Origin: Podospora anserina
Taxonomy: Eukaryota
NCBI GenBank assembly: GCA_017654855.1
Contig: CM030332.1
Location: 7,378,001-7,442,000 of the forward strand
Length of the DNA: 64,000 nucleotides
Direction of reading: 5' to 3'
Below are positions 1 through 64,000 of the stretch, in pieces (positions within the stretch are counted from its first letter, which is position 1; every line of letters starts with the position of its first letter). The translations under genes and the position numbers were made by a program. The notes beneath the pieces were generated by a model. The model did no database searches, was not told the DNA's origin, and saw nothing but the letters and a program-made list of their open reading frames with translations.

Positions 1-2708
1 ATGACCAGTCGGAATATTCTGATTGCACAGAGTCAACGTCATCGACAGACTCGGAGCCAACAACAGTGCACAAGTTCCGTCTCTGGTATCAGCCTGGGAG
101 ATACTTCCGCAAGCCCCTCAGCACCAACGATTCGGTGCGGTCCAGCGGAGGTGGTACCGGCACTGGGACTGGAACCGGCACAGGAACCAGTCGGAGAAGA
201 CCAGGCAAGCCGAAAAACGTTGTTTCTATTCACGACTTCCGAGCCTACCTACCATCCAAGAGAGAATTCGCCGAGGAGTATGCTATCTTTGGTGACGGTA
301 CTGAGGTGTGTAATCACAACGCTGCGGTGGCAGACAAGTATGGCTACTTGGACCTGGCCACCATCTGGAAATATGCCGCTCTTCTACTGCGAAGAGATGT
401 TCCGCTCGAGGTCCAGTACAGCAGAAAACAGTCTGTATTGGTTATCGCCAGAGAATCTGTGTCTCGCTCCAATCGGAAAAAAGAGGCCGGTTTAGCCGGT
501 CGTGTGAAATGGGGTTGCCATCCACTCGCTCGCGACTTGATCGACCGCCTGTTCGACTATTTTGAGAAGATAGCTGATATCCAGATGCTGGCTATGCTTG
601 CCTGCATCTTCGGAGACTCATTTGAGGAAGATGGAGTGGCATACGCCGAATCTCGCCTGACCCAGCCGGAAACACCTCTTGCTATGAAGGCGCCATCATT
701 TTCGCTGGAATATTTCCCTACAGATCCTGGTCTTTGGAGTATGAAATACAGAAGCCGGGGAAGCTCGGCTGTTGGGACTTCCAGAATAGCGAACACACCT
801 GCCGGCCACTCGGGCTCTCAGGCGTCAGAAGACGCAACGGTGCTGGCTGGATTTGGCACTCATTCATACTCCCGCGGAGAAACACCATCCAAGCTCACGC
901 CCGGTCATGCTCGAGAAGCTCGACAGACACAAAGTCTGTCCACCTCTCCCAACACCCGATCCTTTTACAAGCCCAACTCGACAGTTGCCTCAATTGCTGC
1001 CAGTTTGCCACGGACGCTTGCCGGCATGGTATCTGCCTCGCCGCCTGATCCTCCTACACGAAAGCGACCTAGTCCTGCGGAGACCATCCTCAGCAACTTC
1101 GTACCTAGTGCTATCACTTGGGGTAGCTCAACCGTGTTTGGTGCTAAGGCCGCTGCTCCAGAAACAGCTCCTGGGACAGCCCGCACATCTCTAACCGATG
1201 ATGGCCGGGTCAAACGTGGTTTCTACTCTATGGTTCCCATAGCTGTATCATGCGTTCCAGAGGATCAAGGGCTCTTTGACGATGATGGCTGGATGTCGAC
1301 TTCTCTCATCGAACCCCAGCGTAGAGAGCTCTACACTCACTACCGCTATTCATATGCCGAATTGCTCCAGACGTGGGGTCAATCTCTGTCTCGTCTTGAG
1401 ATCCTCAAGTTTAATGTTCTCAAAGACGAACGCCTCTATAACAATAACAACAGCTGGAACAGCAACGACTCCGACTGCACCGACCTTGATCCTACTCCCC
1501 GCGGCTCACGGCACTACCCAACCGGTGCCTCCTCGCCCGTGATGGGCTTCGGTGGCCGCCGCGAGCTATTCCAAAACCTCCTGGCAACAGGACGCGGTTT
1601 GGATGTGACTGGCCTCTGCCGCATCCACGAAATCCAACTCGACCCTGTCGAATATCACCGCCCCGCCAACGGGCACGTCGGTGGAGCAGTGGGCATCTGC
1701 CCTCGTTGCTTCCCCGAAAGCGCCTACGGCAGTAAGATCCCACAAACTCAGCTCCACTGCGTCTACTGCCTCGAGCCCGTCGCCTCTTTGTATTCTCCTT
1801 GCCTATCCTGCGGCTGCGTCTCCCACGCCTCCTGCCGGGCAGACTGGCACGCCATGGGCGAAACCGAATGCCCGGCCGGCGACGAGTGCAACTGCGTAGA
1901 GGACGCCTTCAACGGCCAAGTTGAGTCCTGGAGCGCGCTCCAAGCAGCGATATCCCATTTCCCTCCCGTCCCCTCCCCCGTTTCCTCCCCGCCCCAAGCC
2001 CACCCCCCCACTCGTGTGATGACAACTTCGGAGAGAACCATCGCCTCCCTCAAGAAAGCCGTCGGGGTAGGTAGCAGCAGCAGCGCGTCACTCCCTGCCC
2101 GCTCCCGACGTAAATCCGCACCGACAGAACTGTCAAAATTCCAACTCGAAACCGGGATCCCCCGCCCTTCTCAACCCCTACCGCCGGGTAGACCTAACCT
2201 GAGGAGAATGCAAACCAACACCGGGTCATCCTACGCGCAGAATTCAGAAGATAAGACGTCTTACCCCTCCCCGGCGCATTTAGACAGGGAAAGCGGCAAC
2301 GACTGGGAGCACATTGTCTCTATCCCGTCAGTCACCATCACGAGGGCAAGCAACAATGGGAGTAGCGGCGGGAGCAGTGTTGCGAGCACGGCAACGACGG
2401 GGAGTGGGTTTTTGGCGGGGGCGATGAATATGGGATACAGTATGGGATTTGGGGGTTATGGGAGCAAGCCGCCGGTGCAGGGGGATGAGCCGATCAGTGC
2501 GGCGAGGTTGAGTCTGGGGAATCGGCTGATGAAGAGTTTGCATGGGTCGGGTTCGAGTGTGCGGGGTGGTGGTGGTGAGGTGAGAGATGGCGGGAGTGTG
2601 AGATCACAGCAGCAGCAGCAGCAGCAGCAGCAGGGGGAGGAAGGGGGTAGTGGTATTAGTGCTTTTGCGAGGAGGAAGAGTGGGGGTGTGATTTGGAAGA
2701 ACTCCTGA
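1..2708 (+). CDS. MTC5: SEA/GATOR2 complex subunit WDR59/Sea3/Mtc5-like protein, C-terminal part (5' end outside the window)
   Basis: Frame is open from the window edge to TGA at 2706-2708. Contains the motifs WGCHPLARDLIDRLFDYFEKIADIQMLAMLACIF and YRYSYAELLQTWG...RLEILKF, and a C-terminal RING-like cluster (CVYCLEPV...CLSCGCVSHASC...ECPAGDECNC), as in WDR59/Mtc5. Ends in a low-complexity tail with poly-Q. Confidence 0.85.
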   Translation, partial: DQSEYSDCTESTSSTDSEPTTVHKFRLWYQPGRYFRKPLSTNDSVRSSGGGTGTGTGTGTGTSRRRPGKPKNVVSIHDFRAYLPSKREFAEEYAIFGDGTEVCNHNAAVADKYGYLDLATIWKYAALLLRRDVPLEVQYSRKQSVLVIARESVSRSNRKKEAGLAGRVKWGCHPLARDLIDRLFDYFEKIADIQMLAMLACIFGDSFEEDGVAYAESRLTQPETPLAMKAPSFSLEYFPTDPGLWSMKYRSRGSSAVGTSRIANTPAGHSGSQASEDATVLAGFGTHSYSRGETPSKLTPGHAREARQTQSLSTSPNTRSFYKPNSTVASIAASLPRTLAGMVSASPPDPPTRKRPSPAETILSNFVPSAITWGSSTVFGAKAAAPETAPGTARTSLTDDGRVKRGFYSMVPIAVSCVPEDQGLFDDDGWMSTSLIEPQRRELYTHYRYSYAELLQTWGQSLSRLEILKFNVLKDERLYNNNNSWNSNDSDCTDLDPTPRGSRHYPTGASSPVMGFGGRRELFQNLLATGRGLDVTGLCRIHEIQLDPVEYHRPANGHVGGAVGICPRCFPESAYGSKIPQTQLHCVYCLEPVASLYSPCLSCGCVSHASCRADWHAMGETECPAGDECNCVEDAFNGQVESWSALQAAISHFPPVPSPVSSPPQAHPPTRVMTTSERTIASLKKAVGVGSSSSASLPARSRRKSAPTELSKFQLETGIPRPSQPLPPGRPNLRRMQTNTGSSYAQNSEDKTSYPSPAHLDRESGNDWEHIVSIPSVTITRASNNGSSGGSSVASTATTGSGFLAGAMNMGYSMGFGGYGSKPPVQGDEPISAARLSLGNRLMKSLHGSGSSVRGGGGEVRDGGSVRSQQQQQQQQQGEEGGSGISAFARRKSGGVIWKNS

Positions 2709-2879
2709 GAGGGGATTGTAACAGTTGTATAGCGAGCGAGTTTTAGTATTGCATTTCAGGAGTGGAAAAGGGGTCAAAAAAGGTGTTGTTTGCGGGACTG
2801 ACCAGAGCAAAGGTTACCTAGTGAATGAAAGACTAGCACTGCCATTGAAGACTCATCATTTCGTGACCATAGCGCTAAC

Positions 2880-4037
2880 CTACAACTTCCCCCTGTCTCC
2901 ACCCCTATTTATTTCTTAGTCCCCTATTTCTCCTGTTTCAAAACATTTCGAAAAAACACTCACGCCTTCCAGTTCTTCGCAAAGAAGTCCAACACCGTCT
3001 TATATCCCCTGATATACTCCTCCTTCACCCTCGCATCGCTCAGATCACTCCTCGCCGCCATCCACCCGTGGATCTGGTCCTTGAACGTCTCGACATGCTT
3101 CGCCACCTTGAGCTTCTCCTCAAACTCCTTGACCTTGTCCTCCGGCTCCTCCTTGGACGCAAGCAAAATAAGCGGGATCTTGATCCCCTCCGCCTCCTTG
3201 GGGTCAACCATAGCAGGATGGCACTCTGCGCCGACAACAAAAGGATTCTGATCCCCAGACGTCACGAGAGACACAACCTTCCCGCCCCAGCAGAACTATT
3301 CTGTAGTCAGCTTCACGCCCGCGGCGGTTTGAACGAGAAAGGAGACTCACACCCAAAATAGCCCACTCCTGCACCCCCGTCTTCTCCTTCAGAGCCTTGA
3401 CATACTCAGGGAGCTTGCCGGCCACGCCGGGAGGCGGGTTCCTGCCGAAGAAGGCGCCAAGGTTCTTTTGCTTCTCTTCCGTGTTGGGGGGATACCACTC
3501 GATGGGGCAGGGCTCGCCTTTGAACCAGTCGGGGATGACGACTTTGTATTCTTCCGAGGAAGAAGTGGCGAGGATGTCGGCGCCTTGGAGGGTTTGCTCA
3601 AAGTAGCCGAAGATGTCGTAGATGACGAGGATGCCCTTTTTGGCGGTGGAGGGGCCTGTTACGTCTGGGGGTGTGTTAGTCTTGCGTAAAATGGATAATG
3701 GACCCTAATAACATGTCTGAAAAAGGGGCAGCATACAAGTCTTGAAGCCATCAATCTCCTCGTAGCTACCCTTGGCAGAGTAACCCTTGGAGACAACAGG
3801 AGGGATGTTGCAGCAGGCCTGGTTGTGGCCGTGGGAGGCTTGCATGGTGGACATCTTGGCGGCTTGCTGTTTTACAGAGAAAAATGTTGTGTGATTCAAC
3901 GAGCCAGTTCTAGAGGCACACGCAGGAGGAGGTTCGGATTTGAAGATCTGGGGGTTGCCGGACAAACGATAAGCATAAGAGCCAGGAGGACGGGAGAGCC
4001 GGGCGGCTGCGAGACGGAGCTGGCTTCCTGAAGGCAT
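2880..4037 (-). CDS. Dienelactone hydrolase family (alpha/beta hydrolase, AIM2-like), multi-exon, with alternative N- and C-termini
   Basis: Exons (minus strand): 3854 (or upstream in-frame ATG 4037)-3737, 3664-3351, 3295-2960 (TGA). Alternatively 3295-2964 plus 2904-2880 (TAG). Introns are GTATGC..CAG and GTGAGT..TAG. The spliced protein has ACC near the N-terminus, IYDIFG, the nucleophile motif GFCWGG and the catalytic-His motif QIHGW. Confidence 0.9.
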
Positions 4038-4075
4038 ACCTTTAAATGAGAAGCTTCTAGGTTCGGGGTATCTTG

Positions 4076-4091
4076 CCTCGGGGATCCTCGG
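4076..4091. promoter_or_regulatory. Two tandem CCTCGG motifs (FarA/FarB/Ctf1-type) upstream of the dienelactone hydrolase
   Basis: CCTCGG at 4076-4081 and 4086-4091 (10-bp period), with a third copy at 4743-4748. The motif is short and function is inferred only. Confidence 0.4.
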
Positions 4092-4189
4092 ACAATGATG
4101 GCTGCTGGCTAGTGTAGGGGCTTCGAGATCGGTAATGTTGCCTGTCTATCTTAGGGCAGAAGTGCGGGGTAGCTTCCCACTGTTGCCGC

Positions 4190-4665
4190 CAGATTAATTA
4201 AATAAGGCCCACTATTGAGGAATGATATTGTAGCAGTGAGACTTAAGGCACTAGGTTAGGCATTACTAAACCACCTAACTACTTTTTTCTGTACAACACT
4301 GAAATTAATATAATTAACTACCTTAATATTAAATCTAATTATTTATAATTAGAGCATTATTCCTTAATTTTAAAGTTATTACTATTATATTAAATCCATA
4401 ATTATTGTAATTTCACTGTAGCCCCAATACACCTAGTAGTAAGCTATAGATATTATATGAGCTATTTCCGCTGCACTACACACTGTAAGTGCATTGGGCC
4501 TTTAGGTTTATATATAGGACATAGCTTTCAATAATAATTATTTCGAAATAAATAGTACTAAAATATTTAGATACAAATATTTTAAAAAAAAAAAAGCTAT
4601 TTTTGGGTAATATTTAGATATAAACCGTAGCATAGTTTTAGATCTTTTCCTTATTATTTGTAGAT
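4190..4665. mobile_element. AT-rich, TpA-rich island; probable RIP-degraded repeat or solo-LTR relic
   Basis: GC content drops abruptly, TA dinucleotides are abundant and there are no ORFs. TGTAG (4229) and CTACA (4480) could be LTR ends, but no target-site duplication is visible. Confidence 0.55.
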
Positions 4666-5360
4666 GGAGCGCGTAGTGCGCTACTTCGTACTTGGCTCTA
4701 AGATGAAGAAAGAGGTTTGATATTTGAGACTAGGCGGGAGAACCTCGGGAAATTGGAAGTATCCCAAATCTTTTTCTGGACCTTCGGTAGAAAGAAGATT
4801 CGTGGATGCGACACAGTGAACCACCCCACCGTGATGTCACAGTTCTTTCCCCGCCCAACAGTTGCCAAAGGTCACTGGCCAATCAAGTGCAGCGGGTGAG
4901 CTCCAAGCAGTGCCCCACTGTCGTGGAAACTCTATTCCCGACGATGTTTGGTGCTGAAAGGTTGCTGGGCTTTTTATTGGTGGGGGGTTCCATTCTCCTT
5001 ACTTACTCACATGCACCCGGCGAAGACACGACGAGATCAACTCATGCGATGTGTAACATTGAGAAAGACTGCCACTATGAAAAGAGCCAAATATGATGGC
5101 AAAGCTAACGCAGACTGCCCCCCTCCTGTTCTCGGACTTTTTGCAGTACTTCAATATCTTGTCATCATCAATCCTCATCATCAATCCTCCTCATCATCAT
5201 CATCATCTGTGTGAATACTCGAAGCTCTTGTAAGCAACCTCCACACGTGCTCTGCAGCCACGACCTCTGCTAACTCCTGGCCTGAAACAGATATCCCAAC
5301 CCTCACACAACAGTTGTTTGCCGACTGTGAACCGTAGGAAAGCTGATACCGTGAAACCAT

Positions 5361-5975
5361 TCACTGTTCGCCAATCTTATGGCCGGACCGCTTCATGTCC
5401 GCCACCGCCTTCTTCACCACGGCAACCTCAGCCCCGAATCGAAGAAACTTCTCGATATCAATCAGGTCGATCCATTTTGGCACCAGGTTCTCTCCCTCAT
5501 CCTGCGTGTCCTTATCGGGCGTCGAGGTGGAGTCACATGTCGCTGCCCAGTAGTACACCGTCTTGAAGGATGGTGACTTGGACTGAGGATCGGGGTAGGA
5601 GCATGTCCCGATGAACTCCCTGCTAACGTGGTCCCAAAGAATCTCTGGCTTCTTGTAGCCCTTGCCCTTGTTGGGGAGGGCCCTTTTCGGCAGTTGGGCT
5701 CTCGTGGGAACCTTGAGTGCCAAAGGCGTAGCCGTAAACCCGGTCTCCTCGTGCGTCTCCCTGAGGGCTGTGTCGAACCAGTGCTCTTCAACGTTCCTTC
5801 TGCCTTTCGGGAGTTGATGGATCTGAAGGCGGTTGTTCCAGATGATGAGGACCTTCGCTCTCCCAGGGTCGATTGTTACAGTGCCGCAGGATATTCCAAC
5901 CTCGTGCGCCGGACTAAACGTCATGCTCATGTCAATCTGGTCCATATCCAACTGCTCATCACCCTGGCGAGCCAT
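5361..5975 (-). CDS. Nudix hydrolase
   Basis: Intronless 204-aa ORF with the Nudix box GRRNVEEHWFDTALRETHEETG (GX5EX7REUXEEXG), preceded by LPK. Confidence 0.88.
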   Translation of the reverse strand: MARQGDEQLDMDQIDMSMTFSPAHEVGISCGTVTIDPGRAKVLIIWNNRLQIHQLPKGRRNVEEHWFDTALRETHEETGFTATPLALKVPTRAQLPKRALPNKGKGYKKPEILWDHVSREFIGTCSYPDPQSKSPSFKTVYYWAATCDSTSTPDKDTQDEGENLVPKWIDLIDIEKFLRFGAEVAVVKKAVADMKRSGHKIGEQ

Positions 5976-8801
5976 TATGATGGTGCTGGTGTGTGGGTAA
6001 GGTCGAGCTGGTTGCTGAAGGGGTGGTTCAAACCAAGAAGAGGTCTCGAAAGCCCAAGATGATTTGGAAAGGTTATCTTGAAGGTGCCAATTCTATCTGA
6101 GAGGTGGCTTTCTCGTGTCGATGGGCGGATTTCCCACGCCGGGCTGCTGAGACTTATATCTGGTCATTTTGCTGCTCTGAGGGCGGCAGTCGGCATGAAT
6201 CCGCAAGGGATGGGACGGATTCCCAAGCACACCAACCTGCGAATCTGCCTGTGGCCCAAAAAGGACGGGAGTGACATCCGACCGGTGAGCACCAAAGACA
6301 TGAGAGGTACTTCAAAGACTTACAGACTGCAGCGGCAATGAAACCCCGCATGACGACGGTATTGGTGAGCAAGGGATGGAAGTTCACATTGGGCATATAC
6401 ATGTACTCTCACACCAGCCCTGACCGCCGCCGACTGCGACCCAGAGACACACCCCGGCAGAAGCACAACCTCTCGGATGCAACGTGGTGGTGGCCGACTG
6501 GGCAGTATCGAACTCGATATGGAATTTCAGGGACTTGAGCCATTGGATCCGGAATACCATGACAGCGTCTTCCGGTGCAGAAGCGTCGCTGCACCAGGGG
6601 TTCCAGGCCCGCCCTCATGCCTCGAAAGCTATAGTGGGCGCCATCGCGGAACCAACCATGTCGCTCCGTCACGATGCCCTCGTCGGAACAATCATCCCAC
6701 TCACGCGTCGCCATGATATATACCAACAAGTTTCAATGATCAGCGTCAAACACCCCGGCACACCGGTGAGGATCCTGATCATGCGGCTGCTACCTTACTG
6801 GCGGTACCAGACTTTGACCAAGCTCGGGCTTTTTACGACAAGTCAGATCACCCACGAAGGGACATCCATCACAAGCCTTGCGATGCCATCTCTGGCAAAC
6901 CTGCCGGACTGTCCCTCTGCATGTCTCTCATGCCCACCCTCCAACAGACGCCCTTGCTTCGGTCCACGACTGTCATAACAAACTTATCATCGGGTCGGGA
7001 TACCTTTTCTGAACGCCTGGCAATGATTTGAGAGAGTCCCACCCCTCCCCCGCAATGTCCTCTGCGGGGCATGCCCGTCAGAACCTTCTTGACACCCAAC
7101 CTCGAGAGGCCCCGGTGGCCCTTCCTTCGGACCTCCATCACCCCTCCGCGACTGTTGCCGTTTTCTGCGGCCTATTCGACACCACCACATGTGTCTTTGT
7201 CTCGACATGAGAGGCTCTTCTATGGTGTGGTAGACTATGGTCGCACAATCCAGGGATTTTGGAATCGGCTAACCATGCGATGTTCACTTTGTGCCACTTC
7301 GCGTCCGATGCCTTGTAACCGCTTCACTGGGCGGCATTTGTACCCATCCGCATCGAGATGTTGTGCCACATGGAGGATGTCACGCAGGCTTAATGCTGCA
7401 ACTGACTGGAGTTTCGGTACTTACTGACGTGTGACATAGTTTCTAGAAAGCTGCAGCGATCTCTTGAGTTCACACACCAATGGCATGGCTGTGTATTTCA
7501 AATCAGACCATACACGACTTCCAATTATCTGGTTTATTCAAGTGATCCGGCAACGATTTTCACTATCTTGCCTAAAGCGACAGGAGTGTGGTACGATATC
7601 ATCGTCGTAGGGTAACCGTTGGCGGAGCCCGCATATGTCACTGCCACTCAGAAGAGATGCCCGAAAGACAAGACCAAAGCCTCCGCCCCTGGCGATGGAC
7701 TTGATGGCCATGTTTTGGGTTGAGTAGGACAACCATTACGAGCCATGGTTCGAGACAAGGTACCCTTCCTCAGCACTTGTCCACTTCCTCCCCACTTGTC
7801 CTCGCCAGGGCAATCCAGACACCGATTCTTAGATGCTGCGCTATCAGGCTAATGCCAAGACTGCTCACAAACTAGATAGACATATATCGCGCTGCATAAC
7901 TTCCGAAGATGTGCAAGCCAAACGATTCAACTCTGAAACTGTAACTGCTCTTGGAACTTTTGACCAAGTGTCAGACTTTTCTTGAAGCCATGATCGATCT
8001 GAAAACATTACCGGCGCCCTCTTGTCTCGAAAATAGTGCCGGACACCACCACTTTTCACGCTACCCCTCTTTCTGCCGTTTTCTCATTCTTGCGCTACCC
8101 CAGCGGCCAGTCAGAAATAGCTGTGCTCAAGCCAAACAGTGGTCCTGGTGGTAGGACAGCCTGAATATGGGCTGCACTCCTCTTCATGTCGTCGAGGCTC
8201 GAGCACGCCTTGGTTGTCTATCAGAGCATCGTCAAATATTTCTGCCGTTGCAGGATGTGTAGGACAGCTTCTCGATAATCAACCATGTAGGTGTGCCCCT
8301 GTCTACCTCCACCATCACGGGCATTTACCTGCCGAGCCTCTCTGTCTCTCTCTCTGGGTTCGCCCCGAGCCGCTGTTGACTACAGCAAGTGCCAGCTTTC
8401 TTCACACACTCCACTTCCCCTCACTCACGGCCGAAGCGATCACGATCGATGGCAAGGATCGGAAAGCTGGGGCGGAAGCAGTACCACCCTGCCCCCCACG
8501 TGGGGCAACTGTTAAGTCCTCACGAAGCAACATGGGAAAAGATCAAACGAGAAGACAAGTTCTCGAGGGAGAAATCCCAGAGTTCCATTATGGACTATCA
8601 TCATGGCCGTGTATGTACGTACGTACCGTACAGCGGCTGAACCATGCAGTCATCCAGTCACTTCCTTGCCGCGCCCCTGCGCCTGGCAGCACCAAAACCT
8701 GCAAGTTTTCTTCACCGAGGTTGCCTTCGTCCGCTTCTCGCCTCTAGATGGACCGCAACTCTGCCAGACCGGTTTCGGGAGGCGCCGCTATTGATTCCGA
8801 G

Positions 8802-8803
8802 CA

Positions 8804-8845
<42 letters not shown>
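8802..8845. repeat. (CA)n microsatellite
   Basis: About 22 CA units with one interruption. Confidence 0.95.
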
Positions 8846-8847
<2 letters not shown>

Positions 8848-9615
8848 AACACAAAAGCCATCGTCACACGGCGGCCAAACCGACAGCAACAAACGGGAAC
8901 GAAGAAAAACAAACTGCACGAATACTATCAAAGAAAAGGTTACCCGCGAATCAACATCCAAGGATGCTTCTGCATTCAAGTGACGCCGCTGACACCATAT
9001 TCTCATCTTACCTTTTGGGAGGGGAAGAAATCCGGTAAGGTACAGATCGGCCTATTACAACTACCACCACATGAACTTCCGGGTCCCTTCCCTGCTCCTG
9101 CGGCTCTTTCCCATCAGCCGACTTCTCGACGATATGGTGCTGCAAGTCCATCACAGTTTGAAGAGTGGGGGTTCAGTCCAAGTCCGCGGCCAAAGGAGCG
9201 TGCCAGTGGTATAATGTTTTCTTCAATCATCTGTCTGATCCGTCTCTCGCTGTTTTACACCGCACTCATTGAGCAAGACCCGGCCCGTGTCTGCATGACC
9301 TCAAGGTGGCATCCTTATCCGGGGAAAGGGAAGGAAGAGACACGAACGGGGAGACAGGCTCATTCATCCTGGCGAGAAGCCACAACAACGCGGAAAAGAT
9401 GCCCATGGGACATGATATAGATGGTTTGTCCAATCAGGTGGGGTATTGTAATGTTCTATCTTTCCGCGGACATACACGGCGTGATCCGGTTAAAGGATAG
9501 GTTAGGAATGTCGTGCTGGGCGTCAACTCGGGCACCCTCTGTTCTCACGGGAGACGGGACGGCTCGCCCTTGCCAAACTTCCTTTCACTGTCCAAGGCAG
9601 CTATCGGGCAGCGCT

Positions 9616-11001
9616 CTAGTTGGCCAGATGGGCATACTCCTTGTTGAAGGCGCGCCCGATCACCATCCGCCTGACCTCGGATGTTCCCGCTCCAATCTCA
9701 TACAGCTTCGCATCCCGCAAGATTCTCGAAGCGGGCATCTCCTCCGTGTAGCCCATTCCGCCCAGGATTTGGATCGCGTCCAGCGCGCACTCGGTCGCCC
9801 TTTCCGCGGCATAGAGGATGGCACCCGCGCAGTCCTGGGTGCGGATATCGGCCTGCTCGTCAACCGCCTTGGCCGTGGCATAGGTGTACGCCCTCGAGGC
9901 CTGGAGCTTGGTGTACATGTCGGCCAGCTTCCCTTGCATAAACTGGAACTGGGCGATAGGCGTGCCGAACTGCTTGCGGCCGTGGGCATAGGGCAGCGCA
10001 ACGTCCAAAGCGGCCTGCATCAAGCCCAGTGGTCCAGCAGAAAGAACCAATCTCTCGAGGTCCAGTCCCTCCATCAGAACCCTAACCCCGCCGTTGACTT
10101 TGCCCAGGACGTTCTCCTTGGGGACGAAGACATTCTCAAACACGAGCTCTCCCGTGTTGGAACCCCTCATGCCCATCTTGTCCAGCTTCCTCAGGCACTC
10201 GAAGCCCTCTGCCTTGTCCGTTTCGACGATGAATGCCGTGATGCCCTTTGATCCCCCATCAGGCACAGTCTTGGCGTAGACAATAACTATGTCTGCGTCT
10301 GGGCCATTGGTGATCCACATTTTGCTTCCGTTGAGGACGTAACCCCCGTCCACCTCCTTGGCTCTCGTCCGCATAGAAACAACATCACTGCCCGACCCGC
10401 TCTCACTCATGGCCAGGGCGCCAACCTTTGTCCCCGCGATCAAATCAGGCAAGAACTTTTCTTTTTGTTCCTTTGAGCCATTAAGCTGAAGCTGGTTGAC
10501 GCACAGCTGGGAGTGGGCGGCGTAGGAGAGGGCGATGGACCCCGAAGCGCGGGAGAGCTCCTCCATGACGATGCAGTGGGCTTGGTAACCCAGGCCTAGG
10601 CCGCCGACGGCAGGGTCGGCGGTTATACCTAGCAGACCGGCCTCTCCCAGCTTGAGCCACATGTCGGGGGGGAACTGGTTGGACCTGTCGGTTTCGGACG
10701 CGAGGGTTTCGGGGAGGGAGCGGCGGACGAATTCTTGCACTGTGGTGCGGAGTTCGGAGAGGTCGGCGGGGGTTGGGGGGGTGAAGCCCTCGGGGTGTTT
10801 GGAGGAGGCATAGTGGCGGGTGGTTTGGAGGAGGTATGAGGATGTTGGTAAGGGGGTTGAGAGCGGTCTTGGGGAGGTTGTTAAGGAGGGGCAACCGAGG
10901 TTGGCTTTGGACAGACGGCCAAACTGGCGGCGGGGAACTGAGAGGATGGTTCGGGGGGTTGCTGTGCGCAACAGCGCGCGGGATGTGGAAGGGGTTGCCA
11001 T
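9616..11001 (-). CDS. ivdA: Isovaleryl-CoA dehydrogenase, mitochondrial
   Basis: 461 aa, intronless, with an Arg/Ser/Thr-rich presequence. Motifs [67 protein letters not shown] and [15 protein letters not shown] are typical of IVD. Confidence 0.95.
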
Positions 11002-11508
11002 TGTGGTGATGCTTTCAGTAGATTCAGAGCCAACGACGACGAGTATGTGCGACAGCCAGCAAGATGAGGAAGAAAAAAGTTAAGGAAGACTGGTAGTTCC
11101 CGGGTGACTTCTCCCTGGCTTACACGGCCATCTAAATGCCAAGGCCGCGCAACACCCCGGCAGGCATGCGGGCAGCCGCTGATAGCAAATGCTGGAGTGC
11201 GATTGAGCTCGGCTTTCCACGGCCTAAGCCGGCCCGGTCTGTTGTGGTAAGCCCACCTTCCAGGAACGACTTGGTTTCGAGGGGGGTTCACAAGTCGAAG
11301 GACGTCAGTGATGCTGATCGTGGGCTCCGTGTCTGCCCAGGGCCGCGGTAAACCGCTGAGCCGCGTTTTTGTTTCGCTTTGCTCTCGATCCCTTACACCA
11401 ATTCTCACGATCTTCTTGCACCTGTTCTGCTTCCGTGGTTGTTCCTTTTTGCGCAACAGCACTATCCCACCATCTCCAACGTCATCGCAACTCCGTCCCG
11501 TCGCAAGC
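11002..11508. promoter_or_regulatory. Bidirectional promoter of ivdA/mccB with CGG-triplet (Zn2Cys6-type) motifs
   Basis: 507 bp separate the divergent ATGs. CGG-N7-CGG-N7-CGG lies at 11210-11232, and GCGG-N4-CCGCTGA at 11168-11182 and 11345-11359. Confidence 0.65.
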
Positions 11509-13289
11509 ATGCTCCCCCAAATATCGCGACAATTGAGTCGCCAATGCCGGCGCCCTCGCCTTCTCCGTCCAACACCCCATCCCTCATCACCAAGAACACC
11601 ACGGTGCAGCAGCAGGACAGTAGCAACCTTCACCACCCCCCACCAATCCTCCTCCATCTCCGTCATCCCCACCGCCGTCGACCCCTCCTCCCCCGAATAC
11701 CTCGAAAACACCAAGCTCATGTCTGCCGCCATGTCCCGCCTCGAATCCCTCACCCGCAAAGCTCACCAGGGCGGTCCCGCAAAGGCAAAGGAAAAGCACC
11801 TCGCCAGAAAGAAGATGCTCCCCCGCGACAGGATCACGGCTTTGATCGACCCGGGGAGCACCTTTCTGGAACTTTCTCCCCTGGCCGGTCACGAGCTCTA
11901 CCCCGAGGCTGAGGTGCCGTGCGGCGGTATCATCACCGGAGTGGGTGTTGTCGAGGGAGTGGAGTGCGTAATCGTTGCCAACGACAGCACCGTCAAGGGA
12001 GGGACATACTACCCTATCACGGTCAAAAAGCATCTTCGTGCGCAAGAGGTGGCAAAGGAGAACAACCTCCCGTGCATATACCTTGTTGATTCTGGAGGAG
12101 CGAACCTGCCGCACCAGTCGGATGTGTTCCCGGACAGGGAGCATTTCGGACGGATCTTCTACAACCAGGCGAGGATGTCCGCTGCGGGGGTTCCACAGAT
12201 TGCGGTGGTGATGGGGCCTTGCACTGCGGGAGGGGCGTATGTACCGGCCATGAGTGACGAGAGTATCATTGTGCAGGAGCAGGGTCACATCTTTCTTGCG
12301 GGGCCGCCGTTGGTCAAGGCGGCAACGGGGGAGGTGGTGAGCCCGGAGGAGCTGGGGGGGGGAAAGATGCATAGTAGCGTGAGTGGTGTGACGGATTACT
12401 TGGCGGTGGATGATGCCCATGCTGTTGTGCTGGCGAGGAGGTGCGTGAGTAACCTCAACTGGCCCAAGAAGACCGCATTGGTGAAGACGTATGAGGAGCC
12501 GGTGTATGATCCGGAGGAGCTGCTGGGGATTGCGAGCACCAACCTCAGAAAGCCACTGCCGATCCATGAGGTTATTGCACGGATTGTGGACGGCAGCAAG
12601 TTTGGTGAGTTCAAGAGGGACTTTGGGACCACGCTGGTGACGGGCTTCGCCGAGATTTACGGGCACAAGGTTGGCATTGTGGCCAATAACGGGATTCTGT
12701 TCAGCAGTTCGTCGCTGAAGGGGGCGCATTTCATTGAGTTGTGCTCTCAGAGGGGGATCCCGCTGGTGTTTTTGCAGAACATCAGTGGGTTCATGGTTGG
12801 TAAGGATGCGGAGAGGGAAGGGATTGCGAAGAACGGCGCGAAGCTGGTCACGGCGGTGGCGTGCGCGGATGTGCCCAAGTTTACGGTGGTGGTGGGAGGT
12901 AGTTATGGTGCGGGCAACTATGGCATGTGCGGGCGGGCGTACTCGCCGAGGTTCTTGTGGATGTGGCCGAATGCGAGGGTGGGCGTGATGGGTGGTGAGC
13001 AGCTCGCCAAGGTGATGGAGACGGTTGGGAAGGGGGTGGATGAGGGGTTGAAGGACAGGATCGAGAAGGAGAGTGATAGTGTTTTCTCGAGTGCGAGGTT
13101 GTGGGTGAGTATTTTGTTCACGATCATCGAGGTCCTGAGTCACGGATTGCTAACATTGGGGTCCAGGATGACGGTGTCATTCCACCACAGCATACCAGGA
13201 GATACCTGGGCCTGGGACTGAACGCCGCGATGGGAGGCAGGAACGATGTCAAGGCTGGTGCTACGAAGTTTGGTGTTTTCAGAATGTAA
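11509..13289 (+). CDS. mccB: 3-methylcrotonyl-CoA carboxylase beta (carboxyltransferase) subunit, mitochondrial
   Basis: Exons 11509-13104 and 13167-13289 (intron GTGAGT..CTAAC..CAG). Motifs [62 protein letters not shown] and C-terminal FGVFRM. Confidence 0.96.
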
Positions 13290-14156
13290 ATGCTCGCCAG
13301 GTAATGTCATGGAGATGCTTGAGGAGCGGGCGTAGGGGAGCAAGCATGTGTTTTGATGATATAAAATGAAGAAGTTCTCACGAACCGAGATAGGCCAATT
13401 CATTATTATCTACTTTGCCCATCTGTTTCAAAGTCGGTTGCATCGTCAACACTCTTGCTTGCCATCCTTGGACTCCTATCAATCTGCCATGGTCGCCAAA
13501 CCCTCATAAATGGTATGTCTGTGGTTCGTCTCGTACTGCTTGTGGATACGGCGTCATCATGGTGTTTTGACAGTTTGCTTATCAGCCCTTCCCCTCACCC
13601 CTCACCCCTCACCCCCCATCCGATCAACCCCTATTTCAGGGGCAAATGTCTAGTCGAAGATGCTGTCATCCGCGTGATTGAACAGCTTTGCAATCGACCC
13701 ATCTGGGCACTTGTCGATCTGCCACGCAACAGTTCTGTTCTTCGTGTTTCAAACCCGAACGCCGTCACCGAAAAGCGAGAATTCCTCCAAGCGCACCATT
13801 CTCACAGGAAAATGTGGGCTTGAAAAGATCCAGATGCTTTATCGACAGCACCGATCTCTGATCTAGCCCTCAAGTGCGGGACTGGCGGTAGGAAAGCTAC
13901 CCCTACTTCCCCACATGGAGGCGCTTCCAGACTTGTCGATTCCCTGTCAGATACCACCTCAGAATGGTGGGGGGGGGAGACTGCGGGCAGGAGTGGTATA
14001 AACCAAGCTACCCCGCTTGGGGATATCTGAACTGGACAGGAAACACGACAAAGGATATCGGGAAAGATAAATACCATTGAAGCATCGAGAAACCAAAAGT
14101 TCTTGACATCGCCATACTTCGAGAAAGCATCAACAGATTCAGACCAAAACCCACCC

Positions 14157-15499
<1,343 letters not shown>

Positions 15500-17840
15500 A
15501 AGGTTCATCATCCATGGAGTGGTTGGATTTGTGTCGGAGAAATGGGGATGTAATATCATGTCATGACATGAGATAGAATAGGGGGCGTTTTTAAAAGAGC
15601 GAGCATAGAAGTATGCAGCCAAATTGGATTTAATCAAGTTCACTCATTTGTTTACTACTTTCTTCATGAAAGACATATTCGTGAGAGATGGGCTATTGAA
15701 TTCAATCCGTCCGACTCCCCAGGATGGACCTCAAGCTACATAGGTGACGAGCAAGTCAATTAGAAAGTGAGGTGGGCATCTCCATAACCCCCAACACCTC
15801 ACCGCATCTTTTACCTTTTCTTCTTCTTTTTTTTTCTTTTCTTTTTTTCTCGAGAGAAAATACTGCTTTGAGACATGAAAAGTCCTTTGATAATGCAGTC
15901 TTGACGGACGAATGGAATCCAAAATCTCTTAGAGCCGAAAGCAAGACGCCCACCACACGCTCCTCACCCAAAACCGGGCCGGTTCTGACAGGTCATATGC
16001 ATCGGTTCGGTTCGGCATGGTGGGCGGCAGTCTGGATGGTTGTTGATCAAGTCTTGACTGCAGCATCCAATGTACACAAACGTACATCCCTTGACATGCA
16101 CTTTCAGACGAGCTGATATGCGATGTGAACAACTCTTTTGGGTGTATCAAGGGCGACCGCACTTGTTTGGGCGAGAAAGAGAAGACCGGCGAGCTGGTGA
16201 CGGGAGAATATAATGGGTCAAAGCGTTTCGAAAGCCTGTTGCAGGGGTAGTGTTAGGGTGGTGCCCAACTGTAGGGAGATCAACTGACACGTAATTAGTT
16301 TTGGCAAAACAGGTACGTACCAAAACCAATGTGGTATTCCCTTTACCCCAAAAACCAGAGAAGAAACAAAACGTTGATCATCTGATCTCCTGTGTGTCAC
16401 CTTGTGGCATTCTGGGTTCCATGGCACACAAAAGGCACAACAAACACATCGAGACGCTCACTAACACCCACACCCCCTCACAGGGCAAAGGGCAGTCCCT
16501 GATCATGTCGTCAACCGCTCCTCTCAGCCTCGGCCAAAGAATATGAACACCCCTTCGCCTCCTTCCTCTCCGAGAGAGGGAATGAAAAAAAAAGAAATTA
16601 CTCTCGAGCTCGCCATGCCGCAATGAACCAATGGATCAAGGTCATGTCCTGTCACAAGACTGGTTCCCCGCAAAAGCTGGGCAGATCAGAAGATCCCGGA
16701 CCAGGGGTTTGACGAGAAGACTGTTCACAGGAATAAAAGAGGGGAAAGAGAGAAAAAGACACTTCGTCGTCAGATGTTGGCCGGCCGGCCGCATTAGCTG
16801 GCTAGACCCGTCACCGTCCAAGCGGTTCTTTACGTACTGCAAACCAAGCTCATTGCAGGAGAGGAGCAAGGGGTGGTTTTTCCTTCTGTCTTTGCATCGC
16901 GCTGGTGCGGGTAGGGCTGTGTTTTTTTCAAACATTGGGAATTGGGCGGCGGCAAAAAAATAGCCCTCCCCAGCATAGTACAAAAGCGGTGAAGTGTGTT
17001 TTCCTTCTCAGAGGAGGCTGGAAGGGCCGCCACTGGGTCGCGGAACAGATGATGCGGTCTGGGGAAAGCTGGGAACCTTTTGAAACCCCCCTGTCGTGAT
17101 ATAATCCGGGGTTCAAGTGGGCAGAAAAAACGCGCGCCGTGCTTGTCATAGGGGAGGCCTGGAATTAGCCAAGTCTGTACCACTGTGTGACAGTGGGAGG
17201 AGTCAATGGACCAGCGGGAACAGAATTCTCGGATGGCTGTCGCGTTTCCCTTGCTTGGTTACCGTTGGTGAGCAAGCCCGGCCTCAGACGTCACTTTGTT
17301 TCTCAGTTCCTCCGAACCACGGCGGAAAAGAAACGTGATGGCGATCTCGTCACTGAAAAGGGAGAAGGCCGTGACGAGGTTGGTCTCCCCGCTACGCCAT
17401 CCAAACACGGGCGAGGGGGTTGAGCGTGGGGGGCGATATGGGCGGCGTATGGCGCTGATGTTGTGGAAAGGTCGTTGGCATTCCGAGGTCTTGGTCCACC
17501 GCAGCCATCAGCGGAGCGGCTCACACTCTCCTTATGCGTAACCATCGGAGGCTCCAGCTGAGCTCGTAACGGGGGCCATGAGGCGGGCAACCACCGTACG
17601 CAGATCCGCCCGAGAGCTGAGTCGCACGGGCAGACGAGGTCAACCACGGACCACAGGCGGCAGGCCGAGTGAAAGAGGGCCTCCGAGGAGACGATAGACC
17701 CTGTGCGAGAACGGGCTGGCTGTTCAAGTAACACTCAAAATCCCACGTGTGCCGTCGCCAGGTGTGCTTGTTTCCACACGAGTGCGTAATCTTCGCCCAC
17801 CGGTGACCGAAACTGGAGCGGTTCCCGTGGTGGTTTTTGG

Positions 17841-17900
17841 GGCGGTGATAGGTGGTGATAGGTGGTGATAGGTGGTGATAGGTGGTGATAGGTGAAGATA
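17841..17900. repeat. 10-bp tandem repeat (GGTGGTGATA) x ~6
   Basis: ggcggtgata (ggtggtgata)4 ggtgaagata, giving six GATA cores at 10-bp spacing. Confidence 0.9.
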
Positions 17901-19593
17901 TGTGGTGTGGTGGTTATCTCTTCCCCCGGACAGTATCCGAAAAGCAAACCCCACGGCCAGCGCAAGGTTCAAGGTTGATGCCCGACGACAAGTGCAAGGG
18001 TGTTCTAGCCGGGCTGGACTTCCTCTTGCTTTTGCTGCCCGCAGGGGAGGCGGTGAAACGGCAGCGTGAGAGTGAGAGCGAGCGCGTGAGGTTCCTTCTT
18101 CTCCTCTTCTCTGTCTCGGCTCTGGGGGTTCTCATGGTTTTCATGGTTCTCATGCAGCACCTGCTTGATTTGGAACTGGCAAGGCTTCCGTGGTGTCGGT
18201 GATATCAGAGAGAGGGTGTCGTCGGTGCCAAGGGAAATACTTTTGTCCTCTGGTGCCTGACACCAGTGTCAGCTGGAAAATGTCAAATGGCATTTTGCTG
18301 GTCAGGTCACGATGGGCCCCAAACCCATCTCTCCGCTTGCCCCAATCCCGGCTCGTCCCCGGCTTTCTGCTGATCTGCTCACCGGATCGGATCTGCAGAG
18401 CCAGTCCAGACCAATCTGCCAAGGTGGTGCCTAGCCTTCGGTGCGAGCCGGGAGCTTTCCAGGGCCTGTGCTTGGTTTTTGGGGGCGTGTCCAGTGCCTG
18501 ACATGCGCTACCCGGCCCCCTTCTGCTGCAGCTCTAGCCCCTGTTCAGTTGGCACCTTCCAGTGCCTCCATGGGGATTTCTTCTCCTCCTTTCCTTCCGG
18601 ATGCCCCCAAACTCACCCAACTTCTTTTTCCATTTCTTTTTTGATAATAAAAATTCGAGCACCTTCTCGCTGGGTGTCCCGTGCTTGGTTGGCTCAGGTT
18701 TGGTTCCAGATGCAGACGCCAGTGATGGAATTGGTTTGCGTCTCACTGGCATTGCCACTGCAATAAGCTTTTCCGTGTTTCTGCTCGTTGGCTGTTCGCC
18801 GGGCAGCCCTCGTGCTCAACCTTCGTCGTCCCATCCCAACGCTCATGGAGCACCTGGACCTACTCTGCTCTCCTCACTCGACTGGACATCAGACGGCTCT
18901 TTTCTTGCCGCCTCGCGGTGCCCTCCGGCCCCGAAGAGAGAGCGCACGAGCTGAGAGCAACAACGAGAGGGGCAAGGATCTACTCTCAACAACGGACCGT
19001 ACTCTCGTTTGTGAACGGTACGTGAGAATTGTGCGGAAAGAGAAGAAGCAAATCAGCGCGTCGGGAGGGAGGGAGGGGGCTTCTTGCTTCTGGTTCATGA
19101 CCCTGGATTTCCAACTCCCAGCCGTTTCCCCGAGACACAAACGACGCTCGCACTTCCGACCGGCCAGCCACCGACCCCTTCAGGCCTGGTCGCTCAAAGG
19201 CGCCAGTGAGGTGTGTCGTGTCGAACCAGGGAGGCCTTTGCCAAGCTGCTTGAAGCTGTAGGTAATACGTCCGGGGTTAGCCCTCCCTCCACAGGATGCG
19301 CGCCAGAGACTTATATCCCAACTTCTGTCACATCATCACCGCCCCCTGTCACTTGTCCATCATGGCCCAGATGCCTGAGCTCATGTCGCCCGTCCTTGTC
19401 TCAACTGACGCTTATCTTTTGTCTAGGTCCTCGCCCTGATCTATCTTGCTCCGGCCATCCCGCCGGCGTTTGCTCTCAGGTTTTGGCTAGCCTCATGCTG
19501 TTTGTCAACCAGCTTGCCTTCTCAGATCTGCTGGAGATGTCTGTCTGATCCGGCTTCACCTACCGTCAACTAATCCCTTCGCCTTTCGCAACA

Positions 19594-21527
19594 ATGGAGG
19601 CCATGGCCATGGCTATGTTGCTGCCCAAGGGCATTGTCGAAAACACGCGCGAGATATACAAGGAGGTGGCGAGCTATCCCATCGTCCCTCCAGAGAAGCT
19701 ATGGCAATATTGGAATGGTATTTGAGCCGACGACGCCCTTGGAAACCGGTGCCAAGACTCTTGACTAACACGCACATCTCTAGTCTACACAACAACCTCA
19801 CGAAAGCTTGTTGACCCAACCGCGTACAGATTGGAACACTTTTGGTGGCATGTTTGGGGAAGTGACAGACGATATCTCAGCGGGCCAACGCTTGCCAAAC
19901 TGTTCGAAGAGGTCTCCCATGGCCCGACATTCGTCCCTTTACGATCTGTTAGAAACAGATACGAAGGGCCATCGGTAGGCCGCCTTTGCATTGCTGCGGT
20001 CGTTGACAGAGAAACTGATAAACTGGACAGGGCCACAGCGATGCACGTAATCATGGCAGAGGAGACGCAAAAGCAGTCTCACGGCAGGGGCAGCCCAATC
20101 AAAACTCGGACCAGCAGAGATCAGCCCCTGTTGGCGGAATGAAGCTACCGACGCCGTCGTCTTCGAGGCCACCCCCAGCCCACCCGATCTTGAAGAAGAA
20201 GAATAGAGGGCCTTCTGGATCAAAACCAAGGCCAACGGCTCGATTCGTGGACCCGTCTGCTTTTCAAGAGCTTATCATTCCCCCTTTGACCGAGCCAGTT
20301 GCGCCACAGCAGCTCCCGTCCTCGCCTCCGGGCGAGCCGGTCGCCAAGAAGAACAGGGCGGTGGCAGTTGTTGATGAAGCGCAAACTCCTACTGCAGTCG
20401 ACATGCCGCCGCCGCCGAAGCCTTCACCTCGCGTCACAGAGATGCCTCCCCCGCCAAAACCATCACCAAAGCGAAAGAATGTCCCTTCGGCCGTGACGGT
20501 TGCCGGTGGAACCGACGTCCGTCCACCGCCAATCTCACCAGCCAAGCCCGAGAGAGCTGCGCCGCCGACAGGGAGACGGATTGTTGCCAGCACAGCAGCA
20601 TCGAAGAGGCGTCCAGTCATGTCGAGGAGACAGAGCTCCCAAAGCTCAGGGGGCACAGGAACGCGCGTCGTCAGCCCGGCCACCGCGGCGCTGGTGAAGC
20701 AGGTGGTGGCGCAAAAGTCCAAAGGACAAGAAGGAGTCGGCCACCAAGATTCGGCCATAATATCTTCATCAACGGAAAGCCAAGGGGTTGTTCCCCCCAT
20801 CAGTGCAAAGTCAGCTGGGAAACGGCCAGCCAAAGCCCCAATAGATCAACCAGTCACCACTGCGCAGAACGTACACCCACCCCCTAATCAGGCAGATGGC
20901 CGGCATAATCGTCCTCTTCTAGCAACAGAAAGCCGACCACTTCTCGCGGCAGAAATGAAGCCACCGACATACATGGCCGCCCCTTTCCAACGACGATCAA
21001 CCTGGGACTTCGACGCCCAATTTCGAGAACCCCGGCCCCAACCTCGAATCCCTGGGGGTTTGGTCCAAGACCGAGCTCAACGCCCCAGTTTCGGCCTCCA
21101 GCGATCTGCCCCCATGATGGCGGGATTCGTAACCAGCACCACCACCAGCCCCATCCGAGGATCCAGCAGCACAGCCACAGCACCAAAAATCGTCCGTTCT
21201 CGCTCCAACAATACGGACAATCGACTCTCCCTCATGGCCCTGCCGACGGGTGTTACGAGTGTGGTAGCGACTACTACTCCTGCAATAGCAACAGCACGGT
21301 TTGATTCAGAGCCGGTGGCGTTTGCACCTCGGGAGCCGGAAGCGAGGGATATTCCGGATAGTGTGATGGATTTGTCGAGAGGTTTCACGACGAACCCGGT
21401 TCTGCAGCCGTGCTTTACGCCCACGCCACCGAATCCGGCGCCGCCGATTCCGTTTGGGAGGTCGAAGAGCCAGTTGCATTTGTTGTTGGAGAAGGAGAAG
21501 GAGAAGTTGAAGAGGGGAAATTTTTAA
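19594..21527 (+). CDS. DUF1752-like (AreA N-terminal RLENxxWR-type) domain protein with long Pro/Ser-rich disordered tail
   Basis: Exons 19594-19717, 19784-19974 and 20031-21527 join in frame through canonical introns. N-terminus reads LWQYWNVYTTTSRKLVDPTAYRLEHFWWHVWG; C-terminus PFGRSKSQLHLLLE. The ORF track shows it only in pieces. Confidence 0.8.
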
Positions 21528-22127
21528 TAATCAAGACTAATTTCTATCACGGGGGTTTAATGACTGAGGGAGAGCGAGTTGTGTACATGTCACTGGTGGG
21601 TAAACCACATTGTATTTATAGCTGGATCGATTATCCTGGGGTTTTGGTTTGGTGAGCGGGTTATGGGGGTTTTGGTATTGTTATTGATTGGGATTTTTTG
21701 GTATTGTTATGTGATTTTGGGATTTTTTTGGGGGGGAGGGGGGAGGGGAGGGGGGTGGTGGGCACAACGAGATGATATGGTTTTGGTCTGGTTTGTTTGG
21801 TAAGTTTGGTTTGGTCAAGGCACAAGGGCAGGTCACAGATACCCCGTTGTCGTAGTTTTGGTAAACGAGAGAGGTGGAAGGGGGGCCACAGTTTTAATGA
21901 AGTCTGTTTTTGCTTTTTGAAGCTTGAGCACCCTTATGTGTGTTGTCGGTCGGTGGTAAGGGGAGGAGCATGTGTTGATGATTACATTTGTTCATGTTGA
22001 CAACCCTCAAAGTTCCCTCTTCTTTCCTTGGTTACGAATACATACATATATTCCGGGACACGAACCTGCCCAGAAATAAGGCTTGTCTTATGTGCTGCCA
22101 TCAAGAGAACCAGGATCGAGCGTGTGC

Positions 22128-22184
<57 letters not shown>
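22128..22184. repeat. (GAT)n microsatellite between convergent genes
   Basis: About 19 perfect ATG/GAT units. Confidence 0.95.
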
Positions 22185-22186
<2 letters not shown>

Positions 22187-22869
22187 CTTGAAGCGCAATT
22201 ATGACTAGATTTTTCACCAGGGAGGGGGGGGGCCTTTGTTTCTATTCTGGCTTGACCTACCATTTACTGCCCATCCTCAAAACGTTACATCGAGTTTCCT
22301 TAACCCCTTTTTTAACCCCCTTTTGGTTGCATTTTGCCCCAACTACCACCGTACCACCCCAACTTTGACAGCCATCTCCTGTTTGTGAAGTCAACTACAG
22401 ATCAGGGTCGCTGGATCAGGGGGCACGCCACAACCATTGATGATATGAAACAATATATTATTATCACCAAGAAACCCCCCCCCCCCAAAAAAAATTTAAT
22501 TTAAGAATCCATCGGTGCAAAGGGGTATAGTATAGTAACACTTTTGTTTGCTCTCCAAACCCAACTTTCCCCAACTAGTTTATTCACGCCTCCCAGGCTT
22601 AAACGATTGATCGTCCCTTTCCAACCCCCCCAAATCTTCCCGTCATTATCCATTATTACTCCTCTCTTTCTCTCCATCTTGTGTGCGCAAGGGGGGAGGG
22701 GCGCGGGCGGGTAAGTAAATGGTATGTATGCATACTCGTAAGTACTCGTTGCCAAGTATACTTTTTCCGTGTCCATCTCTTTACTTCCCTAGAGTTCCCG
22801 TTTTTCCATCCAAAAGTACCCAACCCTGATGATATCCTACAATTTGTTCCCTTCTTGGCATCAACAACC

Positions 22870-25800
22870 CTACTCGTCAAGCCTAAACATCTTCCTCAGC
22901 CCCCTAAACCTCTTCTTCTTCTTCGGCGTGCCCCCATCCGCGGTACCAGTGACGCTACTCCCGTCCACGCTCGGAGCACCCGTCGAAAAAGCCGTCCGCT
23001 GCTGCAACTGATGCTGCACCAGACCCGTCCCGAGATTTCCACCCCCGATTCCACCAGACAACGTCCGAGTGCCCAGATTCCCACTTGTAGAAGGTCTCTT
23101 TGGCTCGTCATCATCCTGCGGCATCTGCATCCTGGGCGGCGGAGGCTGCTGCTGACTCTGACTGTGACTGTGTCCGAAGATCCCCATCCTCTTTTGAAGT
23201 TTGGGGCTTCTTTGCGGTGGCGGGGTCTGAACTACCGCTGGTTCAGGCTCCGGCTCGCCCTCGGCAGCGGGTGGCTCCTCCACTGTGGGTGAGACATCCT
23301 GCTCTCTGGCAGCCTTGAGCTGGCTGGCGTTGCGCTCGAGTTTGGTGTCCCTTCTCGCCGGGCTGTCCATGCTGCTGCGGGCGATCCCCCCAGAGGAGGA
23401 ATCATGCTTCTTGCGGCGGAGGACAGACATCAGACTGCTGCGACGAGTCGCGGCACGTTTGCCATCGGCGGGTGGGGCGGCCCCTGAGACAAGAGAGGCT
23501 GTCCCAGCTCCCAGTGCAGGGGCGGTCTGAGAAGTGCGAAGGATGCTACCCTTGCCAGAGCGGACACGGCGGAGAGAGGTGTCCACCGTCAAGGGAGGCT
23601 GGCCAGCCGGGCTCGAGACCGCTGGTTTGGTTGTCCCATTCGTCTTGACAGCCGGTGTCTCCTCTGACTCCTCGAGCTCCTCCAACAAGGCCGTGCTGGC
23701 AACAGAACCACGGCCAACACCTACCCCGTTAGGGGCCGACTTAGACTTTGGCAATGGGGGGAGCGGCGCCGGGGCGATATCATCTTCATCGCTAGAATCT
23801 TCAAACCGACTTTGGAAGCCACTGGCCCCTCCGTCCTCATCACTCGAGTCGGCGAAGCGACTGGAAAACTTGTTCCCCGACTTATTCTTTGTAACTTTGG
23901 CACCACTCTTCTTCCCAAAACTTGGCATATGCATCCCGCTCGGACTCCTTCTTCCCTCAGTAGACGAGTCGCGTAATGTTCTACGCATCTGAGTGCTCGG
24001 AGCTGGAACTTCCACACTTTGTTTGGAGGACACAGATGTCATCGAAAACCTCTTCGACGGCAGGTCAGTAGGTGGCGAAGTCGCTCTCATGGTCATGCGG
24101 AAACCGGTGGCTGACCCGCTTCTCGGCCTCGACCTCTTGAAGCTGCTTTCACTACCACTAGAGTCGCGGCGTTTCAATGTTGTCGGGACAGCCGTGACAG
24201 GGGGGCTTGCCGCTGCCCGTCGCTGGCTCTCAGTAGATGCAGAGCTTGCCGCAGCAGCAGCACTCGGTGCTGGGTGCCTAGCTGGACTCATGTCCGCGGG
24301 TCTGGTGTCAGACCTCCTGGTGTCGGCACTGCTTGATCGCAGTGATTTGCGCAGACGGGGACCTTGGGTAGGAGCAGACTGTTGCTGAGGTTCGCTGCGC
24401 AGAGTCTTCCTCATGGTTGTCGGGATGGCAACTTCCTCTTCGGTCCACTTCGTCCCAGGCTTGATCATATAACTGCGCTCGGGATTCGCCACAGCTTTCT
24501 CCTGCTCTCTTTGGTGCTGGACTGCCATCTGCTGTGCCATGTGCAAGGCCAACGCCTTGCGCTCCGAACTCCTTCTCTCAATCGATTTCTTCTTTTTTGG
24601 CTTCGGTTCAGATTGCACCTGATCCAGATCGGCCTCGACCCCGGCCTCTTCTCGTGCCTCCTTTTCCAGCTGTGCTCGCTTCTCCGCACTGAGACTTCGC
24701 CAGTATGCTTTCACCTTTTCCCACTCATCCTGCGGGCTCTCTGTGGGTGGACTCGCAGGCGGACTTGCGTGTGGGGTCTCAACGGCAGTCGTGGCTGTCG
24801 ATATCTCGGTCTGGAGTTTGGGCGTTGCCTCGACGGGCTTTTCGGTAGCATGTAGCTCTTTCGGAGGCTGGCGAGAGCTGGGATCCGGTCGGAGTGGGCT
24901 TTCCACCACGGCATCGAGCGACAAGAAGCCGCTGCCCTCAATATCGGAAAGGTCCTCACACGCATCGCTATAGATGCTGCTTTCGGAATCAGTAGTATCG
25001 TGAACAGCTGAAGAGATGGTTTGCGTCGAAGGCTGAACTGCCGGCCGACTTTCCGGGACCTCGACCATGGCGGGCTCAGGCCGCTGAGGAACGGACTGAT
25101 CGGACTCATCCTCCGGGAAGCCTCCCGGCACGTCGAAGAACTCTTCCTTGAGTGACTTATCTTCAGCCATCGCAGGTGGTGTCGGCTGAATGACAGCTAT
25201 ATGTGGAACTTCTTGCTTCGGTGCTGAATTGACCGAGGCCTGCCGAACAGCAGTAGGGATGCTTTGTGGGCTGGCTGAGCCGTTCGACAGTTCAAATTGA
25301 GTCTGAAGTGGCTGCCGAGGGGCAAAGTCACGGCTGGAGACCTCGGCCGGCTCGTGTTCCGACTGAGTGGTAGCCAGAGAGCTGTCGCTGTCCGTGTCGC
25401 TGATGTACCCACTGCCCTCGACGCTAGTAACAACAGGAGGCAGAGGTTCCCTGAGCCTCGAGGTATTTGCAGCATGTGTACGGCCCTCGTCACATTCTTG
25501 GGAAAAGATTCCACCCAGCGCGTGGTCATTGCTGGAGCCCAGTGATGGACTGGGAAGAAGTCCTGTCGCTGAAGGTCCCGTAGAAGCATGTGTTGTCTCC
25601 GCGTTCGGCCGAACAAGCGGTCGTTCCGCATCCTCCTCCGGTTGTGCATCTCGGGGCTTCCTTTCTCGAATGCTTCCAAAGCTCGGCAACGCAGGCCGGG
25701 GCTTCATGATCTCATCATCATCCAAAGATGGGATGTCTTTCTTGACAAGGCCGAAGTATCGCTGACGGCCGGCCTCTGGAGGGCTGGCGGAGAGCGGTGA

Positions 25801-27946
25801 CGTGGCGCGGTTGTCCGGCGAAGTGCTCACAACATCTTTAGCATCGTCAAAACTGACACGCACGGACTTCTTGCGCCCAACAGGTGGCTCATGATTGCCA
25901 CTTACAGATGCCTCGGACGACGAAGGCGACGCGCCTCTCGAGGGGCTCGAGTGCTTAAGGGCCGATTTGCGCGGCGAGATCGACCGAGGAGGAGGCGAGT
26001 GCTTAACTGTCAAGTTTTCCTGGACCGGCCCAAAGTGTGCTTGTCGAACAGGGCTATTAGAGTGACTGCGTTCATGTGCGACTTGAGCCCGTCTCGTGTC
26101 AACTGGCGAACGACCACCTCGTACGGGGCTTGGACTGGCTGGCTTCGATATTTCGACAGAGGGGACCTCGAGCTCAGTATTTGGGTACGTCTTTTGCCTT
26201 GTTGGGACTGCATCCAACACTTGTGTGAAAGGTGATCCCCTCGGTTCCGGTGTGGAACCCGCTTTTTGCCGTGTTGGAACAGAATCTAGGGCCTGTGTCA
26301 AAGAGCTTGTTGGGATGTGGTTTGGCTTTGGCTCCTCGGGCTCCGCTTCCTCCCTAACGACCGAAGGCTGTCTCCTGACCCCTTGCCAAGTCGCCTCCTT
26401 GCTGACCTGAGGGCTGGATGGGGTCATTGGTGGAGGGCCATGTTGCTCAAGCCTCTTCGCATCCAATCTTGGTGAGCTGATGATGGCTTTGACCGATGGT
26501 TCCTCGAGATCTTGCACGTATACTGGCGGCTGGGGCACATGGGTGCGCTCCTGGACGGGGGCCGGCGTGATCTGTGATTGGTTCTTGGTCGCTGGAGAAT
26601 TGTCGACCGCTGTGCCTTTCGGACGGCTCACTGTCCCTGCGGCGAGATGTGATCCAGCTTTTTGCGATGTCCTCTTTTTCCTTTTCGAGTCGGTGCGTTG
26701 TTGGGGGGCTTCATGATGTGCCGGATGTAGCTCTGATCGTGGGACCATGCGTCTCGAGTTGGGGTCATATACCAAAATTTCGTCGGGGGCGGGATTCGAG
26801 GTAGACCGAGTTCTTGGACTCGCCACCAGTGCTTGACGGGCCGGTTGCTCTCTGGTTCGCGACATCTGCGCAGGCAACCCGGCCTCCACAGGAGATGCCG
26901 GAAGGCTGAAACGAGCCGAACTACCGACAGAAGCAGGCGCTTCTGTGGGGGACACTGGGGGAGAGCCAACTCTCGTTCGCGTTGGGTAGGAGAAGTTTAT
27001 CGACGACGCCTGACTATCAGGCCTTGCAATCTCAGACACCATCTCTTGCTCTTGTCGTGGGATCTGTGGTGGGCTTGATGGAGGGCTGGCCATAGCAGGA
27101 TCCGTCCTACGGATATTGGAAGGGTCGCCGACCTTGGCCGCCCCAAACCAAGACGGCGCATCTTCTGAACCAAGTCTCTGAGACGCAAGTCGTACAGGGG
27201 TGGTCCCCATTCCTAGGCTTTTGGATTTGCGATGCTGGGTTTGTGGTGACGCGCCGATATCTTTTGGGAGGGCTGGGACGGGAGGGGCGTCGTGACTGAG
27301 CGATTGCGTCTGTCGATGTCCTCCGCTACCACCGGGTCGATGTGGACTTGGACTTCGAAACGTTCGCTCGGTCATGGACCCGCTGCTTCCGCGCCGTTGC
27401 AGGTTCGGTCTGCCTTTTGTTATTGGTGATTCCGTTCGCGACGATGAGGCGACCGATGCGCTGCGGCGTAGGGTTCGTTTTGTTTGCACGTCGGCCACTC
27501 GTGTTGGCGTCATGGGTCGCGCGCGAAGAGCAGCGGCGGCAGCGGCAGCTGATAATGTAGAGTTGGACTCATGGCGTTTGAAGACGGCAGCAGCAGCCGT
27601 GGCAGCATTTGGATCAACAGTCGCCGCTGTCAAGGGCTGCACGATGAAGGGCATATCAGCTTGGGATTCTTGGTCGTCGCGATATCACCGCGCCAGCTTC
27701 GATCAAATTTCTTGGCAGGAACCACTAGGTGCCCACAACAGGTATTTTCTGAACAATAAAGCAATCTCAATGGCTTCATGATGCTTCGCAAAGCTCGAGC
27801 CATGTAGGAGACTCCATGCCAGTCGACTCTGTCGCTGTGGCGGCATTGCATCCGGGGACAGGTGCGTCAAAGCAGCGCGGTAGGGACAAAGTACAATGAC
27901 GACATACCGGATTGGGCGGCCGAGGATGCCTTCGGGAGCCAAACAT
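22870..27946 (-). CDS. Large disordered protein, Seg1/Sle1-like eisosome scaffold candidate (~1600 aa)
   Basis: Micro-exon 27946-27908 (MFGSRRHPRPPNP), intron 27907-27637 (GTATGT..GCTGAT..CAG), then exon 27636-22870. N-terminal DPNAATAAAAVF, a charged helical segment (EWEKVKAYWRSLSAEKRAQLEKEA) and a polybasic amphipathic C-terminus KKKKRFRGLRKMFRLDE. The gene is secure; the family assignment is tentative. Confidence 0.75.
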
Positions 27947-29482
27947 CCTTGCAGATATTAGGCCTGCCCGGGCTTGTGAGGCTACCTTGATGAGACGGTC
28001 ATAGGCTTATCGCTGGGTTCGATGGAGGCGGCAGAGAGGGGGAGAGAGAGAGAGAGAGAGACAAACTCGCGCGTGTTGGTGTTTGCGACAAGGTGGGATT
28101 GCGTGAGAACTAAGGAAGAGATCCCAAGACGGGACGGGATTTTTGATGACGGGAAGGCGCAGCTCCCCCCAAGCTGTTTTAGGTGTCGTATGGTCCATGT
28201 AAGCCCCGTCATCTTGGTCGGCAGCAAAGCCGGGGGGGGGTGTGGTTTGCGCTAACTCATCTTGTAAATCAGAGCTCTCCACGCCATCCCGATTCGCGAG
28301 CAATTGGTCCAGCCTCGAGTGGACACCCACCCTCAACCCTACTGGGGCATCTGCCTCCTGTTGGTTATGCGACATCAACCAGGGCTGCAGTTGCTCAAAA
28401 GAGTGGAAACACGACATCAGTTGAACTGTGGTTGAGACACCACGTCTTGGTTGGTGACCTACTGGTGAGCGGTCAACCCATTCCTTCTTGTCAGGCCCAG
28501 TCCCGTCAGCTAACTAGGTGTGGGTTCGCATTTGCTGTGTCTCCTCTACATATACATGACTCTACACTCTGGAAGTCCCAGGTTATGGTCATCTTCAATC
28601 GATGATAGAGTCAGTGTCGGACTCACTCGGAAACAAAAGATAGCACCCATATACCTCTTCCTTAACAGGTGTACCTTGACGTGGTCACTCACAGATCAGC
28701 GCCTCCTACGTACCACCGCAGCCGGCGCACGAACTCAGCGGCTTCTCCGCCTCCGTTTTACTTCCACTCATGCCCATGTGCAAAACGGCCCTTCCATCTC
28801 ACTGAGGTTGCACTTGGGTAGGTACCTTCTCAAGGCATTCAGACGGATATTTGGCGCTACTGGCGCATCAGATTCCAAGTGCCGATTTGATGCGACTATC
28901 TCCACGTTTTCCACACATGCTTCTAGAAGCCAATGGCCTCTGACCACCAGAGAGGCCCCTGGTCTCAGACCGTCACATGGAATAGCTGTCTCGTAACATC
29001 TCGTCCAATCTTCAATCGCATCCAAGTTCTCAGCTCTCATCGACTTATTACATCATGACGCATCAAGAAGTCTGTATTACCGCCAATCTATCTATTTCTC
29101 CCCCCAGTAAAACAATACTAATACAACCAACATGAGAGTCAAGACTAAAACAGGTGATCCGGTTCTTAAACAAGGGGGTTAGAGCAATAGAAGGCCTGTT
29201 TTGGTGTGTTGCTTCGTACATGCTGTACAGTAAGAGGGGAGCGTGGTGGGGGGAAAAGCAGTGGTGCAGTGCGGTGCAGTACATCAGTCTAACATGACGC
29301 TATTGTGGTGGAAAAGGATGCCCCCTCCGGTCCATCCGCCCGCCAACCCTATACCTCATGGCTCAGAATGACCAACTAACAATATTATGCGCGCAGACCG
29401 TATGCGCAACTTGAAAACGTTTATCCATGCTGCCGTGAGAAATGAGAGGGTTGCCGGTAAAAGTTGGGGGAGGGGGCCGGGG

Positions 29483-31133
29483 TTATGTGCCCGGTATGTC
29501 ATGGTTGCCGCCAGGCCGGATCGGGAACTGCTGACGGCGGCCAGGCACCTCGGCGGGACAGTCGGGATACCCAGCATCTTCGCCCTCACACTCCTTATCC
29601 TCGCACTCTTCGTCGTCGTTATAGTTCTCCTCGCTCTGCGTGCCCTGACTGTCGGATGCCCCTTGGCTGTCAACGGCCGCAGGCTCTTGTACAGCATTAT
29701 TGTTCTTGTTGTGAAGCTTGCTGTTCTTCTTTCCCTTGTGCTTGCCCTTCTTCATCCTCTCCCATTGAGCTCGACGTCGCTGCTCCAGCTGCCGCTGCTT
29801 GCGGTCCTTGATCTCATACTGACGGATGAGAGCCTCGGGCGGATGTCCAAAGATGTCCTCATACTCGCAGAAGTGGCAGATCCAAATATCCTCGGGTTTG
29901 GGGGGATGCCGTCTGTTCTCTTCTTGCTTTTCCTGACGGCGTGCTCTGGCAGCGGCCAGGTACTCGGTGGCAGCGTTGCGGCGAGCGGGCTTGGGATTGG
30001 CAACCGGTCGTGCATGGGTGTTGCCTGCTGACTTGGCAGCCGTGTCTTTTGGTAAAACATGCGCAGGCTGGGGCAGGGTTGATGGAGCGTAGGCGGTTTG
30101 AGACACCTGGGTGCCACGGACGCCGTTCACCAGAGGTGGACGAATGTTCATAGACTGTTGTGGCATCACTCGGCCGGGCCAAGCCGTTACTGCCGAACCA
30201 CAAGTGAATGTGAACTGGCTGGTTGCTGGAGTCCGTTTCGTATTCAGTTGCTGGTTCAGAAGACTGATGTTTTCTCGGCCTTGATGAGGGGGCAGTTTCT
30301 CAGCATTGGCAATGGCACTGGAAATGATGCCAGTGTTTTCGGCTGAGATGAAGGTCAACGTTTATGCCCTGTCAAAGAATAGCAAAGAGTTGTAAAGACT
30401 TACTTGGTGGCTTGCCACCCCATTGCACCGGACGTGCCTTGACTCTCCCGACCCAACTGTTACTCGTATCCGGCAGTGGCCGGAGCGGACTCCGCCCGCT
30501 TCTCGGACGTCCATACCGGCCACGACCTGGCCCCGCCACGTTGTACATATTGCACATGCCGTACGTTCCTCGGAATCCAGGTCCATAATAGGTTGTACAC
30601 CCAGGCGGTTCTTCGTCATGGGCGTCCAAAGGCTGCACAGCAAGTGAACCAGAGCTTGGAAGCGACTCGCTGCTGTGATGTGCTCCATTCGAAAGCATCT
30701 CGGCAGCTGATGGAATCTTGCGCTTTTTCTTGTTGTTGGTGTGCTCAAAGGTGTCGTATCCATCGGCTGAAGATGACGCTGAATTCGGAGGGTATGGTAT
30801 TCCGTGCCTGCTGAACTCGGTCTTGACCACGGGGCGTGAGAGACGGCTTGTGGAGTCGAGAGGCACTCGGTTTGCCCGCCTGATCGAAGCATCATCTGCT
30901 CCGGTTCCAGCTCGTGACTGTTGGCCAGGCTCGCCGGTGAGCCCGGACAACTGAGACGCTTGAGCATCTACCGGTGGGCAGGGGTATGAGAAGAGCGGGT
31001 GAACGGTCTGCGGGACTCGAGGATACTGGATCGAGCTGGCGACTTCGGCCGAGAGGCGTTCCCGCAACGGTCTCTTCGGCAAGGGCCGTATCGGTCGACC
31101 GGGAAACAGCGTAGACACCGTGTCGGCAGACAT
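29483..31133 (-). CDS. Hypothetical protein (probably conserved in fungi) with C-terminal WICHFCEYE motif
   Basis: Exons 31133-30404 and 30342-29483 (intron GTAAGT..CAG) join in frame. Motifs LFPGRPIRPLPKRPLRERLS, NNKKKRKIP (NLS-like), GIISSAIANA, QFTFTC and PEDIWICHFCEYEDIFGHPPEALIRQYEIKDRK. A branch/acceptor site (GCTAAC..TAG) at 31154 implies an unlocated upstream exon. Confidence 0.8.
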
Positions 31134-34100
31134 TTTGGAAGAATGTTCACGTCCTATGGTCGAACGATAAGTCGACAAGGTTAGCTTGAGAATCCACTGG
31201 CCGGCGAGGAAACCGAGCAGAACTGTGAGGAGGGTGATCCAGAAGCCTTGAGAAGCCGGCAGATCAGGAAATTGCCACATGACGGGTGGCGCTTGGTTCA
31301 TGTTTGGGGGAGGAAAGGGTTGCTGACGAGGTGGTGGAAGGGAAGAAGGGCAAGCAGCGACTTTGCAAAAGGCAACGGCACTCCTCTCGCATCCGCAAGT
31401 ATTGCGATTCCCAAAATGCCATGGGTGGTGCTGCCGTGGGATAGGGGTCCAACATGGGAAGGAGCGCATCAACCTACCCGACAAGATTTACATAGTACCC
31501 CAAACCCTCAGAGCCAGTGCCAGTCGATAGCTGAACAACCAGGCCTGACTACCACAACCGGCCGCAGATATACCCCTCCTTGATTCTATCGGTTTGCTTC
31601 GTCTGGAATTGAACAAACTTGATGGTTTATCCTTTCTCGCTTGCTTCGTTCAGTGATGGCTGGCAGCAGCAGGTAGCTAGCAAGAGGCACCACAAGGCAA
31701 GCTCGGCGAGGGGAGTCTCGGTTGGCTCCTTTGAGGTCGTCGACACCGGGGGTCGGCCGTCTGCCCAAATGATGCGTCAGCGCTCTCCACTTTCTTACAA
31801 TCAACTCACCCGCTAGCAGTAGTCCCTCAATGGCATCAACTGCAAGAGTTGTCCAGGTGTCCTGTCCTCTGTCGCTGTCATTCTCGGCTGAGAGCAACCA
31901 TGAGGGGCAACACCACCACCAAGGGCCATTTGAAAGCGAGGGAGCTAGGGAGAAGGGTGCCGAGTCTGGGCTGATCAACTGCCTGGGGCAACCCACCTGC
32001 AAGTCGATAGCAAATTGGAAAACCAGAGGCTCGCAATAACTCGGGAAACCAAAGGATGCTAAGCAGTAATGAAGCTATCAAAGTGGAAGTCGATGGAAAC
32101 GAAGATGTTTTGATGAGTGCTCAGCAGGTGAACGGAGAATGAGCGAGCGAACAGTGTTCAGTGCTGGCAGTCCACGACCTACTCGAGGACAAATTACATA
32201 ATCCGGCCGGACTGCCCACCCCTCCTCCTTATCAACAACATCTTATCGTCCGTTTTAGCGTATCCGACAATATCCCGTGAGCTGCTAGCGCGGGGCTCTG
32301 ACGCACGTCCATCCACACACTGTGTGCCTCCAGGGCTTCGACACCCCTGCTTGGGAATGTTAATTCAACAGTGGCCGTGAATTCTACTGGGAGAGCTAAA
32401 AGGGATTTGATACAGAGAAGCCATGGTCGGATACATATGCAGAGGGACTGGCTGGTGGTTATGGGGGAGGCCTTGGCTAATGTTGTACTCTCACCAGACA
32501 TGGACATTGCACGTGTCGCTGTTCTGTTACGGATCGACAAGCCTGGTATATCATACATACTGGAACACGGTTGAAAGATAGTCAGAACCACTCCGAGGAT
32601 AATTAACAGATCTCCATAGATAGCTAATCAGCTATTAAAGCGGTTATAATGATGGCTTCGAGGCATGCTCATTCACAAAAGGTCTTAGGGGAAAATGTTG
32701 TCATGGGGCAGATGTGATGGTCTGTATAGTCCTTTCTTAGCAGGACAAGGCAGACTATACTTCTATTATGTATGAGAAAAATGCAGCCATGTCCAAGCCC
32801 AAAGAGTTGAGTCAGGTTTGTTTGGACCTGGCTGGATCTCTAGGTATCTATTGACTTTAGCACCACCACATGCCTCTTGGCTTTGGTGAGCCTTAGTCAC
32901 TGATGTCATGTTGGCGCGTTTGTTCCATCCCGCCTGTATGTTGATGCAAGAGCGCCAAAGGTCCACAAAACTTCCGAATTCGGATCGAATCCACTTGACC
33001 AGATTTCGTACCTGCTGCAAAGGTACTCCAGAGAGGGTTGTGAAGAACTCGTGTAGAGGCTTAAGGGGATCAATTTTTGTGGGGGAATTGCTTCTCAGTC
33101 AATGGGAGATTAGCTGCCTTCAATTATCCTGCTCACTATGGTGGCTGGAAACACACGAACAGCAATTGGCATCTTTGGTGCACTTGCAAAGCATGGTACT
33201 CTTGAAAGAAGTGTACGCTGTAGAAAGAATTGGGGCAGAGCTCCCAGGCTGGCCCCGCATGGCCCAAGTGCGGTGCCAAAAATTGCTGGAGAACGCTTCG
33301 GGGAAAATGTGGTGGTGCGCTGCTGGGTCCCCAGAGCGCTTCTGCCAGTCGCTTCCACTCGCTCCAGTCCAGTCTCCCCCATCTGGCCCTCTCCTCCTCC
33401 TCCTCCTCCTACCGCTCTCACCACCGACTTTCTCGCGCTCACCTGTCGCTGGACATCCATCCTGTCTCTGCAGTGGCTGAAGTCATGAGAATCACTTCTT
33501 TTCCAAAGAGACACTGTGGATTCCGCCCATACCTTCGCAGATTAACCTAGCACCACGCTCGCCGCTGCGCCCAGCCATCTCGACGCCCCTAGTTGTCCTC
33601 TCAACCACCGCGTCGCATTTTTCCTCCCCTTGTCGGAACACCCTCATCTCTTCAGCTTCTGCCCAGCTCTTGACAATTGAGCACCAGCAGGACTCTTGGG
33701 GGCACTACATTGTGCTGTCACCCTCTCTCAGAGCTCGCTCTCGGATCTGTCGTCCCTCGGCCCGGCACCAACATCTTCTCTCCAGCAGACCCGACACCCT
33801 TTGCTGGAGAGCACCCTGCCTCGAGAACCGAGTATTCTGTTGAGCCCGACAGATATCTGGGTACATTTCTACACTACTATCCTTCGGCTGCAGTATTTTG
33901 AGTTCTGGTGGCAGAATCACATCACGACAGACTGTGTCGCGCTTCGCCCATTTTTGCACCAACGGTGGTGCGAACATTACCTCGACCTTTCCACCCATCT
34001 TGGCCGAATCGTCCACATAAACCTCGACAAACTCGAACATTCTCGTAATCACCCGATCTCGACGTCTACATAACTATTCGATACGAGACTTGAACTTTCA

Positions 34101-34180
34101 GAAATCCTGTCGGTCAGCCTCGGTCGTCAGATCTCGTGTCGCTAGGGCATCCCCGATTAAGCGCCGCTTTGCCCACACAC

Positions 34181-34216
34181 TCGCGCACCCCTTCGCGCAC
34201 CCCTTCGCGCACCCCT
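34181..34216. repeat. 12-bp tandem repeat (TCGCGCACCCCT) x3 upstream of CTI6
   Basis: Three near-perfect copies are visible. Confidence 0.85.
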
Positions 34217-34297
34217 TACACCTGCGTACAGGCCTGCACCTCCATTACACTCTCGCATTTTTACTGCCCCTCTCGGAGCGGCTTCACGTGGCAAGCA

Positions 34298-36417
34298 ATG
34301 GCAGGACTCGATCCCAGACGGTCTTCGAGGGCGCGCGCTACCCAGTCACAGTCACAAGTATCCTCATCGAGCTCCAGTGCCTCGGGGCGGCCGGAACGCA
34401 GCTCGAGGCACTTCAACAAAGCTGGCTCTCCACAAAAATCGGCATCCGCTGGCTCGCTGTCCTCCGAACCACCGGAAGATACAATCACTGCCGACGATAC
34501 ATTCGCCACACGCCGTCGAACCCGTGGACAGGGTGACGATCGGGACAGAGCTGGCGTCAAGGCCGAAGCGGCCGACATGACCAGCGCCGACGATGATATT
34601 CAAGAAGAGGACGAGGCCGTTCGCTGCGTGTGCGGCAATGAGGAGTACCCAGGGCCACCACCCCTGGAAGATGAACCTAGACATGGGGCCAAGGGGGCTG
34701 TGGACATTGACCCAATATTCTTAGCTTCTGTCACGGATGATGTCGCCGGGTTTTTCGTGCAGTGTGATGTTTGCAAAGTTTGGCAGCACGGTGGCTGCGT
34801 TGGAATCATGACCAATCCCGGTCCCGATGAGTACTTTTGCGAGCTCTGTCGCCGTGATCTTCACAAATTGTGGACAGCTTCCAACGGGTAAGTATGAATC
34901 TTTTCCATACCGTTCTGTGATCGCGCTGGGACGCTGGGCTCAGCTGTGCTCAACAGCTGAACGCAGACCCGAGATCATGTTTCACCAGCTTGCACCATCC
35001 CCGGGCGTTGGGAGGTCACAGACCATCAATCAATCAAGTTGCTGACATCGTGGCTCGCAGGAATACCTACTCTTTCTATCTTCCCTTGCGCCGACAGTCG
35101 AGGACCTCGTCGAGATCTGCGTCTCTGAACAAAGAAGGCACACGATCGCCCACCAAAGAGAAGGAAGCGCGAAGCGGACGAGCCACCTCGGCGAACCAAG
35201 CTTCGAAACGGCGGTCGACTATGAACAGCCGCGAGGCTGCTTATGACGAAGCGGAAGCTCTGAGAAGGGCCATTGAGGCCAGCAAAGAGGAAGCTCATCT
35301 CGAGCCCGAGGGCGTTCCTAGGCGGCCTAAGAGGGGGCGAAGCGACAGCGAGGAGTAAGTGCCGTTGGCTGCGGTCAGTAGCGTTGCTAACTTTGATCAA
35401 AGGAAGCAGGAGGGTGCCAAAAGGCAACGCACCAGCTCTCGATCAGTGTCTCCATCCGTCGACAAGACGGCCGACGAATCGGACGATCCCAAAGGTCCTA
35501 GTCGAAACGGGAACAAGTCAAAGCCGCGCGGCGGCGCACGCAATAACCGGAACGAGAAGCTTTCCGAAAAGGAGGAAAAAGAAAGACAACGGCAAGAGGC
35601 CGCGAACAAGAGAAAGGGGAGGGCCGAACGTCGGCGAGCTGATGGTACGGCGTCCACGAGTTTGGTGAAGGTGTCCGAGGCTCACACGGATGCAGATTCA
35701 GATCCTTCAGAAGAGCTGCCGTCGGCAGCTCGGGCCGTAGTCAGCAAGGCGGTAGCACCAGTCACCGGAGACACGAGCACAAGCGAGACGGCCGCAGAGA
35801 CTGTTCAGCAGCCCTCCGCCCCAGAACAGCAGCAGCCTCCTCCAGCATCGCAACCGACCCCTGACTCGCCGCCCACGCCTGCCATATCACAGGCCAAGAC
35901 GGACAAGAAAAAGTCGCACAAACGAAAAGGGCGCAACCAGTACACGCGCGATGACGAAGCCTCGCCGGCACGGTCGGTTTCCCGAGATATCCAGAAAGAC
36001 GAGCATCCCCCGGCAGGAAAGGGGCACCACCACGGAGACGGCGTCGGAAAGGCGGCACACTCTCGATCGCGAGGTGGGATGAACAGCAAAGTCACGATGA
36101 ATGACATGAAGAGGAGGGCAGCGGCTTTGCTGGAATTTATCTCCAGAACACAGGTGGAGCTTGCTGGAGAGACGGCAGAAGACGCAGCGAGGAATGACGT
36201 GGCAAAGGCGGCTATTGTCAATCCCACTAGCGCACCTGCGGTAACGAATGGCACCAACGGTATCACCACCGATGATTCGACCCAGAACACATCGACAACA
36301 GGGCCGACTTCGGCACTGGAGAGTCAAGAAAGGGAGTTCAAAGAGCTTGGATGTGTTGAAATGATGGACAGCCTGACGAGGCGGTTGGTCAAATGGCAGC
36401 AAGAATATGCTGTATAG
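34298..36417 (+). CDS. CTI6: PHD-finger protein Cti6 (Rpd3L histone deacetylase complex subunit)
   Basis: Exons 34298-34887, 35061-35354, 35403-35644, 35696-36417. PHD finger VRCVCG...FFVQCDVCKVWQHGGCVGI...YFCELC; RRSTMNSREAAYDE; C-terminal MNDMKRRAAALLEFISRTQVELA...MMDSLTRRLVKWQQEY. Confidence 0.88.
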
Positions 36418-37126
36418 TTTTATGGGAGGCTGGAAGAAAAGGCTTTACTCAGGGGGGGGGGCATATCATTATCTCTTTTGTATTTTGCATTGGCGGCGTT
36501 GGCTGGAGGGTTTGTTTTGTTTGGGTCAAGGGGGTGGGTAATCTTTCATTGGCATATTTTGGCACTGGTACCGGGCGTAGGCACCACGAGCACAGAAACC
36601 AGTCACTGATGGCGCGGGGAAACTTTTTGGTCATCTTTACATTCTCGAAAAGCAGAGCTTTGCTGTTCTCATTTGTCTTCTCTGCTCAACTACTTCGGCG
36701 GGACACTTTAGCAATACCCCTTGCTGCGGACATCTTGGATTCTTTGAGGGACGTCGGCTGGGTGGGTTTTTTTGGGTTTGGGAAAGGATTGTGTATCTAG
36801 GGTGGTGGTTCATATTGTACAAAAGAAGTTTCGAGGAAGAATTGATATCCATCATCGAACATGTGTTGATGAGTAGTCTGTAAATATGATTGTATCCGTG
36901 CATTGACCCCGTTACGTGCTCCATCAACATCAAAAATCGAAGGGCTTGGCATCTCATGGACCTCTCTCATCAACTGCATGTAAATCCCAACGATACCAAC
37001 TCGCAGCCATTCTGCACATAGTAAGTGTTGTTTTGAGGACTCCAGCTGTCGATCTTGAGAGACCAGTCAACTCACACAACAACAGGTCTTTCTTTTCCTT
37101 CATTATCGACTCACAGCCCTCTCACC

Positions 37127-38566
37127 ATGCCCCGGATAAGTCCCCGGGCCGCCGTGAGGGCAGCCTCCAGGGCGACCTCTGAGCTATCTCAGTCCACACC
37201 CAACCCCATAACCCCAATATCAACCATGATCAACCAGCGGGCCATCCCCTCCGATGCCAGCGAAGAGCTCGCGGCATTCAGATCAAAAGCTCCAAAGCCA
37301 AAACCAGAACAACCCCCACCAGTCTCAACCCGTTACCCTCATCAAAAACCACATCGTGGTCATGGACCCGCTTCACAACAACAACAACAAGCACGACCAG
37401 AGAAAGAGCCCATCCCCATCGATTTTACGGGCTTTGTTCCTAGGGATAAATTCGAAATCTCCACCTCGCTCCCCCGATCCTACTTTCTGGGCCATCACAG
37501 CGCCGCCCTCAACAAAATGCGCCAGTCCCTCTCCAACGTGGGCCTCATCCTCGAGCTTCGAGACTTCCGGGTCCCAATCTCCTCTTGGAACCCGGTATTG
37601 GAAGAATCGCTATCCTCCACCTCCGCCGGTGTCCCGAGATCACGGATTATCGTCTATACCAAACGGGACCTCGCCCCCCCAGCGCAAATGACTTCCCACG
37701 GGCGACCGGTGCCGGGCACGCAACCACCGGGGCATGTCGTTCGGGTTTTGAGGACCTTTCACAGGCCGCCGAGGGTGAATAATGTAAAGGACATCATTTT
37801 CTTGGGTATGGGGCCTCATGGAGCGTCTTTGCAGCCGTTGCTGGACGGGATAAGGGATGTCGCACGGGAGATGGACTCCCTCACTGGGCTGAGGGTAATG
37901 GTGGTGGGGATGCCGAACGCGGGCAAGTCCACCCTGCTGAACAGACTCAGGAGTCACAGTCTACATTTGGGCAAGGCGGCCAAGACGGGGGCGCAACCTG
38001 GCGTGACGAGAAAGTTGGGGACGCCGGTTAGGATTCTTCCCGGGGAGGACTCGGGCGATCCGGAGAGCATGGGGCTGGGGGAGGGGGTTTTCATCGTCGA
38101 CACGCCGGGTGTGTTTGTGCCGTACGTTTCTGAGCCGGAGGCCATGTTGAAGCTGGCGCTGGTGGGGTGTGTAAAGGACGGGATCATTCCTGCTGTTACT
38201 GTGGCTGACTACCTCTTGTATCGGTTAAACCTGGTCAGGGAGACGACATACCTGCAAAGGTTTGGGATGGGGAGGCCGACGAATGATGTGCATCAGTTTT
38301 TGAGGGCGGCGGCAAGACGGACGGGGAAGTTGAGGAAGGGAGGAGATGAGAGTATGGAACATGCGGCCGACTGGGTTATTCAGGAGTGGAGGAAGGGGAA
38401 TTTGGGGAGGTTGTTGCTTGACGAGGTGACTCCCAAGAAACTGGAGGAGGCGATGGAGCTGGCGAGGGAGCCGAGTCTGAGTATGAACCAGGCGAGGAAG
38501 AGGGAGAAGGTGGCGAGGAAGGAGAGGAATGAGGCTAAGAGGGCTGGGGGTGGGGAAAGTGCTTGA
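37127..38566 (+). CDS. MTG1: Mitochondrial ribosome-assembly GTPase 1 (RbgA/YlqF family)
   Basis: Circularly permuted GTPase order: YFLGHH, ILELRDFRVPISS, YTKRD (G4), VVGMPNAGKSTLLN (G1), GAQPGVTR (G2), DTPG (G3). Arg-rich presequence. Confidence 0.92.
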   Translation: MPRISPRAAVRAASRATSELSQSTPNPITPISTMINQRAIPSDASEELAAFRSKAPKPKPEQPPPVSTRYPHQKPHRGHGPASQQQQQARPEKEPIPIDFTGFVPRDKFEISTSLPRSYFLGHHSAALNKMRQSLSNVGLILELRDFRVPISSWNPVLEESLSSTSAGVPRSRIIVYTKRDLAPPAQMTSHGRPVPGTQPPGHVVRVLRTFHRPPRVNNVKDIIFLGMGPHGASLQPLLDGIRDVAREMDSLTGLRVMVVGMPNAGKSTLLNRLRSHSLHLGKAAKTGAQPGVTRKLGTPVRILPGEDSGDPESMGLGEGVFIVDTPGVFVPYVSEPEAMLKLALVGCVKDGIIPAVTVADYLLYRLNLVRETTYLQRFGMGRPTNDVHQFLRAAARRTGKLRKGGDESMEHAADWVIQEWRKGNLGRLLLDEVTPKKLEEAMELAREPSLSMNQARKREKVARKERNEAKRAGGGESA

Positions 38567-38841
38567 GGGGTGTGTAGAACGATGAGTTATTGTACGTTTT
38601 TGTATACTAGGTGATTGAGTTTCCAATACGGGAACATGCAAAACGATTCTTCGCGTGAAAAGATAATGTCCAAAGTGACGTTCCCATATGCGGTTTATTT
38701 ATGCCTCTCTCTATATGCAGCCCACCATACGATCTATCATACACACCACCGTTCCTCGTCACTTTCTTTGTACATTGACCCTCAGTAGAGAGATGCAGTT
38801 GCTTTTATACACATAACAGATTTCCTTCCATCACCCACTCC

Positions 38842-41800
38842 TTATTTTTCCCCGGCCCCCACCCAGTCTCCAAACCACTTCACCCCCTCCTTCTTCACCT
38901 CCCCATCCTCCCCAACCAGCGCCTCTCCCCTCGCAAACTTCCCCACCGCCTCGAGATACTCCCTTGTCAACTCTTCCACGCTCTTCTCCTTGACCTCCGG
39001 CTTCTCAGCCGGCTCAGCCATAACCAGAGCCTCATCGATGGCCTCCACCAAATCAGCCCCCTCCCCAATCTCCCCCATAACCTCCTCCGCTGCCAGGAAC
39101 CTTTCTTCTTCCTGCTCGGCTACCCCCTCTTCCACAACCCCCTCCTTGGCAGCCTCAACAGGCACCGCATCCAACGCAACCTCACTCCTCACCCCCCTCC
39201 GAAACCCCCCGCTAACATGCGTATACCGCATCCTAAAACCCCCCCACTCACTCATGATCATCCGATGGATCTCCAGTCCCGCAAACATGTAATCCATCTC
39301 CACCTCCCCTTCCTCCGCTTCCTCCCCTTCCTTCCCAGCAAACAATCTCCTCGGCAACCTCAACCCATCCAAACTCGCCGGTGTCGCCAGCTTCTCCTCC
39401 CACGGCTTAAGCGTGCTGTCCCTGAGGAACTCAAACATCGGCTCGGCGTGCTCCTTGATCCCTGTCCCCGGGAGATCATAGTACTTTGTCTGATGAAGCC
39501 TCACGTCAGAGGGTGATTCGGGGAGGGGGAGGTCGGCGTCGTGGTCGTTGATCACCGCGCGGAGGTCCTTGAGTTCTTTGATCTCGCGGTGGTCCGACTC
39601 GATGCGAACTTCCAAGTTGGGGGCCGAAGAGATGAGGGATGGGTCGGTGTCAGGGGCGGGGATGAACCGGAGGACTGTGATCATGTGCCAGAGCCCGGGG
39701 TTTTTGAGGTTGGATTCGAGAGACAGGAAACGGACACAGGGCAGGACAGGGGCGAATGTTCGAGGGAGATCGGGAGCCGGAGGGGCGGTGGTTGAGGGGG
39801 AGACGTAGGAGAAGAGGACATGGCCAAAAACAGCGGTGGTGTCGGTTTTGGGGTGGAGGGACCAGCCGGGGGAGTAGTCGGCTTTGTTGACGGGGAGGGC
39901 TTCGGTGCGGTCTTTGAATTCGACGGGGTGGGTGACGATGGAGGTGGGGATTGGGTTTTTGGTGGATGAGGTTGTTGTCGTTTGGTCGGGGGGGGAAACA
40001 TCCTCATCGTTGGTTGCTCGTGTTGATTTTGGTGGGACCTTGTTCGTGGCGGCTGTCCATCTGGCCCAAGACTTGCTACGCTCGTGCCAGGGGAGCTTGG
40101 GACCGCAGTCCACCTCGGGAACAAAGCGAGCCTTGGAGGAAGCCTCGGGGGTTTCAACCAGAGACCGAGAAGCACGAGGGTCCTCACGGTAGGCGTAGCT
40201 CAACAGACGGAGCACCTGCTCGCCGTGGTCTTCGGTGACTGCGTCTCGTCCAGGCAGCTGAATCCAGGTGACGAGGATCTTGTCGCCGGACGGGCTACGA
40301 CGAATAATGCTGTTTGTCATGGTTTCGACCTGATTCAAAACCGCCGGCTCGATCGCCAGAGGCCCTGGGGTGATGAAGCTGGCGTTGAACTGAACTGTTT
40401 TCATGTGGGACAGCAGCTGGTTGAGACGGTCGAGAATCAAGTCAGCAGTGTGTTTGGGTGCGGTGATCGAAAGGTATTGCGAGCTGGGGAACATCTCAAT
40501 CTGCTTTCCGTTTTTCAACAGGGTGCGCGAGATATCTCTTAACCACCTCTTGCCACCAAGGGTCAGCATGTCAAACTCGGCCTTTCGCAGCTTCACATCC
40601 AAGTAGCCTTGTCCCTCGAGAACACTGCTGCACGACAGATCCCAGCACATGCGCATCAAACGCACCACCAGCTTCTCTTTGGGAGGAGCCCCTTGGGAAA
40701 CGTAACCCCAAAGCTTTCCATCCAGATCTGGCGTGGTGTTTTCAGCGGCCGCAACCCATGGGCGGATCTCCAAAATCCAGGGAGGGACTGTCGTGTTGGC
40801 ATCTCCCGGATCTTTGAATTGGCGGGCCGAGTTCCACGTCTCAACATATGCGTTGAGTTGGGGAACCGTGAAACCTTGCATGAGAGTATCCTTGAGCGTG
40901 ACAAATTCCTCCTCGCTCAGCACCCGCTCGTCTGCCGGTCGCAGCTCGTGAATGTTGAGCAGTATTTCCTCCGAGGTGAGACTACCAGCGCCCCCTTCAA
41001 GCAGATTCTGCAACATAGCCGACGTCTGCCCCAGCTCTAGATCTTCGCCTCCCGTGGTGAGTTTTTCCAGTCGCCTAAGGGGCTTTTTTCGAAGCACGAT
41101 TGCAGTCGCTGGCTTGCCCAGCATATCCAACCCCAGGTTCTCCCTTTCAGCTTCGACTAGTTGCCCCTTGGACTTCCAGCTTTTCGAGTCTTTCGAGTCT
41201 TTGAATTGAGGAAAGGGCCAGTACATGCTCTTGTTTGCGGCATGTTCGCCCGATCTTCTGGATCTGTCCCTCCGCGCGGGTGGGTGCTCGCTCCATGCGG
41301 GTGGGTTCTCTGGACTTTCGAAACCGCCATCACTTTGGTCTTCTACCAGGCCCTCACTCCAAAGCCGTTGGCCATACTCCTCGATTTCCCGCGCAATATC
41401 CTGCTGGATTTCCTGCTGGATTTTCTCTCCGCTAGCCTCTGGGCTTCTCTTTTGTTCCTCCTCGGCAGCTTCCAGTTCCCATGGGGCTGGCTCGAGGATC
41501 CTCTGAATTCTTTTCCTCTTCTTGACTTCTGTCACCTCGACTTCGAAGAAATTTTCCGTCGTGATCTCGGGTTCGTCTTCAGAGTTCGGTTTCGACCCGG
41601 ACGAAGAACCAGCAGCGTAGCATCGTGAATGCGATCGTTGACGCGAAAGCGGCAAAACGGTATGCCTGGACAGCGCGGGGAGCGAAGAAACAGGTCGACT
41701 TCCAAAGTATCTCGACGATCGGTTTGCGACTCTTGCGCCGGTGCCCGAAGCTGACAGAAAACCTGAACCTGCAGCGCCTGCCAACTGGAGCCGGCACCTC

Positions 41801-41844
41801 AAGCAAACAAAGCTGGCGCTGCCAGTCACCGGTCGCCTGAGCAT
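38842..41844 (-). CDS. SLS1: Mitochondrial inner-membrane regulator of gene expression, SLS1-like (~1000 aa)
   Basis: Intronless ORF beginning with a fungal mitochondrial presequence MLRRPV...FVCLRCRLQL. Segments LDMLGKPATAIVL, NIHELRP, LMQGFTVPQLNAY and KEKLVVRLMRMCWDL resemble fungal SLS-domain proteins (recognised from memory). Confidence 0.7.
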   Translation of the reverse strand: MLRRPVTGSASFVCLRCRLQLAGAAGSGFLSASGTGARVANRSSRYFGSRPVSSLPALSRHTVLPLSRQRSHSRCYAAGSSSGSKPNSEDEPEITTENFFEVEVTEVKKRKRIQRILEPAPWELEAAEEEQKRSPEASGEKIQQEIQQDIAREIEEYGQRLWSEGLVEDQSDGGFESPENPPAWSEHPPARRDRSRRSGEHAANKSMYWPFPQFKDSKDSKSWKSKGQLVEAERENLGLDMLGKPATAIVLRKKPLRRLEKLTTGGEDLELGQTSAMLQNLLEGGAGSLTSEEILLNIHELRPADERVLSEEEFVTLKDTLMQGFTVPQLNAYVETWNSARQFKDPGDANTTVPPWILEIRPWVAAAENTTPDLDGKLWGYVSQGAPPKEKLVVRLMRMCWDLSCSSVLEGQGYLDVKLRKAEFDMLTLGGKRWLRDISRTLLKNGKQIEMFPSSQYLSITAPKHTADLILDRLNQLLSHMKTVQFNASFITPGPLAIEPAVLNQVETMTNSIIRRSPSGDKILVTWIQLPGRDAVTEDHGEQVLRLLSYAYREDPRASRSLVETPEASSKARFVPEVDCGPKLPWHERSKSWARWTAATNKVPPKSTRATNDEDVSPPDQTTTTSSTKNPIPTSIVTHPVEFKDRTEALPVNKADYSPGWSLHPKTDTTAVFGHVLFSYVSPSTTAPPAPDLPRTFAPVLPCVRFLSLESNLKNPGLWHMITVLRFIPAPDTDPSLISSAPNLEVRIESDHREIKELKDLRAVINDHDADLPLPESPSDVRLHQTKYYDLPGTGIKEHAEPMFEFLRDSTLKPWEEKLATPASLDGLRLPRRLFAGKEGEEAEEGEVEMDYMFAGLEIHRMIMSEWGGFRMRYTHVSGGFRRGVRSEVALDAVPVEAAKEGVVEEGVAEQEEERFLAAEEVMGEIGEGADLVEAIDEALVMAEPAEKPEVKEKSVEELTREYLEAVGKFARGEALVGEDGEVKKEGVKWFGDWVGAGEK

Positions 41845-42330
41845 TTGATTTGGTGCTTTCCTTTTTCCTTGAACTTGAAACCCAATGAAAGAAATATCAC
41901 CGCCAAGAGTCCGTTTCTTTTGCCGTATGTCGAAAAAATTCAAGATGTCGCTTTCACCAAGCCCAGTCGCAACGTCTGCGACGACGAGCACCTTGCAGAT
42001 TGAATATTTTAGGTGGGTCCTTCACAACGTCCCCCAACCCACTTTCCAACTTCCCGGCAGGCAAAAACCCCAAAAAAAACCCCCCCAAAAAATGGCACAT
42101 GGGGTCACGTAACGTAACAGCTGGCGTTTGACGCGCCAAGAATCAATTAAACTATGTTGGACGCGTTTTCCTTTTCCCCCCACCATTTCATTTCATCAAC
42201 CCCAGAGTCACTGTCTGACATCATCGTCGATACGAACACCCTCTTTGTTAGCCGCCATCAACCAACCGACAGTCTCATGTATGCCAGTTCCACCGCCCTT
42301 CGATGCTGGGACGAGTATATACTTGAGAGA

Positions 42331-43413
42331 ATGCCCAGACTCCAGCAGAGCCGCCGCCAACGGCCGGTCGATGAGGATGAAGATGTCGACATGCATGAGC
42401 CACAAGATGATCAATACGCCTCAGATGGTGCTGCCGATGAAACGATGAATGGTCCTCCAAACGAGGAGCTCAGCCAGTTGATAAAAGGATTGGTCCGGTA
42501 TGCCATCGCATGTGATTTCTCACGGACCCCCATTCGGAGAGACGCCATTAGGGAGAAAGGTTTGTGTCTTTTTTTTTTCTTTTTCTTTTTTCTTTTCTTT
42601 CTCCCCCTCTCATGATACCATATATACTAACCCCCTCCCTCCTTAGTTCTCGGTACAAATGGCCGGCAGTTCAAAACAGCATTTGCCGGAGCTCAGAAAC
42701 AGCTCCGAGCAGTTTTTGGCATGGAAATGGTGGAGCTTCCAGCTAGGGATAAGAATCTCATGACCACCGAGCAGAAGCGGAAAGCCGCCAAAAGCCAGTC
42801 CCAAAAGGAAGCCACATCGAATGCCTACATTCTTACCAACATCCTGCCAGAAGAGCTTCGAACCCCCGCTCTCACCCGGCCCTCAAAGGTCGTGTCCGCC
42901 GAAGGTGAAGCAGCGTACACGGCCCTGTACACCACGATCATCTCGCTCATCACCATCTCGGGAGGCGAGCTCAGTGATACCCGCCTCAGGAGGCATCTGG
43001 CCCGGCTCAACGCCGCCGAGTATATGCCCAGCATGAACCCAAACGACCCTGCTAACCCCACGGAGAAGACCGACGTTGTGCTACAGAGGATGATCAAACA
43101 TGGGTATCTGGTCAGGATGGTGGATAACAGGGGCAACGGCGACGACGACTCTACTACGTGGCATGTTGGACCAAGAGGGAAGGCAGAGGTGCCCAAGGAG
43201 TCAATTGCGGGCTTTGTCAGGACCATCTACGGTGGCTCGGACCCAGAGTTGGAGTCAAAGATTCAGATTAGCTTAAAGGGCGTCAAGGAGAGGAAACCGG
43301 AGATACATGAGCAGGAGCAGGAGCAGGGACTGGGTGATGAAGATGAGGTCCAGGATGATGAAGAGATGCAAGAGGCCGGACCGAGTAATGGGCAGAGAAG
43401 GAGGCATGCGTAA
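42331..43413 (+). CDS. NSE3: MAGE-family Smc5/6 non-SMC subunit Nse3
   Basis: Exons 42331-42559 (start uncertain; an in-frame ATG lies further upstream) and 42647-43413. Motifs LIKGLVRYAIACDFSRTPIRRDAIREKVL, FAGAQKQLRAVFGMEMVELP, SNAYILTN and WHVGPRGKAEV. Confidence 0.88.
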
Positions 43414-43749
43414 CAAGGAAGGGACGCGCATACCATGGGATCAAGGTGTTTTGGCGTCTAAAGGGGTATCATTGTGGAATTCGTTCTATGGGTATTTGCG
43501 ATCGTCTGGGATTGGCCAGGAGGCCGTACTGTTATCACTTGCAGCGATGATACTGGGAACTGCCAGGGGGCGAGCATCCTCCCAGGTGTTGCATCAGCCA
43601 CCATGAGTGTGTTGGAAAAGAGATGGGCTACTTTGGTTGGCCTGATTGATCACCCCCAACTTGCCCGTTCCTGTGGTGTTTACTCCGTCGTCATGTCGTG
43701 AAATGTGCAAATGTGCAAATGCGATATGAGAGAGGCTGTCATCCCTCAT

Positions 43750-44158
43750 TCAGCTTTGTTGTCCACCCATGATCGTATCCTCTTCTCTCGCTGGTGGTGG
43801 TCCGGCGGGCTGTATCATTTTCTGTTTTTAGACATGTCAGCACATGCTCTGCTTTTTCAGTGCAACGGGATACTGACTCTGATCATCTCGGCGCGCACTT
43901 TGGTAACAGGCTCATTCGATGCCAGCGCAATATATGACAGGAGGGGGGGGTGGCCGACGATGCTGGAGTAGGTGTCGCGGTTGATGTTTGTCTTCCACTC
44001 CCAACTCGTCGTGTCTGGGTGCCCAGTGCCGATGTACTTGGCCTGCAGCCGCTCGAGCTCTTGTTGGGTACGAAGTTTGTCGGCCTAGCGTGAAGCGAAG
44101 TTTCGTTAGCGGCTGCATCTTGAGGGACTTGATATTTTGGGGGGTTAAAACTTGCCAT
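43750..44158 (-). CDS. YSF3: Splicing factor 3B subunit 5 (SF3b10/Ysf3), 93 aa; absent from the ORF track
   Basis: Exons 44158-44156 (ATG only), 44084-43878 and 43821-43750 give MADKLRTQQELERLQAKYIGTGHPDTTSWEWKTNINRDTYSSIVGHPPLLSYIALASNEPVTKVRAEMIRKMIQPAGPPPAREED... This has the SF3B5 hallmarks (LQAKYIGTGHPDT, RDTYSS.VGH, KMIQP.GPPP). Confidence 0.93.
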
Positions 44159-44578
44159 ATTTGCGCACTTTGTTGTGGTGTTGCTGCTTTGCTGGATGAC
44201 TTCGAGTTATGAATATTGCGCAAAAGAAAGAAACGGAATGCGCTGCGCTTGAGCCGTTGTGACCTTTGCGCAGCAGCGGGCCTGCCAAGACGAGCCAAGT
44301 TCTGGAATGCGCAGGGGCAGGTCCCACGGCAGGCTTGGCATTTCAAGCTCGGTGGGGAACATGCTCTCTGCAGGACCCCATCTCACCTCAAGGTCACTTT
44401 GAGGAAGCACTCTCACCTTCAACTCACCCAGACCAGGCGCATCATTCTGTCTCAGTCAATCAATTACACCATCAGTGTTACACGTACACATCCATCCAGA
44501 GGGATCATCCGAACTATCGAATCATTACCACGTCTCGTCGGGATTGGGGTTCCCAACCCCCCCCTTCTTTACTGCACC

Positions 44579-46094
44579 ATGACGGCCATCCTCCTCCAAT
44601 GTGCCCTCGCCGCTGCACAAGACGCTCGTTTCGACTCGGAGGCTTCTGCAATACAACAAAATCATAGGGCGACTCACGGCGACGACCCTTTAATAGCCTG
44701 TTCGTCCTGCTACGGCAGCCTCTTGGACCTCTACAAGGCCAGGTATTTCAACTGTCCTCCGGCAGACTTGCTGAAAGACCCGTCACTCTCATCCCAAGGC
44801 GAATGGTTCACATCCGCCCCCCCATCTTTTCTTGAAAAGCTGGCAGATCTTATCGAAAAGGCAAAGCAGTATCAGATCCATCCAGGCCTTCTTGACGAAC
44901 ATGTAAAGAAACAAAAAGAGCGATGGTATGCCGACAGCCTGACGACGCTGAGATTGAGATCCATGGGGCAAGACGAGGACAAGGCAGCCATCGCCGAACA
45001 ACTAGAAAGGTTCACCGCAGGATCGGCACCAATCGAGGAGCTCATGACTGCTGTATCGACATCGTTGAAGAAGTTGTCAGGCAGCGAAAATCCGCCAATA
45101 GATGATTTGTCCAAAAGACTTCTTGCAGCCACAAATCACACTGAGAGGATAGAGGTGCTCAAGGAAGCCCTCTTTGCGACACCATCACAACCGACTGACG
45201 GTAGCCCGAGTGGCGAGGTGCCCGAGGTCCACGCAAAATACTACAACATGCTCGCACAAGAGAATGCCAGCATGGAGCAAGTCAAGGACGCAATCTTGAG
45301 TGATCACCAAAGATTGTCTAGCGCCCAGGACGAGATCAAAAAGGTCGAGGCAAGGCTGGCGGAGCTGAGGAGAGGGCAGGCTGCCTACGAGCTGGAGAAG
45401 GCCAAAAAGGCAGAAAACAAGAAACGGCTTGCCGAGCAGCAGAGGAGCGTGATACCTGACGGGCTGACGAACTTGCCACCATGCTCGGTGTGCCGGAATC
45501 CCGTCAACCCTTCGAGCTTCAGACTTTGCACCGTCTGCGCGCTCCTTTCTGGGTACGAGCTCGAGGGCGCAGAGATGACTGTCTATTGTGGCTTTGAGTG
45601 CGAACACGAAGGATATGTAAGTCTGCCTTTTCCCCCTGGCTGTCTGCTCTCGTCTTGGAAGATACTGATGCTGTTTTCCCCATCAGAGAAATCATCTCAA
45701 GGCTCACAGTTGTTCCGCCGGTCCTACATGTGTTCACGCTCGTGTGGACTCATCCGGGGGGCGGCAGATGCCAAACAACAACCATGCGGCACATGACGAA
45801 GACACTAAGATGTCGGACGTTCTTGCCACTCCGGCAGACGTCCGATTCTGCAAGGAATGTGTTGTCAATCTGAAGAAGCCCACAGCGTGGTGTTCTCCGG
45901 CCTGCGTTCGTGCTCACTATGCGCAACATCATGGGAAAGTCCACGTCGGAGGAGCCGCCGACGGCGATGATCGGATGGATACCAATGGGGGGCTGGAAGG
46001 CGTTGATTTCGACAGCCAGCATTACACCATTTCTCTGGCGGACGCGGTTAAGGAATGGGAAGCCAGGAATGGGGGGGTGCGGTTGGAAGAGTAA
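44579..46094 (+). CDS. Coiled-coil protein with MYND-like zinc-finger motifs
   Basis: Exons 44579-45616 and 45687-46094. N-terminal H...CSSCY, a central coiled coil, then CSVC...CTVC...YCGFECEHEGYRNHLKAH and FCKEC...WCSPACVRAHYAQHHGKVH. Confidence 0.8.
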
Positions 46095-46600
46095 GGCTCT
46101 CCCGGAAGATGAGAAGGAGACGGTTTGCTTGTGAAAAGATTTGCGTGGCGGGTATGGCCCTTGGGGGAAATGGGGCAGAGAATAAAAATCACGTTTGTGA
46201 TTATCTGTATGGATGGAATTCGAATTTTTATTCATTGTTGATTTTTTTGGAGAATTTTTTTTTTTTGGAAAGGGAAGATCAGGAAGGGAATAGGGAATTA
46301 GTTGAGCTGTGGGGAAGACCAGCAGGGTGACAAACATGCAGATCAAGAGACGGCGAAGGATGTTCAAGCCGGCACGGAGATGAGGCTGGTAAAGACACTG
46401 TGAAGCGGATGGAGAAAATAAATAGTACACACTGGAAATCGATGGGGTATGTGCTTGGCGAGAGGTTGAAGAGACGCGGGTGTTGTTGATGCGGCATACT
46501 GTTGGATGGAAATAATGGCAGTGTAAAACAAGTTAATATAAGATGGCATCCCGAAGCAACGTCTTCAACAAGCTTCGAAAGATAGTTGAGTGGGCGTTTT

Positions 46601-46790
46601 AAAAAATTAAAAAATTAAAAATTAAAAATAAAAAGATAACACTAAAAAAATAAAATAAAATAAAATTAAAAAAAATAAAGTAAAAAAATTAAAATAAAAA
46701 GATATAGTAAAAAAAAGAATATAGTTAAAAAAATAAAACAAAAAAATATAGTAAAAAAATAAAAATAAAAAAATGATAAAAAAAATGATC
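46601..46790. repeat. Strand-asymmetric A-rich low-complexity tract
   Basis: About 190 nt of A-runs broken mostly by single T, with very few C or G, between convergent genes. Confidence 0.9.
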
Positions 46791-47655
46791 AAGAAGCCTA
46801 TCCCTGGTTTAAAAAAGGCGTGAGTTGATTGTTGGTAACACATGTTTTGATTGAAACCAGGATACCGGTACAAGATGAGCCTCTCGGGACATACGAGGGG
46901 TTGCAGTGAAAGGCAATGGACACATCAAGAATGGCGATCAGTGTTGGACTGGTGTGCTGGTGGTTCTCAGGCTCGGAAGACATGAAATTGTCCGAGGTTG
47001 CAAGCAAAGAGTTTTTCCACACAAATGCGTCTTTCAGTTTCCATCCCTCGCTATGACTATCAAGTATGCTCGCTGTTGCTGTCGCCCGCCCCTTTCCCCG
47101 ACCATCTCACCGCACTCATGCCCTCCCTTCACTCGTCCATCCTCCCCTTTTCCGCTGACTTCTTGATTACCTAACCTACAATAAATAGTACACAAAAAAC
47201 CCTCTTGACAAAACACCGAGAGTGACAACAGAAAGAAAGCGATGCTAAGCTCTCTGTCCCTGTCATGATACAAATACTATAACAAGAAAAAATGTCTGGC
47301 GAAGCTTGCCACCGAACAATCCAGAGCACCCGAGGGTGGGCGTAGAAATATAAAATAAAAAAACAACCGAGAACCGACAGGAAAATGATCCTATATACTG
47401 GGCTTGTTCACCACCGAAGTTTGAGGGTAGTACTGTACTTTTTCGTCGTCCAATAAAAGACAAATCCCTTTTTTTTGCCCCTTTGTTGACAGAAACTCGA
47501 AAGAAAAACGCAAGAATTTTGCTCTGGTGGATGGTTTGTTGTGTTGTATAAAAGTTCACACTCATTGTTGTGAAACTTCTGGGTATCATAAACACCTCCA
47601 CTTTCCCCCCCCCCAACTCTTCCTTTCTTCCTTTTTGGATTGGTTACCGCCCTGC

Positions 47656-49887
47656 TCATCTCGGATTACCCTCTCCTCGCGTGGGTAGTTCAAAGTCTGG
47701 ATTGGAATTAAGAAGTAGATCGGCAGGGCGGGGACCGTTATTCCCAACTGGTCGCCGGGGTATCATTTGCGGCATCTCTGGTGGTGGCTGCCACCGAGGG
47801 TTGATCCCGCGCTGCGAAATAGACGTGAAGTTAGACCGCTCAGATTCGGCCGGGCTGCGGGCGCCCTGGGGAATGTCCTCGTATGAGTTAGCCAACTGTA
47901 GGGGCTGCAGAGGAGGTGTTCTTGGCCGGGGTGAATTACTAGCTGCGGGAGGCGCAGGCTCGGCGAAGCGAGGGTCCACATCCTCGTAGTACTCACTAGG
48001 GGCCGGTCTTAGCCCTGGGTTTGCTTGCTGCTGTTGTGGAGGTTGGAGGTTAGGGCCAGGACCGCCCCTGAGATCAACAGGTGGCCGGGTGGAAACAGCT
48101 GTAAGTGGTGACGGGGTCCTGACCGGATTCTGATTCCAGGCTTGCCTAGGGGGGACATATGCGGTGCTGGACAAAGAGGTTACTATGGCAAGGCCGTGGT
48201 AAGGGGTGGTGCATCGAGGAAGCAACTTACTCATCCTGGCTATATCTGCTGGCGTCGCTGACATACGTGTCATGTCTCGCCCCTGGTGATAACCTCGCCT
48301 GCTGCATGGCTAGCATACCCGCAACATCGGAATCGCTATCCCGGATTCCATATTGTCCCACGCCACGGTTGCTACCCGTCGCATCCATCTCCACGGCCTG
48401 GGTGGGAATGCCATCGTCGATTCCTGGGAGCGGTGGTGGCGACTCTGCCCTGGGAAGGCTGTCGCGGTTGTTGGGGTTGTAAGCATTGTATCCTCCAGCC
48501 GACACATTCGAGGCCGATCTGCTGACATATCCAGGCGCGGACGGCGGACCTGGTGATGGCTGCCGGGCATCATATGGGACTGGCCCGGGCCCGTATGGAC
48601 CTGCTGGTGATGGTCTTCTGTCGTAAGGCCCGGGAGTTCCCCGATAGCTTGGCGGAAGAGGCCGTCCACCGCCACCACGGGGTGGCGGTGGACCATACCC
48701 ACCCCTGACACTCGGCGGAGTGCCGTGACCACCACGGCCCTGCGGACCGCCATACCCCCCGCGCCCTCCTCCTGATGATGGCCCATATCCATTGTAACCA
48801 CCCCTGCCGGGCCCCGGGTATCCTCCGCGACCTCTGTAGCCTCCTGGAGGACCTCCGCCTCTCCCTCTCGAATTCATCCGTTCGTAAGAGGGTGCCCTCA
48901 TAAGATACCCGTCAGGACCAGGCGAGGGATCAGCATAACCTCGCGAACCCGGGGTGTTGGTCATGGACCTTTGTGCCGTGATGTCCGACGGATTAGGACC
49001 TGTATCGTTGACATAAGTGGTCGAGCCATCTGTCGCGTAGTTGTTGTTTGGGGATCGGTCAGTCGGGCTCATCGAGGTGAGCGGCACCCTCTCATCACTG
49101 CTTCGATCATCCTTCTTCTCGAATGAAGCAAATTCGGGGAGGGCGTCTGGTCTTCCGTTGGCACCGCTGAGCATCGAGACAGTAGGCTGCTGGGGTGCAG
49201 GGCTAGTGGACACAGGAGGAGCCTGTTGCAACTGCCGATTATAGTAGTTCTCTCCACTCATCTCTGCATTTTCAGCGATGCGCTGCTTCCTGGCCTTTCT
49301 GCTAACGATCGTCCTACGCATAGCACACGAAACCAGCCCGCTGATGGCAACCAAAACGGTAGCAGCCAGAACGATGTAGGACCCCCACGCCATGTGCGGC
49401 ACGAAGAGGAGCACATCGACCAGGAAGCTCAAGAGGCAAACCAGGAAGGTGAAGATGCCAAAGATGAACAAGGCTAACAAGTATCGACCCGAGTGAGCCG
49501 GGCTATGCAAGTGGGCAACCACAGCCAAGACGAACATGATCAGTGTCAGAAGCGCGGCGACCGGGTGGATGACGAGAAGAGTGGTCAGGGTAGTTCGCGT
49601 CCCCGCGGGGATGTCAAAGCCATCGGCGCTGAGTTGTTCTGAATCGAGATGGTTAGCAACCGCGGTATTGCCAACAACCGTACGACATGATAACACTTAC
49701 GAACATCGTAGCCGATCTCTATAGGGGTGCAGCTCCCGCCATTGCAGAAACCAAAAACTCCAAAGTCAACGCCCATCCACTGACCCAGCGGAATAGCGCT
49801 GATAATCGGAGCCGACAAAGACGAGAGGAGCAGTAGACAGAATGCCGCGAAGAGAAGCACCGACAACGGTGTCGCAGGTCGCAGCAT
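47656..49887 (-). CDS. palI: pH-response regulator PalI/Rim9 (SUR7/PalI family membrane protein)
   Basis: Exons 49887-49701, 49638-48231, 48166-47656. Starts MLRPATPLSVLLFAAFCLLLLS, then FGVFGFC...C...IGY, VIHPVAA, FLVDVLLFVPHMAWGSYIVLAA and CAMRRTIVSRKARK.RIAENAEMSGENYY. Gly/Pro-rich tail with YYEDVDPRFAE, SNFTSISQRGINPRW and NPDF. Confidence 0.93.
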
Positions 49888-50246
49888 GTTGACAGAGAGC
49901 TCCAGGCGAGAGGACCGTGAAAGTGGTGCAAGGTGAGATTGCCAGCGTCGTCAAGACGCGGCAGGTCAGAGCGAGGTTCGATTCCTCAGTTGAACCACCG
50001 AGTAGTATGAGCGGCTGAAGGGAGTGTGATGCTCAAGGATCGTGTGCGCATACGGTCGGTCAGATACATGCGAAGGAATTGGTCGAGACTGTAGCGAACG
50101 TGTGTGTGCTGTGCAGTAGCGGAGTTCGCAGTTCGTTCATCGGCCGCTCATTGTTGTCGACGATTGATTTCGGCAAAGTCCAGCAAGTCGTCGCGCGCGG
50201 CGCTTGGTGTTCCGTCCAGCAGTTTATTTTCTTCTTTTGTTGAAGA

Positions 50247-50311
50247 GATAGGATGGGATAGGATGGGATGGGATGGGATGGGATGGGATGGGATGGGATG
50301 GGATGGGATGG
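50247..50311. repeat. (GGGAT)n pentanucleotide microsatellite upstream of palI
   Basis: About 13 GGGAT/GGATA units. Confidence 0.93.
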
Positions 50312-52309
50312 CGGCGGGGTGCTGTCGCTCTTCGATTCTCTCGAGATCCGGAGTCGAGCTAGTTCGCGATTTCCCAGCAAAGGGAATGCATTGAGATTGG
50401 CGACGACGAGTTGCACACACAGCGCGATGCGAAGCACTGGTGGTGAGGTGACGGGGGGAGCGCAATTGGAAGCGGGAAATGGGGGGTGGGAAAATCGTTA
50501 GGGGGTCGAGCCTGGGCCACTTGCCCGCTGCAAGCATGTGGGGAACAGCGAGCACGCACACCTAGCTCTTGGCTGGGATGGCCTCGCCGTACCTCGCTTC
50601 GAGGCGCAGCTTCTGCGTAATTACCACTGAAGAATCTTCAACACACATCACGGCCATTCCACGCTTGATGCGATACACATGAGATTACGATGTACTTTGA
50701 GGTCTTCCGAGCCCTCTGGAGACTTGGAGACACCTGCTCGCCTGCATCTGATATCACTTCCCGCTCCGGAGCCCCCAAGAAGGACCAACCTGGGGCCCTC
50801 CTCATCAATGTCGTCAGTGCATGGACTGGTCTAATCCGCGCGTTGGTTGACAACCACTCCACAACAGTCAATGTCTGTGTATCTTTACACGGTGCAAGGG
50901 TGACGGGACGTCAAACTCAGCCAGTGAGTGAGTGGCCTGCGGTATGAGCAGCCTACAGCCGCCGGAATCATGATCCGCTCTTCCTCAGGCCCCCACCTCG
51001 TCCGCCGGGTCTCACTCTGTCGTCCCGAGAAAAGCAGAAGTAGACTCGGAGCACTGCTTCCTTGACCCCTATTTTTCTCCAAGAACCCTCACCCGCAGCG
51101 AGCCCGTCAGTCTGGCTCTGGCGAGTGGCTGGTTCATTCCATATTCTCAGGTCTACAGGTTCCCGTGGCTTTGGGTTGCGCGAACTGGATCAGGAAGGTC
51201 ATTCCCGTGAGTTGCTGGATCTGGCTACAGGCACATGGCACGCTTCTGCAGGACCGCCGACGCAATAAAAACCTCGCTTTGCATGGTGGTTCGGAGCACA
51301 CAGTCATGAAATGCAAGAATACCGGGACGACGCAATCATTGGACGAGACGCCTCACTAACTGACGCAGCTCGAGTCTCACAACCAGGCTTTTCAGGGAGC
51401 CGAACAAAGCCCGTGATGGCAACAAAAGGCCACCGCCAGCTCAGCAGGAGAGAGCAGGCGAGTCAGGATATGAGCATCGAGTTGACGTTTGGCTCAGACG
51501 GCGCCAAAATCAAAAAATCAAACATGGGAGTCATGGTCAAGACGAGGCCTCGTCTGTGGCCGTAACCTCACGCAAGAGGAACGTCACGGCGACGAGCCTT
51601 TATCAGTCGTTGGTGTCGCGGCCAATTTCCGGCATTCTCTCTCCCTCCTCGCTCATTTCTCCTTGTCTCCCACACTCGTTCGCCATTTTTGCAGTCAGGG
51701 TTGCAATCCGCTACGGCTGTTGGCCCTGATTTGGCTACACAGTTTTAAAACTGGATGTTACGTCGGGATTCCATGAACAATCCGTGATGGCTTCTGGACC
51801 CCAAAGGACTGCTGTATCAAGCTTCACCAAGCTTCGTCAGGCAGCCTTCACCAACCGCAAACACTGTCGCATTGTTTTCAACCCCATGGTCCGCCACCTT
51901 GTGAACCCGGTCTGGCACCCAGAGAGGGCGAGGGAGAGGTTGTCGCCAGTTTGTTAGGGGATACCTCCGCCCTCACTAATTCTGGGCAGCCTTATTGGTA
52001 CCGCGTCATCTTAGTTTCAGAACAAGCTTCATGGCAGGTCCACACATCCACATCTCAGATGCAGATAGCTCCACATACGGATCCCTGCTGTTTTGATATC
52101 CCCAGATCTTCTCTTTCAACCGGAGGTATCAAGGGGCTGTTGTTTACAGCCGCTCATGTATGTTTAACTACCCTGTTGCAAACTGGTGGGTGAGGTATCG
52201 TCAAGGTCAAACACGGCCGCAGAACCTAGCTAGCTCCGCGACAGGCCCACATAGAATAGAGAAGACTTGCGACTTGGCCAGTCATGATGATCCTTAGTTT
52301 TGCAGAGCC

Positions 52310-52505
52310 TTATATACAATGTCAGGAACAAAAGAATTAATACTGTGACTCAGCAAGACGTATAATGACTATTAATCTATAACCCTTTCCAATAAAAATA
52401 AAGCTTTTTACCCATTTTTTAAGCCTATGAACTATCTGTTAAAGCTCATCAATTGTTTTTTAGAACATGTTAATTATTTTAAGGCTTATCATTAAAGTTC
52501 AACTA
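52310..52505. other. Short AT-rich island, possibly RIP-eroded sequence, upstream of the ABC1 kinase gene
   Basis: Local drop in GC with many TA/TAA; no recognisable element ends. Confidence 0.35.
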
Positions 52506-52914
52506 TCATCAAAGTTCGAGTATCATCGACATCAGAAACATCCATCATCATTGAGCAGGTGCCGTAGTGCTTTCTCAAGACCAAAGACTGCCAGAGATAA
52601 CTGTCGGCACCTGCTAGGTAACCCCGATCGGCGTCGGAGACATTACAGATAACACGGGGGCAAAGTGGTCGGAGGAGGCGGCAAAAAGCGGGCCAAGCTC
52701 GATCGGCATCGGAGGGACTTGAGAGCTTGGCCTTGCTCGCTTGTCAGTCGTCATCGACAAATCTCACAAACAACCTCACCCGGTCTCGACACCTTTTTTA
52801 GCTCGACAGCTCTATAAACAACACAATGAATGGCGCAGCTGGTGGCTTCAATATCTGAGAACTAAACCACAGAAAAGAAATCATCCTATTTCTCGCCAGC
52901 GCGCCCAGCGCATC

Positions 52915-55027
52915 ATGTGGCGCCATGGCCTCGCCGGCAGCACAGCCGGCAGCCGCCTCCATCTGTCCGCCACCATCACGAGAACAAGAACGACAACAAC
53001 CTCAGCTCAGACACTGCGCTTGCCACGCCCTTGGCGAACAATCGTCACCTCACCATCACATCGCCGACCCCTCCACCCCTCATCCGGTCCCTTCGAGCCC
53101 CTCCGACCCCCCTCCCCCTCCTCGCTCGGCGCTCCCCGGGCCGCGAGATCGTACCCCCGGGCCGAAAAATACCTCCGCCGCCTCCTCGTCATCTCTGCGC
53201 TCCTCGGCGCCGGCTATCTAGTAGACTCCCAAATCTACGCCTCCGGCATAGCCCGCTCCCTCCGCACCTTTGGCACCGGCCTCCTAGTAGCAGCCGACTA
53301 CAAGCTCAACTTCCGGCCTCACCCCATCCCTATAATCGGCTCCAAATCCGGCATCCCCGAGCTCCACCGCCGCAGCGCGGAGCGCATGTCCGACTTGCTA
53401 CGGCACAATGGCGGGCTGTACCTCAAGATCGGGCAGGCAATCGCCATGCAGAGTGCTGTCTTGCCGCCGGAGTTCCAGAAGATGTTCGCGAGGATGTTTG
53501 ATGATGCGCCGCAGGATGAGTGGGAGCTGGTGGAGAAGGTGATTAGGGATGATTTTGGGGGCAGGTCGGTAGAGGAGGTTTTTGGGGTGGATTTCACGGG
53601 GCGGGATGAGAGCAAAGGTGTTATGGAGAAGACTGCGAGGGCGAGCGCGAGTGTGGCGCAGGTTCATTGGGCGAGGTTGCCGGATGGGAGGGAGGTGGCG
53701 GTCAAAATTCAGAAGCCCGAGATTGAGAGGCAGATTGGGTGGGATCTGTGGGCTTTCAAGTGAGTTCTTTGCTGTTTTTGGATAGCGGTGGTGCTGACGG
53801 CCGGTTGGTAGGGTCGTGATGAGGGTATACACCTGGTGGTTCGACCTGCCAATGTACTCCATGGTCCCCTTTGTCAGCGAGCGACTGAAACTCGAAACCG
53901 ACTTTGAAAACGAAGCGCGCAACTCGGAAGTCATGCGCGAGCTCATCAACGACGAGCCCGCTCTCAGAGGAAGAGTTTACATCCCCCCGGTATACCCCGA
54001 ACTGTCCTCCAAGCGTGTCCTCACGACCGAATGGATCGAGGGCGTCCGGTTCAACGACAAGTCCGACCTCACCCGCCCCTGGCGAGGCGGTCACGGGAAC
54101 TACTCCCCAGGCGTCCACGGCGAGCAGCTCCCTTCTCCAGACATGCCCTCCCTCCGCGCCGCCCTCCGCCAGAACCCGGACCGGCAACGGCTCAAACCCG
54201 AGCGCAGCTCCTGGCGCGGACCCAACCTCACCGGCGGGCTAGGCGTCTCCCCCAAGGACGTAATGACCACCATCGTTGATCTATTCTCGGCCCAAATTTT
54301 CAAGTTCGGCGTCGTCCACTGCGACCCTCACCCAGGCAACATGTTTGTCCGCCGGCTCCCCAACGGAAAGCCAGAGCTGGTCCTCATCGATCACGGGTTA
54401 TACGTCTACATGTCTGACCAGTTCAGGCACGACTACGCCTCCTTCTGGAAGGCCCTCATGACGTTTGACAACGCCAAGATCGTCCAGATCGCATCGGGTT
54501 GGGGGGTGAAAGGCGCGGAGATGTTTGCCTCGGCCACACTGATGCGGCCGTACGAAGGAGGCGAAAACAAGGTTCAGAAGGAGTTCCTCAAGGCCATGAA
54601 GGCCAGGTCGCCGAGCGAGAGGAATTACGAGATGCAGAGGAGGATGAAACAGGGAATAAGGGACATGCTCGCCGACGAGGAGAAGTGGCCGAAGGAGTTG
54701 ATCTTTATCAGCAGAAACATGAGGATTGTGCAAGCCAACAACGCCAACATGGGGAGCCCCGTGAACAGGATCAAGATCATGGGGGTCTGGGCCAGCAGGA
54801 GTCTGTGGCAGGATAAAGGGTTGGGGTGGAGGGAGAGGGTGGGAAATGCGTGGAGGCATTTGCTTTTCAAAGGGGTTTTGTGGGCGAGCGATGCCGTCTG
54901 GTGGTTCTTTCGGGTGAAGCAGCTGCTGGGGAGGGGAGGGGGGATGGAGGACGAGGTGGAGGTGAAGATGAGGGAGATGGCGAGGGAGATGGGGATTGAG
55001 TTGCAGCATGATGTTTTTGCGGGGTGA
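52915..55027 (+). CDS. ABC1/UbiB/ADCK atypical kinase (Mcp2/ADCK1-like), mitochondrial
   Basis: Exons 52915-53759 and 53812-55027. Motifs NGGLYLKIGQ (KxGQ), ASASVAQVH (Ala-rich loop), VAVKIQ, ETDFENEARN, LTTEWIEG, VHCDPHPGN and LIDHGLY. Confidence 0.93.
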
Positions 55028-57553
55028 GAGGTTGGGGTTCTGGGGAATAAGGAACAGGAAAGGGAACACGGAACTGAAGGCTAAGAAGGCCGTGCATCAT
55101 ATGAACAGCAGGAAGACAGATACAGGGCCAGGCATCAGGTGGGGTGGTGCATTTGGTGTGTTATCATGAAGCCAGAAACTGATACCCCCTTTTGGCGTCT
55201 GGGAAGGAGACTTGTAGCAAGGAAGCAGGGAGGCCGCCAGGTTATTCAGTTGTGATGGGAGTCACAAAAGACAGAACTAGGTATGTATGATATACATGAG
55301 AGAGGATGTAGAGCGTGCATCGCATCGCATGGCATGGCATCGCATCGCATCGCGTCCACACTTCCGACGGGCCTGCCTCTTTCCGTGATTTGATCTCTTG
55401 GTTCGAGGCTTTGGCCACTATTTAATTTCCCCACCTATGCAAACACTGTCTGTGTTCACGACGCTGCGAGACAGATTGGATCTATGCGGAGAGACCAGGT
55501 CATCTGGATGTAGGGGTTTGGAAATGGAGGCCCGAAAGGCTTGTCGTCGGAACTACAGAGTAAACGATACTGTCTGAGGCGGTCGGTTCGTCCGTCGTTG
55601 CTAGAAGGCCAGAAACGAAACACACTAGCTACAGATTTGCTGTTCTGTAGGGCTCGAGCAGAGTGGAAACACGGTCCATCTCAATCTCATTCTCCATCCA
55701 TGGCCGTTTGGACACTTTGGCAGTTTTTGACAGCTGGCCTGTGACGTCGGTCCACTTGAGCTATCACTCAAGTCTCGTGAGATAGAGCTTGCAACTTTTA
55801 TTTGCTGGCAGCTACTAAAGAGTTTCATGTGTCCACGGTCATCCATTACACTCTCTTATCTCTCGAGCACGTATACCTCTGAACAGAGTCATCAACCGTT
55901 GGACCACAACAGACCGAACACCCAAATCTAGCTTAGCGTCCAGCCCCATGACCCTCCAATGTAGAAAGAGTGGGTCGGTTTATGCTGTCTAAGTCTGAAA
56001 CACACCAAATCCCGATCTCACCTCTTCTCCACAATCCGGATCCTGCCCCGTTCAGGGCTGTCCTGGCTTTTTGGAGCATGCATTGCAGTTTTGTCGGCGT
56101 CCAAGAGATTGGGAAGATTGGGGGATTGCAGCTCCTCTTCCGGAACTCTCACCTCTTGATATGAAGTGATCATGCAGTCTGGCGTAAGCAATATCGCAAA
56201 ACCCAGCTGTCAGCTTTGTGCCTCGGTCACGTCCTTCGAGAAAGAAAAAAAAAGGGAAAAAAAAAGACCACCGCTAGTAGGACACGGACATCTCGTCTGG
56301 GGGGGAGGGTCGGAGTTGGGGCGGACCGTTTCTCTCTTCACGTGGCTTGTGGAACTCGTTTCTTTCCTTCTTCCAGGCCGTGCCCTCTATCAGAATATCG
56401 ACGGTTGTGTGACAGCAAAAAGCATGCTGTCTGAACGGGTTGTTGCATGGGCTGATCAGCGGTGATGCGTAGGCGCCCTTGGTTGTGTATCGTCGAGAAG
56501 CAAGAATCGGTCAGAGGCCTTGGATCTGAAGACTGGTTGATGAAGAAACGGAACGCGCATGGAAGCATGTTGGGTGTGATTCCGGACATGTGATTGGCTG
56601 CTTCGACTTGCGACCTCAGCCATTTAGACCCTGCAGTTTAAAGGAGGCGAGGTGTTGCTTTGATATTTCCCATTGTCGGCGTTCTGTTGGATTGTCATCA
56701 AAGATTGTCCAAGAGGTAGCGAAAAGGCTAGGTGACATTTAGCGATCGTCTAATGTCTGTCGACGGCATGGACGAGATGATGGGGGTCAGATATAGGGCG
56801 GGGTGCAGCGTCATGGCCGTCCGGTCTCTTGCCCGGATGAGACATGCAGGAAAGGGGTTCATCCAGGACCTTTGGTGAGAGCAGCGAACTGATCATCTGA
56901 ATACTCGGCAATGACCTTCGAATGGTCCTTTCGAACTGCGCAGGTCCGAACCAAGCGTGTTTAGGTGGCAGCAGGTTTCCAGTGTGGCCGGGTCCATCTG
57001 TTTTAGCTGCCCCCCCCCCACCCCCCCTGCTCTTATTTGCAGTACCGCGGGTGCAGGTACCATCAGCCAATCTCTTCCATCATCGGACTTTTTTTTTTTC
57101 TCTTTGCGCGCTCCTGATGAACAGGTGCCGTCCTCTTCTTCTTTCCAACGCCCCTCGGTTTCCCTAGAAGGACCGTTCGCTGCATCACATTCGTCCCACG
57201 AGTCCTGGAAGGCTGTTTATCGCCCGACTTGTTGTCTTCGACCGCTTCACACCTTTTTGTTTGCCTCCCCCGCCGTTTGTATCTGTACACTCGGCTTGTC
57301 GTTCCTTTTTACGCGTGAGCAAGTCTCCACTACCGACCTACCATATCCAAGCGCGTGCCGCCGAGCACTTGTGTCCCCGTGAGAGTTGTGGCCGCTGTAT
57401 CGCCACCGAAGCCCCGGGTTTTGATAGAGGGTTGGTGTGTAAGTCTGAGTTCAACTTAAAACGTCATATCATATCAGGTGGGACTGGTCGGGTTTGAGAA
57501 ACGGATGCGCCGTCAGGCTGTTTGCGACAAGTGGAGGGGGACGAGGAGCAGGG

Positions 57554-57581
57554 TGTTGCTAGGAAGCTGTTCCTAGCGACA
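57554..57581. repeat. 12-bp inverted repeat with 4-nt loop
   Basis: TGTTGCTAGGAA-GCTG-TTCCTAGCGACA: 11/12 Watson-Crick pairs plus one T:G. Confidence 0.8.
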
Positions 57582-57672
57582 ACCTATCCACCATCAACCA
57601 CATGAAGAGCATCGTCGCAATCAAATCGCGGGGTAACAAGTGGTGGTTCCACTGGCGCATAGATACGCGCAG

Positions 57673-57740
57673 CAGTTGGGAACTGTCGATTCGGAACTGT
57701 CAATTGGGAGCTGTCAGTTGGGAGCTGTCAGTTGGGGAAC
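57673..57740. repeat. 14-bp degenerate tandem repeat (CAGTTGGGAGCTGT) x ~5
   Basis: Units start at 57673, 57687, 57701, 57715 and 57729. Confidence 0.85.
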
Positions 57741-58373
57741 CGAAGATGTGAACAAGAACGTGTGAATGTGTTTTGATGCTGACAGGCTCCTCGCCAGAAG
57801 CTCTGCAAACCTACCCCCAGGGACGTCGAGTGTTTGTTACCCACCCACCACCGCACGCTCCCGAAACGCCCTTGCCTCTTTTTGCGACTTCCCTCAGGAT
57901 CACCACCTGACACTTTGACTTTTATAAGACAGAGTCACGGTGATCGACAACCAAACCAAAGCTACTAGTAGCAGGAGCCCTTGACACGCCGCCAGCGAAA
58001 CTGTGTTTTGCACTACCTTCGATTCTTACCGTCCTCTTTTATCAACGCCGTCGACGCCGGTTGCGACCCCAGTCAGCTTTGCGACCTGCTTTTCCAAAGG
58101 TTAGCCGCCACTCGAGACAGAGTTTGCTTGCTCGCCCCTCCCCCGTTCAAGTTCCAAGCTGATCCGTCCCCATCTACGCCAGGCGTTCCGTCAGAAGCTA
58201 ATTCTGCGAGCTCGACCGTGTCCCGGCCCTCGGTAGGTCTTGTCTGCACACACAGACCAGAGCCTCACAGCTCGAGAGCAGCTGTGGCTTGCAACGTCCG
58301 GCCCGTTGTGCTGCTTCCCCCAGCAGCGGACTGGCGAGATAACATTGACTCCCGTCCTCTTTGAAGGAGGCCA

Positions 58374-60035
58374 ATGTCCCATCCCATTCGTCGCTCTAGC
58401 CTCGGTGGAATGTTGTTGCGTCGCAGCAAGAGCGCCGACTTGAAGAAGCAGCAGAAGCTGGCCCGGGAGCAGGAGCTCCAGCGCCAGCGTGATGCTGTTT
58501 CCAAGTCCCCGCCACGCCTGCCGGTCTTGTACAATGGGGCCCCTGCGCCTCAGTTAGGTCTCGGTGGTGAGGCCCGCCCCGACTCGATCGCTATCGTTTC
58601 TGGCAGAGCCGGGTATGCTCCTGCTCCCTCGGCCGGCCCCCCCGCCGACGCCGCTGCTTTCGCTACTCCTGCCCCACGCCCTTCCGTGGAGCCAGCTCGC
58701 TCGAACTTCAGCATCCCCCCTCCTCCTATTCCCAACGGTGGCTTCGACCCTTACGCTGGCACTGGGAGCATGGCACATCGCGGTCGCTACAGTTATGCCA
58801 GCAGCGCCATGAGTACCATCAACAGCCCCAGAAGAGTCAGGAGGAGGAAAGATCCTACTCCTTTCAAGTAAGTATCGCTTCCGCGTAAATCCCAGCTCGT
58901 CAGAGTCCAGCATGATTAACCCGAGCTCCCTCGTAGCATTCTCGTCATTGGTACCTCCAATTCCGGCAAGTCATCGTTTCTCGAGTTCCTCAAGGCCGCA
59001 CTTGCTCTCCCGGCCAAGAAGCGCTCCAAAAGCACCATCGAACACGAAGAGATCCCCAAGCCACCGCCGTCCGGGAACTTCATTCCCCATTACTTGGAGA
59101 CCGAAATCGACAATGAGCGTATTGGTTTGACCCTGTGGGACTCGGAAGGGCTGGAGAAGAATGTGGTGGACTTGCAGCTCCGAGAGATGTCGGGCTTCCT
59201 CGAGAGCAAATTCGAGGAGACGTTTGCCGAGGAGATGAAGGTTGTGAGAGCCCCTGGTGTACAAGATACCCACATTCATGCCGTCTTCCTGGTCCTCGAC
59301 CCGGCACGACTCGACCGGAATGTCGCCGCGGCCAAGGCAGCCGGTGCCAACGGTCACGTCAACGGCGGCAAGCATTTTCCCCATGCACGCATCTTGGGCA
59401 GCCTTGACGAGGACCTCGATCTCCAGGTGCTCCGAACTCTTCAGGGCAAGACCGCTGTCATTCCAGTCATTGCCAAAGCCGACACCATCACAACCAAGCA
59501 CATGAATGTGCTTAAGAGGTCGGTCTGGGACAGTCTCAAGAAAGCCAATCTCGATCCCCTGGAGGCTCTGGGCTTGGATGCCGATGACGACGAGTCAACT
59601 CCTGATTCGAGCAAGATTCTTGAGGAAGACGAGGATGAAGAAGAGCATCCATCATCGAACAGCGAGGCTGAGGGAAGCACGGACGGCCAAAGCCTACCTA
59701 TTCAGGGACAGAGCCCGTTTCCCAATTCCAAGAGGCTCTCCAATGGCTCTGTCCGCCGAAGCAAGACAGAAGACACCCTAAAGGACGACGAAGTGCCCTT
59801 CTTCCCCATGTCGATAATCAGTCCTGACATCTACGAACCCGAAGTGGTCGGACGCCAGTTCCCATGGGGCTTTGCCGACCCATACAATGAGGAACACTGC
59901 GACTTTGTTCGTCTGAAGGAGGCTGTGTTCAGCGAGTGGCGCGGCGAACTTCGCGAGCTCAGCAGGGAACAATGGTACGAGGGCTGGAGAACCAGTAGGC
60001 TCAAACAACGAGATGGGGCGAAGCTTCGCAGATAG
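58374..60035 (+). CDS. aspE: Septin, group 5 (AspE-type)
   Basis: Exons 58374-58867 and 58937-60035. Basic RVRRRKDPTPFNILVIG precedes G1 GTSNSGKS. Divergent G3 LTLWDSEGL, QDTHIH, G4 IAKAD and septin-unique element GRQFPWGFADPYNEEHCDF. No C-terminal coiled coil. Confidence 0.88.
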
Positions 60036-60766
60036 AGTTGACGTTGACCAGCCCTGGTTTCGGATCGACCACTCCGATTTTCCCGACGCCAGGGATGTCG
60101 ATTTCTTCCCCTCTCACCGGACCCTAACCCTTTGGGTTCCGGTATGAGCACCACACGCCAGAGTGGCTTTGCACGACATTGCGCGCCGTTACCAAAGAAC
60201 TGCGCCTTTTCCTTTCCCTCATCGCCAGGGTAGCATCCCTCCTGTCTTCCCGTTCCTCGGGGTTGGGTCATAGGTCCCTTTTCGGCTGTTTACGACTTCC
60301 ATCTCTAACGATATTTCCAACGCGCACAGAATGCAGTATGTGGACCGTCAAGTATGAGTAGCCTCCGGATATGGGGTTCGTTGTTTGGCAATCGTTTCGG
60401 TGGCATGGTTTGCGGGCTCTGGGGACCGTTGGGCTTACCAGTTAGGGACCTTACCCTATCCTGCCTTCTCTTTTCTTTTCTTTCCTTTTTGTACACAAGG
60501 ACTGTTTATCTTCATATGGCCGGACACAAAATACCCATTTTTTACTCTTCTGACAAAGATCCGATAGCTCGTATGGGCAGCCAAGAGGAGGCGCAAGTCG
60601 GAACAAAAAGGCGAAAGGAGGCTTGGTTCAATTAGCCCTGATTTCCTCTTCATTTTCACTTGTCCCCTTCCTTGTGTTACTTGTCTTCTTCTGTCTACTG
60701 AGCTCTGGAATACCACTGTTTTTCTACTCATGATCGCCCCTGTGTCGTACTGTTTATGCTGTTTAT

Positions 60767-60767
<1 letters not shown>

Positions 60768-60809
<42 letters not shown>

Positions 60810-60812
60810 ATG
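60768..60812. repeat. Compound (CT)n(GT)n microsatellite
   Basis: Directly visible. Confidence 0.9.
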
Positions 60813-61899
60813 TGGTGATTCAAGGGGTCCAAAAACTGCTTTCAACAATCAACGTAATATGGTGCACCTACTACCACCTCATCACGTTGATCAACCGTCC
60901 CCTCATGTGCTCTCGAGCTTTTATATGACGTTCAGGGGCTTTTGTTGGGGGTAGTGACAGTCGGTATAGTAAATAAATAACTGACACGAAGTTGAGAGGC
61001 AAAGATTAGGTGAGGGCCTGCACGGGAGGGGTTAGTTGGGTCCATCGAGCCCGAGTGTTCTGGGTGTTTGAAACTTGCTTTGGTTTTTTTTTATTTTTTT
61101 TTTTATTTTTTTACTTTCTTCATGTGCGATTTACAGAGGATAGAGTAAGCGCGCAGCTTATTGGAAAATGTCGTGTTTTTTTTTCGTGATGACATGGTGC
61201 TTCGTGGTAAGAAATGTGTAATACATCGGCAACAGACATTGCGTTCTTGTCTACCTACTCGCATCTCTCTATAGGGGCAGTGACATGAATAAAACATTCA
61301 CACACAAACATCACAGAAGTAGAATTCGGCATAATACAAGTCCAATTAAGATAGTCCCGGCTGGTATCAAGACGAACCAGAAATATCAACTACCAACAGG
61401 ATTTACAAAGTTCCGCTCATAATGATCATCGAATACAAACATGATACACACTCCAGGATGTCGACGAAATCAACATCCCACTCTCCTGTTGCCTTCCCAA
61501 ACTCCACCGAGCTATCCCTGACCCCATCCCTTCACCACTAAACCCCCATTTGTTAATGTTCCGTGTTCTCCAAAAACGACCAGAACCCCCTTGCCAAGTA
61601 TTTCCAGCCCAAAAAATGCAACGCCAACTTGTCAGTGGTCACCCATCCCCAGAATGAAATATTCATCTGCCTGTTTGTTGCTATCCTCCCTTTTTTCGCC
61701 TTACTTCCTGCCGATTTCCCAAAAAGCCATGCATGCCTGAAAGAGATTCCAAATGTTGGAAGAAAATGCAAAGAAGCAATAAAACCGCAAAACTGCAAAA
61801 GAACAGCACAAAAAGCAACCCATCACTCCCCATGGACCCTGCCCCATAATGAACCAAAGACCTGTTGACCATTGCTGAATATCGTGATAGAAGAATGAC

Positions 61900-63522
61900 T
61901 CAGTATCCGAGTTTTCGGGTGGGCTTGGCAACTTTCTTCTTCTTGGGTGCCTCCATCCTAGGATCGTCAAAGAAGCTGTTGTTGCCCTCGGGCGAGTGGT
62001 CAAACAGCGACTCGTCTGGCTCTGCAAACTGTGGATGCCAGCCATTTGACGGGCAAGCCGACCTTCCGGATTCCCGATACTTCAGGAGAGCATCATAGGT
62101 CCTGTCCAACAGAGGCTTCGCATACTCATTGCTGTCCATCTTGGTGGTGTCCTCGTTGTCGAGCTTGCGAGAAACAGCTTTGTCGATGGCGTTCCGGCGT
62201 CGCTCACGCTCGGCACCGATGGCTCCAATTGGTCTCTGCACGCGGCCATTCGTTGAATCATGTATCTGCTGGTCCTGTTTGTCCAACTGATTTTGTGTCT
62301 GCTTTTGCGCTTCTTGGTCCAAAGGGGAAAATTTTGAAGGCACCGCCGGACGAGGGGTGTACTGCCCATCATAGTTGGACGGGAAGCCTGCTGGAAAGTA
62401 CTCCATTGCCTTTTCGGGAGGAAGAGTATCGTGCACAGGGCCTTTCTTTGGGTCCTGGTCACTTGGTCGAAATGGGGTGCTCGAAGAAGATCGCCGCAAG
62501 TCGGGGGAGGCGCGCGACTGCTGGGCAGTTGAACCGTAATTCCCAGACAAATTGTGCTGAAGCAGCTGGCTCGGATGCTCTGCATCATGCCCCCTGATGT
62601 CTCCATCACGGAGAGCCATGTAGTTGACGCCAGCCTGAAAAGGCTGTCTGATGATGGAAGGTTTAGTCTGGTGCCCGATTGGAAAGAGGGGACGGGCCGC
62701 GGAAGTTTCGTTTTGGCTTTCCAAACGGCCGATGCGCGCAGAAGAGGTTGTTGGATCAAAACCATTCCGCTTGAACTGACGCACGCCTGGAGGCCCTGCC
62801 GTCAGTGGCCGAGGGGGTCCGGATGAAGCAGTGGAAGGAAGACCAGCAGGGTTGACTGTGGACCTATCTCTTCCAAATCCAATGTCAGACGTGGTAGAAG
62901 ATAGAGGAGACGGAATCTCAGAACGACTGAGCAAAATGTTAGCTGGTCGAGCTCTCGCAAGTGCTTTTTGAGCAGCCTTCTGCATTGGATTGGGATAGGA
63001 TGCAAGATTGGTGAGACTCTTGACCGTCATCTTTGACGATATTAGGGTGTCCTTGGATGCAACACCATCCTCATCGTCCAATACCGAAGGAGCTGTAGGA
63101 GGAGGAGGAGGAGGAGAAGGAGGAGGAGGAGGAGGAGGAGGAGGAAGATTTTCTGACCGAAATTGAGGAGGCATCGTCATAGCGAGGTACTCCTGTTCGT
63201 TGATGGGGCTGAGGGCACGATCGTAATTCTGCTGGAGAGGCGTATACTGCTTCAGCACGGCGGCCGTAGTAGGCGGAGACGGAGGTGATTTCTCCTTCAG
63301 AAGGGCCCTCAAGGGATCTGTGAAGTCGAACGGGTCTCCTAAAGGGGACTCCGGAGGTTGGGGGAATCTCCTAGTTCTTGGCCGTCTGGTGGGCGCCTGA
63401 ATGGGGGCTGCTGCGCTGGGGTTGTAAATGGAACCCACCGTGGTGTAGGTTGGTTGCTTCTTGGCTTCCACGTCTGCAGCTGCGGTCATGGAGATCTTGG
63501 AACACGATGAAGCTACATCCAT
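61900..63522 (-). CDS. Hypothetical Pro/Ser-rich protein (~540 aa)
   Basis: Long ORF (ATG at 63522 or 63489) with a poly-Pro tract encoded by (CCT)n. Ordered-looking islands: YTTVGSIYNP, QYTPLQQNYDRA, KSLTNLASYPNPMQKAAQ, PRPLTAGPPG.RQ, DHSPEGNNSFF. No family recognised. Confidence 0.75.
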   Translation of the reverse strand: MDVASSCSKISMTAAADVEAKKQPTYTTVGSIYNPSAAAPIQAPTRRPRTRRFPQPPESPLGDPFDFTDPLRALLKEKSPPSPPTTAAVLKQYTPLQQNYDRALSPINEQEYLAMTMPPQFRSENLPPPPPPPPPSPPPPPPTAPSVLDDEDGVASKDTLISSKMTVKSLTNLASYPNPMQKAAQKALARARPANILLSRSEIPSPLSSTTSDIGFGRDRSTVNPAGLPSTASSGPPRPLTAGPPGVRQFKRNGFDPTTSSARIGRLESQNETSAARPLFPIGHQTKPSIIRQPFQAGVNYMALRDGDIRGHDAEHPSQLLQHNLSGNYGSTAQQSRASPDLRRSSSSTPFRPSDQDPKKGPVHDTLPPEKAMEYFPAGFPSNYDGQYTPRPAVPSKFSPLDQEAQKQTQNQLDKQDQQIHDSTNGRVQRPIGAIGAERERRRNAIDKAVSRKLDNEDTTKMDSNEYAKPLLDRTYDALLKYRESGRSACPSNGWHPQFAEPDESLFDHSPEGNNSFFDDPRMEAPKKKKVAKPTRKLGY

Positions 63523-64000
63523 TGAGACGGTGAGTATTTTGGCAATCAAGCTGCAGAAAAGCGGATCCAGAGCGAGAGGGTGTGAATGTGATGGGTGATG
63601 AACGAGCTCGAAGGTGGATCAGATGTGGTTTCGAGAGCACCAGTTTTCAAATCGAACGAATTTCTTTTTCTCTCGGGGGATGAAATGATTATCGAACTGT
63701 ACGGAAGAGTCGAAGATTGAAGAATGATGAGTGGGAATTGAGACTGGGGAGTGAGAGGGTGACGCGTGGATAAGTGCTGGTGTCGAGATGGCGAGGAGAA
63801 GAATGGAGGTTGGACATACCGCTGCCACGGGGCCTGTATGTGAACCCTCTGTTGTTACCTCCTGCAAAAGAATTCATCGAGTTGTAGGCGTGGTCTCGGA
63901 ACATGTTTTCTCTTTCGCTGGCAAAGCGAGGCAGCTGCTCTTTCCGGCAGGTGAGGTGGTGGGAACGGTGAAGGGGCTGTTGGAAGGCGCGCGGTGTCGT

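Follow-up and report, generated by a model that had tools for sequence, protein, structure and literature searches.

Cryptic peroxisomal isoforms are usually overlooked in proteomics and by gene prediction that ends each frame at its first stop codon. The closest described systems are the fungal GAPDH and PGK genes, in which one gene supplies a cytosolic isoform as its main product and a less abundant one carrying a peroxisomal targeting signal, PTS1 (Freitag, Ast & Bolker 2012, as related in the accessible text of PMC4207609, PMC9549241 and PMC3713238). In these two cases, as far as the accessible text of those sources goes, the PTS1 is exposed only when the normal stop is bypassed at the RNA level, and the arrangement is conserved across fungi. 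Splicing likewise chooses between cytosol and peroxisome for 6-phosphogluconate dehydrogenase of Candida albicans (Strijbis et al. 2012, as outlined in the accessible portions of PMC4207609 and PMC9549241). A further parallel in design is MpaH' of the mycophenolic acid pathway, a filamentous-ascomycete hydrolase whose C-terminal GKL is needed to reach peroxisomes, according to the available part of bioRxiv 10.1101/524025.

The window considered here is a stretch of 64,000 nucleotides of Podospora anserina (contig CM030332.1 of GCA_017654855.1, positions 7,378,001 to 7,442,000), and all coordinates below are window positions. On its minus strand lies Pa_1_20080, which encodes an AIM2-like dienelactone hydrolase. 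Judged from its sequence, the gene would add a dienelactone hydrolase to the cryptic PTS1 genes of the GAPDH/PGK type, a class of mechanism that is already known. It would resemble GAPDH and PGK in exposing its PTS1 only by bypass of the normal stop, although its product is an alpha/beta hydrolase of unknown substrate and not a glycolytic enzyme. In the Pa_1_20080 type, the 5' splice site includes the stop, and just 3-13 codons make up the exon that is added; the splice layouts of GAPDH and PGK lie outside this comparison. A splicing choice between cytosol and peroxisome would also be shared with the C. albicans enzyme, where the signal is reportedly an N-terminal PTS2 and not a C-terminal PTS1. 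With MpaH', the gene shares the C-terminal GKL, whereas the GKL of MpaH' is constitutive and not made by splicing (available part of bioRxiv 10.1101/524025). The AIM2 family (S. cerevisiae AIM2, S. pombe C30D10.14) shares with Pa_1_20080 both the naming of orthologues and the Pfam DLH match.

Family assignment can be followed on P0124, a 262-aa protein deposited for the sibling species P. comata that ends NWKAGGDRGKL. Its residues 37-250 score 57.5 bits on the DLH profile PF01738, for which the curated cutoff is 21, and several orthologues are labelled 'AIM2 family protein C30D10.14' by their sources. Enzymes of the DLH family have a catalytic triad with a nucleophilic Cys in G-x-C-x-G and a conserved His. 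The motif here is GFCWGG, and its C146, like H220, is invariant across 49 sequences. The gene has the following parts, listed in the direction of transcription.

3948..4039, minus strand: optional 5' intron, 92 nt, GTATGC...CAG (X12 and X5 RNA contigs)
3737..3854, minus strand: coding exon 1, beginning with the ATG at 3854 that starts the 255- and 262-aa forms
3665..3736, minus strand: intron 1, constitutive, 72 nt, skipped in 4/4 RNA contigs
3351..3664, minus strand: coding exon 2 (sequence and RNA contigs)
3296..3350, minus strand: intron 2, constitutive, 55 nt, skipped in 4/4 RNA contigs
2964..3295, minus strand: coding exon 3, FCWGG...NWK plus GC of the Ala codon; joint 3295/3351 in 4/4 RNA contigs
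2958..2963, minus strand: GTGAGT, the 5' splice donor of optional intron 3, holding the TGA of the short form (sequence)
2905..2963, minus strand: optional intron 3, 59 nt, GTGAGT...ACTAAG...TAG, kept in all 4 RNA runs, each represented by one contig
2915..2920, minus strand: putative branch-like ACTAAG (CTAAG, against CTRAC in introns 1 and 2)
2883..2904, minus strand: micro-exon of 1 base completing the Ala codon and the 7 codons GGDRGKL, the same as the tail of P. comata P0124
2880..2882, minus strand: TAG stop of the spliced isoform (window 2882 equals TES+42, Lelandais Table S1)

An earlier sequence-only reading had described a stop inside GTGAGT, a 59-nt intron, a TAG acceptor at 2905 and a -GGDRGKL tail, and this anatomy is confirmed. 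Coding exon 3 ends AAG GCG TGA, with the TGA at 2962-2960 lying within the GTGAGT at 2963-2958. The stop therefore occupies intron positions 2-4, and the intron sits in phase 2 of the last codon. In the minor form, the TGA-containing intron 2963-2905 is removed and the downstream exon follows in frame, ending in GKL and a stop. The 59-nt splice gives GC-G GGT GGA GAC AGG GGG AAG TTG TAG, that is ...NWKAGGDRGKL and a stop, for a product of 262 aa against 255 aa (...NWKA) when the intron is retained. Overlooked in that reading was a second in-frame acceptor, the CAG ending at 2893, which defines a 71-nt intron and the end ...NWKAGKL. By chance, GT[AG][AG]GT would enclose the stop in about 2% of loci (background composition, orthologous loci), and when the 260 nt downstream are shuffled 5000 times, with the donor given, an in-frame [SACPG][KRH][LMI] tail arises in 3.0-4.8% of cases. 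For donor and in-frame tail together, chance amounts to about 0.1%.

Transcript evidence comes from four of 18 candidate RNA runs, belonging to four studies and identified as spliced RNA by their contig joints. Introns 1 and 2 are spliced and intron 3 is kept in 4/4 contigs. The retained form hence predominates in these assemblies, which carry the RNA for the ...NWKA form postulated from the sequence. The spliced form postulated beside it is matched by the deposited P. comata protein, but the junctions 2964^2904 and 2964^2892 appear in none of the contigs of the four P. anserina runs, contigs being prone to lose less abundant variants. Since the assemblies carry no strand information and the 3' end of the gene is shared with a convergent neighbour, the contigs give no ratio of spliced to retained RNA. 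RNA cover beyond about 2840 reaches 2648; it probably reflects the neighbour's transcript merged with that of Pa_1_20080, and it is excluded from the 3'UTR length.

Published annotation adds to this picture. Table S1 of Lelandais et al. (2022) gives Pa_1_20080 a 5'UTR of 279 and a 3'UTR of 42, and arithmetic with these lengths implies that the P. anserina reference CDS is the spliced form, which starts at window 3854 and has its TAG at 2882. As a check on the arithmetic, the identical UTR convention correctly yields the stop of Pa_1_20090. Table S2 of the same study places Pa_1_20080 under IR and A5SS, with the intron not named and an optional 5' intron also present in the gene; IR is defined there as an intron/CDS coverage >0.1. 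The protein is present in public databases at 255, 262 and 316 aa, and these deposited versions are probably three real isoforms, not annotation errors.

As a targeting signal, GKL is non-canonical. It lies outside the strict pattern [SAC][KRH][LM] due to the G at -3 and fits the broader pattern only, with an Asp at -5. The sequence-only reading had called it a non-canonical PTS1 variant, which agrees both with this position and with its function in MpaH': GFP-MpaH' localises to peroxisomes, but not once GKL is deleted (available part of bioRxiv 10.1101/524025). In human EHHADH, changing SKL to GKL lowers Ka from 6.444 to 1.424, which leaves about 22% of the apparent PEX5 affinity (accessible text of PMC6770196). 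The AlphaFold2 model of P0124 has a mean pLDDT of 89.3 and a last helix at 232-252, and residues 260-262 score below 50; the tail beyond the helix is thus free in the model, and the C-terminus of P0124 is predicted to be exposed and flexible. The literature searched, which included the accessible text of the review PMC9549241 and had subscription journals and bioRxiv supplements outside its range, gave, among the papers listed and in part as judged by title or abstract, no report of a peroxisomal isoform in the AIM2/dienelactone hydrolase family, and the main texts searched do not mention Pa_1_20080 by name.

The strongest evidence for a cryptic PTS1 is the sequence record of the orthologues. 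Eighty metagenome loci gave 75 usable ones in 63 clusters, with five left out: L014 (no C-terminal match), L046 (runs off the end) and L059, L061 and L062 (frame enters non-homologous sequence). A phase-2 stop within GT[AG][AG]GT occurs in 24/63 clusters against 2.1% (about 1.3) expected (binomial p ~4e-24, under a null drawn from background composition and not from the stop contexts of other fungal genes, and with clusters that are not phylogenetically independent), and a GTRRG donor at the stop in 37/63. Strict [SAC][KRH][LM] followed by a stop is found within 260 nt downstream in 20 of 55, compared with a shuffle mean of 1.85 and a maximum of 7 in 300 shuffles; the controls give 0 for the reverse complement and 2/34 for far-downstream sequence. 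The broader PTS1 pattern with a stop reaches 30/55 against a shuffle mean of 4.4. An in-frame AG acceptor joined to a PTS1-like tail is present in 30/63 clusters (shuffle mean 1.76, maximum 6 in 200 shuffles), 22 of them with YAG (0.99 in shuffles), and the offset-frame controls for in-frame PTS1-like tails give 11 and 7.

These candidate terminal introns have a median length of 69 nt and would add 5-13 residues, through a short linker rich in G/S/A/P that leads to AKL, SKL, SKM, AKI, SKI, PKI, ARL or SRL. The layout recurs in orthologues of Dothideomycetes, Leotiomycetes, Eurotiomycetes (Chaetothyriales) and some Sordariomycetes. The proposed kinship with the GAPDH/PGK cryptic isoforms gains support from this conservation of a stop-in-donor and PTS1 micro-exon in four Pezizomycotina classes. 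The suggestion that a weak branch point sets the ratio of the two forms finds no support: 21/30 of the orthologous terminal introns have CTRAY near the acceptor and are yet retained in mRNA-like contigs. The search of orthologous 3' ends, which the sequence-only reading had framed around Sordariales, is positive overall through the donor and exon counts above, but the PTS1 exon is found in only 3/12 Sordariomycete-like clusters, and the three loci nearest Podospora (L001, L002 and L025) have neither donor nor PTS1 exon. In L013, NWK is followed by a TAA inside GTAAGT, but no PTS1 exon was found. L029, taken up as a possible example, was rejected, its AAKL and stop being out of frame with the phase-2 donor.

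Spliced tails are present in the intron-free contigs L008 (...KHM-EGGAKL) and L011 (...KYL-KGNASTGAKI), and the terminal intron is retained in other orthologue contigs, for example, L005, L019, L030 and L033. In most of the intron-free orthologue contigs the terminal intron is still present, and the majority of transcript-derived proteins end at the first stop. Among protein records, the spliced tail occurs in 9/120 Dothideomycete/Chaetothyriales proteins, with Byssothecium circinans, Curvularia kusanoi, Lasiodiplodia theobromae and Elsinoe australis among the carriers. A PTS1 tail occurs in 1/120 Sordariomycete/Eurotiales proteins, namely P0059 of Zalerion maritima, which ends ...NWGQSPASRL. 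In a search with the tail region, 0/50 further Sordariomycete/Eurotiales proteins were PTS1-like; no match reaches the tail, the best coverage being 88% of the 60 residues.

We consider it likely that Pa_1_20080 carries a cryptic PTS1 governed by retention or splicing of its last intron, an inherited layout that directs a minor fraction of the enzyme to peroxisomes. The last intron would be spliced inefficiently, its 5' splice site overlapping the stop (G-TGA-GT). Unspliced mRNA would terminate at the TGA and yield the 255-aa form ending in ...NWKA, with no targeting signal. Removal of the intron, of 59 or 71 nt, would take the TGA along, and a micro-exon of 7 or 3 codons would then add -GGDRGKL or -GKL. 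This flexible tail may act as a non-canonical PTS1; Pex5 would bind it and bring a small share of the enzyme into peroxisomes. The combination of stop-in-donor and PTS1 micro-exon appears to have been inherited across Pezizomycotina classes. How often P. anserina splices the intron, binding by Pex5 and entry into peroxisomes are what we infer, whereas the anatomy, the retention in RNA, the spliced model in public annotation, the conservation between species and the spliced orthologue tails are observed.

The main rival holds that the arrangement is a decaying relic: an ancestral cryptic PTS1 weakened in Podospora by a change from S/A to G at -3, with an intron that is rarely spliced, no meaningful import, and a region that now amounts to 3'UTR. 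The exclusive presence of the retained form in the four contigs fits such decay, as do the non-consensus CTAAG, the patchy occurrence in Sordariomycete-like loci (3/12, with loss in the nearest ones) and the loss of PEX5 affinity caused by G at -3 in one measured case (accessible text of PMC6770196). However, the donor is a perfect GTGAGT, both in-frame acceptors yield GKL ends, the curated model adopts the splice, and donor and in-frame tail would coincide by chance at only about 0.1%. GKL is moreover sufficient for import of MpaH', according to the available part of bioRxiv 10.1101/524025. Taken together, a relic is unlikely, though it keeps appreciable weight. Far less probable is a constitutive intron, in which the 262-aa protein would be the sole real product and the retained RNA would be unprocessed or nuclear. 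Reference annotation and P. comata protein are indeed both spliced, yet introns 1 and 2 are gone where intron 3 is present in 4/4 runs, and Pa_1_20080 is listed under intron retention (Lelandais et al. 2022). The orthologues, with intron-free contigs that mostly keep the terminal intron and transcript-derived proteins that mostly stop early, also speak against it.

Pure coincidence would mean that the TGA fell into GTGAGT by chance, that the xKL and stop are random, that gene prediction produced the annotated splice as an artefact and that the orthologue pattern is unrelated. Many windows were scanned, many tripeptides would have qualified, and no junction was seen in the RNA contigs, all of which would suit such an origin. 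Against it stand the family-wide enrichment over all four controls, the agreement of phase and position with the orthologues, and the spliced tails present in other species, and we regard it as very improbable, slightly more so than a constitutive intron. Read-through of the TGA in place of splicing was tried as the source of the targeted isoform and rejected. Fungal PTS1s produced by read-through are known (accessible text of PMC4207609), but the zero frame here gives VFFRNVLKQEK and a stop, with no PTS1. The context TGA GTG also differs from UGA CU, the motif associated with read-through. This origin has a negligible probability. The favoured explanation remains a cryptic PTS1 released by splicing of the last intron.

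The other end of the gene offers a similar device. The donor of the optional 5' intron (3948..4039) holds an upstream in-frame ATG at 4037-4035, the start of the 316-aa form, and P0001 is this N-extended form. The intron is spliced in the X12 contig, whose loose end at 3949 continues with window 4042-4071, and retained in the X5 contig, which is colinear past 4000. A start codon within a donor was looked for in the orthologues and is not conserved. Tentatively, one AIM2-like hydrolase gene may serve three destinations in an old design found across at least four Pezizomycotina classes: the upstream AUG would add a presequence-like extension (probably mitochondrial), the internal AUG would give the cytosolic form, and the hidden PTS1 micro-exon the peroxisomal one. 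We hold this wider reading to be possible and somewhat doubtful.

The device at the 3' end would be very compact, with one codon serving as stop and as a piece of the splice donor alike. A genomic signature for further cases can be drawn from it, namely a stop in GTRAGT, a short intron and a micro-exon ending in xKL and a stop. Podospora allows a direct test, as pex mutants exist. If the cryptic PTS1 is real, the fungal peroxisome would gain an alpha/beta hydrolase that is widely conserved. Should the reading with three destinations be true, retention of one or the other of two terminal introns would alone determine where the enzyme goes, and mitochondria and peroxisomes of filamentous fungi would have this family in common as a component so far unrecognised.

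The dienelactone hydrolase gene reads as three exons on the minus strand of the window, and its 255-aa product ends on translation in ...FFAKNWKA. Protein search returned P. anserina P0001 with 100% identity to exon 3, and an exact-sequence cluster supplied the gene name PODANS_1_20080 (Pa_1_20080). The Pfam DLH profile matches at 57.5 bits (cutoff 21), which places the product in the dienelactone-hydrolase family; some sources name orthologues 'AIM2 family protein C30D10.14'. The sequence-only reading had proposed that the short-form stop lies inside the donor of an optional 59-nt intron, whose removal yields ...NWKA-GGDRGKL. This holds to the base, with a TAG acceptor ending at 2905 and a new stop at 2882-2880.

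Features of the hydrolase gene, read from the sequence
3854-3737, minus strand, start ATG and exon 1
3736-3665, minus strand, intron 1 (72 nt, GTATGC..ACTAAC..CAG)
3664-3351, minus strand, exon 2
3350-3296, minus strand, intron 2 (55 nt, GTGAGT..CTGAC..TAG)
3295-2964, minus strand, exon 3, then G/TGA
2963-2958, minus strand, donor GTGAGT of intron 3
2962-2960, minus strand, short-form stop TGA, inside the donor
2920-2915, minus strand, branch-like ACTAAG

An additional in-frame acceptor, a CAG ending at 2893, would give a 71-nt intron and the product ...NWKA-GKL. Read-through of the TGA was considered as another source of a PTS1 and rejected; it translates to VFFRNVLKQEK-stop, without a PTS1.

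The surroundings of the gene show further features. A very AT-rich block at about 4210-4400 and beyond lies directly upstream of the promoter region and, by eye, looks RIP-like. A large convergent plus-strand gene (ORF 3-2708) faces the hydrolase 3' end with its own, and a CAG/CTG repeat at 2600-2660 forms a poly-Gln run near its C-terminus. The minus-strand ORF 5361-5975 contains GRRNVEEHWFDTALRETHEETGF, a Nudix-box-like stretch.

The window stretch is contained in 24 runs from 15 studies, 18 of which, with 0.82-0.85 of sampled words, are guessed to be RNA. One assembled contig was examined from each of four P. anserina runs from four studies (X1, X5, X6, X12), with 2600-2647 left out of the mapping as repeat. 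Introns 3296-3350 and 3665-3736 are removed exactly as modelled in all four, so the contigs are spliced RNA. The intron 3 region (2905-2963) runs through these same four contigs uninterrupted by any joint, and the assembled form is therefore the retained form. The missing spliced contig says little and gives no ratio, since minor variants are dropped, the assemblies are unstranded and the convergent gene ends at 2708. RNA contigs also fuse the two genes, and at 2820 the X12 contig (depth 145) carries G for the A of the window, probably a strain difference.

The spliced model is already in public annotation, uncommented. The 90% protein cluster holds three types of deposited model, one of which matches the predicted spliced product exactly.

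Deposited protein models
255 aa: P. anserina CAP68143.1
313-316 aa, with N-terminal extension: e.g., CDN29925.1
262 aa, ending NWKAGGDRGKL: P. comata VBB73586.1 (P0124)

Figures given by Lelandais et al. (2022, PMC9801653) agree with a spliced reference. They list a single transcript for Pa_1_20080 (TSS 7159488, TES 7158195, 5'UTR 279, 3'UTR 42). Subtracting 7155355 gives window coordinates, and the UTR arithmetic then sets the CDS start at ATG 3854 and its end at 2882, the first base of the micro-exon TAG. By the same coordinates ORF 5361-5975 is Pa_1_20090 (3'UTR 325 nt), and the convention checks there, with an end at the first base of its stop, 5363. From this arithmetic we infer that the reference annotation includes intron 3. 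Table S2 of that study places Pa_1_20080 under A5SS and IR, intron not specified, where IR denotes coverage of an annotated intron above 0.1 of CDS coverage. Since neither intron 1 nor intron 2 is left in the RNA contigs, the IR event is likely intron 3.

The decisive evidence is the orthologue comparison. Metagenome contigs scanned with the family alignment gave 80 loci; L014, L046, L059, L061 and L062 were left out, and the remaining 75 form 63 clusters at 90% nucleotide identity. The stop lies within GT[AG][AG]GT in 24/63 clusters and within GTRRG in 37/63, and like that of Podospora it takes the phase-2 position in the last codon. For GT[AG][AG]GT, the base composition of these loci predicts 2.1% (p about 4e-24). 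Downstream sequence of 150 nt or more is available for 55 clusters; searched within 260 nt, a strict [SAC][KRH][LM]-stop occurs in 20 of them versus 1.85 in shuffles (maximum 7 of 300), and a broader PTS1-stop pattern in 30 versus 4.4. The reverse strand yields 0 strict and 4 broader matches, and the region 400-640 nt downstream 2/34 and 4/34. In 30/63 clusters the donor has an in-frame AG acceptor followed by a PTS1-like tail, versus 1.76 in shuffles (maximum 6 of 200), or 22/63 versus 0.99 if restricted to YAG; in the two offset frames the counts are 11 and 7.

The 30 candidate terminal introns have a median of 69 nt (range 40-186) and would add 5-13 residues. CTRAY lies near the acceptor in 21 of them. 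The sequence-only reading had the CTAAG branch set the ratio of the two forms; such a branch is not general in the hydrolase family, which lends that idea no support. The tripeptides are AKL (7), SKL (6), SKM, SKI and PKI (3 each), AKI and PKL (2 each), and PRL, ARL, SRL and PKM (1 each). Linkers vary across orthologues and the last three residues stay constant, as would be expected of a PTS1. In L029, GTAAGT encloses the stop, and ...SSDAAKL-stop lies 36-70 nt after it, but not in the frame that the usual phase-2 donor would give; either the contig carries an indel or splicing uses a different donor.

Terminal exons by class of the nearest named protein (class confirmed for six species)
Dothideomycete-like: 27 clusters, 18 with PTS1 exon, 1 already spliced
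Leotiomycete-like: 11 clusters, 5 with PTS1 exon, 1 already spliced
Eurotiomycete-like: 13 clusters, 4 with PTS1 exon (all nearest Chaetothyriales or Aspergillus), 0 already spliced
Sordariomycete-like: 12 clusters, 3 with PTS1 exon, 0 already spliced

Spliced tails also occur directly. The loci L008 (...FFHKHM-EGGAKL) and L011 (...FGKYL-KGNASTGAKI) carry them on uninterrupted ORFs. With L008 as protein query, 9 of the 120 Dothideomycete/Chaetothyriales proteins listed have a 6-8-residue extension ending in AKL, SKL or SKI. NCBI holds four of these (Byssothecium circinans, Curvularia kusanoi, Lasiodiplodia theobromae, Elsinoe australis), and five come from transcript-sized contigs, one being a cluster with 88 members; the remaining 111 have the first-stop end or other tails. 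Many short contigs free of internal introns still hold the terminal intron (e.g., L005, L019, L030, L033, L052), indicating that retention is the usual state in other species too.

The recurrence of donor-embedded stop and PTS1 exon, which the sequence-only reading proposed to look for in orthologous 3' ends of Sordariales, is borne out in orthologues, but among Sordariomycete-like clusters the PTS1 exon reaches only 3/12. Both elements are missing at L001, L002 and L025, the three loci nearest Podospora. L035 has a GTGAGT donor with ...SAARL, and L013 has GTAAGT without a PTS1. Among the first 120 Sordariomycete-centred matches, the tail is found only in Zalerion maritima (...NWGQSPASRL), and a third search, aimed at the tail region, found it in 0 of 50 new proteins. 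Within Podospora's own class the device is therefore often lost, and this makes it less certain that the copy in Podospora is still functional.

GKL itself falls outside the strict PTS1 consensus. In Aspergillus, GFP-MpaH' co-localises with RFP-SKL and its deltaGKL version does not (bioRxiv 10.1101/524025). In human EHHADH, apparent PEX5 affinity is 6.444 with SKL and drops, without being abolished, to 1.424 with GKL (PMC6770196). The AlphaFold2 model of the 262-aa form (mean pLDDT 89.3, pTM 0.88) predicts a last helix ending at 252 and unstructured final residues.

A second optional intron lies at the 5' end. The match of the X12 contig breaks at 3949 and resumes with 4042-4071; the X5 contig runs straight through.

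Features at the 5' end
4039-3948, minus strand, optional GT-AG intron (92 nt, GTATGC...CAG), spliced in the X12 contig (two ambiguous bases allowed for)
3855-4037, minus strand, N-terminal extension, R/S/T-rich and nearly without acidic residues

Inside this GTATGC donor sits the in-frame upstream ATG (4037-4035) with which the 316-aa form begins. Splicing at the 5' end therefore takes away the N-terminal extension, much as splicing at the 3' end takes away the stop. The published TSS (about 4133; PMC9801653) lies upstream of the intron. The start-in-donor overlap was sought in the orthologous loci and is not conserved there. Similar S/T-rich extensions occur in 34/248 family proteins (e.g., P0001, P0002, P0004, P0019; median 62 aa, R+K 8, D+E 1) and at many loci (e.g., L005, L008, L011, L030). 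By composition they look like mitochondrial presequences, and the upstream AUG may thus give a mitochondrial isoform. Extension and PTS1 tail stand together on one ORF in the intron-free contigs L008 (55-984) and L011 (10-897), where one molecule would carry two competing address signals.

In the proposed mechanism, intron 3 is removed inefficiently in Podospora. With the intron kept, the ribosome would stop at the TGA inside the donor and release the 255-aa form without a signal. With it removed, the stop would be lost and the micro-exon would add a PTS1, presumably bound by Pex5 for import as a minor peroxisomal isoform. Open-access text yielded nothing on a peroxisomal isoform of the AIM2-like hydrolase family, and 'hydrolase' and 'Aim2' are absent from the 2022 review PMC9549241. 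In fungal glycolytic enzymes, alternative splicing or read-through brings cryptic PTS1 signals into play (Freitag et al. 2012, cited in PMC4207609, PMC9549241 and PMC3713238), and Pa_1_20080 resembles them as a case of the same known kind.
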